DNA of 64,000 nucleotides, from positions 46,035 to 110,034 of the IMG/VR virus record IMGVR_UViG_3300021400_000262. One strand, given 5' to 3'. Position 1 is the stretch's first letter. Each line of letters opens with the position of its first letter. A model generated the notes under the pieces. That model saw only the letters and a list, made by a program, of their open reading frames with translations. It had not been told where the DNA came from and made no database searches. This DNA is from a virus. Lineage: Duplodnaviria; Caudoviricetes. Positions 1-64,000 of the stretch are shown here, piece after piece. Both the position numbers and the translations under genes were made by a program.

Positions 1-1
1 A

Positions 2-388
2 ATTGAAGATGAAGAAATTACTACGGAATTGAATATTCCTAGAGAGCCAGAATATGATATGTCTGAAGATCAAATTAGAGATTTGCTTTTAACTGGTTCT
101 TTAAATGCTTTTCTTGATGCATTAGATTTTGCTCCTCTTGGAGTTATTGATTTAATTAAGTCTTTAGCTGTATCATTACCTTTAACAGACTATAATAAGA
201 GACAGGCACTTAAAGAGAAAACTGGTTTTGATATTGATAAAGCTCTTATGCATATTGAAGAAGAAAAGGCTGAAGAAAATGTACCTGCGGCAGCGCCTCA
301 GCGAAGAGTTCAGCCCGTTAAAGAGAACGCAGAACCGGCTCGCCGCACCACTCCTAAATATAAAGTGACAAGTAAGACAGAAAATTAA
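2..388 (+). CDS. Phage protein, 5'-truncated by the window edge (upstream of the neck genes)
   Basis: Frame is open from position 2 and ends in TAA at 386-388, followed by an AAGGAG RBS for the next gene. No TAG in the visible part. Confidence 0.8.
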   Translation: MEDEEITTELNIPREPEYDMSEDQIRDLLLTGSLNAFLDALDFAPLGVIDLIKSLAVSLPLTDYNKRQALKEKTGFDIDKALMHIEEEKAEENVPAAAPQRRVQPVKENAEPARRTTPKYKVTSKTEN

Positions 389-399
389 AAGGAGTTATA

Positions 400-1062
400 A
401 TGGCTGAAACATATATTACAGACGAAGAACAAATTACTGCGACTGGAACTATGTTTGCGACTATATATAACCGTTTTCTTGGTAAAATTACTGATGATAT
501 GTATATGGAATTAACTCCAGAAGATACCATTAAAGATTTATAGAATCTCTTGGTTGATGCTATACCTGGCTTTGAATTTCCTCGGGTTAATTTATTTGAT
601 TACCAATTAAAGACCGAGATTATTAATGAAGCTGATGCGCAGCCTGGAGATTTTATTTTAGCTGTTCTTTGGGGTGAATTACCGGAAGATGGGGAATAGG
701 AATCTCCAAAAGTCCTTGTTGAGAGATCTGCTTTTTATGCAGAATTGACGACAGAAGAAGTCAATATCCTAGCATTATTAATGAAATAGGCTTGGATTGA
801 ACGTCAAGTAGCTTCTATTGAAAACATCAGAATGAAATATTCTGGTCCTGACTTTAAAATGACTTCACAAGCGAATCATTTATAGAAGTTACTATCTCTA
901 TTGTCTGAAGCACAGCGAGAGTCTTTCCATATGCAAAGATTGTATAAACGTAGAAAAATATCTAAGAAAGATGGCAGATATAAATCTAATTGGACAGTGT
1001 TAAGGTAGCATAGTACATTGCGGCCTCCTGTTACTTTTTATAGTGAGGAGGATAATTGGTAA
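400..1062 (+). CDS. Putative head-tail adaptor/connector protein (220 aa with TAG=Gln)
   Basis: AAGGAG RBS, ATG at 400, 5 in-frame TAGs, TAA at 1060-1062. Sequence ...ELTTEEVNILALLMKQAW...DFKMTSQANHLQKL... resembles neck proteins of large Firmicutes phages. Function is from recalled similarity and synteny. Confidence 0.65.
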
Positions 1063-1367
1063 TGTATTCAGATCGTTTTAATATTCATTTTCCAAAAGAA
1101 GTTATCTCACAAGATATCTAGCGTTTATCTAATTAGATATGGAAATGCATTCCAATGCGTGAAAATAATGAGGACTGGAAAAAACAATTAGATACAGTCG
1201 AGTTAGAAATTGTTGGATTAAATGAAATTTTTATGTCTCAACATTTTCTTCAATTATTAAGTAAATTAGAGGGATTGCGAATACAAGAAACGAGCTTTGA
1301 GTTTTATAGAAAAACTATCTTTGAAAGTTTAAGTCTATTATAGGAGCTAAATCTCAATGACGGATAA
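1062..1367 (+). CDS. Hypothetical neck-region protein (101 aa)
   Basis: TAATG overlap with the previous stop, GAGGAGG RBS, same frame as track ORF 1155-1343. Reads through 3 TAGs to TAA at 1365-1367. Confidence 0.75.
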
Positions 1368-2616
1368 TAAGTCAAAAAAGGATTATCGCAATACCTCTTT
1401 ATTTTTATTAGGAAAAAGACTAGGATTAAACTATAATTCTTTTGATAAAGAGTCTAAACAAGATGTTAGAAATGATAATCTTGGAGTTTTTGGCGCTAGA
1501 GTTGGATTGAATTATTAGTAGAATCTTAGTAATGCTGAAGATTCTGAATCAACAATAGATTCTATTGTTGATCCTAATGTAACTGGCGTTAATAACCAAA
1601 GAGCCATTTTAGGCTACAATGGGGGAACGTCATAGCAAGATCGCATGATATTTGATAAAAGGAGAACTTTAGATAGAGTTTTAAAATATTCTTATCAATC
1701 TACACCTATACGAAAAGTATAGTGTGATGATGATTTAGATAATACTTTGTATCCAAATATTCATGCTTTAGATGAGCATCCTTTTTGTTGGGCTTTAATA
1801 AATCCTGACAAAAATAAAATGAATTATGATGATAAAATAATATCTGTACATTATGAGGAAAATTATCATCCAGGAGATGTGTTTGAGTGGATAGGTACTA
1901 ATACTTATTGGTTAATTTATTTATAGGATCTTGACGAAAAAGCGTATTTCCGTGGAGAAATAAGAAGATGTTCTTATTAGATTACTTGGGAAGATGAAAA
2001 TGGCTAGCATACAAGTTATGCTGCGATAAGAGGTCCTGTAGAGACAAAAATTGATTATATTTAGAAACATTAGATTTCTGTTGATAATCCAAATCATAGT
2101 TTAAATATTTTAATGCCAAGAACCAAAGATACTGTTTCTTATTTTTAGAGATATAGTAAATTTTATTTACAAGATGAAACTGAAGGAGCGCCATTGATTT
2201 GTTGGCGTGTTGAAGCGGTTGATTGGATTTCTACTCCAGGCATATTGGAAATAAATGCTACAGAATATTATTCCAATAAAGATGAAGATGATTTAGAGAA
2301 TAAGATTGCGGGCGCGCTGATTGCGGCGCCGATTGATCCCAACCCTGAACCCGATGAGGACCAGCCGCAAATAACAGGAGATACTTTTATAAAACCAAAA
2401 GTTGTATATGAGTATCGTTATGAAGGGGCTGAAGGTGATTCTTACTCTTGGAAAATAGATGTTAAGAATAATAATACACCAGAATTAATCTCTATGAGAG
2501 TAAATCCAAATGATCCTTATCATATAAAGTTAATTTGGAATTCATCTTTTAGTGGATAGTTTATTTTATCCTATGGTCCAACGACTAAAACTATTGTTGT
2601 TGAATCGTTGTTTTAA
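1357..2616 (+). CDS. Putative head-closure/head-tail joining protein (419 aa)
   Basis: GGAG RBS, ATG at 1357, open with TAG=Gln to TAA at 2614-2616, includes track ORF 2194-2559. Motif GDVFEW..TNTYWLIY..AYFRGEIRRC is typical of head-closure proteins (inference). Confidence 0.65.
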
Positions 2617-2644
2617 TATAGATTGGTGATAAAGGAGATAAAAA

Positions 2645-3229
2645 ATGATTATTGATAAGACTTTAAAACCAAAGTCAGCTTTTCTCTCTGTAGAAAAGGA
2701 TATGGGAATTATCATTAATAAGCTTCTGCAAAGTGATAGATTAAAAAGATTATTATATTATACCACTCCAGATGCTATTGAAAAACAAAATCTAACTTCT
2801 GCTCAAGCAGCTGAGTTAATTAATAAGAATATAAAAAATGTACCTAAACTTTATGTTGATAATAGTGTACTAAATTATATAATTATTAATTTTGATAATT
2901 TTACTTCAAATAGAACAAATCCAGAATTTAGAGATAATATTATTGAATTTGATATTATTTGTCATTTTGATTAGTGGCAACTTAATGATTTTAAATTAAG
3001 ACCATATAGGATTGCCGCAGAAATTGACTCTCTTTTGGATGACACTCATTTAACAGGTATTGGTAAATTAGAATTTCTTGGTGCAAATCAAATTATTCTT
3101 ACTGATGAATATGCTGGTTTATGTTTAATGTATCAAGCTATTCATGGTGAAGAAGATAAGAAGTTTATGCCAAATCCTGCTGACGAAGAAAAGTTTATCG
3201 AAGATTATAAAAATAGTTTTGGAGGATAA
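2645..3229 (+). CDS. Putative tail terminator/neck protein (194 aa)
   Basis: Track ORFs 2645-2974 and 3035-3229 are in one frame, joined by a TAG (FDIICHFD-Q-WQLNDFKLRPYRIAAEID). AAGGAG RBS. Position is just upstream of the tail tube gene. Confidence 0.65.
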
Positions 3230-3233
3230 ATAA

Positions 3234-3959
3234 ATGGATATCCAACTAGCGTTAATGACTGGCATTGATATACCAATTCCATAGTGCTAGTTAGTTATTC
3301 ATTAGCCTCGAATAAGAGATATTTCTTTTATTGGAAATGAGGAATTTTTTAAAGGTGTATAGTGTCTTTCTTTAAATAAATCTATGTTTGCAAAGGACAA
3401 AACTGATTTAGACAAAGTAAGTAATTTTCAAATATTTATGACAATAATGAGCGAAAAGGAAACAGCTGATAAAAAAGAAGCTGTAAAGCAATTATTGCTA
3501 CTTACTTTTCCAGATTATAAGGTATCTTTTACACCTAGATCATTAATTTTTTTAGGCAAAGATAATCAATCAATATCTATTGATGAAACTAACTTTGATT
3601 TTTTGCAAGAGATGGTAAGAATTATATTTTGTTCAAAAAATGGGCCAATGGATTAGCAAACATTTAATCCAAGTGGAGAAAAAGCTAAAGAAATTGCTCA
3701 AAAATTAATGCGTGGTCGTGAAAGAGTTGCAGAATAGAAAGGTTCTGCAATATCAGACGTATTTGGATAGTATATGTCTGTTTTATCTGTGGGTTTGCAT
3801 ATACCTTTAACAGTATTTAATGATTATACAATGTATTAGTTATATGATGAAATGGACAGATTTGCTTTATACGTTAATTGGGATATAGATATTCGATCCA
3901 GATTGGCTGGCGGCAAGCCCGATTCCGAGCCAGAGAATTGGATGAAAAATATCCATTAA
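3234..3959 (+). CDS. Conserved phage tail-region protein (241 aa)
   Basis: GGAGG RBS, ATG at 3234, several in-frame TAGs, TAA at 3957-3959. Includes track ORF 3384-3656. Confidence 0.75.
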
Positions 3960-3982
3960 AATATCAAGGAGGAATATACACT

Positions 3983-4996
3983 ATGAAATTTGGTGTTCGC
4001 GAGATTTGTGATGTTGTTTTAAAAGCAAAAGCAACTCAGAAAGTCGGTAAAAAGATTTTTTACAAAAATGAACCAGTCATTTATTTTGATACACTAAAGA
4101 CTTCTAGTTTAGAGGGTGCCGCCACTCAAGTATATGCTACTGGTGGACGCGGTAATGCTCGTCTTATTTCTTGGGAAGGTGAACGTACAGTAACCTTCAC
4201 AATGGAAGATGCATTAATCTCTCCAGAAGGATTTATGATTCTATCTGGTGCTGGACTTATTGAAGCTTCTGCAAACAATACTATTAAGCAACATCTTACT
4301 GAAAGAGTTGACCAGTCTAAGGTTATTGTTGATAACGAGGCTGCTCCAACAAAGTTTACTATTAGAGTAAGTGAAAAGCCTTATCTTCCAGATGGAAAAG
4401 GTGATAACTTTGCTTATGTAATGTTTGTTAAAAATGATGAAATTGTTTCTGAGCCTTATATTCCTGTTCATTATGAGTCTCAGGATGAAATTCTTCGTAA
4501 GACTGATGAAGATGGTGCTAGCTATTATGAGATTGTAATTGAGCCTCATGATGACTATTATACTCAAGCAGTTGATGAGCAAGAAGCTGGATATATTTTA
4601 GCTAATGTTTATGGTAAGTATGATTATGATAGTGTAATTGTTGACTATTATACTGAAAGAGCTGCGGCTGCTCAACAGATTGAAATTACTGCTGATAAAT
4701 TTGGTGGTAACTATTATCTTGAAGCTTCTACTTTATTCCGTGATCAAAACGGCGTAGATATGCCTGCAGAGTTTATTATTCCTAACTGCAAGATTCAGTC
4801 TAATTTCACATTTACTATGGCTTCTACTGGTGATCCAAGTACATTCACATTTACTATGGATGCATTCCCAGATTATACAAGATTTGACCATAGTAAGAAA
4901 GTTCTTGCTGCAATTCAAATTATTGAAGAGGGTGGAAGTATGGATCTTCACAGACTCCAGACCGCACACACTCCAGAGCATGAACTTACATTCTGA
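3983..4996 (+). CDS. Major tail (tube) protein (337 aa)
   Basis: AAGGAGG RBS before ATG 3983 (MKFGVREICDVV...). Motifs GGRGNARLISWEGER and FTFTMASTGDPSTFTFTMD. No TAG codons, followed by a terminator, located between the neck genes and the tape measure. Confidence 0.75.
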   Translation: MKFGVREICDVVLKAKATQKVGKKIFYKNEPVIYFDTLKTSSLEGAATQVYATGGRGNARLISWEGERTVTFTMEDALISPEGFMILSGAGLIEASANNTIKQHLTERVDQSKVIVDNEAAPTKFTIRVSEKPYLPDGKGDNFAYVMFVKNDEIVSEPYIPVHYESQDEILRKTDEDGASYYEIVIEPHDDYYTQAVDEQEAGYILANVYGKYDYDSVIVDYYTERAAAAQQIEITADKFGGNYYLEASTLFRDQNGVDMPAEFIIPNCKIQSNFTFTMASTGDPSTFTFTMDAFPDYTRFDHSKKVLAAIQIIEEGGSMDLHRLQTAHTPEHELTF

Positions 4997-5019
4997 TTTA
5001 AAACAATGTAATTTTAAAG

Positions 5020-5052
5020 GGGGAAGACAATTAATTGTCTTCCCCTTATTTT
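5020..5052 (+). terminator. Rho-independent terminator after the major tail gene
   Basis: Perfect 26-bp palindrome GGGGAAGACAATTAATTGTCTTCCCC (5020-5045) followed by TTATTTT. Confidence 0.8.
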
Positions 5053-5071
5053 GCGTTAAAGGAGAAAATAT

Positions 5072-6367
5072 ATGACACCAGGAAGTGTTTTTAAAAGAAA
5101 TATTTTAGATCCATATCCAAAAACAAAACCATTCTGGGAACCATATGCTGAATTAAATAAGGTTACAATTCCAGATTTAGCTGCAATAAAAAAATATTAG
5201 TTATCAAAAATTGAAATGTTTGAATAGGCTTCATTAGAAGGTTTAAAGAAAAAATCTGATCGAATTAATAAATTATTTTTATCTGGAGATATTAATAGTT
5301 TAAAAAATGAAAAAGGGCAGTTAAATGATAAAACAATAGATAAAGTCATTAATGATATTGTGGGTCGTTTTAATAGTATGCGTTTTGTTGGATATGATAA
5401 AGAAAAACATGAATATAATTATTAGTATATGTCAGATTTTGCAAAATAGTTGATAGAACATATTAATAATATTAATAGTGTTTTAAGTTCTGATAATATG
5501 ATTCCATCTTCTTATATAGATAAATTAAATTCTTTAATAGACAGTTGTAAAATGGGATCTTTAGGTGTTCCTGCAATTAGAGAATGGATGTCGCAATTAT
5601 CTAATTTTTAGGGAGCTTTAATTGAAGATTTAGCTGTATAGTGGTTAAGAGAAAGTGATATTCCAGAAGATGTTACTGTATTAAATACTGGTTCTGTTAG
5701 ATTGTCTGGAACTAATAGAAAAAATAGACATAATGGTTAGTTAATTCAAGATTTAATGATGTTATAGATTGATTCAGATGATTTATATGATATAGAAGTG
5801 AGATATAAACCTGCCGGTGGAGAAAAATATATTACTTCAACATTAGGATAGTTATTAAAAGATATTGAAAAAGCAAATGGAACTTCTAAATAGATTGCCA
5901 TTGATGATGATACTTATGATGTAATTTAGAGTTTGTCTGTTATGAATATTTAGGCAAAATCTGGTAAAAAATAGTTACCATGGAATAAAAATGCTAGTAC
6001 TAGTGTTTCTATTGCGGAATTTCAAGATGATGATTTGGTTCTATCAGCACGAAGAACTTTTGAATTATTACACTCTTTAGATCAAGAAGGAGGACCCGAT
6101 TCCGATAATACTTGGATTCTTTCTACACATAGAAATTATAATTTATTAGCTGATTATGGTTTAGCAACTGTATTAATAAAAGTTTTACATTTAGATGGAG
6201 CAGAAGGTAACTAGTTTTTAATTACTCCAAGTGGTTTTACTTTATATAGTACACGTTTAAGATATATGATGTAGCAATATAAAAGTTATATTCGTATTAT
6301 TGATGATATTAATATTAAAAATAGTTTGTCTAATAAATATATTATAGGTATGCAAGGACTTAAATAA
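5072..6367 (+). CDS. Hypothetical protein (431 aa), invisible in the standard code
   Basis: AAGGAG RBS, ATG at 5072, many in-frame TAGs, TAA at 6365-6367. Fills a 1.3-kb gap in the track. Confidence 0.8.
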
Positions 6368-6368
6368 T

Positions 6369-6403
6369 TTGACTTTTTTAAAAATTTTTATTATATATAT
6401 AAT
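6369..6403 (+). promoter_or_regulatory. Candidate sigma-A-type promoter
   Basis: TTGACT at 6369, followed 17 nt later by a TATATATATAAT tract, upstream of gene 6435. The -10 register is imperfect. Confidence 0.45.
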
Positions 6404-6434
6404 ATATATAAGTTGAGCAAAAGGAGTTTTTAAT

Positions 6435-6959
6435 ATGGCTAAAGTGACTTTTACAAAACTTGCTCTTAAAAAGAAAGAGGAAGTTAGAAATATTAAAATT
6501 AATGGTAATGATATTGAAGTAAAACAATATCTTCCAGTAAATGATAAATTAAATTTAATTGCGCGAGTTATTAGTGGAGCACATGATGAAAATAATTTTC
6601 CTAATCCAATAAAAATTGAAGTAATTGGTTCTATAGAAATTATTATGGCATATACTAATATTACTTTTACTGATAAGCAAAAAGAAGATATTGCTAAATT
6701 ATATGATATTTTAGATAGTAATGAAGTAATTGATCAGGTTATTGCGGCGATTCCAGAAGATGAGTATAATTTTTTAATTGAAGGAATTGATGAGACTGTT
6801 AATGCTGTTTATGCTTATTAGAATTCAGCTCTTGGTATTCTTGATACAATATCTCAAGATTATAGCAATTTAAATCTTGATGCTACTGAAATTCAAAAGA
6901 AACTTGCTGATAAAGATAACCTTTCTCTTGTCCGAGATGTATTAACCAAATTAGGATAA
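6435..6959 (+). CDS. Putative tail assembly chaperone (174 aa)
   Basis: AAGGAG RBS. Track ORF 6435-6821 extends through one TAG to TAA at 6957-6959. Immediately precedes the tape measure, so function is by synteny. Confidence 0.6.
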
Positions 6960-6995
6960 TTTTATTTAAAGTTTATTTAAATAAAATAGGAGTTA

Positions 6996-7034
6996 AGCGG
7001 AGTAGAGTTTTTAACTCTACTCCGCTATTTTTTT
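6996..7034 (+). terminator. Rho-independent terminator before the tape measure gene
   Basis: 14-bp stem AGCGGAGTAGAGTT / AACTCTACTCCGCT followed by a T-tract. Confidence 0.8.
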
Positions 7035-7087
7035 ATTTGCGCAAATAAAAAAACGATAATATGGAGAGAAAGGAGAGCAAATAAAGA

Positions 7088-10000
7088 ATGGCTAAACAAC
7101 TTAATATTGATCTTAGTTTTAATGCGGATACTTCTAAAGCTAAAGCTTAGATAGCAGATTTGCAAAAAAGCTTAGATCAATTAATATCATCAACTATTAA
7201 AAATAATAATTAGCTTGGCATTGATAAAGAAATTAAACAAGCTATTGATGATGCAACCAAATTAAAAGTTGCTCTTCAAGCAGCTACTGATGCTGATACA
7301 GGAAAATTAAATTTAGCTAAATTTTCTGAAAGTTTAAAAAATAGTTAGATGTCTCTTTAGGCATATGCATAGCACTTAAAGGCTCTTGGACCAGAAGGAG
7401 AATAGAGCTTTTTAAAATTATCTAAAGCTATTGTTTCTGCTGAGACGCCTATGAGATAGACAAACACATTATTAAATAATATGTTTGTTACTTTAAAAAA
7501 TACTGCTAAATGGCAAATTTCTTCTAGTATTTTACATGGATTATAGGCAGGATTATCAGGGGCTTTTTCTTATGCTAAAGAATTAGATACCTCTTTAAAT
7601 AATATTAGAATTGTTACGGGATATGGTGTAGATGAAATGGCAAGATTTGCTGAATAGGCAAATAAAGCGGCTTAGGCATTAAGTACAACTACAACATCAT
7701 ATACCGATGCTGCATTAATTTATTATCAATAGGGTTTAAGTGATGAAGAAGTGCTTGGCAGAACAGAAACAACTATTAAATTAGCAAATGTTTCTCGTCA
7801 AAGTGCTGAAGAAGTTTCAGATCAATTAACTTCTATTTGGAATAACTTTTATGATGGAAGTAAAAGTCTAGAATATTATGCAGATGTAATTACTGCATTA
7901 GGTGCGGCGACCGCATCAAGTTCAGAAGAAATTTCTACTGGTCTTGAAAAATTTGCAGCTGTATCTAAAACTGTTGGTTTATCATATGAGTATGCAACTG
8001 CGGCCTTGGCTACAATTACAGCAACGACTCGTCAAAGTGCTGATACTGTTGGTACAGGTTTAAGAACATTATTCACTCGTTTAGAAGGTTTAAAACTTGG
8101 TGAAACACTTGAAGATGGCGTTGATTTAAATAAATATTCTGCGGCATTATCAGCTGTAGGAGTATAGATTTTGGATACATCTGGTGAATTGCGTAATATG
8201 GATGATATCCTTGAAGATCTTGGCGAAAAATGGCAACAATTAGGTCGAGATCAAAAAATGGCATTGGCATAGACTGTTGGTGGTGTACGTCAATATACCA
8301 ATTTAATTGCATTAATGGATAATTGGGACTTTATGCAAGAAAACTTAATTACTGCAAGAGGTTCTGAAGGTACATTACAACAATAGGCTGATATTTATGC
8401 TCAATCATGGGAAGCTGCTTAGAAGCGAGTGCGCGCAGCAGCACAATAGGTTTATAAAGATTTAATTGATGAAAAATTTTTTATTAGATTAAGTGATTTT
8501 TTAACTGGTGCTATAAATGGAGTTGATAATTTTATAAATGCCATTGGTGGTATTCCTGGGGCAATAGCTGGGGTTGGAGTTGTTTTAACGACAGTTTTTG
8601 GAAAGCAATTATCAGAGTCTGTTAATTCTGCAATGTATGAATTTTCTAGATTTACTGGTAAAGCAGAAGATGTTGCTAATAAGACTCGTTTATAGGCAAT
8701 GGATGCTGTAAATAGTTATTATGATACAACTGGAGCTTCTGGTGGAACGAATGATTCAGTAGCAAGTGCTTTATTAAGACAAGAAATAAATGATAATTAT
8801 GAATTATAGAAAATTACTTCTTAGCTGACAGAAGAACAAAGGGCTTTTGCATAGGCAATATTAGATTCAGCCGAAGCTTATGATAAATTAGCTATAGAGG
8901 CTGAAAAGACTTAGAAAGAAGCATCAAATGATTTAGGCGTTGCAAGAGGACAGTTGAGAGGTTCTTTAGGTGCTTCTGTTTCTGTATCTGGAGAAAGTGC
9001 AGCTTAGATTTCTAAAAATGGTTAGGTAATGTTAACTGATTTAGAAGAGACTTTAGCAGACTAGTTTAATGAAATGACTAATGGAGCTTATAAATTTTAT
9101 ACTAGTAGTTTAAAAGAAGCTGATGATGCTGCTAAAGAATTAGTTGTTGCTAAAAATGAATTAATAAATATTACTAATAAAGAGAATGTTTCTGAAGAAG
9201 AAATTAAATAGAAAAGAGAAGAAGTTGCTTAGAAAACACAAATTTTAACAGATAAAACAAAAGTTCTATAGTAGGCTAAAGATGGTTTGAAAGAAAGCGA
9301 ATTAACATTATCTGGTTCTTCACAAGAGTTAATTGCTTATTTAAAAGATTAGGGATTAATGACAGATGAAAATAAAGATAAAGTTTTAGCTTTTATTAAA
9401 GCCTTAGAAGGTTCAGAATCATCAACAGAAGAATTTATTCGTAAAACAAAAGTTGCATTTGAAAATTAGAATAGCATTCCTGATGAATTAGAAAAAATAA
9501 GAACAGGATTTCAAAATATTGGAACGGGAGCTGTAGGAAGTTTAAAAAGTATTTCTCAATTAGCTATGGGATTTACTTCTCTCAAAGGGGCAATGGATGC
9601 TCTTAATAATACAGATTTAACATTTTTTGAGAAATTTTCTAGAGTTTCAATGGGATTATCTATTGGAATTTCGTAGCTTGCAGCTGGATTTCCAACTTTA
9701 GTAAAAGGTTTGACAGGAATCGGCATTGGAATTATGAAATTAATTCCTGCCGCAAATGGAGCTGGCGCAGCATTATCAGCAGCTTTCGGTACTGCAGTAG
9801 GACCTATTGCAATTGCAGCTGAAGCAATAATCGCTGTTGGTCTTGCTATATGGGGGTTAAAAGCTGCTTGGGAAAACTTTACTCCAGAAGGCAAATTAGC
9901 TGTTGCTGAAAAAGAAGCTAAAAATGCTAAAGATGCTTATGATAAAGCAAAAGCTGCTCTTGATAGTTTTAAATCTGGATATGATAATTGGTCTTCTTTA

Positions 10001-13000
10001 TATGAAAAAACTTAGAAATTAAAAAAAGGAACAGATGAATATACAAATTCTATTTTAGAAGCAAATAAGGCTGCGCAAGATTTAATTGATAAATATGATT
10101 TAATAGCTGGTACAGATTATGAACTTGATGAAAATGGAGTAATACGTTTTAAATCTTCAGCTGAAAATAAATAGAGAAAAGAAACTAATGAAACTTTTAT
10201 TGAAAAAGCTAATAAAGATATTAATGAAAGAAATGAAAAAATTCATTTTAGAAGTGGTGAAATTGCTCAAAACTATGCTACTAGAACAGATTATGCTATT
10301 TATAATGGAAATGATATCGAAAATTTTGCTAGATAGTTGTCTTCTGGTTCTTTGACTGAAAGAGATATTTTATCATAGATAGCAACTTATGGTTTGGATA
10401 GAGAATCTTCTAATAATTTAATTAGTTCAATAAGAGATCTTGCTATAGAAATTTCTAATACAGAAAAAGCAAATAAAATTGATTTTTAGCAAGCTAGAAT
10501 TGCTGATGCTAGAATTTCACTAGGAGAAAATTATTCTGCTGGAATGGAACCTTTATTAAATAAATTTTTAAAGGATTCTCCTCGTGGAGGCCGTGGTGGA
10601 AGTATAGATGGCGAAGAAATATACGGTGATGCTCATCATATTGCAAAAATATATAATGATACATTAAATTCTATTAATTCAAATGATATTGATGATTCTA
10701 CTAAAAAACAATTAGCATATGCTTTAGCTGAAGCTTAGTTAAGTGGAAGTGAAAGAGTAGATCTTTCTGGAATTGATACTTCTAATTGGACAGAGACTTT
10801 TATAAAAAAGACCTTTGGAGAAAATGCTGAAAAAATTCAAGCTGCTGTTGATAGAAAAGCTAAAGAAATTGATACTTCAGTTTTTGAAAATAAAATTGCG
10901 GATGTCCATAAAATTTTAAATAAATTAAAAGATGACGCTGTTCTAGAACCTAAAGATTTCGAAGCTTTAAATTAGGCAAGTGATCTTACATCAGATTATT
11001 TTATAGAAATGGCTGATGGGACTCATAAATTAATTGGCGATGCTAAAGAGTTTTATAATCTCGTTCATGGAGAACAAGTAGATAATATAAAAAAAGAAAT
11101 TTCTCGATTAAGTGAAGAATCAAAAGAAATAAAAGATAGAAGAAATCTTTTAGTTGATGAAGAAACTGGAGAAACTAGATATTTAGGTAGTGAAAAAGGA
11201 GAAAATCTTTTATTTAGTAATGCTTGGGGTAGTGCTAATGCGTATAGTTTAGAGACATATAATCCGACTGTATTAGAGGATTAGTTAAATTTATTAAAAT
11301 CTTTTGATGATTTTGACTAGAGTAAAATTACCGAATGGGAAAAAGATGGTCTTTACAATAGAGATGAAATGCAAGCAGTCGCAGATGCTTTAAGTTAGTA
11401 TCGAGAACAAATTGTCTCTAGTAACGAAAAGACAAAAGAAATTGATTAGTCTATAGAAAAATTAAGTAATACAGCATTATTTGAATCAAAAACTTTTAAT
11501 GAATTAGATAATAATTTAGCTGATCTTGCATAGAGAACTTCTGGTAATATAGAATTAACAAAAGGTTATTAGGTTGCTTTTGATAATATTATAAAAACAG
11601 AATTATCTTCTATTGGAGTTTCAGAAGATGTTTTTGATTAGCATGTTAAAACCATAAAAAGAAATGCTGATGCAATAAAAGATGATGAAAATGCTGTTAA
11701 AAGATTGGCTTTGGCTAATTTAAGAGTCTAGTAGGGAATTAAATCTTTAGGATAGAATATTAATACTTATACAGAAAATTTAGTAGATAGTAAAAAAGAT
11801 ACTTTAGAATATGCTGAATCTATGAATGGTGTAAAAGATACAATGTCATAGATTCTTGGTATTTCTAAAGAAGACATATCTAATGATTTTATTTTAAAGA
11901 ATTTAGAAGATATAAAACTTGCAGCAGAAGATGATGAAGAAGCATTAGAACGATTAAGAGAAAAAGCAAATAGAGAAGTTGTTGCTAAAATTAAAATAGA
12001 AGATGAAGATTTAAAATCTTAGCTTGATTTAATTTTAAATGATTTAGAAGCAGAAGATTTACGAGATATTGAACTTGGAATGTCAATTAATGAAAATGAA
12101 GTTTTAACAAATTATGTAAATCTATTAAATAGAATGTCTGAAGAAGCTGCTGGTGCAGGAGAAGATATTTCTAGTGCATTACAAGATGCAATGGATAGCA
12201 TTAACTTTGATCCAGAAATTGATTATGATACCATTTCGGTTGGAGATGAAGATTTAACTGAATCTGCAACAGATGGATATGTAGAAATTCCAAGTATACA
12301 TACTTCAGCAGATGGAACAATAGAATCTACAACAACAAGAATACCTCTTTCAACTTATTAGCAAGCTCAGGCAAATGGATTAACAGAAATAAGAGTTCCA
12401 AGAATTAATGGAAAGAAAACAGTATCTAAAGGCGGAGTAAATTCTAATGCTAGCACAAGCAATAAAAGTGGTAAAGGTGGCGGCGGAGGCGGAAGTGCGC
12501 CAAAACCAGCTAAAAAGCAAAAAACTACTGATCCTAATACTGGTATAAAAGATATTGATCGCTATATCAAAATAAATTAGCAATTAGATGAAAAAGAACA
12601 TGAAAATACTATGGCTGACGCTAGATTAAAAGCTACTAGCGGAAGAAGTGCCATTAAAATAATGGAAGAATAGCTCGGTATTTTAAAACAGCAAAAAGTT
12701 TTATATGATGAATTAGCAAAAGAAGCTAAACAATATCGAGAAGATGATTTAAAAAAATTACAAAGTGATTTCGCTGATTTAAATTTTGAAATAGATCCAA
12801 ATCAAGAAGGTATGCTTTTAAACTATGAAGCTTTATTAAAAGCTGAAACTGAGGCTTATAATAAAGTTTAGGAAGAGTGGAATAAAAAAATTATTGAAGC
12901 TGAAAAAGCATACAATGATGAATTTGTCCGATTAGGTACGGCTGCTACAGAGGAAGCTTTAAAACCTTGGAAAGATGCTTTAGATAAAGTTAAAGAAGAA

Positions 13001-15709
13001 TCTGAAGAACCATTAGAAAAAGCTGCACAACGTTATGAATTATTTAAAAAAGATACTGACAAATATAATGATTCTGTTGAGCAAGAAAGAAAAGCCAATG
13101 AAGAAGCAATACAAAAAGCAAATGAAAAATATTCAAAAGAACTTGAAATAATTGCTAAAGGTGTAGAATTAAAAATTAAAGTTGATGATGCTGATTTACA
13201 ATATCTTGAATTTTTATTAGAACAAATTGGAGAAGGCGCAGATCGAGCTTTAGATAGAATGTCTAATTTTAGCTGGCAATTAGAAGATAATATGAACAAA
13301 ATTGATAAATATCAAGAAGGTTTAGATAAAGTTCTTGAACATGCTGGATTAGATTATTAGGATTTATTAAATGGTGATATTGATGGTATTGGAACTTTTA
13401 ATGAAGAAGATTTATCTAAAGTTGAAGAATATCGTGATGGTTTAATTGCTTGCGGAGAGCAGCTTTTAGAATTACGCAAAACTATTCTTGAAGAAGTTAG
13501 TGCTGCCTTTGATGAATTTAATTCTGATTTAGATAGAGCTATTGATAGAGTAGATCATCTAAGAAGATTTACTGAAACTTATAAAAATATTCTTGATATA
13601 GTTGGTAAGGATGTTGTCGATCCAACAGGAAGAACTACTAATATGCTTGCGCGAACCGCTTTTACGTAGGCACAAGCAAATGCAAATGCTCTTCAAACCC
13701 AGCTCGATATGCAACTTTCTGCGATTGATGATTATAATCGTACTATTGCAAATCTACAATCTGATAATAGATATGGTGAACATGATGATACTATTAAAGA
13801 ATTTAAGAATCAATTAAAAGAAGCTGAAGACGCATATGCGGCGACCCAAGAAGAATGGTTGGGAGCATGGGAAGAAACAGTCCAGGCTGCCGCAGATATT
13901 TATGAAGCTACAATGTTATAGATTATTGAAGATTTTGGTAAATCTATTTCCGGTTTAGCTGGTTCTTTAGAAGAATTAGATACTAGATTTAATAGAGCAA
14001 AGAGTCTTGCCGATACTTATGTTGATGATTATGAAAAGATTTATCAATTAAGTAAATTAAATCGTGATATAAATAATTCTATAGATGATACTGATAATAT
14101 TCGTAGCAAATAGAGATTAAGAGATTTACAAGAACAAATTAATGATCTTCAAGCCAGTGATAATCAAATGAGTGAATATGAGATTGAAAACCTTCGTAGA
14201 AGATACGAGCTGGAATTAGCATATCTTCAACTTGAAGAAGCCAGAGATGCTAAGAGCCAAGTTCGTATGGTCCGTGATAACGAAGGCAACTGGGGATATA
14301 TTTATACAGCTGATGAAACCGCGGTAGAAGAAGCTGAATAGAATTATGAAGATAAGCTTTATGCTATGCAAAAAGCTAATACCGAATATATAGAATCTCT
14401 TGAATCAGAAATTCTTCAACTTGAACAAGAGTGGTCTGATGCTTTAGCTGGAATAAGAGTACAAGATTATGCCAGCTATGAAGAATACCAAGAAGCCATC
14501 GACCGCACAAATGACTATTATACTCAAAAGTTAGACCAAACATATGAGTAGATGGGTATTGCTATTGACAATAATAAGGTTCTTTATGATGAAGATTGGG
14601 CTGCTTATTCTGCTGCTACTGGATATAAGATTTCTGAAGATGAACGTTTTATTGACGATTTTAAAGAAACAACTTTAAGTCTTACTACTGGATATTAGAC
14701 CATTGAAGATGCCTAGAATGCTTTTAGAGATGCTACTTTAAATGTTACCAATGATATGGTTTAGGCTTTTCAAGATTGGGAAAGAGATACTAATACTGCT
14801 TTAGAATTAGGCGGAACAGATATTTAGAATTATGCTGAAGATGTGAATGAAGCTATTAATGGTGATGGCGGAATTGTTGATCAAACTGAAGATGCTGTCG
14901 AAGCTGCTGAAACAATGTCTGATGAGTATTAGGATGCATTTACTGAAATTATTGACTATGCTGGAACTTTTTGCTCAGATTTTGATGATATTATTCAAAG
15001 AGTTATAGATGATTGTAATGAAGCTGTTGATGCTATTAGAAGATTAGTTGAAGAAATGGATAGAGAAAATGAGAGAAATAACAATAATAATGAAGATACT
15101 TACGCAAATTGGGAAGCCTAGCTTGATGAAGCAGGAAATCTTTCTGGTTGGAAAGCAAAAGATAGAAATGGTAATTATATAACTGGTTCAGGTAAAAAAT
15201 TATATTGGGGTGGTAATGAATAGATTTCTGGTTATACTACTACTTATGATTTTGATGCTAATGGAAACTTAATTATAGATGGCAAAAATGCTGTTGGTTC
15301 TGGTTTTGCTGGTAGCACTCTTTCAGAAGAAGAAAAAAGAAAACTTCTGAAAAAAGCTGCGCATGCAGATACTGGAATGTATACAGGAAACTGGGGATCT
15401 CCAGAAGGAAGGCTTGCTGTGTTGCATGAAAAAGAACTTGTTCTTAATAAAGATGATACCTCTAATTTCTTATCTGCTATTGGTATGATTAGAGATATTT
15501 CTAGCATGATTGATTTAAATTCAGTAACAAGTTCTAATTTAATGGCTTCTATGTTTGGAATTAAAGGAGTTTCTACTGGAACAGATACTCTTGAACAAGA
15601 AGTCACTATTCATGCAGAATTTCCTAATGTTTAGAATCATTCTGAAATAGAGGAAGCCTTTGATAATCTTATTAATAAAGCTTCACAATATGCTAATCGT
15701 AAAATTTGA
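7088..15709 (+). CDS. Tail tape measure protein (2873 aa, TP901-type core)
   Basis: Track fragments at 7751, 9710, 10544, 11009, 12080, 13709, 14366 and 15377 share one frame and end in TAG. N-terminal TMP core (ALGAATASSSEEISTGLEK...GTGLRTLFTRL), a hydrophobic segment near 9.6-9.9 kb, long acidic helical regions, and C-terminal GMYTG...LAVLHEKELVL. Ends in TGA at 15707-15709. Confidence 0.9.
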
Positions 15710-15734
15710 CTTTGTTTTTTTTTAATGATATAAT
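15706..15734 (+). promoter_or_regulatory. Near-consensus sigma-A/sigma-70 promoter with extended -10
   Basis: TTGACT (15706-15711), 17-nt spacer, TATAAT (15729-15734), preceded by TG at 15726-15727. Confidence 0.7.
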
Positions 15735-15735
15735 T

Positions 15736-15772
15736 ATGGGGATAAAAATAATAGTTTTATCCCCATTTTTTT
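15736..15772 (+). terminator. Rho-independent terminator after the tape measure gene
   Basis: 12-bp stem ATGGGGATAAAA / TTTTATCCCCAT followed by a T-tract. Confidence 0.8.
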
Positions 15773-15780
15773 ATTTTATT

Positions 15781-15821
15781 GGACAATATTGAGAAAATAA
15801 TCTAAATTATTTTTGATATAT
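15781..15821 (+). promoter_or_regulatory. Recurrent bipartite intergenic motif GG(A/C)CAA-N28-GATATAT (candidate late promoter)
   Basis: The same architecture recurs at 36143, 39040, 47099 and 50143, always shortly upstream of the first gene of a unit. Confidence 0.55.
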
Positions 15822-15854
15822 TTATAGATAATGGAGAGAAAGGAGGAACAAGCC

Positions 15855-18800
15855 TTGGGAGATAAAAGCGAACAATTATTTCAAGGAATAGAAATAATTG
15901 CAAAAGGGCTTATATCTGATTTAAAATTTAATAAAACCTCAGTATGTACTATTAAAGATACAAAAGAAGCTTCGCAAGGTAAATATTATGTTACTGATGG
16001 AACAAGTTATTTTTATGCATATTCAGAAAATACTGATTATGTAAAAGAATAGCAAGTATATGTAATGATTCCTAATGGCGATTATAATAATTAGAAAATT
16101 ATTACTGGTAAATATTTAGCGAATGAAAACGAATCATATACTTATTCAGCTCCTTTTAATTCTTTTGTAGATATAACTGGAAATCTTTATAATAGTGCTA
16201 TTGATGAAGTCCCAAAGTTAGATTCTTCTTTAATTGCGAATGGGGAAATTAAAGAAATTCTTTTATGGGAAAATAAAGATTCATTAAAAGGATATACTAC
16301 TTTAGGTGTTAAAGCAGATTTTAAATCTTTATTAAAAGAGTTTAATACAGTTGAAGGTACTTATGGATTAAGAATCGCTATTCGTTTTATTGATTCTACC
16401 AATAGAGCTAATTCACAAGTAAGAGTTATTACTTTTACGAATGAAGATATGTATGGTAATCCGTATAATTTTGAAACTTATTATACTCAAGAAAAATTAT
16501 TTACAATAGCCGATAAAGATAAAATTATTGATAGAATTTAGGTATACTTCTTTTAGGATAAAAACTTTAGAGCTTCAAATGGAGTCAATATTCCTGTAGC
16601 TACATTACCGAATCTTTTTATTAAGAATGTTTTTGTTGCTTTAGGATATGATTTAAATGGCTTTGGAGAAGATTAGGTTTTATTATATAGTTTAAATTCT
16701 GATACTTATGATGCATCTTATAGCTCTTTTGAAAATAAGAAAACTATGAATATAAGATGGATTCATAAAATAGATGATAATAATTTTGAATGTTATGCTG
16801 AAGAAAATGAAGAATTTTCAAATTCTTTAATCATACACTGGTATAAATATAATCTTTCAACTGGCGTTATAGATCCTCTTGCGGGTAATTTTTGGTAGGA
16901 AATACCAGAAGCAAAGAATAAATTTAAATATTCTATTTTTCCGAATACTATAGAAAGTAATGAATAGTATAAAGTAATTATTGAATCAATTCCTGATAAT
17001 AATATTGATGATGCAGAGTTAAATAATCTTGAAAATTTAGTTTAGGAAAAATATAGTGTTTTAAATGATTATACTGCTAGATATGGGAATTCTAATAACG
17101 AGATTGAAATGCAGTTATTAGAAAATGCTCGATAGGAATATGATGCTGCTGTTGAAGATTATGATTTTTAGAAAGCTTAGTTGTTTGCGGAAACCCAGTA
17201 TTTTGAAAGTAATGTTTTAACTTTTACTAATGAATCTTTAGTTGCTAATTATGCAAGTATAGATTTAATTAATGGTCTTTCAATAGAATGTGATTTAAAT
17301 GGTCAGAAGGGAATTTATAATATATATAATTCTCATAATGAATTAACTAATTCTAGTGAAGGCAATAAAATGAGATTAATGACTGCGGTTTATAATTCTA
17401 TTATAACTGGTCAAGAATCTCTTGATACTGCGGAAAAGATTTCTTGGAGATTCCCTTTAACTAAGACAATGATTCAAACTCCAGTCGATGGCAAAGAATA
17501 TAATACTGCCAATGGAGATGAATACTTTGAGGCTGCGGATGGTAGTTATTGTATTATCACGCGTGATGGTACGAAAGCTACTGGGGACATAGGATCGTCT
17601 TTCCCGAACGCCGCGAGTCAATATTTTAGAATTAAACCTTATTATGTTGAAGGTGCTACTGATAATATAATTACTTGTTATGTAACCAAGAACAGAACTA
17701 CTTATACAGCTTCAACTTCTCTTACCTTTGGAAATCAAGGAAATAGTGGAACAGATTTTACTTTTTTCCTTTAGTGGGAAGAAGGAAGTAATTGTATTTA
17801 TGAGAATGATGAAGATCCAATTTAGATTTTTGCTCATTTATACGATGAAGAAAATAATGAAATTGCTCTACGAAATGTTACTTTTGAATGGGTTAATCCT
17901 GATACGAAGTTTAGAGATTTTATTATTAATGAAAGTCCAATTACTTTCTGCAATTCTACTGGAAGCGAATCTTATTATAGTATAAGTGTTGGAGGTAGTG
18001 ATAGTTGTTATATTCATTATGATAGCATAAGAGAATATAAAGATGGTTTTTGGAATATATTAAAAGCGACTGTTAAAACAGGAGAATCTGAACCCGTTAC
18101 TAGTGATGGTTAGGAGCTTGGAGCGGAAGTTGTTTTAACAGCTTATTTATCAATACCTTTAACTCAAAGAAGAACTACTTCTTCTGGAACAGTTAATATT
18201 TTTTCTTCGGTTGAAGGTTGTAATAAAATAATTTATAATTCTTTAGGTTCTAATCCAGATTATTTTTCTGGTTAGTATAAAATCTTTTAGGGCGCTAATG
18301 AATATGATATTGATACAAATGGATATTCTTGGCGGATTTTAATTAAAGATTTTATGGATACTGCAATAGATGTAGATGAGTAGAATCATTTAAAGAATTA
18401 TTATCCATAGATTAAAAATAATTTTATTGTTCCTCCATCTATGTATTTTGGATTTACTGGAATATGTAGTGCAATTTGTGCAAATGATTTGGGGGATATT
18501 ATTTGGGCTTAGCCAATAGTCATATAGCAAGATTAGTATAGTTCAGCTTTATTAAATTCTTGGAATGGTAAATATACTGTTGATGAAGAGGCTGGAACTA
18601 TATTAACAACAATGTTGGGAGCTGGGTCTAAAGATGAAAGAAATAGATTTTCTGGAGTTCTTCTTGGTGATATAGATGATTCTGATAAAGGAGTCTTCGG
18701 TTATCATGAAGGTGCTCAATCTTTTGGATTTAGAACCAATGGTAAAGCTTTTATTGGTAAAGCTAATAAAGGTCGAATTGAATTCGACGGAAATTCTGGA

Positions 18801-21158
18801 TCAATTAAAAGTATGTCTTATAGCAAAGGCAATACTGGTATGTTAATTGATTTAGATGATGGTGTTATTGATATTTTAGGTTGCGAATATGCAAGTGTTG
18901 CGACTGTTTATGATAGTAGCATTGTCTATTGGTATTTAAATGAAGATGAAAAATGGCAATAGATAAATGAAATTTATAATCTTTCTGTATAGACAGCAGA
19001 AGATTTTAATAAAGGTCCTATTTAGTTAGCTACAGAATAGTCTAAGTAGGATTTGGTTTCACATGATGAAACAAGTCCTTATTATAATAAATTTTTATAT
19101 CCAATAGTAGCAGAGTATTATGATTATAATGAAACTTATTGGTATAAAGATGCTGATAATAATTGGGCTTAGACAAATGTTCCTGGTAATATTGAATTAT
19201 TGAGTGAAGATGCTTTTTGGGCTGGTGTTATAGGTCTTGCGAGCAATGGATTAGGAATATCTGTTTTAACAGATGAAAGCAGTCCTTATTATAATAAATT
19301 TTATACATTCTCTGATACGCTTCCTACTGGAGCTGATTTAAACGAATGCTTTTATTTAGATAATAATGAAGCTTTTGTTAATCCTAATACTATTCTTGTC
19401 TTGGAGGTGCGGACGGCCGCAGACTTCGCATTAGGGCCAGTTGAATTAGCAAGACAACAAAGAAAAACAGATAGAATTTTAGCTGATAGTAATAGAGCTG
19501 GTTATAATAAATTCTTTTCTGGATAGACAGTAAACGATTCAGATAATAATACAACTTATACAAAAACAGATAGTCGAGTAACTATTTAGGCATTATCACC
19601 ATATATTAAAGTTAATGAGTCTGGAAAAGATGTTTTTTAGATTGCTAAGGACGTGTCTTTTATTTAGACTAATGATTATAGTTCTAGCGAATTAACAGGA
19701 GCTAGAATTACTTTAAAAGGCGCTGATGATACAGTTAATAGTTCGATCAAGCCTTCTTTTGATATAAAAGCATATAGTGCTACTGGTGGAGTAAAAATGA
19801 GTTCCATTTCTCCTTTTTTAGTAGCTCAAGCAAGAGATAATAGTCACGATATAAATGGAGTTAGAGATTTAGAAAATTATCCTTATAAAACATTATTAAG
19901 TGTTGGCGATAATAGTTATTATTTACAATCTTTTAATTATGAAACTCCAACTTCTAATGCTGAAGATGGTACTGAAAACACTACCAATGGCAAAGGAATG
20001 AGAATTGATCTTGCTAATGGAAAAATTTTAGGATATGATTTTTCCTTGAAGGCACAAGAAAATTCTGGAGATTATAATGGTTCTTATGTGGCTATTAATA
20101 GCAATGGTAATTCTTATTTAAGAGTACATTTAAAAACAGTTTCTAGTGCTCCAGAATATGAACTTGTTACTTTTCCTAGTGCAGTAACATCAACTGCTAT
20201 GGGAGAAGAAGATGGAACTGGATATGTAGCTAATACTTATTATTATTATGATGAAAATACTAATAGTTATTAGTTAGCTACTGAAGGTTGGAATCCTAAT
20301 ATAACATATTATTAGTTAACAACAATACCCACTCAATTAAGAGATGTTGATTTAATTAATATAGGAAAAAATAAATTTTTATTACAATCTTAGAACTGGG
20401 TTTCTGGTCATTCTGGTACTTAGATTAATTTATCAAGAGGTAAAATAACTTCTTATAACTTTAATTTAAGAGCAGTTGGAACTGGAGGAACAATTTTTAT
20501 TAATAGTACCAATCCTACTTATCCTTTTAGAATTGAAGGTAATACAGAACAAAGTATTCAAAATAATATTACTTCAACTGTTGTTACTAATGTTGGTAAA
20601 AGTTATTTTAGGATAAAATGGAACGGAGATTTTATAGCTGGAAATAATACTAATAATTTGGAATATTCCGGTGGACGTTTTACTTTAAAAGGTGGCGTTA
20701 TTTCTGGTGGTTCTATTAATATTGGAAATGGATTTTTTAAGGCTAATGATGAAGAAGTAAAATTGGGTGATTGGCATGTTGATAGTTCTAATGGAGCAGA
20801 TGCTTTTTATTATGGAGATTGGGATGATTCTACTATTGGAATGGCAAATCCTTCTTCTTCTAATCATCCATATTATTTATGGGCTGGATGGGGAGACGAT
20901 TATAAACTACCTAATGGTGCTCATGCAATGTTAGCTACCAATAGAGATGGAACAGAAATTGCTAATTTAACTTTATATGGACCTACAAGTTTACATGAAG
21001 GTGGAACTCATTATTCCGGATCAACTTTAGGTTCAGCTTTAGATAATTTATATGATAGCATTGATAACTATGATACCTGGTTAGCACGAGGAGAATGGCA
21101 TAGAGAAATTATAGACCATGAAGAAATTTGTCATGCCAGAGGCCCAGAGAATGATTAA
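15855..21158 (+). CDS. Large tail-tip/central-fibre-like protein. Unspliced form is 1767 aa; exon 1 (15855-21061) of the predicted spliced forms.
   Basis: AAGGAGG RBS with TTG at 15855. Track fragments at 15831, 17181, 18612, 19200, 19797 and 20658 are in one frame, joined by TAGs. Gly-rich beta-repeat C-terminal half (GRIEFDGNSGSIKS...GMLIDLDDG; GMRIDLANG). First gene after the TMP. Confidence 0.75.
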
Positions 21159-21587
21159 AATCAGGATTAAATGGTGCTAGTAAAATTCCTTAAACTGCGG
21201 GGACACCCTTAGAGCTTTTACAACCAAACAAGTACAGGGATGTGCTTGCGGCGATGGAGTAACGGCCTCGGTATGGTAAAATCGTAAAAGATTGGGCAAT
21301 CAAACGCATCGAAATCTCTAGAACAGAGAGACGTTCAACGACTATAATAGGAACTCGAAAGAGATGGTATAGTCTAATCGCTTACGAAATGTAAGAGTGA
21401 AATGCAGAAATTAGTAGGCTGCTTTTAATGAAGGAGCTGAAGCTGGTTTTGTAGCTGCTTAGAGAGAGACACCCTGTGATCCAGATTGTTATTGCAACTA
21501 TGAATTTTGTGCAGATGATTGCGATACATGTAATAATGGAAATTGTGGGTGCAATAGTGGACAATGTGAACCAGATGATTAATGCTG
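21062..21587 (+). mobile_element. Group I self-splicing intron with no homing endonuclease. Predicted 5'SS after 21061; candidate 3'SS at G21587 (strong P10) or G21407.
   Basis: Core elements: P AACTGCGGGGA (~21193), Q-like GGGCAATCAAACGCA (~21294), R GTTCAACGACTATA (21333-21346), S ATGGTATAGTCT (21364-21375). Helices: P3 TTCCT/AGGAA, P7 GACTA/TAGTC, P8 CTC-GAAA-GAG, P9 CTTAC-GAAAT-GTAAG, and a P5abc-like extension. P1 pairs exon UAGCAU (21056-61) with IGS GUGCUA (21174-79) and ends in U.G. Confidence is high for the ribozyme core and lower for the exact ends. Confidence 0.85.
21408..21582 (+). CDS. Cys-rich cassette A (predicted alternative 3' exon, 9 Cys)
   Basis: Reads NQQAAFNEGAEAGFVAAQRETPCDPDCYCNYEFCADDCDTCNNGNCGCNSGQCEPDD* with TAG=Gln. 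In phase with exon 1 if spliced at G21407. Confidence 0.6.
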
Positions 21588-21852
21588 TAATTCTGATGAA
21601 AGTTATACAAGTGGTTCAAATTCTTTAAAAGGACGACTTTATTCTGATGGATATTCAGATGGATATGAAGCTTGGGATCCACCATTATATTGTCATCATT
21701 GTAATAACAATAAAATATGTGATGAATTTTGTGGGTGTGATATTGTAAATTGCGATTGTAATGATAATAGTCCTTGTTCTTGTAATAGATCTTATTGTGG
21801 AGATGATTGCGATGATACTCCTTGTTTTAGTTATGGACCTGGTGGAGTGTAA
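21588..21852 (+). CDS. Cys-rich cassette B (predicted 3' exon, 12 Cys)
   Basis: Reads NSDESYTSGSNSLKGRLYSDGYSDGYEAWDPPLYCHHCNNNKICDEFCGCDIVNCDCNDNSPCSCNRSYCGDDCDDTPCFSYGPGGV*. It has no start codon of its own, is in phase with exon 1 if spliced at G21587, has a 10-bp P10, and its stop lies 5 nt before the radical SAM ATG. Confidence 0.7.
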
Positions 21853-21857
21853 AAACA

Positions 21858-23153
21858 ATGATTTATATTATTAATAAAGGTAATAAAAAAATATTTAATA
21901 TTTTAAAATTACAAAAATATGATTCTTATAAAAGATATATTTTTTCTCCTTATATAATTAAAATATGGAAAGAAAACAATTTACTTTTGAGAAATCTCTT
22001 AACACAAGAAAGTATTATGTTAAAAAATAGTAATGAAGAAGATGAAAAATTCTTAATTACTCATTGGTTTAAAATAGAACAAGAATCAAATCCATATGAT
22101 CTTTTTTAGAAAATTAAAAAAGAAGGAAATGAATCACATAAAAATATAAATAATTACAATTTATTAACTGATTTTGATAAAGCTATAATTTATACTACTT
22201 TAGATTGTAATGCTAATTGTTATTATTGTTATGAGAAACATTAGTGCTTTTAGCGTAAAAATATGACTAAAGAAGTTGCTGATAAATTAATAAATTTAAT
22301 TATATAGAATAAACCTAAAAAATTTTTTTTCAGTTGGTTTGGTGGAGAGCCTTTATTTAATTATTAGATTATAGATTATATTATTGATAAGATAAAAGAA
22401 AATAATATTGACTATGTTTCATCTATGATTTCTAATGCTATTTTATTTACTCCTGAAATGATAGAAAGGGCAGTAAAAAAATGGAAATTAAGAAATATTT
22501 AGATTACAGTGGATGGGATATATGAAAATTATGAAAAAATAAAAGATGTCCCGAAAGGAAGCTTTGAAAGACTTGCAAATAATATAGATTTATTAATTTA
22601 GAATAAAGTAAAAGTCAGTATAAGATTAAATATTACTCCAGATAATTTACAAGAATTAAAAAAAGCTATTTTATTTTTTAAAAAATATAAAGGTAATCAA
22701 TATTTTAGTATTTATACTCATGAAATATTTGATACTCCACTTGATAAATAGAAAAAAATATTTTATAATAAAAGAGTATTAAATGAATATATACATTACT
22801 ATTGTGGACATGACCCAAAGATTATATAGTGGCAAGAAAAATGTTGTATGGCTGATTAGGGTAAATGTATCGGTGTTTTACCAGATGGTGAATTAAATAT
22901 TTGTGAACATTGTATAGACCATGATCACTTTTCAAATTTAGATTAGGATTTTTATGATATAAATGTTATAAATAAATTTACAGAAATATCTGATAGAAAA
23001 GAATGTCAATTATGTCCACTCAGACCGAGTTGTATTTTTTTACATGAATGTGGTGGTAGTAGTGGAAATCATTGTTCTTAGTATAGAGTAGAAGATAGAT
23101 TATTAGAACATAAATTAGATTTAATATCTTCTATTGAAAATAAATTAAATTAG
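21858..23153 (+). CDS. Radical SAM/SPASM-domain protein (~431 aa to the TAG at 23151; reads on in frame to 23570 if that TAG is Gln)
   Basis: CxxxCxxC motif TTLDCNANCYYCYE (Cys codons at 22206, 22218, 22227), WFGGEPL, ISN and QITVDG motifs. C-terminal SPASM-like Cys set CMAD..C...PDGELNICEHC...ECQLCPLRPSC....C.......C. GGAG RBS. Confidence 0.9.
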
Positions 23154-23174
23154 AGAAAAAGGAGATTACATCTT

Positions 23175-23570
23175 ATGATTACAAGAAATTTATATACCAA
23201 TTTAGATATTTATAACAAAGCAATGGCTCTTGTTGAGGCTTTTAATACAAAGGAAGGTAAAGAATTAAATTATCCTGTAAAGATTAATTATTATCTTCAG
23301 AAGAATATCAAGGCTTTTGTTGATGCTGCTACAGAGATCGAGCAAAAGAGAATTGAGATTGTTCAGAAGTATGGTAATAAGAAAGAAGATTCTGAAGAAT
23401 ATATCATTCCAGAAGATAAAATGGATGAAGCAGGAAAAGAATTACAAGATTTCTTTGAACTAGAGCAAGAGATTCCAGTTAGTATGTTAAAGCTAGATTG
23501 GTTTGATAATATTGATATGACTGCAGAGCAAGTTTCTGCGATTTCTTTCATGATTGAGGAAGAGGAGTAA
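23175..23570 (+). CDS. Small acidic phage protein (131 aa)
   Basis: Own AAGGAG RBS (23159-23164), no TAG, TAA stop. In frame with the upstream radical SAM ORF. Confidence 0.8.
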   Translation: MITRNLYTNLDIYNKAMALVEAFNTKEGKELNYPVKINYYLQKNIKAFVDAATEIEQKRIEIVQKYGNKKEDSEEYIIPEDKMDEAGKELQDFFELEQEIPVSMLKLDWFDNIDMTAEQVSAISFMIEEEE

Positions 23571-23573
23571 TAA

Positions 23574-26500
23574 ATGGCGAAATTATATCCGCCTTATATT
23601 GAGGGAACTATTCCGGCTTTTACGGGGACTACTATTGTAGTCCCCTTTTCTCTTAATAGGGCAAATTCAACAACCGATATTGCCGGATTTTCTTTGAGAA
23701 TAAAGACTGTATAGAATAATATTACTTTAGATACATTGGAATAGACTGATAGTGGATATATAGATTTGACCGATAAATTTCAAGTTACTTTTACCATAAA
23801 TGAAACTTTATAGAGCAAATTAACAATAGGTTAGTTTTATAAAGTCCAATTAGCTTTTTTAAGTAATAATTCTAATAATAATGGATTAGATGTTGGATAT
23901 TATTCTACAGTTGGAATTATTAAGTATACAACAATTCCAGATCTGGGTATATCTGGATTGAAAACATAGAAAAGTAGTGATGCTACTACAACAATTAATC
24001 GTCATAATTATAAATACTTAGGATTTTATAGTTAGAAAGATGGCGATTCAACAGAAAAATTATATTCAAGTCGTTTTATTTTAACTAATTCAAAAGATGA
24101 AGTTATTCTTGATTCTGGAGATATTATTCATAACAGTTCATATGATACAAGTCCATATGAATCTTTTGAAGATTATGTTATATCGAGAGAACTTCCAGCG
24201 AATTAGTCTTTTTATTTACAATTTGTTGCTACGACTATTAATAAATTGGTTGCGGCCAGCCCTAAGTACCGCATAATGCAACAAAACTCCGTTAAACCGG
24301 AACTTAATGCAGATGTAATTGCTAATGTTAATTTTGAAGACGCTTATATTGATGTTTCATTAGTTGGACATTTGAATAAAAGAGGCGAAGAAACCCACGT
24401 AACTGGTAGCTTCGTGTTGAGCCGGGCCGCAAGTAATACTGATTGGGCTTGGGAAAATATTATGTTTTTTACTTTACAAGCTCAAAAACCTACTCGTTTC
24501 TTATGGAGGGATTTTACTGTTGAACAAGGTGTTCAATATCAATATGCTGTTTAGCAATATAATGATAATGAACTTTATTCCGCTAGAATAAAGAGCGAAA
24601 TAGTGACTGCGGACTTCGAAGATGCGTTCCTCTTTGACGGGACGCGGCAATTAAAGATTCGTTTTAATCCAAAAGTGGCTAGTTTTAAGAACAACATTCC
24701 TGAACAAAAGATTGATACTATTGGAAGTAAATATCCATATATTTTTAGAAACGGAAAGGTACATTATAAAGAATTTCCTATATCTGGACTAATCTCTTAT
24801 TAGATGGATGACAATAAAATGTTTTACGCTGTAGAAGAACGTGAAAATATTTCTGCAACTCCTAATGATTTAGTTTCTGAGAATATTCATAATGAAAGAG
24901 ATTTTAAATTAGAGGTTCTTGAATGGCTAAATGATGGAAAATTAAAAATCTTTAAATCTCCTACAGAAGGAAATTATTTTGTAAGATTAATGAATGTATC
25001 TTTATCTCCAATAGATCCTCTTGGAAGAATGTTGCATAGTTTTAATTGTACAGCTTATGAAATGTATAATTATAACTATAATAATTTAGTTAATTAGAAC
25101 TTTATTAATGTTTATATCCAACAGACTAAATAGATTAGATTTTTAACGGTTGAATTAACAGGTAAAGATAGCACATTAGCTGATTTAATAGCTAGTCTTG
25201 AAAATTATGCGAATGCTGGAGTAAATGTTGTTTTTACTGAACAATAGCATGCAAAAATTTGTAATCATACATATAGTAAAGATTCAAATTTTGATTATTC
25301 CGCTTTATTCTCGCGTTTATCTGGAACAACTAACTATTATATCCCGGCCGCAACTATTAAAGCAGGAAATAATTTAGCTGCGTTATAGGATATTAATGAA
25401 AATACTATTTTATACTTAACTGGTAGAATTAATCAATATCCTATTTATTCTGTGTAGATTGCTGATATGGTTCCAGGTACAAGATTAACTTTTATTCTCG
25501 ATGATAGAGGAACTACTGAGAGTATTTAGATTAATGCTACTGGAAAATATCATGCGGAGTTTACTGAACCAATAGTTGGTATTAATGTAGATAAAGCTGA
25601 AAATATTAATGTAGATAATATGACGACTGGAATTCAAGGTTCCATTACTTATGGTTATTATAGTACCGCAACTAATATATTTAATACTATTGCGGATGTT
25701 TCTTTATATGATGTACCAATTAAACAATTTTTTGGTACACCTTCAAAGACCTATTATTCAATAAATGATACTACTATGGTAACAACAAATAATTTAATTG
25801 AAGTATTAGAAGATATTAAACGAGATATTTCTCAAATTTTCTTTATTAACTTCTATTCAAGACCAATAAAAAATATTTATTTTAAAGATAATCGAGAGAG
25901 TAATTTTACTTTAACCGCTTTAAAAAATAAAGTTTATTATTGGGATATGGATTGTACAGAACCTATTGATGTAAATACTTTAGCTCCGAATTATATTTAC
26001 GCAATATGCAGAGCTAGATATGATTATACCTATACAAATGATGTTTTATTTGAATAGTATTATATTGATTCTAATTTGTCTCATGGCTATTATGTTGATA
26101 CTTTTGGAAGAAGAATTGAGGCTTTTCTTGGATATTACCTTGATGGTAAATCTGATCAATTTAATACGATTATATTTAAAGACAGCTATGATTTAAAACA
26201 GGTCACTATTAATAAAGATACTATTGATTTAAGATAGACTGAGCAATTCCTTTTACCAGCAGAATCTGGAATAGAATTAACTAAGGTTACTTTTGGAAAT
26301 GGTGTTATGTGTGAAATTAGTTATTAGTATTCAGAAATAACTTATTTAATAGAGCAAACAAGTGAATTAATTAAAAGTAGAAAAGTTGATTATGAGAAAT
26401 ATTATTCTTATTGGATTGAGTTGCATTAGAGCGCTGAAGCATAGACTAGTTTTGAAAATATGCCAGGATTGCAAAACCCAGATACTAGTTTAAATTCTTT

Positions 26501-26621
26501 TGTAGCTTATGAATCTAATTCTGATACGTTGATTAATTTAATTAATACAAGTTATCAAGGATATATAGATTTCTTAGCATTATCATTAAAACAATATAGA
26601 GAGGAGCATGAAGAACTGTGA
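23574..26621 (+). CDS. Putative baseplate/distal-tail-type structural protein (1015 aa)
   Basis: GAGGAG RBS, ATG at 23574. Fragments at 24246, 24603, 24804 and 25620 are in one frame. TGA at 26619-26621 overlaps the next GTG. Segment IRFNPKV...KYPY...LEWLNDGKLKIFKSPTEGN resembles Dit-like tail proteins (inference). Confidence 0.7.
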
Positions 26622-29600
26622 AAAATAATCCTTTATTAGACAAAGATTTTCTTTATGCTCTTGACTAGCAAAAAGAAAAATAGATTTACGCTCGAATAGT
26701 GTCTTTAACCTTTGATGAATTACCAATAGAGTAGATTGAAGGCAAGGTCACAGGTGGATCTATTAATATAGATGGCACTTCAGCTATTAGAAGAACTTGT
26801 TCTGTATCCTTAGTTGCTGAAGATGTAAATATCAGTGATTATTACTGGGGTGTGAATACTAAATTTTAGCTTTTTATTGGAGTTTCCAATAATATTGATA
26901 GTGAATATGATGATATTATTTGGTTTAAGCAAGGTGTTTTTTTAATTACCAGTTTTAATTCTTCTTTATAGGTAAATAATTATAGCATATCTATTTAGGG
27001 TAAAGATAAAATGTGTTTACTAAATGGCGATATAGGCGGCGTTATTGAATCATTAACTGCTGATTTTGGTAAATATGACTAGATAGATAGTAAGGGAAAC
27101 TTATTAAGAAGAGATTATTAGATTAAAGAGATAATTAAAGAGGCTGTCCATCACTATGGCAAAGAACCTTATTCTAATATCGTTATTAAAGATTTAGATA
27201 TGGCTGGATTAGAACTTCTTGAATATCGCGGAGATAAAAGCTTATTTTTATTAATTCAAGATGATATGGTTACTGGATACAGATTTGCGGGCGCCGGTAA
27301 TGAGGCCGCAGAGACGGGCTACCGCAAATTTGATCCAATAACAAAAGAAATTGGAGAAGCTATTTCAATAGAAGATGAAGATTTTGTTTATGACAATAGA
27401 ATCTCAATTACTTTTGGAGAAGAAGAAAATAATCCAACTTATATAGTGGCGGAAGATGACCTAGATCATCCTTATACAGTAGCCAAGATAAATTTTGGGG
27501 ATAGTTGCGGTTATAGAGAAACTGAATTAACTTATGTCGGTGATTTAATTGGTAATGTAGGAGAATCTATAACTCAAGCAGTATTAGATAAAATAGTATC
27601 TATGTTAGGAAATTATGAATATTTTTATGATGTGGATGGTCGTTTTATTTTCAGAGAGAAACAAAATTATATAAATAATAGTTGGAATTCCATTAAAGAT
27701 AATGGAGATTCTTTGTTTGTTGAAAATGCTGCATACGCTTCTCCAGTTTCATATTCTTTTTTAGATAATAATTTAATTACTTCCTTTTAGAACACTCCTA
27801 ATTTATTAAACCTTAAAAATGATTATTCTATTTGGGGAGAAAAAACTATAGGTGATAATCAATATCCGATTCATTTAAGATATGCGATTGATGAAAAACC
27901 TAAATATTATAAGAATTTTAAAGAAGAAATTTATTTAACTCAAGATGAGTATGATAAACTTAGATTCTTAGGACAATTAGAAGATGATTCTAAGGTTGTG
28001 ATTATCATTACTTCTAGATCAAGATTTAAAATAACCCCATTGCCGCAAGGATTGAGCGACTCTTGGTGGGAAATTGATGACTGGACTAGAAGATATTTAT
28101 ATTTCGCCGATGTGAATGATGACCAAGGCCGCACGATAGAAGATTATATTAACTTAACTTCTTATGAAGTTAAAGAAATTGTTGATGCATCTACTAGACC
28201 AGTAGATTAGAGTGTCCATGATTTTAATTATTATGTATATCAATTAAAAATAAATCAGTTAGGTCGTTTCGTTAAAGAGTGGGCAACTGAAGATTGGTTG
28301 GGAATTTTCCCAGAACCAGATTAGGGTTATACTAGCTATTATAGTGCAATAAAAAGAGCTGCTAATTAGGGATTGAATTATTGGGCTTGGCTTTTTGATA
28401 CTGCTTTAGATGCAAATGGGAATGAATATATTCGATCAGTAGAGCATGGTTATAATACATTGCCTGAAGGTCAATATCCATCTGCCTCTCCTGGATGTAC
28501 GCATGTTTTTTCATATGCTCTTGATAGAAAAAATGGTGGCGGTTTCTTTAGAAGCTATATATATGATCCACAAGTGCCAGATAGTTTAAAGGTTGATGCA
28601 GAATTTACTGAAAAAGAAGATACTACTAGTGAAGATATTACTTTATATGATGCTAGATATCATATCTGCGATTGGCGAGAAATTATTTATCAAATGGCCT
28701 ATGATTATTTTCACTATCAGCATAATGATAATTATAATGCTATTATAGCTTTAAATAATAAAGAATATTATCCAGATGGTTTTACTAAATATGAGTAGTA
28801 TTATACTGATATTTATGGCTTCTGGAGAGATATATATAATCCAAAAGCTGATGGATTAACATCTCATATTGTAGATTTATCTTTATAGAATTTATATTCT
28901 TGGAATAAAGAAGAAAAGAAATATGAGTTAATTGATTTACAAGATCCAAATAATGTTTATATTTCTGATCCAAAAGATGTCGTTAATGAAGATGGCGCTT
29001 TTTATTATGTAAGTGGAAAAGATAAGTATTCTCCTTATGTGGTTGGATAGATGAATGGGGATTATTTTTCTTAGGGATTATATAAAAATTTATCTAATTT
29101 AAGAACCGATAAAAAATATCGTGCAGTTCAGATTACTTGGAATTCAAGTAATAGTTTTAATTAGAGTAAATAGAATTATATTTTACAAAATTCAAATTAT
29201 ATTCCTATTTATGAACCAATAGAGGGGATAAATACCTATTACACTTAGACAGCGAGTGATTATATTAATTGGAATTAGACCGGATACAGGAAGATTTCTT
29301 TAACAAGATCTGAATGGGTAAAAGATAAATATTATTTATTTAATGGTATTAATTATACTTTAGATAGTAGTGAAGTTTTTGATAGTAATAATGTTTATTA
29401 TGAATTATCTCCAAAATTTGTTTTAGGTTATAAATATTATTTAGATGAGTCTTGGAGAAAAACTATTAATTTTGCGGCAGGGGTGAATTATTATACTCAG
29501 AATTATTATCAGTTAATAACTAACTCTTCTGAAGCTCAATCATGGGACTACTATGGAATTACAAATGATGGAGAGGCTGTTTGGCAAGAGGTTTATAATA

Positions 29601-31750
29601 ATAATTATTATAAAAAGGTTTTTGATTATTCTCAAAACGTAACGATTGCTTATGAATTAGAAAAAAATATTGATCCTAATATTCAGTATTTTGATTTTCT
29701 TTCTACTACTTCTTTTGATTTATATTCAAAAGTTGAAGCTTTCGTAAAAGGACAGAGATATTATTATGAATATTTAAAACCTAATGCTAGTTTAGGAGAA
29801 GATTATTTTGGGTTAGAAGCTGCTAATGCTTGGAGTTCTGTTTATTGTTATGGTTTAATGGATGGAGAAATTATATTATTTAAATAGAATCCAGGTTTAG
29901 AAACAACTTATTATAGAATAATCCCATATACTAGTGGCACAAGATATTCTAAATAGTATAGAGTAGCGAGTGCAGTTTATTTTGATAATAATACAACCTA
30001 TTATATTAAATCAAGTGCTTCAGATTAGGAAGTTTGTGATTTATCTTCTGTTGTTAAAAATGGGACTTATTTTTATACAGAAGAGAATGAACAATCTTAT
30101 ATTTCAGCTGCGGCGGCCCCGGATAAGAGTTGCATAATGGCTGGCAATAGCGCAGCTTTTTATCCAGGAGATATCTATTATTATTATTATAAACAAGATT
30201 ATAATAATATGGATAATGGATATTATTATATGATGGGTGATTATTATTATTTAAGCGAAGATGAAACTTTTTATAATGATTTGACCTATTATTATGATAC
30301 ATATGGAACAGTAGCTCCTATTACAAGAGAACAATATAAAGCAAATACTTACTATTATAAAGATTTCTTTTCTCGCTTAATGTTTACTAAATACAATATT
30401 TTAATAAGGTTTAAAAAAGGTTCTTCTTATTATGCGATTGAAAATAATACTAATACCTCCTTATTGAGTAATAAAAATTATTTATATGCAACTTTTTATC
30501 CAAAAACGTCTACTATTTTTTATAAGATGAATGATAATGGAATTTTAGAAAAAGTAGGAAACGTGACTCAAGAAGATTTTTATAATGATGATTATTATAT
30601 AGCATATGGAGAATATAATTATTATAATTATGCTAATTTTATTTTAAATAATTTAGTAGCTTCTTATACTAATGAATATAATAAAGATGCTATTTATTAT
30701 AAAGAGATTGATGGAAATGTTGCTGTTGATAAATATCATTGTGTTGGTAAGATTGCAGAAGATGAATTTGTAAGTTAGACATTATATACTGCTAGTTCCG
30801 CTTTAACATTCAAAAAGTCTAGTACAAGACCGGCCGCAGAGGCGCTGCCGCAAACATATTATCTTTTTCCAACTTTGACTTCTGGAATAGAAATAACAGA
30901 TCCAGAAGATTGGGATGAGAATTTATTTGAATTATTAAATGATGGTATTTATTTAGAAAATAAGTTTAATCCTGAGACATATTGGAATTTTGATGTATAG
31001 AATCCTGAAAATTTAATTTTCTGGTTTGATTTTCTTGATGTCTCTACTGGAGGAGATTTAGCTCAGTATTCAGCGCATCTTGTTGGAAATAGGCCAAAAA
31101 CGATTAATAGTAAAGATGTAAAGTCTATTTATTATAGAGATATACCAAGTGTTATTTTTTAGGATAATCAATCTGGTTATGTAAAAATTTTTATAAATGA
31201 AGAAATTTTTGCTGCTAGAGAAGAGGAGTATTATATTTATAATAATAATACAAATAGTTTTGAACAAGTAAAAAGTTTTTCAAAAAATGAAAATCATTAT
31301 ATACTAAAAAATGGTACTTTGGTAGAAGTAAGAAGTAGAGATTTATATTATGATGATATTGATATGTATACAGAAGATGGTATTTTAACCTAGAAGTATT
31401 CTGCTGGAACTGATTATTATCGTAAATGGAACGCTATTCAAGATATGAATTCTGGATATACTTATGTTAATTTAACTGATAATATTAGTAATTTATTTAC
31501 TGTTAGTTCTTAGAAAAAATCCACTTTTAATGTATTAGATGAGTTTTTATATAATAATAGCTATTGTACAGAATCTATTACATTATAGGCTATTCCAGTT
31601 TATTATTTAGAGCCAAATAATCGTATTTTAGTTAGAGATGATTCAACTGAAATTAATGGAGAATATCTAGTTTAGAGAATATCATATCAATTAAATCATA
31701 GTGGAACAATGAGTATAACTGCTACAAAAGCTGTTAGCAGGATATATTAA
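26618..31750 (+). CDS. Putative baseplate hub/Tal-like tail protein with a large Tyr-rich insertion (1710 aa)
   Basis: GTG start in a GTGA overlap, GAGGAG RBS. N-terminal GGSINIDGTSAIRRTCS, middle YEYFYDVDGRFIFRE and C-terminal IPVYYLEPNNRI...GEYLVQRISYQL..GTMSITA motifs are typical of hub proteins. All fragments share one frame; TAA at 31748-31750. Confidence 0.75.
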
Positions 31751-31767
31751 AAAGGAGATTAAGGAGA

Positions 31768-32106
31768 ATGGCAAAAAGAATTAAACAATTTCGTTATTAT
31801 AATGCAGATGCGGTGAATGAAAATTCCCCTTCTAATTTAAGATATTAGCAATTATAGTCTGGTAGTGCATTTGCCGATTATCTTCCTATTTTACAGCTCG
31901 GTATTTAGGCTTTACCTGGTACTAAATTTTATATAAATAATTCTGTAGACCCAGTTATTATTGGGTCTACAGGAGTCTATGAACTTTCTCTTTCTGGAGA
32001 TGCTTAGATTACTGCTTTAGCTTTTTCTCCAAGTTCTATAGCTCAAATAAATGATAATGCAAATGCTTATTTATTAGTTGATATTATTTATGATGATGGA
32101 GAGTAA
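31768..32106 (+). CDS. Small structural/hypothetical protein (112 aa)
   Basis: AAGGAG RBS, ATG at 31768, in-frame TAGs, TAA at 32104-32106 (LGIQALPGTKFYIN...IIGSTGVYEL). Confidence 0.8.
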
Positions 32107-32108
32107 AA

Positions 32109-35100
32109 ATGGGATTTTATGGTAATATTATAAATACCACTCGTACATAGTTTTCATTTGATAGAATATATGCTAATAAATATGAAATGTTCAAAAACGC
32201 AGAAACAGATGGCGTTTATGCCGGACGTTATGTTTTAGTTGAATATGATAAAGATTTGAGCGCAGATTCTTTTATATCAACAGCATTTAGATATAATAAT
32301 AATATGTATGCTGCTTTGAGAAGTGTTGAAACTGCGAGTGGTAAAAAATTTTATGAAGCACCAGAAGCGACGAATTTAATTACATTAGGATCAAAAGTTG
32401 GAAATCTTACTGTCGAAGATGGGACTATTTTAAGATTAACTCCAGGGCATAATTTATCTAATTTTAATGAGCAAATTATGTATATTTAGATTACTGGTTA
32501 TGATGAGCAAAATGATTCCTATAGTTATGCGGCAGTCGATCCTGCGACGTACATTACCTGGGTAAGAAATAATTTTGAACGAGATGATTTATATCATGAG
32601 ACAGAAACTCTGTTACAACAAGAGTTTGAATCAGGTATTTTTTATACAAAAAATGAATCTGGTGCTTTTGTTCCTGCTGAATCATATAATCCTAATCTGA
32701 AATATTATAATTTTGGATATGGAACAAAGATTTTTATTATAAATGGAACTGAGGTTCATGGACTTCATCCATACAGTAATTCTCATGAAATTCAAGTAAA
32801 TGATATGTTTATTTTGAGAAAGTATTGCTCTTATTCTACTAACACTTTAGATGAATTATGGGCGGCTGAAGTGGTGATTGATGAAGTTAATGAAACCTCT
32901 AATTTAGTATGGAATAGAATTACTACAGTATCTAATTCTAATTATTACTTGAATTTTAATATAGATACTATATCTTATCCAGATGCTAAACGAGGTTATG
33001 ATTCAACTGTTTGGCAAAAAGTTTATAGCGAAGGTAAACAATTCTATGTAATGATCGCGGAATTGAATACCATTACGCCCAACTTTGCGATTTCCGCAGA
33101 GGCACCGACCGCAACTCCTTTAGTACCTCATTTTGATACTGATAGTACCAATATGTATTATAAAGTACATTGGCAGCCTCAATGGGGATTTAGGGTCAAG
33201 GCCGCAAGCAATACTCATTTAGGATAGGAAATAGATAATTATGGTATTCCATCTGAAACAAGTAGGATAGTATTAACAGATGATGAAGTTGTTTATCCAT
33301 CTGACAGTTCTACTGCTTGGAAGACACATTTATATAATACTATTACTGCTGAAAAAGCAGAAAAATATTATAATCCAGAGACAGGAAAGCTTGAAGATTA
33401 TAATGAAGAAAAAAATTATAAGATGAAATCAGCAATTTATTTTAATAAAAAAGGCTTTGATGCTGAAAATATTTCTTATAGTGAAGATTTAATAAATGAA
33501 GAATCTTCTGAATATGATGAAACTATTGCTGCTTCTGGATGGACAAATGAGAATGATATAAAAATTGCTCCTACTGGATATAGTGGAAATATTTATGATT
33601 CTCATAATGATAATAATGAAGCTAAACCGCTTCCCGATACTTAGGAATTATCTATTATGATTCCTGCTCTTGGAGATAATATTGCCAAAGTTTGGGATAT
33701 TGTATATGGTGGTAGAGATACTAATGATATTATAAAAGAAACAAATAAAAGAAATTTAGATATTTTCTGGGAAGATGCTAAAGAAGGTGCGATTAGATCT
33801 GGATTGCGCTTGGTTAGTGAAGTACCTTCTTCTGATGGTTTTGTAAAAACCTATAACAATATGATAAAAGATGAAAATGGAAATATTGTTAATAGAGGTG
33901 AAATAAATACTTTAGCTGGTTGTATTAATTCAGTTCATGATCTAATGGGTATGATTTTAGTTAATACGACAGAAGAAGATTTACAAAATCTTCAAAGAGA
34001 TCTTTAGGATGATGATACTTTTGTAGATTATAAAAATATAGATAATAATAAGATTTATTATTTTTCTAATGATGGAACTTATAGAAGAAGACATGAAACT
34101 TATGATTATACAGAAGCTGTCTATGAATATGAACCAATAACATTAACGGCAGATACTTTTATAAAGAACTATTATTATTATAAAGATGGAAATGATTATA
34201 TTCCAAGTTATGATGATAATTTTGATGCTACAAGAGAATATTATGTGAAGAAAATAGATTATTCTGTAGCTTCAAATCAATCTTATTCAAGAGTTGATAA
34301 TTTACAAGCATTTACTTCTGGACCACATTTCCCATATCAAAAAACACTTGGTAATGATTATATATATGATGAATCTCAATATGCCGATGATGACGTTGTT
34401 TATTATAATGTTTCAACATCTGATAATTACAAAATAAATGTAAGTGGAGATTATAAACCATATACATATTATTATTACAATGATATTACAGATATTATAA
34501 CTAGAGTAAATACAGAATATATCGGATCGTGGCATTTAGATACAAATGAACGAGCTTCTTCAAATATTCATGATAATTATTATGAAATAAATGTTGTTCA
34601 AGCAAATAAGAATCTTGAAGAAGTTGCTGATTATGCTGATAATGTTGGTAAATATTTATATTGCCCAGATTATTTCTTTACATTAGATTATAAATTATTA
34701 ACAGGTGTTCCTTCTGCTAGTAATATTGATACTTATTATAAAGGTGTTAATTTAGATATTACTGGTGAACAAGAAATTTATACCAATGGTACAATTTATG
34801 TTCCATTAGAATTAGGAACTGATTATGAATATGATCCTAATACAGGAGATATTATTTGGGATACTTCTTTATTTAATAATGGACAAGTATTAAATATTTA
34901 TACTCAAACAAATGACTTATCTCTTGATAAGAATGATAAAATGACTAAGGGTCAAACATATTATCTTATTACTGCAGAGCAAAGAGAAACTATTGATATC
35001 GAGTATGAAAGAGATGAGAATGGCAACTGGCGTGAAATTATTCGTGGAAATATAGCTCATATTGATAAATATCGTGTTCAAATGATGCCATATCTCCCAT

Positions 35101-36119
35101 ATAGATATTATAGAGTCACTAATAGAGTAGTTGTATTTACTAAAGATGATGGAGAAACATATATTACAAGAGAAGAATATAATCAACTTTCTCAAAATGA
35201 ATAGTTAGAATATTCTGCTAGGACAAAAGATGTTCAATATGATCTTATGACTGGTTCAACAGTAGAAGAATTATCAGAAGATTATTCTCTTTAGTTCTCA
35301 GATTCTTTATCTAAAACATTTGTTAATTATTATACAATAACAAAAGCTACTGATGATGATAATTCAACAATTTCTTTTTATACACCAAGTCGTTTCTATT
35401 ATAATACTTTTGAAGATGCTTTAACAACGGATGAAGAAAAAGATTCTTGGGAACAGGATGGATTCGGATACGGTGACTGGTTAATCGACAGAATGCCCAG
35501 CATGACCGCCGGCCGCAGATACTACACAGAAATAACAACTTCTAGTAGATATGGACCTTTCTATCGACCGAACATGTATTATTATTATAATGATGAATTG
35601 CAAGATTATGTTTTAGATTAGTCTGAAAATATGCAGAATGTAATTTATTATTTAAAAAGTAATTTCTATGTTATAGAAGATAAGACGGGATTCTTATTAA
35701 AAGGTGCTGTTTGGAAATATAATAATGGTGTTATTCCTTGTATAATAAAAGTAGGAACAAGAGAAAGTATTTATGAAATGCAAGAGCTTAAAGGTTTTGC
35801 AAGAACATTAAATACTATTCATGGTTTAATTTTAAAGATTAATAATCTTTTAGAAATAGATGATAATTTAACTCGTGATACTAATACTATTCAAGGTTGT
35901 ATTAATACGATGAAGGATTTGATTTATCGTTTTGATGAGTTAGATTTTAATAAAATGTTAGTAACAAATGAATATGGACGAGTAGTTACTTAGAATCTTG
36001 CAGATATAAAAATTATTTACAATACAAATAAAGTATCTAATTTAGATTCTGCTTTAACGCATTTAGATGAAATCCAAACAATGAGTGCGGCTGAAATAGA
36101 TGCGATTATAAATAGTTAA
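32109..36119 (+). CDS. Large Tyr/acidic-rich virion protein (1336 aa)
   Basis: ATG at 32109. Fragments at 32187, 32805, 33423, 33657, 34245 and 35631 are in one frame. TAA at 36117-36119. Internal repeat NTLAGCINSVHDL / NTIQGCINTMKDL. Confidence 0.75.
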
Positions 36120-36124
36120 TTTTT

Positions 36125-36164
36125 ATGGGGTTTGGATTTTTAGGCCAAACCCCATTAATTTTTT
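36125..36164 (+). terminator. Rho-independent terminator
   Basis: Stem ATGGGGTTTGG / CCAAACCCCAT followed by TAATTTTTT. Confidence 0.7.
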
Positions 36165-36216
36165 GAATACACTTTTCATAATTTTATGAAAATAAAGTAG
36201 AAGGAGGTTTTTTATA

Positions 36217-37182
36217 ATGGCGGCAAATTATGCTAATTATGTTAGATTTTTGCGAGGAACACCTACCGCTTATGAAAATTTGCCGAAGAAAGACTCAGAC
36301 ACTTTATATTTTATATCAGAAAAGAATTCAGATTCTGGAGTTCTCTATTTGGGAACTAAATTAATAAGTGGCGCTGTTTCGATATATACTTCAGTAGAAG
36401 CTCTATAGGATATTTTATTGAAGAATTTGAAATAGGGCGATATACTTGTGTATAATGAAGATAAATAGAAGTGGGTAAATGCTTCTATTCCAGAACTTGC
36501 GACATTAACTGTTCGTATGATGACAGGCGCAACCGAAATTGAAGATGGCTAGTCTGGATTAGTACCAGAACCAAAAGCAGGAGATTAGAATAAATTCTTG
36601 CGCGGGGACGGAACCTGGGCTAATTTTACTGTCCCAGTAATGACTGGAGCATCTTCTTCAAAGGCTGGAACTTCTGGTTTAGTACCAACTCCTAAGAAAG
36701 GAAGTCAAGATTTATTTCTAAGAGGAGATGGTAGTTGGGCCAAAGTAACAGGTACTCTTACGGATGATATGATTTAGGATTTTTCTAATTTGAAATCAAC
36801 TGTAAGTAGAATAGTTGGAGACTATACCGATAAAACCATTTATCAAATTGCCGTTCAAGCTTTAGAAGATAGTTTGATTGCAGCTAATGCCGCAGAAGAT
36901 TTGAATTCATTAGGTGAAATTGCTGATTGGATTCAAAGTACAAATAACAAAAATAATGATTTTAACGATAGAATTCTAGCCCTAGAAAATTTCGTCTATA
37001 CAGGAACTGGAGAATAGGATGGTAATACTTCTGTTATAATTCAGGGATTACGCACATCTGTTGGTAATTTAACAAATATAATAAATGAAATGCATCCTAA
37101 AGTTGAGATGCATGAAGAAAGTATTATAGAGTTAAACGAAAGAACAACATGGCGTGATTTTGCACAGGGAGATTCTGAGTAA
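36217..37182 (+). CDS. Tail fibre-like protein (321 aa)
   Basis: AAGGAGG RBS. Two copies of the fibre motif GLVPxPxxGxQxxFLRGDGxW and a C-terminal coiled coil. TAA at 37180-37182. Confidence 0.75.
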
Positions 37183-37205
37183 AATAAGGAGGAAATTTAA
37201 AAAAT

Positions 37206-39038
37206 ATGGCTATTCTTAATACGGATGTAAAAAATGCTAATGTAAAGTTTTTAAATGGTCTCCAAAGTAATGTAAATACATTAATTACAAATGGTGGCGC
37301 AGTAAAAGGAGCTTTTTATTTAACTTCTGATACGCACAGACTTTATATTGGTCAAGAAGATGATACTCGCAGTAATATCATTGTTCCTGTTCCTGTTAAT
37401 GAAGGTGTTTTAACTGTTGCTAGTGTTAGTGCTTTACCATCACCGAACACAGCGGAGCAAGGAGCGTTTTATTACGCAACTGCGGAAAACATCTTATGCG
37501 TTCATAATGGACGCACATGGGTTCAGATAAACCCAGATACTAATACAACAGTACAATATTTTTATAATACTATTGTAGATAGTTCTGATAAAACAACTTT
37601 AACTTATACTTTAACAGATAGTACTGGTAATGAATTAAGTCAAGGATTAGATTTAGTTGGAGCAAATGGTATTAATATTACTTCGGTATCAGGCGCTAAC
37701 TTTAATGGAACTACATTTGTGCCAAACGCAACAAAAAGAATCACTATCACTGGAGATAGCTACTCTTTAACTGGCACAACCGCAAGTAATATTGCGACTT
37801 TAACTTTAGCTTCTTCTGATACTAATAAAACACCTTCAACGGTTCAAATTCAAGGTGGTTCTAATGTTAGTATTACTACTGAAAATGATAAAATTGTTCT
37901 TAGAGCAACAGATACTTATGTTAATGCTATTTCTCTTACCAACAAACCTACTAATGGGAATGGTTTTGATTTAACAGCTACTTATAATAATAATAGTAAT
38001 GAAATTTATAGCACTTTTGATCCAATAGTTAGTATCAATGGAACTCAAGATTATCATTTTGTAAATGGTAAGGCAACACTTCCAATTTATAGTAAGAATG
38101 AAATTGATGTTTTAGTTAGACAATTAAATTCAATGACATTCCAAGGATTAATCGGAGATAATTAGCTTTTAACAGCTGTCCCTGATAATTCAACTGTTAC
38201 CATTAGTGGCACTGGCGGAACAGTTAAATATGTTTCTGTTGGTGATACATTTAAAATGACAACTGCAAAGAGCGTTATCACTGGGTCAAATACTTCTGGT
38301 ACTGCTGGAGTTGGAGATCTTATTATTGCTCAAGGTACTGAATATACTGCAGCTGATTATGAGAATGGAACAATTACTAATTCTGCTTTAATTGGCACAA
38401 TCAATCCTGCTACGTTATATTGGGGTATTGTTCCTTCTGGAGATGATACTGTCACTCAAATTAGCTATCAAGGTGTTGCTATTGTTGGAGGTATTGAATT
38501 ACAACAATCTTCAAATAGTCAAACCGTTGCTTCTTTAACAGCTCAAGGTGATAATACTTATATTTAGGTTAATAGTGCTAATACTGGAACTGGAGATAAC
38601 GCAAGAAGCTCTCAAGTTTTAACTATTGTCCACAAATTAATAGATTCTGCATTTGTTGATTAGACTGTAGCTGCTACTTCAGCAACTACTCAATCTGCAA
38701 ATGCGCCTTTAACGATTCCAGTTATTACTTCTATTAATAGAGATGCTGCTGGTCACGTATAGAATATTGTTGTCACTGATTATGTTGTAAGAGATACCAT
38801 TAGCAGAATTGATGCAAATGGTTTTACAACCAATATTACAGCTGGAGGAACAGCAGATAATTATGCTAAGATTGATACTAGTTTAACTCTTGTTGATGCT
38901 AATAATAATCAAATTAGTAGTCAAACTGCAAGTTTTGTATTAGAATCAGATACTATTCAATTATCTACTGCGACAAAAACTATTGGTGGAACAACTTATA
39001 AAGCTACTGTAGCTGACATAATTTGGGGTAGTTTTTAA
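37206..39038 (+). CDS. Tail fibre/spike-like protein (610 aa)
   Basis: AAGGAGG RBS. Fragments 37206 and 38256 are joined by TAGs. Thr/Asn/Gly-rich beta structure; ends IIWGSF with TAA at 39036-39038. Confidence 0.75.
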
Positions 39039-39097
39039 TGGACAAAATTAATTAAATTAATAATTAATTTTCGTATTTATTATTGGAAATATATCTT

Positions 39098-39131
39098 ATG
39101 GGAAAGATTAGAAATAATCTTTCCCATTATT
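39098..39131 (+). terminator. Stem-loop (terminator or leader structure)
   Basis: 13-bp stem ATGGGAAAGATTA-GAAA-TAATCTTTCCCAT with a weak T-tract. Confidence 0.6.
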
Positions 39132-39162
39132 TGTATAAAAAGTTAGAAAGGAGTAAAAATCA

Positions 39163-42100
39163 TTGAGTACACAAAGTGAATTCAAGTTTAGACCTATTAG
39201 AGGTAAAGAAGCTGATTTACTTGAGATGAATGCTCCAGAAGGTTCTGTATTATTTGCATCAGATACTGGTAAAATGTATATGATCGCAAATGGTTATAGA
39301 ATAGCTTTAGGTGGAGATGGCGGCGGCGCCGCTTTACTCTATGGAGAAGCTGAACAAAAAGAAATCAGTGATTAGGGTTTCTATGAACTGTTATTAAGTG
39401 AACTCGAAGATTCTACTGTGCTTCCCGCAAAAGGTGATTTAATTTTGAATAGTGATGGAGCCTTTTATAAAGTAGCTTCATATGATCCAGAATCTCAAAT
39501 CATTTATTGTAAGCTTTTAACCGTTAGTGGAACTGGCGGCGGTGGAGGCGGCGGTCAAACATCTTTAGCTAAGAAGATTGCTGTTGATGTTTCTAATGAG
39601 TCTGGTATTTCAACACTTATTAATGGTCAAGATGCTTTTGCTGCGATTACAGTTACTTCTGGTACTGATTATAATGGAACATTACTTGATCGTGGTGCCA
39701 CAATGTGGGTTGATTTAACTCTTCAAATTCAGAATGAAGATAAAAGTTATACCACTTATTATACATGGACTAAATATGACGTCGCTGATGGCGATACTTT
39801 TAGATTTAACTTTGGACAATATGCTAGACAATCTGCAACTTCTCGTTTAATGGTTGTTGCTCATGGTAACAACTCTGGTGATAGTTTGTCTTAGTATCTT
39901 GGACCTTTTACTATGAGTGATTTAACTCTTAACTTAACAGAGAATTTTAAAGCAAGTATCGGTACTGTATTTAGAAATACTGATATTACTCTTGCTTGTA
40001 ATGCCGCTGGTAAGATGGATAGAATTGTTGATTTCTATTGGGATGGAGATTTAATTGATTCAACTCAATTAAGTGCAACAAATACTACTGGTGCTAATGT
40101 TACTTGTCAAGTACATAGAAAAGTAGAAGATATTACTCATGGAAATCATACTGTAAGAATTGAATTACATCAATATATTCTTGGAGAAAGAAAGCTTGGA
40201 CCGGCTCCAATAGAGTTCGAAATTGGTGTTGCGGTCGTCGGTGAAGAGGATCCCGTTGTCTGGTTAGGAGATTATCAATCAGAGTATTTTAATTACGATG
40301 ATATTGAAATTCCTTACTATGTATATGATCCAAATCCAGAGAATTATACTGTAACAGTTAATTTATATAAAGATAATATTTTAAATGGTACTCGTATTTT
40401 TAATGATGTAAGTGGAACCATTGGTTCTTCTTATGAAATTGTTGACTTTGATGAAGATGAAGGAATCCAAAACCATTATAGTATTGGATGTAAGAAAACT
40501 ATTCGTGATGTTTACTTTACAATAGTTGATGACCCTGACAGAGATATGACACTTCAAGAGCTGCCAAGCCTCGTTTTGAGTTTCGACTCTAAAGGCCGCA
40601 GTAACGACGAGTCCGCAACCAATAGACAGAAATGGTCTTATGGAAATATTGTAGGTTCTTTTAATAATTTTAACTGGTATAATAACGGTTGGATTAAGAC
40701 TAATGAAGGTACTGCATTAAGAATTAGCAATGGTGCTTCTTTCTCTATTCCTGTTGGAGCAATGACTTTTGGTGGTTCTCAGCAAGGTCAGCAAGCTCAT
40801 ACTATTGAACTACAATTCAAAGTAAGAAATGTCCAGACTTATGAAAACTTAATTAGTAATATTACTCGTTATAAGGGTGATGAAGATTATTATGATGCTT
40901 TCTATGGACATACTGCTTTTATTCCAGATCCTGGAAATAGCTATAGTTCAATCTATACTTATTATAAAAAAGTAGATAATAATTATATAAAATTAAAAGA
41001 TATTGTTGATGCCGCTACATATAATGCAAATGAAGATGTTAAGTATGTCGGGACTGATGAAGGATATAAGACAGAATATACTAACTATGATGCATTCTTA
41101 CAACATTACGCTCCTTCTTTTGGAACTGATTATGATACTGTAACTAAAGATTATGATTATACTCAAAAGGTATTTAATCTTCATGCTTTAGTTTGTAGTT
41201 TCTATAGTGGTACTGATAAGATTCCTATTGGTATTGGTCTTGGTCCTCAAGATGCTTTCTTTACTAATGGAACAAATACAGTCAACGTATCTTATGTTGA
41301 AGATAAGATGGTTAATCTTGCTATTACCTATTCTAATACTGGATTAATGTCTATTTATTTAAATGGTGTTCTTACAGGAGTTGTTTATTCTACTCTTGAT
41401 GGAGCATTTAAGATTAATACCGACAATATTGTATTTAATTCAACTTATTGCGATATTGATTTATATAAATTAAGAGTTTACAATATTGACTTATCTATTA
41501 ATGAAGTTGTTACTAACTATGCGGTAGATTTAAAAGATGTTGTAATGTACGATCAAAACACTCTTGTTGATGCAAATGATAAGACTTTATTTGATTTTAA
41601 TCAGATGATTGAATATAATACAAATCATCCTTCTGATCCAATAATGCCTTATATTGTTTTTGAAACAACAAGAGATGGTAGTGAAGATAGACTTTCTTGG
41701 TCTAAGAAAACAACAGTTCCTATTAAAGTAGAATTTGTAAATACTGTTCTTGATAGAGCGTATAATTCTGGAGAACTTGAATTATTAGCTCAACAAGATG
41801 GCGTTACTGTTGAAGATTATTATCTCCATCATTGCCCATCTTGGACTGGTGAAGGAATTGAAATGAAGGTTCAAGGTACTTCTTCTGAATTCTATCCAAG
41901 ACGTAATTATAAATTAAAATGTAAAGGATTAATGAATGCTCATAAAGGACCTTTCTTAAGCGAAAGCAGAAAAATAGATTGGTTCTACATGAATAACTAT
42001 TCTGTTGGTACAACTAAATTCACAATGAAGATTGACTTTATGGAATCTTCTGGTTCTTATAATAGAGGACTTGGTAATTTAGTTCATAATGCTTATTCTC

Positions 42101-45100
42101 ATCATCCATTATGGTATTATAATTAGGCAGGGGCTTTAACAAAGCAGGCTTCTACTTATACAGAAGTTGCGGCAAATGCTGAATTTGATCCTAATGAAAA
42201 TTATTATTATATTAATCATAAAGGTAATTGGAAGATTGCTAAAAATGGAAATGATGGGCATGATGCAAAAGCTGATAATTCTGATGGATTAACAGTTGCT
42301 AATGTCGTAGATTTAAAAAGTGGTCCAGTTGCATTAGGAACTGCACAAAATATTACTAAAGTTTCTTCTGATACCGCTAATCAATATTATAATAAATTCT
42401 ATACAAGCGTAACAGCTTATGAAAATGTTAATGTTGAGAATGAATTTAATTTAAATGATTTAAGAACTTGTATTGCTGGATTCCCAGTATTAGCTTTCCA
42501 CAAGAAATCTGATGGTAGCTACACTTATATCGGTAGATATAATATGTTGCTTGATAAGGGTTCTGATGAAGCTTATGGATATAAGTTTGATTATTATTTA
42601 AAGTATTTAAAGAATAAGGCTGTTAAGAAAAAGGCTGAATGTTGGGAGTTTGAAAACAACTCTCGTGGATTCTGTTCTTTCAGAGATCCTAAGAATAGAA
42701 GAGTATTAAGTTTTAATACTGGAGATTTCTTAGATAGCGAAACATCTACAGCTCCTTCAGTTGTTGATGACTTTGAATACAGATACCATACCGCCGCTGA
42801 TTCTTTAGATACTATTAGTGGTGCTGACTCTACTAGAATGAATGCATTAACTGCAGATCAGATCGCACTTATTAAGGACGAAACTGGAGTAGAAGTTACT
42901 AATATTGAAAAAGGTCAAGATTTAATTTTTGATTTATATGGTAACTGGGAAAAAGCCGTTGCTTGGGTTTGGTCTACTGCTTTAGATGTAAGTTTTAATG
43001 ATGGTACTTCTGTTTTAAAAGAAGCTGATATTGAATTATTAGAGCCAGAAGAAAAAGCTAAATATTTATTAAGAAGATATGAAAAAGTTGCATCTGGTAC
43101 TGAGTATGATGCTAATGAAACATACTATGTTTATAGTCGTCATTTATATCAGCCTTATACTTTTGTTGATGCCGAAACTTTTGCTACAGATATTGCTGAT
43201 GGTAAATTATATACTTATAATGTGTTTACTAAACAATTTGCTGAGGGTGAAAAAACTTATGAGTATGATTCTTATGAATATAGATTTGATAAATTTAAAT
43301 ATGAAGTAACTGATCACTTTAATTTAGATTATTTATTAACCTATTTTGTTGTTACTGAAACTCTTGAATGCTATGACTCTCGTGGTAAGAATGCAATGTT
43401 CGCATCTTGGGGTCCAATGACCGAAGGTGGAGAATATATTTGGTTCCCAACCTTCTACGATATGGATACACAGTTAGGTATTAATAATACTGGTATTCCA
43501 TCTTTTGAATTCTCTGTTGACGCAACAAAAGAAGGTTCTTTCTCTACTAATGATAGCGTTTTATGGAATAATATTTATACGGTCTTCCGCAATCAGATAG
43601 TCCAAAAATATAAGCAGTTAAAGGGTGAAACTGAAGGTTTAGGAACTTTTGAACCATTAAGTTATGCTCCTTTTGCTAGCGTTACTCGTATTGAAGGTTG
43701 GTATGAAAGCGATCCAACTATTTGCGGACAGATTGTTATGAGAGGCCAGAGACCTTTAAGTGCTATCAACTTGGATGAGTATTTTAAATATATTGCTATT
43801 ACAACTAAAGCCGGTGGTGGTTATTAGAACCGTGATGGTGGTATTAGCTATGATAATAGTGATATTCAAAATGGTAATGGTTCTCCTACTGGTGCATATT
43901 TCTATGCATTACAAGGAGATAGATCTCTTTCTAGACAGCAGTTTTTAGCAAACCGTATTAACTACCTTGATTCTTGGTTAACCGTTGGCAACTACGCTAG
44001 AGGTGGACAAAATGCATTCTGGGGACGTATTTCCGCAAATGATATGTATGAAGATGGAGGCGTAATTAAGACAAATAACTTAAAATCTGATGTTTGGGTT
44101 GAAGATGCTTCTATTGGAACTGATTCTCCATTCTATAGCGAATATTACGATGGACTTGGTAATAAGAAGAATGAATTTGATGCAGAATACTGGATTACAG
44201 TAACTCCTTCAAGAAGAGCTTATGTTACTCTTGGAGATGATGCTGAAAACTATCCTTCTGTTCAATTCTTAAATAATCCTGTTAAATATAATATTACTAA
44301 ACTTGAGAATGGTATTAGAACAAGTTTGAACTATAAAGAGCAATTATTCTATGTCTATGGCGTTGAAACAATGAAAAGCTTAGGTAATTTACATAATTTG
44401 TATTTTACTGAATTACACTTCTAGACCAATGCTAATAAACTAACTGACTTTATTGTTGGTTGGGATGGATTAGATACTAATAATTAGAAATGGTTCAACT
44501 ATCAAACAAACAGATATGAATTATCTGTAATGCCATTATTACAAGAGGCTAACTTTAGTAATATTCAATATAAGACTGGTGTTGATACTGTTCTTGATTT
44601 AACTGCGAGTGAAAAACTTCAAAACTTCCGTGCTACAGGTTCTAACTTTACTCAGATCAAATTTGCTGAAGGTGTTGCATTAAATACATTGTATTTACCA
44701 TCAACAATTACTGAGTTGAATTTAACTGAAGCTCGTCAGTTAACGAATATTATTACTAATTATCAAACTCCTACTAAGAATTCTACTACTGGAAAATTAG
44801 TGGCTGCTCCTGGATTGTATATTGAGAAATTTACTGATTATCTTGGAAGAATTGGTACAAGTAATTACTTAACTGATTGCCAGAATATCGTTACTAATTT
44901 ACAAAAGATTTCTATTTTAAATGCTTATAATTTGGGATATGATTCTTATAAGTTAGTAAATGGTTTCTATCAAAAGACAAAGAGCAATACTGCTAATACA
45001 TTTAGAATTGCTCTTACAGATGTTTTATGGTCACCATATAAACTGGTTGATGAAGGAACTGTTTATGATCCAGAAGTAGAGTATTATTTAGATAACTATC

Positions 45101-46881
45101 ATTATGGATTAACCAGATATAATTACAATCCTGCTACAGACTTTGAAACTGAAAATGGTATTAGAGTTAATGAAGGTAATGAATGGAATAGCCATATTAA
45201 GAATGGTGAGTTATATTATTATGATACTACTGAAGCTACTAACAAGACAATGATTAAAGATTTAGAGATGCTTTTAGCATTTATGAATTCTAATAACTAT
45301 GTTGGTACTGCTGAAAATAGTGGTATTCCTAATATTACTGGTTTAATTTATATTGATAATGATACTGCGGAAGGATTAAAAACTTTAGATGGCGAGACTG
45401 TAATTGATGAATATTATGTTCGTAATGTATTGCAGCCACAATATCCTGGTTTGAAATTCTTCTTTGCTAATTTAACAAATAATTATACTGCAAGATTTGT
45501 ATTATTAGATGAGGATAATGATAAACTTTATACTTTAATTGGTACTTAGACTGTTAGAGAAGGAAGATTTACTAATCCTATTACTGCTTATGGAGATATT
45601 TCTGATACTAAAGATGAATATGATTTCTATGGTTGGTCTAGTGATGCAGAAGGCAATACTATTCTTGTAAATGTTGATACTGGCGATACAGCTATTGATA
45701 TTTGGAATACAAGTAATGCTACTCTTGCGGTTAGTGGTACTTCTACCTACACATTCTATGCTATTTTCTCTGTACATAAGTATATTATGACATTTGTTGA
45801 TGGTAATGGCAATAGTGTTACTAAAGCAATAGTTTCTGGTGAAAGATTAACTGCTCCAGACAATTATTTACCACCAAAAGATGATAGTGAATTAGGCAAG
45901 AATGAAGCTGGAGAAGAACAAACTTATAGATTTATTGGATGGTCTTTATCAGAAACTGGTACTGTTATTAATTTAGCTAATTATAAAGCTGATAAAGATA
46001 GAAGATTATATGCTCAATATGAAGAAATTAGCGTATATGAAAATCCAATTAGCATGGAATATTTTAATGTAAGATAGGTCAACTATAATCAACAGTATAA
46101 TCCACAAGATCCAGATGCTAGTTACTATATTACTGGTTATGAAATTACTCCTAAGATGAGAGGAATTTTATCTGGCAAGATTACTATTCCTAACGAAATT
46201 ACTGTTAATGGAACCACATTACCAGTTATCTTATTAGGTACTAGTAGCTCTGAAGCTGGTCAATGGCAAGGAGCAACAAAGATATTCTTTGAGAATCCTA
46301 AGACACATCAGTTAAGAGGTATTATAGATAGTGCTTTCAGTGGCTCTACTACATTACAATATTTTGAAATTCCTTCTAATTTAAGATATATTGGCGCTAG
46401 TGCTTTTTAGAGCATAAGAACTTTAGCAATTCCTGAATTTACTAAAGCTCCAATTTATAGGATTGGAGATTATGCTTTCAACGGTTCTTTAACATCTGAT
46501 ACTTTAGATTTAAATAATCGTGAAGAATTAAATATTAGCCTTGGTGGTGATGTAATTTACCTTGGTTAGGGTAGCTTCAGTAATGCTTATGGTGGAGGTT
46601 ATTTCAGAGCATATGGTACATTTACCATTGGTTCTAATGATAATCCATCTAAGTTAACAGCTCCAGTCAATCTCCCAATTAGCCGTAATAACGGTGATTA
46701 TTCTCAGATTCATACTTTGACTATTTATTGCGGCGACCGCATTACCGAGTTCAGTAATAATAATGTTCTTTGGGCTGCTCAGGAAGCTGGTGGCTCAGCC
46801 GTATGGTTCTACTTGAGAAGTGGAGATACTAACTATACTGCGAAGGTTAATTTAATTGATGCTAGTGGCACTACACATTAA
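39163..46881 (+). CDS. Giant multidomain virion protein (2572 aa): LamG/ConA-like, CotH-kinase-like, LRR, InlB-B-like repeats, BspA-like LRR
   Basis: AAGGAG RBS with TTG start. Eight track fragments lie in one frame; TAA at 46879-46881. Motifs: MSIYLNGVLTG..DLYKLRVYN (LamG); VQGTSS..YPRRNYK, DSRGKN and FYDMDTQLG (CotH-like); YDFYGWS and YRFIGWS (B-repeat-like); IPSNLRYIGASAF (BspA-like). Confidence 0.8.
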
Positions 46882-46892
46882 GGAGGGGTAAG

Positions 46893-47096
46893 ATGACAAA
46901 AAATGTATTCTACATTTATGCCGGAGAGAATGGATTTATGCAATCTCCGATTAAAATCCCCGGTGCAACAAATGTAATTGAAAAAGTTCGCTTGATTGCT
47001 GGCGAAAACATGATTTTAACCGATGGCATTGAAAGAAAAGCTGTCGTTGTAACTACTAAAGAAGATGTAAAAAATTGGACTGAAGTTGAGGCTTAA
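46893..47096 (+). CDS. Small hypothetical protein (67 aa), possible fibre chaperone
   Basis: AAGGAGG RBS, TAA stop, directly after the giant gene. Confidence 0.75.
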   Translation: MTKNVFYIYAGENGFMQSPIKIPGATNVIEKVRLIAGENMILTDGIERKAVVVTTKEDVKNWTEVEA

Positions 47097-47162
47097 TTGG
47101 CCAATCTTAGTTATTTTACCTTATAACTTCTTTAGATATATTTAGAAAAAGAAAATGTTAGT

Positions 47163-47204
47163 TTGCGGAAGCCGGTTCTGCGATCGCAGGACCGGTCGCC
47201 GCAA
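47163..47204 (+). promoter_or_regulatory. GC-rich hairpin in the 5' leader of gene 47244
   Basis: TTGCGG-AA-GCCGGTTCTGCGATCGCAGGACCGGT-CG-CCGCAA forms a near-perfect long stem in an otherwise AT-rich spacer. Confidence 0.6.
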
Positions 47205-47243
47205 GTTTCTTTTAAATATTGAAGAAAGGATTGGGAATAAATA

Positions 47244-49328
47244 GTGATTACATATGTAAATAGTTCTAATTCTACCAAGTATTCCGTTTTATTTGCCGAT
47301 GCTGAACAAGCTTTAATTGCCGCTGATATCGCCGCACAGGCAGATGGGCAAGAAAAAGGCAGTATAATGCCATACGAGGAAGAAAATGGCGCTCCCAAGA
47401 GAGACGAAGCGGGATTATATATTCCAATTGAACCTATTACCACTATTGAAAGATATTTCGCTAAATTGCCAGAATTAGTCCAATTAGGTGGAGCTGATTC
47501 AGACGATGAGTATGAAGTTCTTCACTCTTCTGGACGTAGATATACAATGCTTCCAATTGATGAAGATGTTTTCGATATTAATGCTAATACAAGAATTATA
47601 AGTGTTCCTACTTCTTTTGTCAGAAATGGTATTGCTGTTAAAGGTGATGAACTTTCTGAGGTTCTTTATTTCAGAATTGATCGTTTCTTTGATGCAATGG
47701 ATTTAGATACAGCTAATATTTATATTCAATGGACTCGTCCAGATGGACAAAGTGGTGTTTCTAAGCCATGGGTTATTGATATTGAAAGTGAGCCAAATAA
47801 AATAATTTTTGGTTGGGCTATATCTTCTTCTATTGCCAAGATGACTGGTACACTTAGATTTGCAGTTCGTTTCTACAAGTGGGCTGATGATCAGCATGAA
47901 ACTTTAAATTATAGCTGGGCTACTCAAGCACAGACAGTTTCTATTAAGGATACTCTTGATTTTGCATTAAATGAAGAAAACTTCTTAAAAGAGCTTACAA
48001 CTGATAGCGCCATTGTAAATCGTATTACTGGTAGCAAGACTCATATTACTGATAATGAGGATGCAGCTGCTCCAGAATATGTATTTAATTTAAGAGATAA
48101 TTTAGTAAATGATCTTCCTGTTGGAAAGCAAGAAGATGGATTTGTTTATATTGATCTTGTTGCAGATCCTGTTACTGGAAAAGAGACTTATACTTTCAAA
48201 GTACAAGCTAAATCAACCGATGGTGGTATTGTTTCTTATACTTGGAAAGAAAAAGACCATTCTCAACCTCTTGGTTCTGATTATGATCAAGGTGCTGATG
48301 GTACTAAATCTATTACAAGATTAGGTTTTGAATTAACTGCTGATATAGAAGTTAAAGATAAGATTTATTATATTAAGACTGGAGAAGGTAATCAAGCTGT
48401 TTATACTGCTTTTGATACTGATGGTCTTGAACCAGAAGAAACTCCAGCAAGCAAGGGATTATATGAGAAATTTGCTTATTGCACAGTAAGCCAAATTGGT
48501 ACTTATAAAGCTGTAGCTAGCAACCGTAAAGTTGGTTCTAATGCTACTACTTTGAATTCTGATACTTGTATCGTTCCTATGCCTGTTGATCCAACAATCA
48601 CAACTCAGATTCCTGCAGCAGAAATTATTCCAGAAGTTGACTCTGAAAAGAATCCAATTACTGATGGAACGGTTACTCTTACTGTTGTTGCAACTAATAC
48701 TGAGACTAATGGTTCTAAGGATGGTGTCTTAACATATTCTTGGTTCTATAAACAAAAGGATACTGATGGTTGGGTTCAGTTAAAAGGAAAGACTGAGAGT
48801 TCTCTTGAGATTGTTAATAATGTTCACTTTACTGGTATTACTACAGTAGAAGGCGAAAATGGCGAAACTATTGATGCTGAAACTGGTGAACCATTAACTT
48901 CTGAGGCTGAAATTCCTCAGCTTGAAGGATTCTACAAAGTTAGAATTAATAACCATAAAAATATGCAAGATACTGTTGTTGATAGTATTCCTTGCCGTGT
49001 ATCATTTACTGCGGAAGCTCCTGTTATTACCTTCCCGACAGATGGTAGTGCAGACTCTGCAAGAATTAAGAATGTTGGCGAGACTCTCTATGTCCAGCTT
49101 TCTGAAAACTGGTATAATAATTGGAATATCTCTGATGATATTCTCTTCCAGTGGTATAAAAGTGGAGACGTTGAGGGTGCTACTACGACAGAAGATAATG
49201 TTGCTGTTGAAGGAGCTACAAATCGTACCTTTGTACCAACAGAGCATGGTGTTTACTTCTGTCATATAACTAATATTAAGAATGGAACTGAAGCTTCTAC
49301 TGATAGTGCTACATTCTCTGTGAACTAA
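47244..49328 (+). CDS. BppU-like baseplate upper protein with C-terminal Ig-like domains (694 aa)
   Basis: GTG start, no TAG. N-terminal YFRIDRFFDAMDL..IYIQW..IIFGWAIS...GTLRFAVRF (BppU-like). Repeated YxW...GxYxC Ig-like strands. Confidence 0.75.
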   Translation: MITYVNSSNSTKYSVLFADAEQALIAADIAAQADGQEKGSIMPYEEENGAPKRDEAGLYIPIEPITTIERYFAKLPELVQLGGADSDDEYEVLHSSGRRYTMLPIDEDVFDINANTRIISVPTSFVRNGIAVKGDELSEVLYFRIDRFFDAMDLDTANIYIQWTRPDGQSGVSKPWVIDIESEPNKIIFGWAISSSIAKMTGTLRFAVRFYKWADDQHETLNYSWATQAQTVSIKDTLDFALNEENFLKELTTDSAIVNRITGSKTHITDNEDAAAPEYVFNLRDNLVNDLPVGKQEDGFVYIDLVADPVTGKETYTFKVQAKSTDGGIVSYTWKEKDHSQPLGSDYDQGADGTKSITRLGFELTADIEVKDKIYYIKTGEGNQAVYTAFDTDGLEPEETPASKGLYEKFAYCTVSQIGTYKAVASNRKVGSNATTLNSDTCIVPMPVDPTITTQIPAAEIIPEVDSEKNPITDGTVTLTVVATNTETNGSKDGVLTYSWFYKQKDTDGWVQLKGKTESSLEIVNNVHFTGITTVEGENGETIDAETGEPLTSEAEIPQLEGFYKVRINNHKNMQDTVVDSIPCRVSFTAEAPVITFPTDGSADSARIKNVGETLYVQLSENWYNNWNISDDILFQWYKSGDVEGATTTEDNVAVEGATNRTFVPTEHGVYFCHITNIKNGTEASTDSATFSVN

Positions 49329-49349
49329 TAAGAATAAAGGAGATAAAAC

Positions 49350-50090
49350 ATGATTTCAACAGCTGAAGAATATTTTGCCAATCTGTTTAAGATAAAAGGT
49401 TCTTATAATATTCCCAGCCTAGCAGTTTTACTTCCAAGATCTGAAAATATTTATAATATAGATCTTAATTCTCGTACAGTTGAAGCGCCAGAATTTTTAA
49501 GCGTTCTTGATGACCATGCTTCTGAAACTATTTACTTTACAGTAGATAGATTTTTTGATAACATGGATATGTCAACTACAGCTTGTGTGATTTAGTATGT
49601 AAATGCATTGGGTGAGGGACGAATTTATGTCGTCCCTTACTATGATATTGAAACTTATCATGCTACAGATCAAATGTTGATTCCTTGGTGCATAGAAGGG
49701 GAAGCTACTAAAGCTGCTGGCGATGTTACTTATTCAATAAGATTCTTTTAGGTTGACACAACTGGTAAATATATTACTTATATTTTAAATACCATTCCGG
49801 CTACAAGCAAGGTTTTAAATGGTATTAATGTTATGGATTTCGTATTGGTTGAAGATATGACTGAAGAAAAATATAATTCTGAAGTTGTTTATTATGTTCC
49901 AACATACGATTCAAAAGGTAATATTAATGGTTATATTCCTGCTACTGGAGAATACAATCCAACAGGATAGTATTATACTTTAGCAGATAAATATGATTAT
50001 GGTGCTCGTACATTAGATGATATTGTTGCGAGATTATAGGCGATTGAAAAAGATTTCTGTTTATATTGGGAAGAATAGCCTTCACATTAA
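49350..50090 (+). CDS. Second BppU-like protein (246 aa), paralogue of the 47244 N-terminus
   Basis: AAGGAG RBS. IDLNSRTV...SETIYFTVDRFFDNMDM...IPWCI...AGDVTYSIRF matches INANTRII...SEVLYFRIDRFFDAMDL of gene 47244. TAA at 50088-50090. Confidence 0.8.
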
Positions 50091-50099
50091 TAAAGATAT

Positions 50100-50139
50100 A
50101 TGGGGAAAGAAGTTTAATTACTTCTTTCCCCATTTTTTT
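50100..50139 (+). terminator. Rho-independent terminator
   Basis: Stem ATGGGGAAAGAAGT / ACTTCTTTCCCCAT followed by a T-tract. Confidence 0.85.
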
Positions 50140-50234
50140 GTTGGACAAAATACATTAGACTTTTTGAATGTTTTTTGATATATTATAGATTATAAAAATA
50201 AAAAATTTTGAAGAAAGGAGACAAAATACTTTTT

Positions 50235-52451
50235 ATGGCTGATAAAATTAAGTTTTTGATGGGAACTATATCAGACATCACCGATAAAACGAGTGCTCAT
50301 TATCCTCCTGTAATCGGTGGTAGAGTATATTTTTCTATCGACTCATTAACTTCTACAGCAACAGCTACCCAGGGTCGTATATATTTTGATGTCCCGACAA
50401 ATGATGGACGTGCAAAGAGAATTTTAATGAATGATAGAGTCTCTTTTGCGACAAATGCTTCAACAGCTTCTTATGCTGATACTGCTAATATAGCTGTTAA
50501 TGATGTTAATGGATCTAAGATTGTTGAAAAATATATACGAAGTATTACTATTTAGAATAATAAATTAACTTATGAAAAAGGTAATGGTACATCAGTTGAT
50601 GTTAATTTGCCAACAGATACAAATGATAAAGTAAAAATTACTTCTACTTCAACGGCGGGAGCAAAAATATATTTATTAGGTAATACATCTACCGCATTAG
50701 GTTCAACAACATCTTCTTCTATTATTGATTATACAACGACCTATAATAAAATATATATTGATACAGATGGAAAATTACATGGCACTATAACTAATGCAAG
50801 TACTGCTTCTTATGCGAGTACTGCTAGAGTTGATATAGGCGGTAATTAGATTGACTCAACCTATATAAAAACTATTACTTTAGAGTCAGGAAATAAATTA
50901 AGATATACTAAAGGAAATGGCTCTTTTACTGACGTTTCTTTAATTGATGAAAAATTAAAAGTTACTGCCACTAATGTATCAACGGCAACTAAAGCTTATC
51001 TAGTTGGTTTTACAGCAACTACACTTAATACTGCGGGTAATACAACAACCAGTACTGGTGTTACTTTTCCAAATATTTATATAGGTAGTAATGGTGTTAT
51101 TAATGGTACTATAACCAATGCTTCTTCTGCTTCTTATGCAAGCACAGCAGCAAGAGATTCTAGCGGAAAACAGATTAATACAAATTATATTACAAGTGTT
51201 TTTTAGACTCTTGATGCTAATGGAATTCCACTTTTAAAATATAAAAAAGGTGATAATACAGAAACAGATATTGGTTCTTATGCTCCTTTAACAAATGGAA
51301 TAATTGATTTACAATATATTCCAAAAACTGCTATTGAAAGAATTGAAACAGTAACTACAACAGCAGATATGTATGCATTAACGACTGCGACAATTCAGAT
51401 AGGAGATATAGTTCATGTTACCGGCACTGGTAAAATGTACTATGTAGTAGATGAAACTAAATTAAATCAAGCAGCTGGTTATAAAGAATTTCAAGTTGGT
51501 GTAGCTGGCGCGGTTGCTTGGAGTAATGTAACTGGCAAGCCGCCTGTATTAACTACAGCTTCTTCAGCTTCTTTATCTACTAGTACAACAACTGCTACTT
51601 TAAATATTGACTGGATTGCATATGATAACAGTTAGCGCAACCAAAGCTTCGTTATACCGGCGGCCGCAACCAATGTAGCAGGTTTAGTCACTACTGGAGC
51701 ATAGACTTTTGCAGGAAATAAAACTTTTAATGGACTTACATCATTAAGTACTGCTAATATTAGTCATCAATTAAATTATTCTGGTATTGGAACTGCTTCT
51801 GGAAATAATAATTATTATCTTTGGATGTCTTCTACTGCTTCTGCAAGTAAAGGTGTTCCACTTTATGCTTCTGCGTTGGTATATAATGCTTAGGATAAAA
51901 CATTAGATGTAACCGCAAAAAGAGCTACATATGATGCAATTACAACAACAGCTACTATTTCAGCAAGATATGTAGAATATGATAGGACTTCTTTTGATTC
52001 TTCGACAAATAAAATTAGTCTTTATAATGGTAGTGGTAATTATAAAGATTTTAATATAAATAACTATTATCCTTCTAGTGCTACTTGGGCAGCTAATGCA
52101 AACTCAGTAACTTTAACCATTAGAAATAGATCGCATACTTCTTCAGCTTTAGTTAGTAGTGCTGTAAGTGCTACTATTCCATTAGCTACTGGTTCAGCTG
52201 CTGGTATCGTAAGCGCGGCTGCGCAGACATTCGGTGGAAATAAAACTTTTAATGGTAAAATTGCAGCAAATAATTCTACCGATTCTACTTGGTCTGGAGA
52301 TAATAATGCTTCATTCTTTACTCAAGGCGGTATAAGTGTCAGTCAATAGTTAAGTGCTAAATAGGTTCGTATTGATGAAAGTAGTAATAGCAAAGCAGTT
52401 ACTTTAAAATTTGATGCGAATAAAGAAGTTTTATCTTTTGTATTTTCGTAA
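50235..52451 (+). CDS. Tail fibre protein (738 aa)
   Basis: AAGGAG RBS, ATG at 50235. Three TNAS(T/S)ASYA repeats and two AGxV...AQTFxGNKTFNG repeats. TAA at 52449-52451. Confidence 0.75.
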
Positions 52452-52466
52452 TTTAGGAGGAATAAA

Positions 52467-52991
52467 ATGGCTCAGTTAAGGGATTTAATTGTTACTGGGG
52501 CTGCGAGATTCCTCAATAACATATATGGTAATTTAATAGGAAATGCTAGTTCTGCGGATAAAGTTAATCATAGATTGACTATTACTGTTGGAGGTTCAAC
52601 ATAGTATTTTGATGGTTCTGTTAATCGAAGTCTAACCATTGATGAGAGTAATTTAAATATCACTGATATGGTTAGACTTATCGGAGTTGTAAATTAGACA
52701 TATACTACTTTTTCCGATGGAGATAATTCAGAAGGCGGAGTTGTGACCAATAGCACAACAGTTACGAGCGCTGGAATTACACAGCATGCAATCTTTTTAT
52801 CGGAAGTTTATAGTTAGGAATGCGGCGCCCGCTCAGGCTCCGTAGGTTCTAGTACTATTACATATTATTAGCCAAAAAAAGGAGATCTTGTACTCTACGA
52901 TGAATAGGAATATTTATGCGTCGCCGCAGATACTACTAAATCTACATGGCGAGCACTTGACTCTTCTGGCTATTGGAAAAAGTATTCTTAA
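52467..52991 (+). CDS. Short fibre-associated protein (174 aa)
   Basis: AGGAGG RBS. N-terminus MAQLRDLIVTGAARFLNNIYGNL is shared with gene 55736. TAA at 52989-52991. Confidence 0.75.
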
Positions 52992-53003
52992 GGAGGAAGA
53001 TAG

Positions 53004-54755
53004 ATGAGTTTACAAGTATGGCTTCCTCTTGATGGAGATTTGAGAAATTAGGGACTAGATGGATCTGCAGTTTTGTCTAATTCATCTGCGACTTGGGGAA
53101 CTGGTAAAATTGCAGCTAAAGCTTATTTAACGAATACGGGAACTAATGAAGCTACTTTTTAGAATCTTATTGGAGTAAAAGAATTTTCTATTGCCTATTG
53201 GTTAAAAATAGATAGTTCTCTAACTTATAATGCTTATCAAGATTTTTGGCAAGTGTATTATACCAATAAGACTGGAACTGGTCCAATAAGAGACGAACAT
53301 AACAATGTAGCTGGAGGACATTAGCTTTTGGTTTATAAGGAAACTAATGTTGGTAGTAATACAAATGGATATTGGGGATGTTCTGTTAATGGCGCTAATA
53401 ATGTATGGGTACATATTGTATTAACTAAAGATGCAACTCAAACAAAAACTTATTGTGATGGAGTTTTAAAACAGACTTAGAATAATACTGTTTATGAATC
53501 TTCTACTGGTTCATTGACAGGAAAAGTCAGAATTGGACTAGCAACTTGTGGAGCTTATTTAAATGATTTCCGAATCTATGACCATTGTCTTTCATATAAA
53601 GAAGTTTCTGAATTGGCTAAAGGGTTAATTCTCCATTATAGATTAAGTAAACCATTACCTAATTTACTTAGAAATGAAATTCATACGACTGGAGCTTGGA
53701 CTTGGGAGAACTGTGCATTAACTGCAAATGATAGCGTTTTAAAAATGGTTAGTAGCGCAGCTAATTGCAGAATATATAATGGACTTTCAAATGTTTGGAC
53801 TTCTGGAAAAAAATATGTTCTTTCTTTTGAAGCTAAATCTGATACAGCTGGTACTACAGTAGATGGTTCCAGAAGCATAGCGGATTTTACTCCAACTATT
53901 ACGTTGACAACTGATTGGTAGCGATATAGTGGAATTATTAATTGTACTGCGACTAGCTCTGGTGGAACTCTTTCTATTCGAGTTAATTAGAGTGGAAGAA
54001 CTGTTTATTTTAGATCTATTAAATTGGAAGAAGGCGAAAATGAAACTGGATATATTCCTCCAGAAACAAGTAGCTTATATGATGCATTAGGGTATAATTC
54101 TAATATAGAATTGGATTGCGCGCCGGCTGGTAATCAAAATGACGGGACTATAGTCGGCACTATAACCGCGACCGCAGATTCTCCAAGATATGAAACCTCT
54201 TATTATTTCCCTTCTGGAGCGAATTATATTAATGCTGGTTAGGGAGCTAAAATAACAGATGCTGTTACTGTTAATACATGGATAAAATATACTACTTGGG
54301 GGACACCTATTTCTTGTACAGAAGGTGGTGGTTGGAATTTTGAAGAAAGTGGAGGCGGTATTAGATTCCCGATATGTACTGCAGATAATACTTATAGAAT
54401 AGCGCAAAGCACCATTACTTCAGCTTCTTTAAAAGATAATAAATGGCATATGCTTACTGGAACATATGATGGATTAGTTGCTAAATTTTATATTGATGGA
54501 GTAGAAAAAGGTACTATAACTGGTTCAACGACTCATAAAGACATAAGATATCATTCTTCTAATGTAATTTTTATAGGTGCTGAAGCTGGAGGTAATGCTA
54601 CTACTCCTGATAGTAATACTTTTGTTGGTAATATTTCAGATGTTCGTATATATTGTACTGCCCTTTCTCCCTTTGATATAGCGGAGCTATATCAAACCGC
54701 CGCACAAGTAGATAAAGATGGTAATGTATATGCATATGAATTTAAGGAGGCTTAA
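53004..54755 (+). CDS. LamG/concanavalin A-like lectin domain protein with a CBM-like insert (583 aa)
   Basis: AAGGAGG RBS, starts MSLQVWLPLDGDL. Two LamG signatures (WVHIVLT...LNDFRIYDHCLS; WHMLTGTYDG...ISDVRIYCTALS). TAA at 54753-54755. Confidence 0.8.
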
Positions 54756-54757
54756 CT

Positions 54758-55348
54758 ATGGATCATAATATAACTAAAACAGGTATATGGACTGGTGGGC
54801 CTTGGGAAGGATTTGATGTAACTGCGCTACAAAAAGGAAATTTGTAGATTAATCCGAATTTAATTGATGGAGATACGTGGGTTTCTATTTCTGGCTCTTC
54901 TGGAAGTTATAATAGATATTATAGTGGAACTCCTGTATTAAGTCCAAGTCGGGCTTATACAATATCTTATGATTTAGAAGCTATTGATGCTAAAGCAGCT
55001 TCTTCTGGTTCAAATTATTATAGGATTGGAGCAGAATTATCTATAAAAAATGGTAGTGGCGGAACTAATTATTATGGAAAATGGATAGCATTATCTACTT
55101 CAACAGCTTATAATTTTAAAGGAAGATTATATAATACTTTTAATACCACTTCTAATCAAACTTAGTCAAATGGTGTAGGAATTTATATTTAGGGGCTAGG
55201 TTCTGGATATGTAAAAATCTCAAATTTAAAAATTGAAGAAGGATCTACTATGACCCCATATGTACCAAGTGAAAATAATGTTTATGGTTTAGAAGATAAT
55301 GGTTCTTTAAATAATCCAATAGAAGCTAATCAATTTTATGAATATTAA
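54758..55348 (+). CDS. Carbohydrate-binding-module-like virion protein (196 aa)
   Basis: AAGGAGG RBS. NPNLID...VKISNLKIEEGSTMTPYVP pattern typical of CBM-like phage domains. TAA at 55346-55348. Confidence 0.7.
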
Positions 55349-55419
55349 AATTTGTCTTTTCGCAAATTTTTTAATATATATATTTTTAGAAAATCTCGTT
55401 GAAAAAAGGAGAGAAAAAA

Positions 55420-55626
55420 ATGCTTAATATAAATGATACTAATATTAACTATAATGCTACTAGCACAGATGGAGACAATGTGATTGCGAATATGTCTAGT
55501 TCTTATTCTGGGACAGATATTTATTTTTCTTTTAATCTCGTATCTAAGGTAGCTAAAGATGTAACAACTGCAAAGACTGACTTTGCTGCTTTTATTGATA
55601 GAGTTGTTAGTGATATTAATGAATAA
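55420..55626 (+). CDS. Small hypothetical protein (68 aa) with its own candidate promoter and terminator
   Basis: AAGGAG RBS before ATG 55420, no TAG. TTGTCT-N17-TATATA upstream (55352) and a hairpin downstream. Confidence 0.75.
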   Translation: MLNINDTNINYNATSTDGDNVIANMSSSYSGTDIYFSFNLVSKVAKDVTTAKTDFAAFIDRVVSDINE

Positions 55627-55637
55627 TATAAATCCTT

Positions 55638-55676
55638 AAGGGGGAGGGGAAAAATAAATCTCCTCCCCTTATTTTT
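55638..55676 (+). terminator. Rho-independent terminator
   Basis: AAGGGGGAGGGGA / TCTCCTCCCCTT stem followed by ATTTTT. Confidence 0.7.
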
Positions 55677-55735
55677 CGTATAAAGGGAGAAAAAAGGATT
55701 ATGAATATAAATAAATTTTGAAAGGAGGATAAGCC

Positions 55736-58700
55736 TTGGCATTTTTAAAAGATTTAATTGTAACTGGCGCAGCCAGAGTACTTAATGGTATATATGGTGA
55801 TTTAAATGGAAATGTCCTGAATTATGGAGTTTGCGGGACGGCTGTCGGCACGTAGGCCAAAGTCGTTGAAGTAAATGGCACGTTCGAACTGAAGACAGGA
55901 TCTGAGGTTGCTGTCAAATTTACCAACGGTAATTCAGTGGCGAATCCTACTTTAAATGTAAATGGGACCGGTGCGAAGGCGATTTATTCTGGAGCTGCGG
56001 CGATACCCGCGGCCGCAATTCAAGCTGGTTATACATATAGTTTTAGATATAATGGAAGCCAATGGGAGTTAGTTGGGAGTACTATTGCTTTAAGACTAGG
56101 TACTTCTACTGTTGGGGGTGTAAGATAGCCAATTTATCTTAATGGTGGAGTAGCAACAGTAACAAATTCGATTGTTTCTCATTTTGGTAATGCCGGAAAA
56201 AACAATATGAATGATGTTGGTAGATTGCATGCTTCTGTAGGAATGACAAATCTTACAGACCCAGGTAATACAACTGATAATCCTATAAATGGAACCACTA
56301 AATCGACAGGTTGGCATTTATATTGGGATGCTAGTTATTCTGATAATCCAAATGACAGCAATGCTTGGGTTGCTTAGATTGTAAATAAAGCTGGTACAGA
56401 TCAATGGTGGGTACGTTCTAGAAGTGGTGGAACTATTACTAATGGTACTGCTTGGCATAGTGGATGGAGACATCTAATTACAGCAGATTAGGCTGGAGTT
56501 GGATCTGCCACTAAACCAGTCTATATTAACGCAAATGGTGAAGTTCAAGCAACTACATATAGTTTTAATGCAAATATTAATGGTGGTGTTGCAAATAGAA
56601 TTGCATATTATAGTAGTGTTAATGCTATAGACTCTGGCTCAATTACTACCGATGGAAGTTATTTAGGTGCGGTTAGCTATCTTTCAATAAATACAGCTCA
56701 TCAAACAGGATACAGATTATATGTAAATGGAACTAGCTATTTAAATGGAGCTGTTTCTTTTGCTAATAATACTTGGAATAAAATTGGCGATGATGCTCAA
56801 TTAGGTGATATAAATCTTGGTGGTCATATTGGAATCCAAGGACTTAATGGTAATACTGGTATTTTCTTTACTACTTATAATTAGAGTACTAAAACAACTG
56901 GTGGGAATCTTACTTGGGATGGAACTAAATTTATATTTTCTAACTTAGTTGCTATTAGTACTAATAATAATACTTTAACGATTGGTTCTTAGAATACTAG
57001 TTATTCACATATTGAGAATAGTGCTGATATACCATTTTATTTTAATAAAGGTATTTATGTAGATGGTTTTATGAAACCATACTCAAATAATAATAGAGAT
57101 TTAGGTGATGCTTCTCATAGATGGGCTTCTCTTCATATTTACAGAAATGTTAATATTTATGGAAATGAATCTACAGGAGATGAAAATCATATTAAATTTA
57201 ATGCAAGTGATAATAGTTAGAGAGCTATTATTACATTTAATGGCAATACTGATAATACGGCTAATTCAACTACTCATTTAAAAATTGCTACATCTTATGG
57301 CGATATTCGTTTAAATGCTGCAAGTAAAAATATTAGTATTGGCGATGGTAATAATGCATTATTATATAGAACTTCTACTGCTACAAGAGCTGGTATTTAT
57401 TATCATACTTCTGGACGCGAATCAGTTGTATTTGCAAATAAATATGGTCATGCAAGTTGGATTTTCGTTAATAATATTGATCCAGCAGAAAAGAAATAGT
57501 GGAATAGTTTAGGTACAACTCCAGCTGTATAGATTCATCATAATGCTTTATATATAAATCGTGCAGTAAGAGATTCTGATACTGCTGATTTTAATTTTTA
57601 TGTCAATGGAACAAGTTATCTTAATGGTTAGGTATCTGTAAAAACATTGTCTGGATTAGAAGGAGGCCATGTAATATTATTTTGTAAAAATAATATTGTT
57701 TCTACTTCTACTCCTAAAGTTGGAACGACAACAAATCTTACTACAAGTGATTCTGATGCAGAATGGCTTAAAGCAACATTAAAAGCTATTTGTGCAACAT
57801 ATCCAAACTATTCAAGTGTAGTTTTTAAAGGTAAAATTGCTCCAAATTCAGAAGGATATTATGAAGTTTGTATTTATAATACTGATACTGTTGATAGTAA
57901 TGGATTACCTCGTTATAGTTATGGAACTTTTAGAAAATATACTGGTAATTATTATGTTTTTGGTACTTCAGACTATTCTTACTATTGCACATCTATTGTA
58001 CAAAATTCAGGTACTTGGAATATTTCTATAACTGGTAATGCAAATACGGCAACTGCTCTGACTTCTAATGCCGGCGGCACCGAGTAGCCAATATATTTTT
58101 CTGGCGGTAAACCAGTAGCAACAAGTTATGCATTAAAAGCTACTGTAAATGCAGGAACTGCAAGTAGAATTGCTTATTATAGTGGAGATAGAGCTATCAG
58201 TTCTGGAGGTATAACAACTGATGGAAATTATCTTGGTGCAGTTAGTTATTTAAGTGTTAATACTGCTCATTAGACAAGTTATAGATTAAGTGTTAATGGA
58301 GCCGGATTAATAAATAACAATTTAACTGTTGGTACTAGTAATGCCGGTGGTTTTGGATTAGCTTAGACTAATGGAACTGGTTTAGGCATCGCTTTGTATG
58401 GTGGACCAAGAGCAACTATACCAGAATATGGTTTGGCTTTTGCACTTACTGGTAATCAAGGAAAATGGGGAGATGTTCAAGCTGATTGGGCAACCTATTT
58501 TACAATGAATACTAATAATTAGCGAGGTTGGATTTGGAAAGCATATAATAGTACAGCTGAAACTGCTATGGCTGGCGCATTAAGTTCTAGAGGCGTATTT
58601 ACTGCTAGAGCAGTTGGTAATAATGAAGTATTTATAGCTTTTCCATAGGGTGGTACTTATCATACTCAAACACCAACGGTAACAGGAGCTTTAAAAATTA

Positions 58701-61700
58701 CTTTACCGCAATTTAAATCTAATACTATGATGTAGTTTGATATAAATATCTATATGTATGAAGGCGATAATCGAATGAGTGCTACTTATACTGTAGGAGG
58801 ATATTTATATGGAGATAGCGGATGGTATGCGAATAGTTCTAGAGCTTATTCTACTGGTATCGGTCCTAATAAAAATTTAACTGTTAGATTTGGCTATGAT
58901 GGTTCTAAAGCTTGTGTTATGATTGGCGAAGTTAATACAACTTGGAATTATCCTCAAGTATCAGTTTCTAATATAACCTATGGTTATAGTAATTATGGAA
59001 TAAATAGTTTTGGATATGGATGGACTATTAGTTTTATAACAACCTTACCTACAACAATTAGTGGTAGTATTACAAATCCGGCTATTTATAAAGATGGAAC
59101 AGCTAATCGTATTGCATGGTTTAATACTGCTACTCAAATCAGCTCTGGTTCAATTACCACGGATGGAGGTTATCTTGGTAATGTCTCATATTTGAGTATT
59201 AATACTGCACATCAAACCGGATATAGATTATATGTAAATGGAGATTCTTATATATCTGGTTGGTCAAGAGCAGCAAATGGTTTTTATGTGCATGATACTG
59301 GAGTCCATTATACTCATCAAGGTAATTTTGGAGAGATTAATACTACAAAAGGTAATGAATTAATATTTAGTGGTAATAACGCTACTGGTTATATTAATTA
59401 TAGAGCGGCTTCAAGAGGAACCACATATACGACTTGGGTTTGGAATGCTGGTAGCAGTTCTAGTTATGCAACACATAAAATTGGACATTTACACAATGGA
59501 GCTAACAATACTTATGATATTGGAGCTACTGGTACTCGTTGGAGAACTGGATATTTCTAGACATCTCTTCTTATAGGAGGTACAAGTTATACAGCTGGTA
59601 ATAGCGCAGCCGCAGGTTCCTTCTTCGGACAAGGATATATTGAGATGTCTAGCAGTACGCCTTTTATAGATTTCCATCAAAATCATTCTACTGCAGATTT
59701 CACTTCTCGTATAATTGCCAACGCCGCAAATAGACTTGAATTTGATCGTGGCGGTACTCCAGCTAATCTGTCATATAATAGCAGAACTATCACGCCAATG
59801 GTATTTTTTAATGGTAATCCTGTTTATACCAATTCAGATTTTGAAGCAGCTGGTCATTTTATGAATAATAGACCTTCTTCTGGTGGAGGTTATTATTTAT
59901 ACGGCAATAATGTTGAATATGGACATTTTTATATCTCAACTATTGGTACTGCTAATAGTGGAGATGGTAATGCTACTCGTGGAGCGCAAGGCGAAGTATA
60001 CTTAAATGTTGGTAATAGTATTACAAGACCTGCGGCGGGGACTGCAGGTGGAGCTAATAATGCTCGTGGTCGAATTCATGTTTATGGTACTGGTGGCGGT
60101 TATACCCGTATCATGGATGGTGAGTGGTACGGAAATAATTTAACTGTTGTTTCTGGTGGTTCTACTACTGCTAATACAGAGCATCTTAGTTATGTAATTG
60201 CTGGTAATAGTGCAAATGTAGCTAGTACAGCTAGCCATACAGAAGGTGTTCTACGACTCTATTCAGCCGCGACTCATTATCATCAAATTAGAGGTAGATC
60301 TACTACTACAAATTATACGCATTATTTGCCTAATCAGAATTCTTGGATTGCGGTCGGCGGAAACGGTTCTAATACCGGGGTAGGTTCTACAACTTAGCCA
60401 GTTTATTTAAGTGCAGATGGTATTTTATCTACTACAACATATAGTCTTTCTGCTACTATTAGTGGAGGAACAGCTTCTAGAATTGCATATTATTCAGCTG
60501 CTCATACAATTAGTTCTGGCTCTATAGTAACTGATGGTGGATATCTTGGTTCTGTATCTTACCTTTCTGTAAATACAGCTCATTAGACAGGTTATAGAGC
60601 CTATATAAATGGTACTACTTATTTTAATGGAAATACTACACACAATGGTATTGCCTACTTTGCTAATGGAACGACCTATTATATAAATAATAGTGGTGAT
60701 TCTCGACTTCGTTACCTTGGAGTTGGCTCTGCTGCGCCTAGTACTTCATATGCATTGAATATTGGCGGAAATGTATTTTTAAATGGTATTCATTACTTTG
60801 GTAATGGTACTACTTATTACATAAATAACTCTGCTGTTGGTTATTTCCCTGACTTTAGAGTTGATTAGGTAAGACTTGATAGCAACTGGATAGGATTCTA
60901 TCAAAGTAATAATGCCGGTGGTAATAGATATGGATATGTACAAGCAGATGCTTCTTACATGTATTTCCGTAAAGAAAATGGAAATAGCGGTTTTAATTTT
61001 AATGGTAATTTAATTCCATCTGCTACTAACTCTTTTGATCTTGGTACTAGCGCGAATCGTTGGCGTACTTTATATATGCAAGGTAATATCGTCATGCAAG
61101 ATATGGGTACTCCGGCTTCTTATCCAGCTACTGCTAATAAAATTACTTGGAGTGGCGGTACCGACGGTGCTGAATTATATTATCAAGTAGATAGTGCTGA
61201 TAATGGTAGATTCTTTATTAATATGAAAGATGATGGTAGCGCATTAATTGCTCTTGCATATGGTGGTTCAGCAAAGGCTTACTTTAATCCATCTACACCA
61301 AGTTTTTATCCTGTTACAAATAAAACTGGATAGATAGGTTTAAGTAGCAATAAATGGAAGCATCTTTATGTTGATAATATTAACCAAGCTCTTACTGGCG
61401 GCACAAGAACAACTGCTGGTGGAGACCATGGTTCTAGTGCAAATCCACGTTATTTCCCAGATGTATGGACATTTAATGCAGCAATAACTCCTGCAAATGG
61501 AGATATGATAACGATTGAAACTCCAGGTCCTGGTCATGATTATGGTGTATTCTTATCAACAGATAATGGTACAAATTATTATCCAATAACGCTTTCTGGT
61601 ACTGGTCGTTTGACTACTCATTATCCACAAGGAACATTCTTGGTTCTTGTATTTGATAGTGATAATTCAGCTGGTTCTATGTTCGCAAGAGCTGGACAAA

Positions 61701-62551
61701 ATAATACTACTAGAGCAACTGTATCTGGCGGTACTTGGCGAGTTGTTAATTATTATGCCGATGGAAATCCAGGAGACTGGAACTTGAGACAATATACAAT
61801 TAAAGCCGCGGCCGCAATTAGAGCGACCCATGTTATTGGCGGTACTGATGCTGGATATAAAGAGGTTGCTGCAGGTAATGCATTTGATATTCGTTATACT
61901 GTACTTTTTGCTGGTAGTGCTATTTCATCTGGAGCTACCAGTAGTAATAACTATATCCATCATTATTCTGTCAATATACATAATAACAGCAATTCTAATA
62001 TAAGTGGTTGGACTGCTTATAAAAACCTATATATTAAAGGTACTATATCTGGAACAACATTCACTCCTATTTCTGGTGGTAGTCCATTTGTCTAGGATAT
62101 TACTGCAGCTGATGATGGTTATGTATATTACTATATCGGCCGTGCTTATAATAGTAATGCAATGACATTTGATACTACTGGAAAGATAATTTATTGGTAT
62201 AAAGAAAATAAAGTTCAAATTTATACCGGAAATATTTATGCAAATGATATTACAACAGGAGCCCCTGAAGCAGATTTATTTTCTGAACTTCAATATAACA
62301 ATATGATAACAACAGTAACACTTGTATCAAGTGATTGGTCTGCATCTGCTCCATATACTCAAACAGTTAGTGTTAATGGTATGAGAGCATCAGCAAATCC
62401 TTTCTTTTGGTTAGCAGATACAAATAGTGCTGCTGTAGCAAATGCTTTTTATTATATTGATATTATGACTACTGCTAATGGTTCAGTAACTTTTAAATGT
62501 TTATCAAGCAAACCAACTGTAAATGTACCAATTATAATAAAAGGAAGGTAA
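55736..62551 (+). CDS. Long tail fibre protein (2271 aa)
   Basis: AAGGAGG RBS with TTG at 55736. Fragments at 55937, 57647, 58754, 59645, 60959, 61505 and 62162 are in one frame. Motifs ANPTLNVNGTGAKAI and YDIG....RW; four ~47-aa internal repeats. TAA at 62549-62551. Confidence 0.85.
56591..60615 (+). repeat. Four dispersed ~140-bp coding repeats in the long fibre gene
   Basis: RIA(Y/W)..SGxIxTDGxYLGxVSYLS(I/V)NTAHQTxYR at about 56591, 58160, 59102 and 60473. Confidence 0.85.
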
Positions 62552-62557
62552 TTTTAT

Positions 62558-63388
62558 ATGGGATATGGTTTTAAGGTATGTGGAAGAAGACATGAAATGT
62601 ATACTCCTCCACCGCCAAGACCGTTTGACTTAGGTTTGGATGCAATCGTGGAGATAATCGATCAATGGTATGCAGGTTCAATAACAAATCTGACAGATTA
62701 TTTTGCTATTGGAGAAAAAACATATATCACTCTTCCGACATATGAGTATACAAGAACAAAATCACTTAGTTCGGTTGTAAATCTTTCTGCTCCTGCTGCA
62801 ACTGTTGGTATAAAAATAATTGGTATCAATCATGATACACTTACATCTTCTTATAATGGGAAAACAAAAGCCGCTCTTACTATTCAGATGGATCCATATG
62901 TTTACAGTGGATCATAGTTACTTAATGGCAATCCGAGTACCGCTGCTAATGGTTTATATTGTGAGGGTGCTCAAGGTGAAAGCTTTGCTTGGCATTTAAG
63001 TGGCGAAAGAGATTTTTTAAATTCTACTATTTTTTCTAATAGATTACGTAATGTTATGCCAACTCAATTAAAAAATAGATTGAAGGCGGTTAATAAAAAT
63101 ACTCGTTGTATAGGTAATGAAGGTTCTGCTTATCAAGGAGCAACAAGTGAAGTAATATTCCTTCTTTCATATGCTGAAATTTCTGGTATAAATCCTGGTC
63201 AAGAATCTGCATCATAGTATGCTTATTATGCAAATACCAGTAATTCATATTCTAATGGTGTAAGTGTGTGGTTAAGAAGTGTACAAAGTAATAACCAATA
63301 GTATTATGCTGATGCTGATACGAGAAACATTTTGGTCGGTCAATCGAACTGGTTGGGTCTTGGTCATAGTTTTTGTTTTTGTCTTTAA
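62558..63388 (+). CDS. DUF6273-like (C-type-lectin-fold) putative receptor-binding protein (276 aa)
   Basis: Motifs IIGINHD, W..S..R.FLN, LKAVNK, IFLLSYAE, YAYY, VWLRS and terminal FCFCL. TAA at 63386-63388. Family assignment is from motif recall. Confidence 0.7.
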
Positions 63389-63410
63389 AAAATAAAAAAG
63401 GAGATAAAGG

Positions 63411-64000
63411 ATGGCAAGTATAATATAGTTAAAAGATGCTGATGGAACAAATATTTATCCTATAACAAAGACTACTGCGGTATTTGATGAAAACGGAAAC
63501 AGTATTGAAAATAAATATATTAAAAGTGATAATACTTATATTCGGCTACTAAATGGTAATCATCTTGGCGCAGAAGGACTTGTTTTTAAAACATTATCTG
63601 ATAATATAACACGCGGTAGTTTAATTAATTTTTACGGGGATGGTTGGAATCAAACTGGTCTTAGAGCTGGAAATGATAATTATGCCGGTGAATTTAAAGT
63701 AATGAGACCAGGCAATGGTAGTGCTGACCCAGTAATGCAATTCCACAAATATGATAATGGTACATGGACATTTATTGGTAATATTGAACCAATTCAATGG
63801 AGTACTTCGTGGTTAAGATTCTCCGGAGGTATACAAATGTGTTGGGGCTGGGTTCAAAGTGTTGGTAGCGGAGGAACAGTTGTTAATTACCCTGTACCAT
63901 TTAACTTTGTTGGATCGATAGTAGCATTACCAGCTGTAAATAATCAGTGGGCATATATTCGATGTGAATATGATGGTAATAACCATTATAATTTTCTTCC
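63411..64000 (+). CDS. Tail fibre protein with a gp53-like C-terminal domain, 3'-truncated by the window edge
   Basis: AAGGAG RBS, ATG at 63411 (MASIIQLKDADGTNIYPITKTTAV, with one TAG). WLRFSGGIQMCWG...VNYPVPF motif. Confidence 0.7.

What the first reader, a model, noticed from the sequence alone, without database searches (positions are those of the whole stretch)
21056..21852. Group I intron with two in-phase 3' splice sites: candidate ribozyme-driven alternative splicing giving three C-termini on a phage tail-tip protein
Seen in the sequence: a complete group I core (21184-21400) at the 3' end of the 15855 tail gene. Exon UAGCAU (21056-61) pairs with IGS GUGCUA (21174-79) with the canonical terminal U.G, putting the 5'SS after 21061, which splits an Ile codon (AT|). 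Downstream are two near-identical junctions exactly 180 nt apart: AATGCAG|AAATT (G21407) and AATGCTG|TAATT (G21587). Both rebuild Ile-Asn in frame (ATA AAT / ATT AAT), and each opens a different Cys-rich cassette with its own TAA. Exon B's first 10 nt (UAAUUCUGAU) pair with 21160-69 (AUCAGGAUUA), a strong P10. Exon A gives only a 4-5 bp P10 but lies right after P9. Cassette B has no start codon, so it needs splicing (or TAA readthrough) to be expressed. Predicted products are 1767 aa (unspliced), 1793 aa (A) and 1823 aa (B). Established: group I introns choose splice sites through P1, P10 and the terminal G. Inference: an intron with no endonuclease has been domesticated as a switch that diversifies a virion tip at the RNA level, analogous to shufflons or DGRs. 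I know of no described phage system like this.
Basis: partly seen in the sequence, partly recalled or inferred. Interest (0 to 1): 0.97.

Follow-up and report, generated by a model that had tools for sequence, protein, structure and literature searches.

The report
Group I intron with alternative 3′ exons
A self-splicing RNA at the end of a large tail-module gene of a rumen phage appears built to join one protein body to either of two alternative Cys-rich tails, or to a third tail if left unspliced, which would be natural alternative 3′-exon choice by a group I intron.

Summary
A real group I intron with no endonuclease gene sits near the 3′ end of a 1767-aa gene that follows the tape-measure gene in a TAG=Gln recoded, 110-kb rumen phage. 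Rfam scores it 32.6 bits, below the family threshold, but covariation and nrdD-intron relatives support the fold. I found seven further lineages with the same gene and intron. In all, the intron core is about 97% conserved while the exons have diverged to 40–50% amino-acid identity. P1 shows a compensatory change: UAGCAU/GUGCUA versus GAGCAU/GUGCUC. Cassette B has no start codon in five of seven lineages and evolves as coding sequence. It is always in phase with the 5′ exon through a conserved G, yet out of frame with cassette A in four of eight lineages, which excludes stop-codon readthrough. In three lineages B carries its own copy of the intron's P8′–P7′–P9 module. In most others its first bases pair beside the guide sequence (P10; combined P 1.5e-5). 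No spliced RNA was seen; the available RNA contigs were too short. [quoted passage not shown]

The parts
15855..21061 (+). 5' exon of the host gene: a large protein of the tail module, directly after the tape-measure gene. It is open only with TAG=Gln. The start is uncertain (TTG 15813, ATG 15831 or TTG 15855).
   Evidence: 35 in-frame TAG codons. (the upstream 2873-aa protein matches tape-measure PHROGs). No Pfam, PHROG or PDB match for the protein itself.
21056..21061 (+). 5' strand of P1 (UAGCAU). The 5' splice site follows U21061 and splits an Ile codon (AU|N).
   Evidence: Invariant in five lineages and changed to GAGCAU together with IGS GUGCUC in L011, L012 and L014. Local conservation peak of 0.80 against a 0.4-0.5 background.
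21062..21158 (+). L1 loop of the intron, which is also 'cassette 0': 31 codons in frame with the 5' exon, ending at TAA 21156-58. This is the C-terminus of the unspliced product.
   Evidence: The frame is open from the 5'SS to 6-21 nt before the IGS in 7 of 8 lineages. A (N/D)(Y/W)xxWL motif is kept through synonymous Leu codons. Intron relatives in other genes have an L1 of only 11-34 nt.
21160..21169 (+). Guide segment AUCAGGAUUA, which pairs with the start of exon B (P10-B). G21173, next to the IGS, can pair with the first exon base (C or U).
   Evidence: 10 bp, P about 0.004. The same position pairs with different sequences in L004 (12 bp), L012 (8 bp) and L006 (7 bp, with a compensatory A-U to G-C change).
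21174..21179 (+). Internal guide sequence GUGCUA (3' strand of P1).
   Evidence: It is positionally homologous to the IGS GCUCAC of the nrdD introns L001 and L002, which lies directly before GUAAAA-P3. It covaries with the exon.
21180..21395 (+). Catalytic core. P3 21186-89 with 21350-53; P4 21196-201 with 21300-08; P5/P5a; P6 21310-33; P7 21340-46 with 21368-74; P8 21354-63; P9 hairpin 21381-95.
   Evidence: Rfam alignment. RNAalifold with nrdD introns gives 43 pairs, 10 with compensatory changes. P3 covaries as UUCC/GGAA, CCAU/AUGG and CAGG/CCUG. P7 shows a compensatory change in L012. About 97% identical across lineages.
21396..21407 (+). 3' tail of the intron with the proximal 3' splice site. 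G21404 (AAUG|) is conserved in all lineages.
   Evidence: The tail GGUAGAAAUG| of L004 aligns with GGUAGAUUCG| of the nrdD intron L002, whose splice site is fixed by the conserved NrdD C-terminus.
21405..21582 (+). Exon/cassette A, (R)NQQAAFNEG...CEPDD, with TAA at 21580-82. It is Cys-rich, has no start codon and contains 3 TAG=Gln codons.
   Evidence: Three differences from strain L003, all synonymous. Homologous A cassettes are present in all lineages.
21576..21587 (+). Second copy of the intron tail (UUAAUGCUG), overlapping A's stop codon, with the distal 3' splice site.
   Evidence: 90% identity to L006 here against 40-60% either side. L011 has an identical 12-nt tail before both A and B. 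L004, L005 and L014 have a whole second P8'-P7'-P9 module at this place.
21585..21855 (+). Exon/cassette B, (C)NSDESY...GPGGV, with TAA at 21853-55. It is Cys-rich, has no start codon, and is a paralogue of A.
   Evidence: Five differences from L003, all synonymous. A and B profiles match at hhalign probability 93%, E 3.6e-7. In phase with the 5' exon in 8 of 8 lineages.
21858..23570 (+). Radical SAM gene directly behind the cassettes (context only, not part of the intron).
   Evidence: PF04055 at 66 bits. The best NCBIfam matches are peptide maturases, but far below their cut-offs, and no SPASM domain was detected. Found directly downstream in every lineage whose sequence reaches that far.

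Best explanation
A group I intron without a homing endonuclease, related to the phage nrdD/sunY-type introns, interrupts the last part of a large tail-module gene. It offers the ribozyme two 3' exons.

P1 forms between UAGCAU|21061 and the guide GUGCUA 21174-79. It closes a long L1 loop that is itself an in-frame coding cassette ('0'). After guanosine attack at 21061, the freed 5' exon can be ligated at either of two sites:
- the proximal 3' splice site just after P9 (G21404, less likely G21407), giving cassette A;
- a distal site 180 nt further on (G21584 or G21587), giving cassette B.

The distal site carries a copy of the intron's 3' tail and is docked by a 10-bp P10 with 21160-69. In three related phages it is instead served by a duplicated P8'-P7'-P9 module, so that module 1 plus cassette A becomes a large L8 loop of an alternative ribozyme fold.

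Transcripts translated before splicing end in cassette 0, whose stop lies 15 nt before the guide sequence. The result is three proteins with a common body of about 1735 aa and the endings ...YDSI-DNYDTW..., ...YDSI-(R)NQQAAF... and ...YDSI-(C)NSDESY...

Shown: the fold, the splice-site elements and their covariation, the coding constraint on the cassettes, and the phase relations. Inferred: that both ligations occur in vivo, their ratio, and any effect on adsorption or host range.
For: Group I identity:
- Rfam full-length alignment.
- blastn relatives at the RVCG|Y site of phage nrdD genes.
- Consensus fold with 10 compensatory pairs.

5' splice site:
- The exon hexamer is invariant or covaries with the IGS: five lineages UAGCAU/GUGCUA, three GAGCAU/GUGCUC, none mismatched.

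Site B:
1. B lacks a start codon in WIN, L006, L004, L005 and L014, and contains TAG=Gln codons in every lineage except this window.
2. WIN against L003 shows 9 changes in cassettes 0, A and B, all synonymous.
3. B is in phase with the 5' exon via the conserved G in 8 of 8 lineages, but in A's frame in only 4 of 8, with several stops between them in L004, L005 and L011.
4. L004, L005 and L014 carry a second P8'-P7'-P9-G module before B. It keeps the P9 hairpin through a C-G to U-A double change.
5. L011 has an identical 12-nt tail before both A and B.
6. P10-B run lengths are 10, 7, 12 and 8 bp in WIN, L006, L004 and L012, made with different sequences at the same place. Fisher P is 1.5e-5 over 7 lineages. 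P10-A gives P 0.99.
7. WIN/L006 identity peaks at the 5'SS, the start of A and the A/B junction.

Other points:
- A and B are paralogues, as expected from duplication of module plus cassette.
- There is no promoter or terminator signal between A and B.
- Relatives of this intron normally have a 3' splice site far from the core, behind an endonuclease gene, so a distal site is within the family's repertoire.
Against: - No spliced junction was observed. The only RNA material was 151-250-nt contigs covering unspliced or excised-intron sequence.
- The window itself lacks the second P7'-P9 module, so use of site B here depends on one core reaching 180 nt downstream.
- P10-B is absent in L011 and weak in L005 and L014.
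- The Rfam score is below the family threshold.
- In L012 and L013 an ATG in B's frame lies upstream inside cassette A, and L011's B has an internal ATG, so independent translation of B cannot be excluded in those lineages.
- The lineages are related, so the covariation events are fewer than the sequences counted.
Confidence: 0.68

Rival explanations
1. It is an ordinary group I intron with a single 3' splice site (A). Cassette B is a decaying or silent duplicate, or is expressed by some unrelated route. The second modules and tails are leftovers of a tandem duplication.
For: Site A lies right after a complete core in every lineage. No RNA evidence for B was found. The window has no second module. 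L011, L012 and L013 have an ATG in B's frame, internal to B or upstream of it.
Against: B stays open for 71-89 codons in a 31% G+C genome in 8 lineages. Its only differences from a near-identical strain are synonymous. It keeps its phase with the 5' exon while its frame relative to A varies. The module-2 P9 keeps pairing through a double change. P10-B covaries.
Confidence: 0.17
2. Cassette B is made by readthrough of the TAA that ends cassette A, giving a body-A-B fusion after a single splicing event.
For: In the window and in L006, A and B are in the same frame and separated by one TAA.
Against: B is in another frame in L011, L012, L013 and L014. Two or more stops, including TGA, separate A and B in L004, L005 and L011. 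ARAGORN finds no suppressor tRNA in the 110-kb genome.
Confidence: 0.04
3. The choice is made at the DNA level. Recombination between the repeated tails or modules deletes module 1 plus cassette A, giving genome subpopulations that carry only B behind the core.
For: Direct repeats exist: about 45 nt in L004, L005 and L014, 12 nt in L011, and 7 of 9 nt here. L006 and L007 are mosaic within the intron, so recombination does occur there.
Against: All eight DNA lineages carry both cassettes where the contig reaches that far. No deleted form appeared in the laid DNA run or in the contig collections. The model does not explain P10-B.
Confidence: 0.05
4. The intron-like region is inactive or a chance resemblance, and the gene simply ends at TAA 21156.
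For: The Rfam score is below the gathering threshold.
Against: The core is about 97% conserved across lineages with strongly diverged exons. Compensatory changes occur in P1, P3, P5, P6, P7 and P9. The core is homologous to nrdD introns that restore the NrdD C-terminus.
Confidence: 0.02

Closest known systems
[quoted passage not shown]
   Same: One 5' ribozyme part is followed by repeated 3' catalytic modules, each with its own downstream coding segment. There is no intron-encoded protein. The unspliced transcript also encodes an isoform. The 5' splice site lies upstream of the stop codon of the upstream ORF. The products are surface-exposed proteins with alternative C-termini.
   Different: That is a group II ribozyme (D5/D6 repeats, lariat chemistry) in a bacterial chromosome, and its splicing has been shown by experiment. 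This one is a group I ribozyme (P8'-P7'-P9 repeats, or only a tail plus P10) in a phage structural gene, and it is supported only by comparative sequence evidence.
Phage T4 nrdD (sunY)-type group I introns, and their relatives in Enterococcus phage VRE9_1 and Enterocloster phage CB457P1
   Same: The core sequence is homologous (72% over about 155 nt). There is no P2. The IGS lies directly before P3. The 3' tail has the same form (GGUAGAxxxG|). The 3' splice site can lie far from the core.
   Different: Those introns sit in nrdD, have an L1 of 11-34 nt, often carry a homing endonuclease, and have one 3' exon. Work on 3' splice-site choice by P9.0 and P10 in sunY (Michel et al. 1990) is cited from my own knowledge and was not read here.
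Reported alternative splicing by group I introns: exon skipping in Twort orf142, the SIOphi DNA polymerase gene and Coxiella 23S rRNA, plus cryptic splice sites
   Same: Group I ribozymes yielding more than one ligated product, in some cases in phage genes (PMC11878797, PMC10136302).
   Different: Those cases involve two or more separate introns skipping a short exon, or cryptic sites of no known coding use. None has alternative, conserved, in-frame 3' coding cassettes served by one ribozyme.
Fungal mitochondrial group I introns whose ORF is fused in frame to the upstream exon (own knowledge)
   Same: The upstream reading frame continues into the intron, so the unspliced RNA encodes an extended protein.
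   Different: There the extension is a maturase or endonuclease. Here it is a short alternative C-terminus that lies inside the P1 loop.

Membership tests
Group I intron (Rfam RF00028) | Match to the family covariance model at or above its gathering score | tested here: not met
   32.6 bits against a gathering score of 50. The alignment covers the whole model and E is 3.4e-6 in a 1.3-kb search. No hit when the whole window or 19 kb of relatives is searched.
Group I intron (Rfam RF00028) | Conserved core helices P3-P9 including the P3/P7 pseudoknot, supported by covariation | tested here: met
   RNAalifold recovers P4, P5, P5a, P6 and P7 with 10 compensatory pairs. P3 covaries by direct reading. 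P7 shows a compensatory change in L012, and P9 differs between lineages but stays a GAAA-type hairpin.
Group I intron (Rfam RF00028) | P1 formed by the 5' exon and an internal guide sequence, with U.G at the splice site | tested here: met
   UAGCAU/GUGCUA with terminal U.G. Compensatory GAGCAU/GUGCUC in three lineages.
Group I intron (Rfam RF00028) | Terminal guanosine (omega G) at the 3' splice site | tested here: met
   A G is conserved before cassette A in 8 of 8 lineages and before cassette B in 8 of 8. It is positionally homologous to the omega G of the nrdD intron L002.
Group I intron (Rfam RF00028) | Self-splicing activity | not testable with these tools
   The laid RNA contigs held no joint.
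Alternatively splicing self-splicing intron of the C.te.I1 type (repeated 3' ribozyme modules with alternative 3' exons) | Two or more copies of the 3' catalytic module, each followed by a coding segment in phase with the 5' exon | tested here: inconclusive
   Met in relatives L004, L005 and L014, which have two P8'-P7'-P9 modules. In the window itself only a 9-nt tail copy precedes B, and no second P7' is found even with up to 3 mismatches.
Alternatively splicing self-splicing intron of the C.te.I1 type (repeated 3' ribozyme modules with alternative 3' exons) | Alternatively ligated mRNAs detected | not testable with these tools
   One read-laying run on three bovine metatranscriptomes and one DNA run gave only short contigs and no joints.
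Mobile group I intron with homing endonuclease | Endonuclease ORF within the intron | tested here: not met
   No ORF other than cassettes 0, A and B lies between 21062 and 21855. Relatives in other genes do carry one.
Programmed stop-codon readthrough extension | The downstream segment is in the same frame as the upstream one, with a single stop between them, in all relatives | tested here: not met
   Same frame in 4 of 8 lineages only. Several stops intervene in L004, L005 and L011.

The most novel reading that the evidence does not exclude
A domesticated, endonuclease-free group I ribozyme is a natural alternative-splicing device. Kinetic competition between three processes sets the ratio of three C-terminal forms of a virion protein:
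- translation into the P1 loop (isoform 0);
- ligation at a proximal 3' site that has almost no P10 (isoform A);
- ligation at a distal 3' site strengthened either by a long P10 or by its own duplicated P7'-P9 module (isoform B).

The nearly invariant intron core also serves as a recombination linker through which phages exchange Cys-rich terminal cassettes. Those cassettes may be cross-linked by the adjacent radical SAM enzyme. This would be the first natural case of alternative 3'-exon selection by a group I intron and of RNA-level diversification of a phage tail protein.
Probability: 0.5. Interest if true: 0.95.

Novelty: new variant of a known kind. Interest (0 to 1): 0.9.

Why it matters
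Group I introns in bacteria and phages are treated as selfish or neutral passengers with one splicing outcome. Alternative coding outcomes from a self-splicing intron have been shown only once, for a group II intron in C. tetani.

A group I ribozyme that chooses between conserved 3′ exons would have three consequences:
- It would show that both ribozyme classes independently evolved alternative splicing by duplicating their 3′ catalytic module.
- It would give a compact natural system for studying 3′ splice-site choice (P10 strength, alternative P7 pairing) and translation–splicing competition.
- It would reveal a way for phages to place several C-terminal modules on one tail protein without invertases, DGRs or extra genes.

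The two architectures found here, duplicated module versus long P10, are natural variants of the same solution and make the question directly testable in vitro.

Tried and rejected
- **Rfam, whole window.** At the gathering threshold and at E ≤ 0.1 nothing was found; the speed filters drop the weak match. The same happened for 19 kb of relatives.
- **IMG/VR.** A protein scan with the last 319 aa of the 5′ exon and two DNA patterns found nothing, so the lineage is not in that collection.
- **Protein word search.** The last 212 aa of the 5′ exon gave no hits.
- **Reads.** Three bovine metatranscriptomes and a matched DNA run gave no joints. Only 151–250-nt contigs were available, covering exon–intron or L1–core, so this says nothing for or against splicing. 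The contig in X6 that seemed to show the A/B junction in a new context turned out to be an L006-type strain.
- **Intron-less fused homologues.** A profile of B cassettes against 1.84 billion proteins, and the L012 C-terminus against longer proteins, returned only further intron-containing lineages.
- **Host protein.** Pfam, PHROG and PDB searches gave no match.
It is not above chance in any lineage.
- **Alternative 5′ splice sites.** UGGCAU|21101 and UAGCAC|21087 are not conserved in relatives and are out of frame.
- **Separate transcription unit for B.** Promoter-like sites are at the shuffle level and there are no terminators.
- **Suppressor tRNA that could read TAA.** ARAGORN found none.
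Full report
**Context**

The window is the right-hand 64 kb of a single 110-kb contig with 33% G+C. The large late genes are open only if TAG is read as a sense codon. The gene in question has 35 in-frame TAG codons and no other stop from 15855 to TAA 21156. It follows a 2873-aa tape-measure protein (PF10145 and several tape-measure PHROGs). The protein itself matches nothing in Pfam, PHROGs or the PDB. So 'tail-module protein' is justified and 'tail tip' is not shown. Runs that hold the stretch are gut samples recorded as animal; those with a named host are bovine or ovine.

**Is there a group I intron?**

Yes, on three lines of evidence.
- In a 1.3-kb search, RF00028 aligns over its whole length to 21125–21397 at 32.6 bits (E 3.4e-6), with recognisable P3, P4, P6, P7, P8 and P9. 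This is below the curated threshold of 50, and the match is filtered out in larger searches.
- The core is 72% identical to sequences at the 3′ end of nrdD in Enterocloster phage CB457P1 and Enterococcus phages VRE9_1/2. In those, the interruption follows RVCG-, and the downstream piece restores the conserved NrdD C-terminus. In VRE9_1 a homing endonuclease lies between the core and the 3′ exon.
- A consensus fold of this intron with those relatives recovers P4, P5/P5a, P6 and P7 with 10 compensatory pairs. P3 covaries by direct reading: UUCC/GGAA, CCAU/AUGG, CAGG/CCUG.

**Relatives in the same gene**

A 25-nt IGS–P4 pattern found five metagenome loci and a 22-nt P3–P4 pattern one MAG contig. 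A profile of the B cassettes and a search with a homologous C-terminus found three more contigs. Besides a 99.4% identical strain (L003), this gives seven further lineages:
- complete: L004, L005, L006, L011, L012, L014;
- partial: L007 and L013 (L013 is related to L011).

From the guide sequence to P7′ the intron is about 97% identical among them. The flanking coding sequence is only 40–50% identical at the protein level.

**5′ splice site**

By position, the guide sequence corresponds to that of the nrdD introns, which lies directly before GUAAAA–P3 with no P2. This makes GUGCUA 21174–79 the IGS.

Its exon partner UAGCAU|21061 is invariant in five lineages. In L011, L012 and L014 the exon reads GAGCAU and the guide GUGCUC, a compensatory double change with no mismatched combination. 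Other six-pair candidates in the window (21101, 21087) are not conserved and are out of frame.

P1 therefore closes an L1 loop of 49–114 nt, against 11–34 nt in the intron's relatives in other genes. This loop continues the exon's reading frame to a stop 6–21 nt before the guide in seven of eight lineages. It keeps a (N/D)(Y/W)xxWL motif, with synonymous Leu codons. An in-frame stop just before the core is the arrangement usually read as protecting intron folding from ribosomes (PMC3984707). Here the stretch before that stop looks like a conserved alternative C-terminus.

**3′ splice sites**

Across lineages, however, the only G conserved in front of every A cassette, and of every B cassette, is the G of A-(A/G)-(U/A)-G|. 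The G three bases later is missing before A in L005, L011 and L013, and before B in L011 and L013. The tail GGUAGAAAUG| of L004 also aligns base for base with GGUAGAUUCG| of the nrdD intron L002, whose junction is fixed by protein conservation.

I therefore place the sites at G21404 and G21584. All four are in phase and give Ile at the junction. The only difference is one extra residue, Arg or Cys. With a start at 15855 the products are 1767 aa, 1794 (or 1793) aa and 1824 (or 1823) aa.

**Is cassette B really a 3′ exon?**

Seven lines of evidence say so.
1. B has no ATG, GTG or TTG in the window, and no ATG in L006, L004, L005 or L014.
2. The window and L003 differ at 1, 3 and 5 positions in cassettes 0, A and B. 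All nine are third-position and synonymous.
3. B is in phase with the 5′ exon through the conserved G in all eight lineages. It shares A's frame in only four (WIN, L006, L004, L005) and is shifted by one base in L011, L012, L013 and L014. Several stops lie between A and B in L004, L005 and L011. Readthrough is thereby excluded as the general mechanism.
4. In L004, L005 and L014, B is preceded by a second copy of the 3′ strand of P8, J8/7, the 3′ strand of P7, J7/9, the P9 hairpin and the tail. Within P7′–P9, the copies in L004 and L005 differ from module 1 by three bases. Two of these are a C-G to U-A exchange that preserves the P9 stem, and the same changes are shared by lineages with very different exons. 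With this module the 5′ two-thirds of the ribozyme can complete its core in two mutually exclusive ways. In the second, module 1 and cassette A become a large L8 loop.
5. In L011 the same 12-nt tail precedes both A and B. In the window and L006 a 9-nt tail copy overlaps A's stop codon.
6. The first bases of exon B pair with the segment just 5′ of the guide. The runs are 10 bp here, 12 bp in L004, 8 bp and contiguous with P1 in L012, and 7 bp in L006, with an A-U to G-C exchange relative to the window. Against all other 16-mers of each locus the combined P is 1.5e-5. For exon A the same test gives 0.99. Lineages without a second module mostly have the strong P10, and two of the three with the module have a weak one.
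7. WIN/L006 identity peaks at the 5′SS (0.80), the start of A (0.83) and the A/B junction (0.87), on a background of 0.4–0.6.

A and B are paralogues (hhalign probability 93%, E 3.6e-7), as expected if a module plus cassette was duplicated in tandem.

**What is missing**

No spliced RNA was seen. It returned only 151–250-nt contigs of exon–intron or L1–core sequence. These fit pre-mRNA, excised intron or DNA carry-over equally well. No intron-less homologue was found that could show the ancestral C-terminus.

**Mechanism proposed** (inference beyond the elements above)

- Ribosomes that pass 21061 before P1 forms make isoform 0. They stop 15 nt before the guide sequence.
- Once P1 forms and guanosine cleaves at 21061, the proximal site wins by position. 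The distal site competes through its long P10, or in relatives through its own P7′–P9 module.
- The ratio is probably set kinetically during transcription.

**Comparison with known systems**

The closest described system is C.te.I1 of Clostridium tetani, a group II intron with four D5/D6 repeats and alternative 3′ exons. Its 5′ splice site is shifted upstream of the stop codon, and it gives five surface-layer isoforms including the unspliced one (PMC3919590).

For group I introns the literature I could search reports only exon skipping between tandem introns (Twort orf142, SIOphi polymerase, Coxiella 23S) and cryptic sites (PMC11878797, PMC10136302). Searches for a phage or group I equivalent found none.

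**Verdict**

I classify it as a new variant of a known kind, and its interest is high.

Noticed in passing
window 21858-23570; also downstream of cassette B in L004, L005, L006, L011, L012: A 570-aa radical SAM protein follows the Cys-rich cassettes in every lineage whose sequence reaches that far. Its best NCBIfam matches are peptide maturases (Clo7bot, CefB 'Cys-every-fifth', PapB ranthipeptide), but at about 80 bits against cut-offs of 340-600. The matches cover only the radical SAM core, and no SPASM domain was detected. The cassettes could be its substrates.
   Followed up: partly
whole 110-kb genome (G000): The late genes need TAG=Gln, yet ARAGORN finds only three tRNAs: Ala-TGC, an 84-nt Trp-CCA and Lys-TTT. 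None is a suppressor, so the source of TAG decoding is not evident from the contig.
   Followed up: no
L006 versus L007 and L004 (5' exon, L1, P8-P9, cassette A): L006 and L007 share the 5' exon and cassette 0 (92% and 85% aa identity). However, L007's P8, P9 and cassette A resemble those of L004 (62% identity) rather than L006 (36%). This implies recombination inside the nearly invariant intron core, which may act as a linker for exchanging 3' cassettes.
   Followed up: partly
L008, L009, L010 (IMG/VR contigs); L001, L002 (phage nrdD): The same intron family sits in other phage genes. There it has a short L1 (11-34 nt), a single 3' module and, in several cases, an endonuclease ORF after the core. 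The long coding L1 and the doubled 3' end are specific to the tail-gene lineage.
   Followed up: partly
RNA contigs of runs X16 and X17, laid at window 21170-21353: Two further lineages appear in bovine metatranscriptome libraries. They have different cassette-0 ends (…FCSWE* and …PDD*) joined to the same guide and core. X17 lacks the AUCAGGAUUA guide segment of the window.
   Followed up: no
L012 3001-3369 (P0003); L013 220-501 (P0002): Gene callers merged B with an upstream ATG that lies in the +1 frame inside cassette A, which gives a hydrophobic N-terminus. This is probably an overlap artefact of Cys/Asn/Asp codons. It does leave open independent translation of B in those two lineages.
   Followed up: no
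window 15813-15855: The start of the host gene is ambiguous: TTG 15813, ATG 15831 and TTG 15855 are all in frame. The product lengths quoted depend on this choice.
   Followed up: no
window 21080-21087: UUAGCAC inside L1 can pair with the guide sequence (7 pairs, C instead of U at the cleavage position). It could compete with the authentic P1. It is not conserved in relatives.
   Followed up: partly

Follow-up and report, generated by a model that had tools for sequence, protein, structure and literature searches.

Cysteine-rich alternative endings of a phage tail-tip protein and an adjacent radical SAM/SPASM enzyme suggest RiPP-like processing of a virion protein

Radical SAM/SPASM enzymes such as CteB, PapB, and QhpD form thioethers between Cys and carbon in Cys-rich substrates. 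In ranthipeptides and sactipeptides, the sulfur of Cys is bonded to the alpha, beta, or gamma carbon of another residue. Known targets of radical SAM/SPASM cross-linking are small natural-product peptides and a single enzyme subunit, QhpC, the gamma subunit of quinohemoprotein amine dehydrogenase. In QhpC, QhpD introduces Cys-to-Asp/Glu thioethers into a polypeptide that is kept within the protein complex. Radical SAM/SPASM enzymes perform many reactions; for instance, TigE makes cyclopropylglycine and anSME oxidises Cys. Full-text literature searches that paired radical SAM enzymes with phage tail or virion proteins turned up no description of such cross-linking on a virus particle. Here, a stretch of 64,000 nucleotides (the window) from a gut phage is considered, in which one region is probably a module of three parts that equips a tail-tip protein with an ending cross-linked after translation (Table 1). 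The comparison of sequences suggests that this virion protein undergoes processing of the kind known from ribosomally made natural-product peptides, because the Cys-rich endings and the enzyme occur together or not at all.

Table 1. Features of the tail-tip and radical SAM region, in positions of the window; ^ marks a splice joint
Feature	Position	Strand	Description
Tail-tip protein exon 1	15813..21061	+	1749 codons + 2 nt, from the ORF list under TAG=Q
P1 exon strand UAGCAUU	21056..21062	+	Pairs with the IGS GGUGCUA at 21173-79
Group I intron, joint to cassette A	21062..21404	+	343 nt, predicted
Group I intron, joint to cassette B	21062-21584	+	Predicted
Cassette A exon	21405..21582	+	AU^C completes Ile, then 58 codons + TAA; predicted protein 1808 aa
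Cassette B exon	21585..21852	+	AU^C completes Ile, then 88 codons + TAA; predicted protein 1838 aa
N-terminal RRE-like domain	21858..22145	+	aa 1-96, AF2 model, pLDDT 90
CxxxCxxC radical SAM cluster motif (CNANCYYC)	22206..22229	+	C117, C121, C124, invariant in 65 homologues
SPASM region	22845..23075	+	Seven Cys (C330, C349, C383, C386, C392, C398, C406) plus G344; invariant or nearly invariant
Junction	23151..23174	+	TAG (Gln), AGA AAA AGG AGA TTA CAT CTT; the Shine-Dalgarno site is also translated, as RKRRLHL
131-aa protein	23175..23570	+	Acidic, helical, TAG-free; C-terminal module of the 570-aa enzyme fusion

An earlier note on this DNA had proposed an enzyme of the RiPP-maturase type, and comparative evidence supports this assignment, including an RRE-like domain at the N-terminus. 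The protein matches PF04055 (Radical_SAM) with 66.8 bits against a cut-off of 29.5, and PF13353 as well. Together with the cluster motif and a core that superposes on anSME and CteB at Z 23, this score places it in the radical SAM superfamily. Reading TAG as Gln was verified in the enzyme itself, where the family-invariant Gln215 is encoded by TAG. In the AF2 model, residues 27-96 adopt an RRE-like fold of three strands plus helices (pLDDT >90), which can be aligned to its N-terminal counterparts in CteB and TigE; a Pfam search of the enzyme gave no PqqD match. In RiPP maturases with an RRE, this N-terminal domain is a winged helix (PqqD-like) to which the recognition sequence of the substrate binds. 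From residue 30, the model aligns with CteB from its residue 1 (Z 23.1, 370 aligned residues). Towards the C-terminus, the seven Cys expected of a SPASM region follow the pattern C330-x13-G344-x4-C349; C383-x2-C386-x5-C392-x5-C398; C406, in which all positions are invariant or at least 90% conserved and one spacing is x5 instead of the consensus x3. These Cys would provide the sites for two auxiliary clusters. The Pfam SPASM model did not match the enzyme.

By profile, its closest solved relative is CteB (E 5.6e-28, 101 bits, with the alignment running through the SPASM region), and TigE follows with 55 bits. The top NCBIfam matches, namely TIGR04463, PapB, Clo7bot, and CefB, are all maturases of Cys-rich peptides, each below its cut-off. 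Even the best of them, TIGR04463, gives 86.4 bits against a cut-off of 525, while the PapB family NF047865 gives 81.6 against 340 and the QhpD family TIGR03906 gives 40 against 453; the SCIFF maturase TIGR03974 is absent among the top 25 NCBIfam matches. Thus, by curated cut-offs, the enzyme lies outside the PapB, CteB/SCIFF, and QhpD families, and it stays below the cut-off for every curated maturase family.

A less likely alternative is that enzyme and substrate are as described here and the chemistry is another one. Candidate reactions are epimerisation, C-C cross-linking, and the oxidation of Cys to formylglycine or a thioaldehyde, or the enzyme might assist in the loading of a metal or Fe-S site. 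The enzyme reaches no cut-off of a curated thioether family, and its model matches anSME (Z 23.2), ChlB (Z 23.1), and TigE (Z 21.7), which perform other reactions, about equally to CteB (Z 23.1). Against this stand the sequence profile, in which thioether-forming CteB clearly precedes TigE, and the ranking of the NCBIfam families, all of which act on Cys-rich peptides. Moreover, Cys is exactly what sets the enzyme-linked tails apart from enzyme-less tails of similar composition (see below). Thioether formation is the preferred reading.

Outside phages, the nearest relatives of the enzyme are found in gut and rumen Prevotella, Lachnospiraceae, and Oscillospiraceae, at 28-35% identity over the whole enzyme. 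In at least 27 of the best 80, the gene lies just downstream of one for a peptide of about 45 aa with a leader and a Cys/Asp-rich core, such as ...DVVTAS..C.C..DDC. These bacterial enzymes score 112-143 bits on TIGR04463, also below the cut-off, and match no curated family. No leader motif is common to the close clade, the distant phages, and the bacterial precursor peptides.

The presumed substrate in the phage is of a very different size. The tail-tip exon is preceded by a tape-measure gene (7088-15709), and this gene order agrees with that of loci whose upstream gene matches PF10145 (PhageMin_Tail). The last ~130 aa of the exon form a 'GDWHV..YLWAGW..LDNLYDS-I' domain; in intron-less phages, a domain homologous to this end directly precedes a Cys-rich tail. 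Between the exon and the cassettes lies an element that reads as a group I intron. Rfam RF00028 aligns with it over its full length at 32.6 bits (E 2.6e-6), short of the gathering score of 50; at the gathering threshold, Rfam reports nothing in the window, and tRNA genes are absent from it. It has hallmarks of group I, namely a P1 helix with a U.G pair at the predicted 5′ splice site and, in 8/8 loci, a G before both acceptors. The 5′ splice site is predicted after U21061, the U of the U.G pair, and P1 covaries in all eight related loci, with T..A in three and G..C in five. The core of this intron is the sole DNA here that matches known phages.

A model with the 5′ splice site within the TAA, at T21156, and with G 21397 as the last intron nucleotide (the end of the Rfam alignment) was considered and rejected because the corresponding P1 cannot form in locus L003, whereas the pairing listed in Table 1 covaries throughout. 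At the 3′ side, the acceptor of cassette A, ..AAAUG^C, is conserved and offers no start codon, and a stop directly precedes the acceptor codon in 5/8 loci. That of cassette B is ..AUG^YUGUGA(A/G)G.. in seven of the eight loci and ..AAUG^CUGUAAU here, with the acceptor G directly before the conserved TGT in all eight. P10 pairing amounts to 7-8 bp in L001 and L003, and the canonical P10 is weak at the acceptors of this window. Readthrough of the TAA from A into B can be ruled out because the relative frame of the two cassettes varies between loci, differing in 6/8. Comparison of the loci indicates that the predicted ribozyme is able to splice exon 1 to one acceptor or the other, giving the alternative endings A or B. 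If left unspliced, the start of the intron extends the frame of exon 1 by 31 codons, up to the TAA at 21156-58, into a third ending that is His-rich and free of Cys; differences between L001 and L003 in this extension, read by eye, are mostly synonymous.

Both cassettes are as first described: translation of 21292-21855 with TAG as Gln yields the two of them. Cassette A ends in AAFNEGAEAGFVAAQRETPCDPDCYCNYEFCADDCDTCNNGNCGCNSGQCEPDD before its stop and has nine Cys. Cassette B, which reads CCNSDESYTSGSNSLKGRLYSDGYSDGYEAWDPPLYCHHC and finishes with GPGGV, has 12 Cys past the Pro plus two at its start, that is, 14 in the open frame and 13 downstream of the predicted splice acceptor. The ATG of the radical SAM gene at 21858 is, as had been noted, 5 nt past the TAA of cassette B (21850-52), with GGTGGAG upstream. 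A segment (F/Y)xxGxxxG(F/Y), also pointed out previously, is common to A and B above chance and is kept in 7-8 related phages with 40-50% cassette identity, in the form AYxEGxxxGY in A and LKGRxYxxGYxEGY in B. As the earlier note suggested, this segment might act as a leader that the enzyme recognises. The core that follows this Tyr/Gly segment is about 25% Cys and 17% Asp, plus Gly, Asn, and Ser, and hydrophobic residues are nearly absent. Profile searches of both cassettes against Pfam and NCBIfam matched no family. Both are under purifying selection, as dN/dS between L001 and L003 is 0.08 for cassette A and 0.15 for cassette B; in closer pairs of loci, cassette dN/dS ranges from 0.08 to 0.5.

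The proposal in the earlier note that the cassettes are C-termini of a tail protein of ~1800 aa is supported by the comparison of related loci. Judged from their sequences, neither cassette is a free gene, and A and B are alternative C-termini, because both open at the ..AUG^ acceptor of the group I intron. This bears on the least probable of the explanations considered, in which the cassettes are precursors of free secreted peptides, a phage-borne RiPP of the bacteriocin type, either translated on their own or cut off from the tail protein, which would then serve as a giant leader. The nearest enzymes from bacteria indeed have small free precursor peptides as their substrates, and some phage fibres shed C-terminal pieces. 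In most related loci, however, neither A nor B has a start codon, and their open frames begin precisely at the predicted acceptors. Intron-less phages carry the Cys-rich stretch simply as the end of a tail protein of 680-1300 aa, and in no close locus is there a protease or exporter gene beside the enzyme. The RiPP class is defined by a short precursor with leader and core, the latter being released by proteolysis. The cassettes fall outside this definition because they lack a start codon, are joined to a 1749-codon exon, and have no protease gene nearby. In effect, the system would be RiPP-like in its working, yet by definition no RiPP.

If the tail-tip C-terminus is the substrate, enzyme and Cys-rich ending should be found together, and the association was checked in both directions. 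Neither the enzyme without such a tail nor a homologous Cys-rich tail without the enzyme was seen. Among close loci, cassettes and enzyme are present in 9/9, and eight of these have the intron with both A and B; in the ninth, L054, the contig stops within the region and a single cassette is visible. A Cys-rich protein also lies beside the enzyme in 15/15 distant phage loci where the latter is full-length, although many loci are related to one another and these counts overstate the number of independent events. In 13 of the 15, the Cys-rich stretch is the C-terminal 40-90 aa of a large upstream protein, and two such upstream proteins match PF06605 (Prophage_tail); the background among other ORFs is 5/72. 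In the reverse direction, a search with the last domain of the tail protein alone gave 15 loci. The three with Cys-rich tails, which were also the seeds of that search, all have the enzyme, and the 12 enzyme-less ones have acidic Gly/Ser tails with 0-1 Cys. The relatives L055 and L056 have no enzyme, no intron, and no cassettes, and altogether 14/14 homologous tail proteins from enzyme-less loci contain 0-1 Cys. The sequence evidence thus supports a link between enzyme and Cys-rich tails, in presence and in absence, across many phage lineages. Among the known phage genomes of INPHARED, one short fragment matched the enzyme and the intron core matched as DNA, with nothing useful for the tail-protein domains, so that this search yielded no cultured phage with the system. 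MAG contigs from Lachnospiraceae and Eubacteriales (L064, L113, L136) hint at possible hosts.

This association also weighs against the idea that the Cys/Asp-rich tails are metal-binding or disulfide knots made independently of the enzyme, with the radical SAM gene merely travelling along for another purpose. Their content of Cys, Asp, His, and Asn would suit metal binding, and metal-capped tips are known in other phage spikes. It is nevertheless very unlikely, as enzyme and tails covary in both directions across enzymes only 25-33% identical, and the bacterial relatives of the enzyme are placed like maturases of precursor peptides. In addition, the near absence of hydrophobic residues leaves the cores with little on which a fold could be based.

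One earlier claim did not hold. The enzyme frame had been taken to end at 23153, and the TAG at 23151-53 is instead read through into the next gene, so that the frame ends at 23570. Because it lacks its own stop codon, the enzyme is fused in frame to a conserved 131-aa protein, an arrangement newly found here. In 9/9 loci the enzyme frame is open into the next gene, five of them having no stop-like codon at the junction, and the fusion homologues P0002-P0014 are all 567-574 aa long. The 131-aa gene stands alone in the enzyme-less relatives L055 and L056, and the protein is probably also made free from its own start codon. It matches phrog_1401, a PHROGs family of unknown function; it has no Pfam match, and no solved chain reaches above Z 5.

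These observations can be arranged into a possible sequence of events. The group I ribozyme would join exon 1 to acceptor A or B, yielding a tail protein with one ending or the other. Late in infection of an anaerobic host, the enzyme may bind the C-terminal region of this protein, abstract hydrogen atoms, and bond the sulfur of Cys to a carbon in a residue nearby, most likely in the side chain of Asp or Asn, in the manner of PapB, QhpD, and CteB. Such cross-linking would make a flexible tail that is easily oxidised into a compact knot, placed at the distal tip and resistant to redox changes and proteases. The fusion itself is seen in the sequence, and its purpose may be to bring a few copies of the enzyme to the assembling tail tip, while the 131-aa protein alone would be made from the internal ribosome-binding site, nested as in lambda C/Nu3. 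A more far-reaching account can be put forward only tentatively, and on balance it is doubtful: diverse phages of anaerobes would have taken over a bacterial RiPP maturase and grafted its Cys-rich core onto the C-terminus of the tail-tip protein, producing an enzymatically stapled, non-disulfide knot. In the clade of this phage, the ribozyme would then pick between two knots and one Cys-free ending, diversifying the tip from one gene, and the enzyme would arrive through its fusion to a tail-module protein.

If true, such cross-linking of a virion protein would represent a new kind of virion maturation, with a covalent thioether knot at the receptor-facing tip, and would account for orphan radical SAM genes in gut and rumen phages. 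It would also mean that RiPP enzymes can work on very large proteins, a property of use for protein stapling, and that a ribozyme with alternative acceptors is tied to diversity of the tail tip and, possibly, of host range. With two small cassettes and one enzyme, the system is small enough for a direct test.

Several known systems resemble parts of this locus. By analogy with lambda C/Nu3, the C-terminal part of the enzyme corresponds to a protein probably also made alone from an in-frame internal start, which could target the enzyme to an assembly intermediate; unlike the lambda case, it belongs to the tail module and not to the head module, and the 131-aa partner matches no known fold or function. 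CteB (the SCIFF/ranthipeptide maturase, PDB 5WGG/5WHY) and PapB have in common with the phage enzyme an N-terminal domain of RRE-like fold, a radical SAM core, and a seven-Cys SPASM region, and their substrates are likewise Cys-rich with Asp or Thr nearby. They differ in that sequence identity is only ~17%, with the phage enzyme far below the family cut-offs, and in that their substrate is a peptide of ~45 aa and not, as presumed for the phage, the C-terminus of a virion protein of ~1800 aa. Furthermore, the phage system has no leader peptidase or exporter, and its enzyme is fused to a tail-module protein. The putative maturases of Prevotella, Lachnospiraceae, and Oscillospiraceae are the nearest non-phage relatives in sequence and are paired with cores equally rich in Cys and Asp, but these cores are part of free precursor peptides, each with a start codon and a leader of its own. 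Finally, although QhpC is a small separate subunit with no viral context, and the enzyme is as distant from the QhpD family as its TIGR03906 score implies (40 bits against 453), QhpD acting on QhpC provides a precedent for radical SAM/SPASM modification of a polypeptide that is not released.

In the virus record behind the window (110 kb, estimated 61% complete), translation of this region with table 11 yields short ORFs, and reading TAG as glutamine yields a single-strand tail module with giant genes. The reassignment is verified locally because Gln215 of the radical SAM/SPASM enzyme, which is invariant in 17 close homologues and present in at least 90% of 65 homologues that include bacterial sequences, is encoded by TAG in the window.

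Features of the tail module and the adjoining enzyme gene
Feature	Positions	Remark
Tape-measure gene	7088-15709	Precedes the 1781-codon frame
1781-codon frame (TAG = Gln)	15813-21158	Between the tape-measure gene and the cassette region
Tail-tip protein, predicted exon 1	15813-21061	
Group I intron match	21125-21397	
Cassette A	21405-21582	Predicted alternative C-terminal exon
Cassette B	21585-21852	Predicted alternative C-terminal exon
Radical SAM part	21858-23150	
131-aa gene	23175-23570	In frame with the enzyme

The enzyme (P0001, 431 aa) matches Radical_SAM and Fer4_12. Its best NCBIfam matches, TIGR04463, PapB, Clo7bot and CefB, are all maturases of Cys-rich peptides, and it lies far below the curated cut-off of each. 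Against solved structures, a profile of the 65 homologues ranks the SCIFF maturase CteB first (E 5.6e-28), followed by TigE and SkfB. An AlphaFold model (pLDDT 90) superposes on CteB with Z 23.1 over 370 residues, and on anSME, ChlB and TigE at similar Z; the CteB match begins at model residue 30 and so includes the N-terminal peptide-recognition domain of that enzyme. The SAM-cluster motif and the seven SPASM cysteines are conserved among homologues. Thus, on its family matches, its likeness to CteB in profile and structure, and its conserved Cys, the enzyme is a radical SAM/SPASM protein of RiPP-maturase type outside every curated family; the Radical_SAM match, SAM motif and seven SPASM Cys bear out the identity proposed in the earlier note. 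PHROGs labels such enzymes only 'radical SAM domain-containing protein'. The G+C content of the radical SAM part is 19-25%, against 30-37% in neighbouring tail genes and about 43% in the intron, a contrast that may reflect a distinct origin or markedly different codon usage.

Translation reproduces both cassettes as first described, with 9 Cys in A and 12 in B, the segments FNEGAEAGF and YSDGYSDGY, each followed by Pro, and the 5-nt gap between the end of B and the radical SAM start. In relatives, the segment is conserved as AYxEGxxxGY..PC in A and LKGRxYxxGYxEGY in B. The cassette cores hold about 25% Cys and 16-18% Asp, plus Gly, Asn and Ser, with hydrophobic and basic residues almost absent and Asp enriched at +/-1 and +/-3 around Cys. 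Between the related loci L001 and L003, dN/dS is 0.08 for A and 0.15 for B, and both cassettes are, by this measure, under purifying selection. A different cassette, with the segment YDKGYDAGYAAWDPP and then the end CSCQCQCECECQCQ, is found in L054 (356-544), a contig cut at its start.

The earlier note had placed the cassettes at the C-terminus of the tail protein, which is supported by P1 covariation, frames opened by the acceptor, and intron-less homologues. The related loci reached via enzyme homologues (L001, L003, L049-L053 and the partial L054) share the order tail protein, uncalled gap of about 700 nt, enzyme. In the window, a group I intron model is matched over its whole length (32.6 bits, E 2.6e-6, below the Rfam gathering score) by the only DNA of the region that resembles known phages. 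In all eight complete loci, P1 forms between the exon word (U/G)AGCAU and GGUGCU(A/C), located some 110 nt further downstream, and its first pair covaries (U-A in three loci, G-C in five); consequently, the 5' splice site is placed after U21061. Cassettes A and B have no start codon, and a stop codon stands immediately before the acceptor codon in 5/8 A and 4/8 B cassettes. Both open at ..AUG|Y, with G at the second codon position, and therefore the AU of exon 1 completes an Ile codon (Met in one locus), reading I-R-(S/G)-E-A-I-K.. into A and I-C-E-A-D.. into B. L001 and L003 also have a P10 of 7-8 bp, in which the opening eight bases of each exon pair with bases immediately 5' of the guide sequence. 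Finally, where phages lack the intron, the homologous last domain passes directly into a Cys-rich tail at the splice-site position (e.g., ..NYILTN-CCGGGC..). We infer from these sequences that the cassettes are spliced exons, not genes. Readthrough from A into B is ruled out, as their relative frame differs in six of the eight loci.

The predicted products of splicing are thus 1808 aa (A) and 1838 aa (B), with 1781 aa unspliced, and both acceptors would be used in vivo. At 21060-21158, the exon 1 frame runs 31 codons into the intron to the His-rich ending IDNYDTWLARGEWHREIIDHEEICHARGPEND. Since changes in this extension between L001 and L003 are mostly synonymous, the unspliced protein appears to represent a third selected isoform, rich in His and poor in Cys. 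The intron core (21191-21348) has 72-73% identity to Enterocloster phage CB457P1 and Enterococcus phages VRE9_1 and VRE9_2; these stretches, unannotated in the first and called 'hypothetical protein' in the other two, are probably unrecognised introns.

The association of enzyme and Cys-rich tails, a check proposed in the earlier note, was followed in both directions, and neither a Cys-rich tail without the enzyme nor a full-length enzyme without an adjoining Cys-rich protein was found among the loci examined. Starting from the enzyme, cassettes are present in 9/9 close loci, and each of the 15 distant viral loci whose enzyme is full-length (24-33% identity) has a Cys-rich protein next to it. 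In 13 of these 15, the Cys-rich part is the last 40-90 aa of an upstream protein of 290-1313 aa, two of which match the Prophage_tail (Tal) family and tail PHROGs; in the other two, the place of the tail ending is taken by a pair of ORFs upstream that are very rich in Cys (L005) and by a 952-aa protein downstream that contains 139 Cys (L008). Cys-rich ends occur in 5/72 other long ORFs of the distant loci. Starting from the tail protein, 15 viral loci were reached via its last domain alone; three have Cys-rich tails (8-15 Cys), all with the enzyme immediately downstream, whereas the 12 without the enzyme have a similar acidic Gly/Ser composition and 0-1 Cys (Fisher exact test, p = 1/455, the three positives being the search seeds). 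Starting from the 131-aa gene, L055 and L056 have it directly after the tail protein, with no intron, cassette or enzyme; their final 100 residues contain 0-1 Cys.

Enzyme-less tail homologues in L140-L151 end in 10-95 acidic, Gly/Ser/Asp-rich residues without Cys, and therefore a flexible acidic tail seems to be an ancestral or alternative state of the tip. In L005 (2304-3913), L008 (5550-8405; 255-kb contig) and L041 (5194-7707; 435 kb), the enzyme adjoins not a tail ending but an entire protein, 238-952 aa long, whose 43-139 Cys lie in short repeats such as CxCDxxxC. A 467-kb phage contig holds what resembles a phage-encoded free precursor peptide (L015:6836-7000): an ORF of 55 aa, rich in Cys, Asp and Asn at its end and situated about 2 kb downstream from a radical SAM gene that is a partial match.

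A genome scan found more than 550 enzyme relatives in gut and rumen bacteria. Among the best 80, which were inspected (28-35% identity to the window enzyme, except L058 at 52%), at least 27 directly follow an ORF of about 45 aa that has a leader and ends in a Cys/Asp-rich stretch (e.g., MKAYLEIVKFNNDVVTAS..C.C..DDC), and in L064, L113 and L136 the enzyme follows 660-1080-aa proteins with Cys-rich ends. These bacterial enzymes, too, score below every curated cut-off. L067 (Prevotella sp. tf2-5, NZ_FOWK01000013.1; 31% identity), where the scan found no precursor peptide, may be a cultured strain, as its title lacks the MAG or uncultured label of the other 79 loci.

The enzyme had been thought to end at 23153, but its frame, with no TAA or TGA, continues past TAG at 23151 through RKRRLHL, whose coding stretch is the Shine-Dalgarno site AGAAAAAGGAGA, to the ATG of the 131-aa gene. 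Lengths in the 13 closest protein clusters all fall within 567-574 aa. The junction has no stop-like codon in 5/9 loci (e.g., CAG CAG ATG in L003), and in the remaining four its TAG is aligned to Lys or Gln; the fusion is thus real and conserved. TAG codons number 0-1 in the 131-aa part versus 4-14 in the enzyme part. Because the former keeps its own strong ribosome-binding site, the 131-aa protein is probably also produced separately, and in greater quantity. Its fold matches no solved structure (all Z below 5); by analogy with nested phage genes, this module may tether the enzyme to the assembling tail.

With regard to the reaction, a thioether product is favoured because Cys separates enzyme-linked from enzyme-free tails, Cys thioethers are what the nearest characterised relatives and the highest-ranking families make, and the Asp-rich surroundings of Cys match those in PapB and QhpD substrates. 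The Tyr/Gly segment could serve as a recognition element, and the modified tail would be present in virions. Every locus derives from a gut or rumen sample, consistent with an oxygen-sensitive enzyme, and a redox-inert staple would suit particles leaving an anoxic host. Full-text literature searches that paired radical SAM enzymes with the tail or virion proteins of phages gave no description of such a system. The kind of enzyme is already known; the new variations would be a large virion protein as substrate, delivery by fusion and alternative cores selected by a ribozyme.
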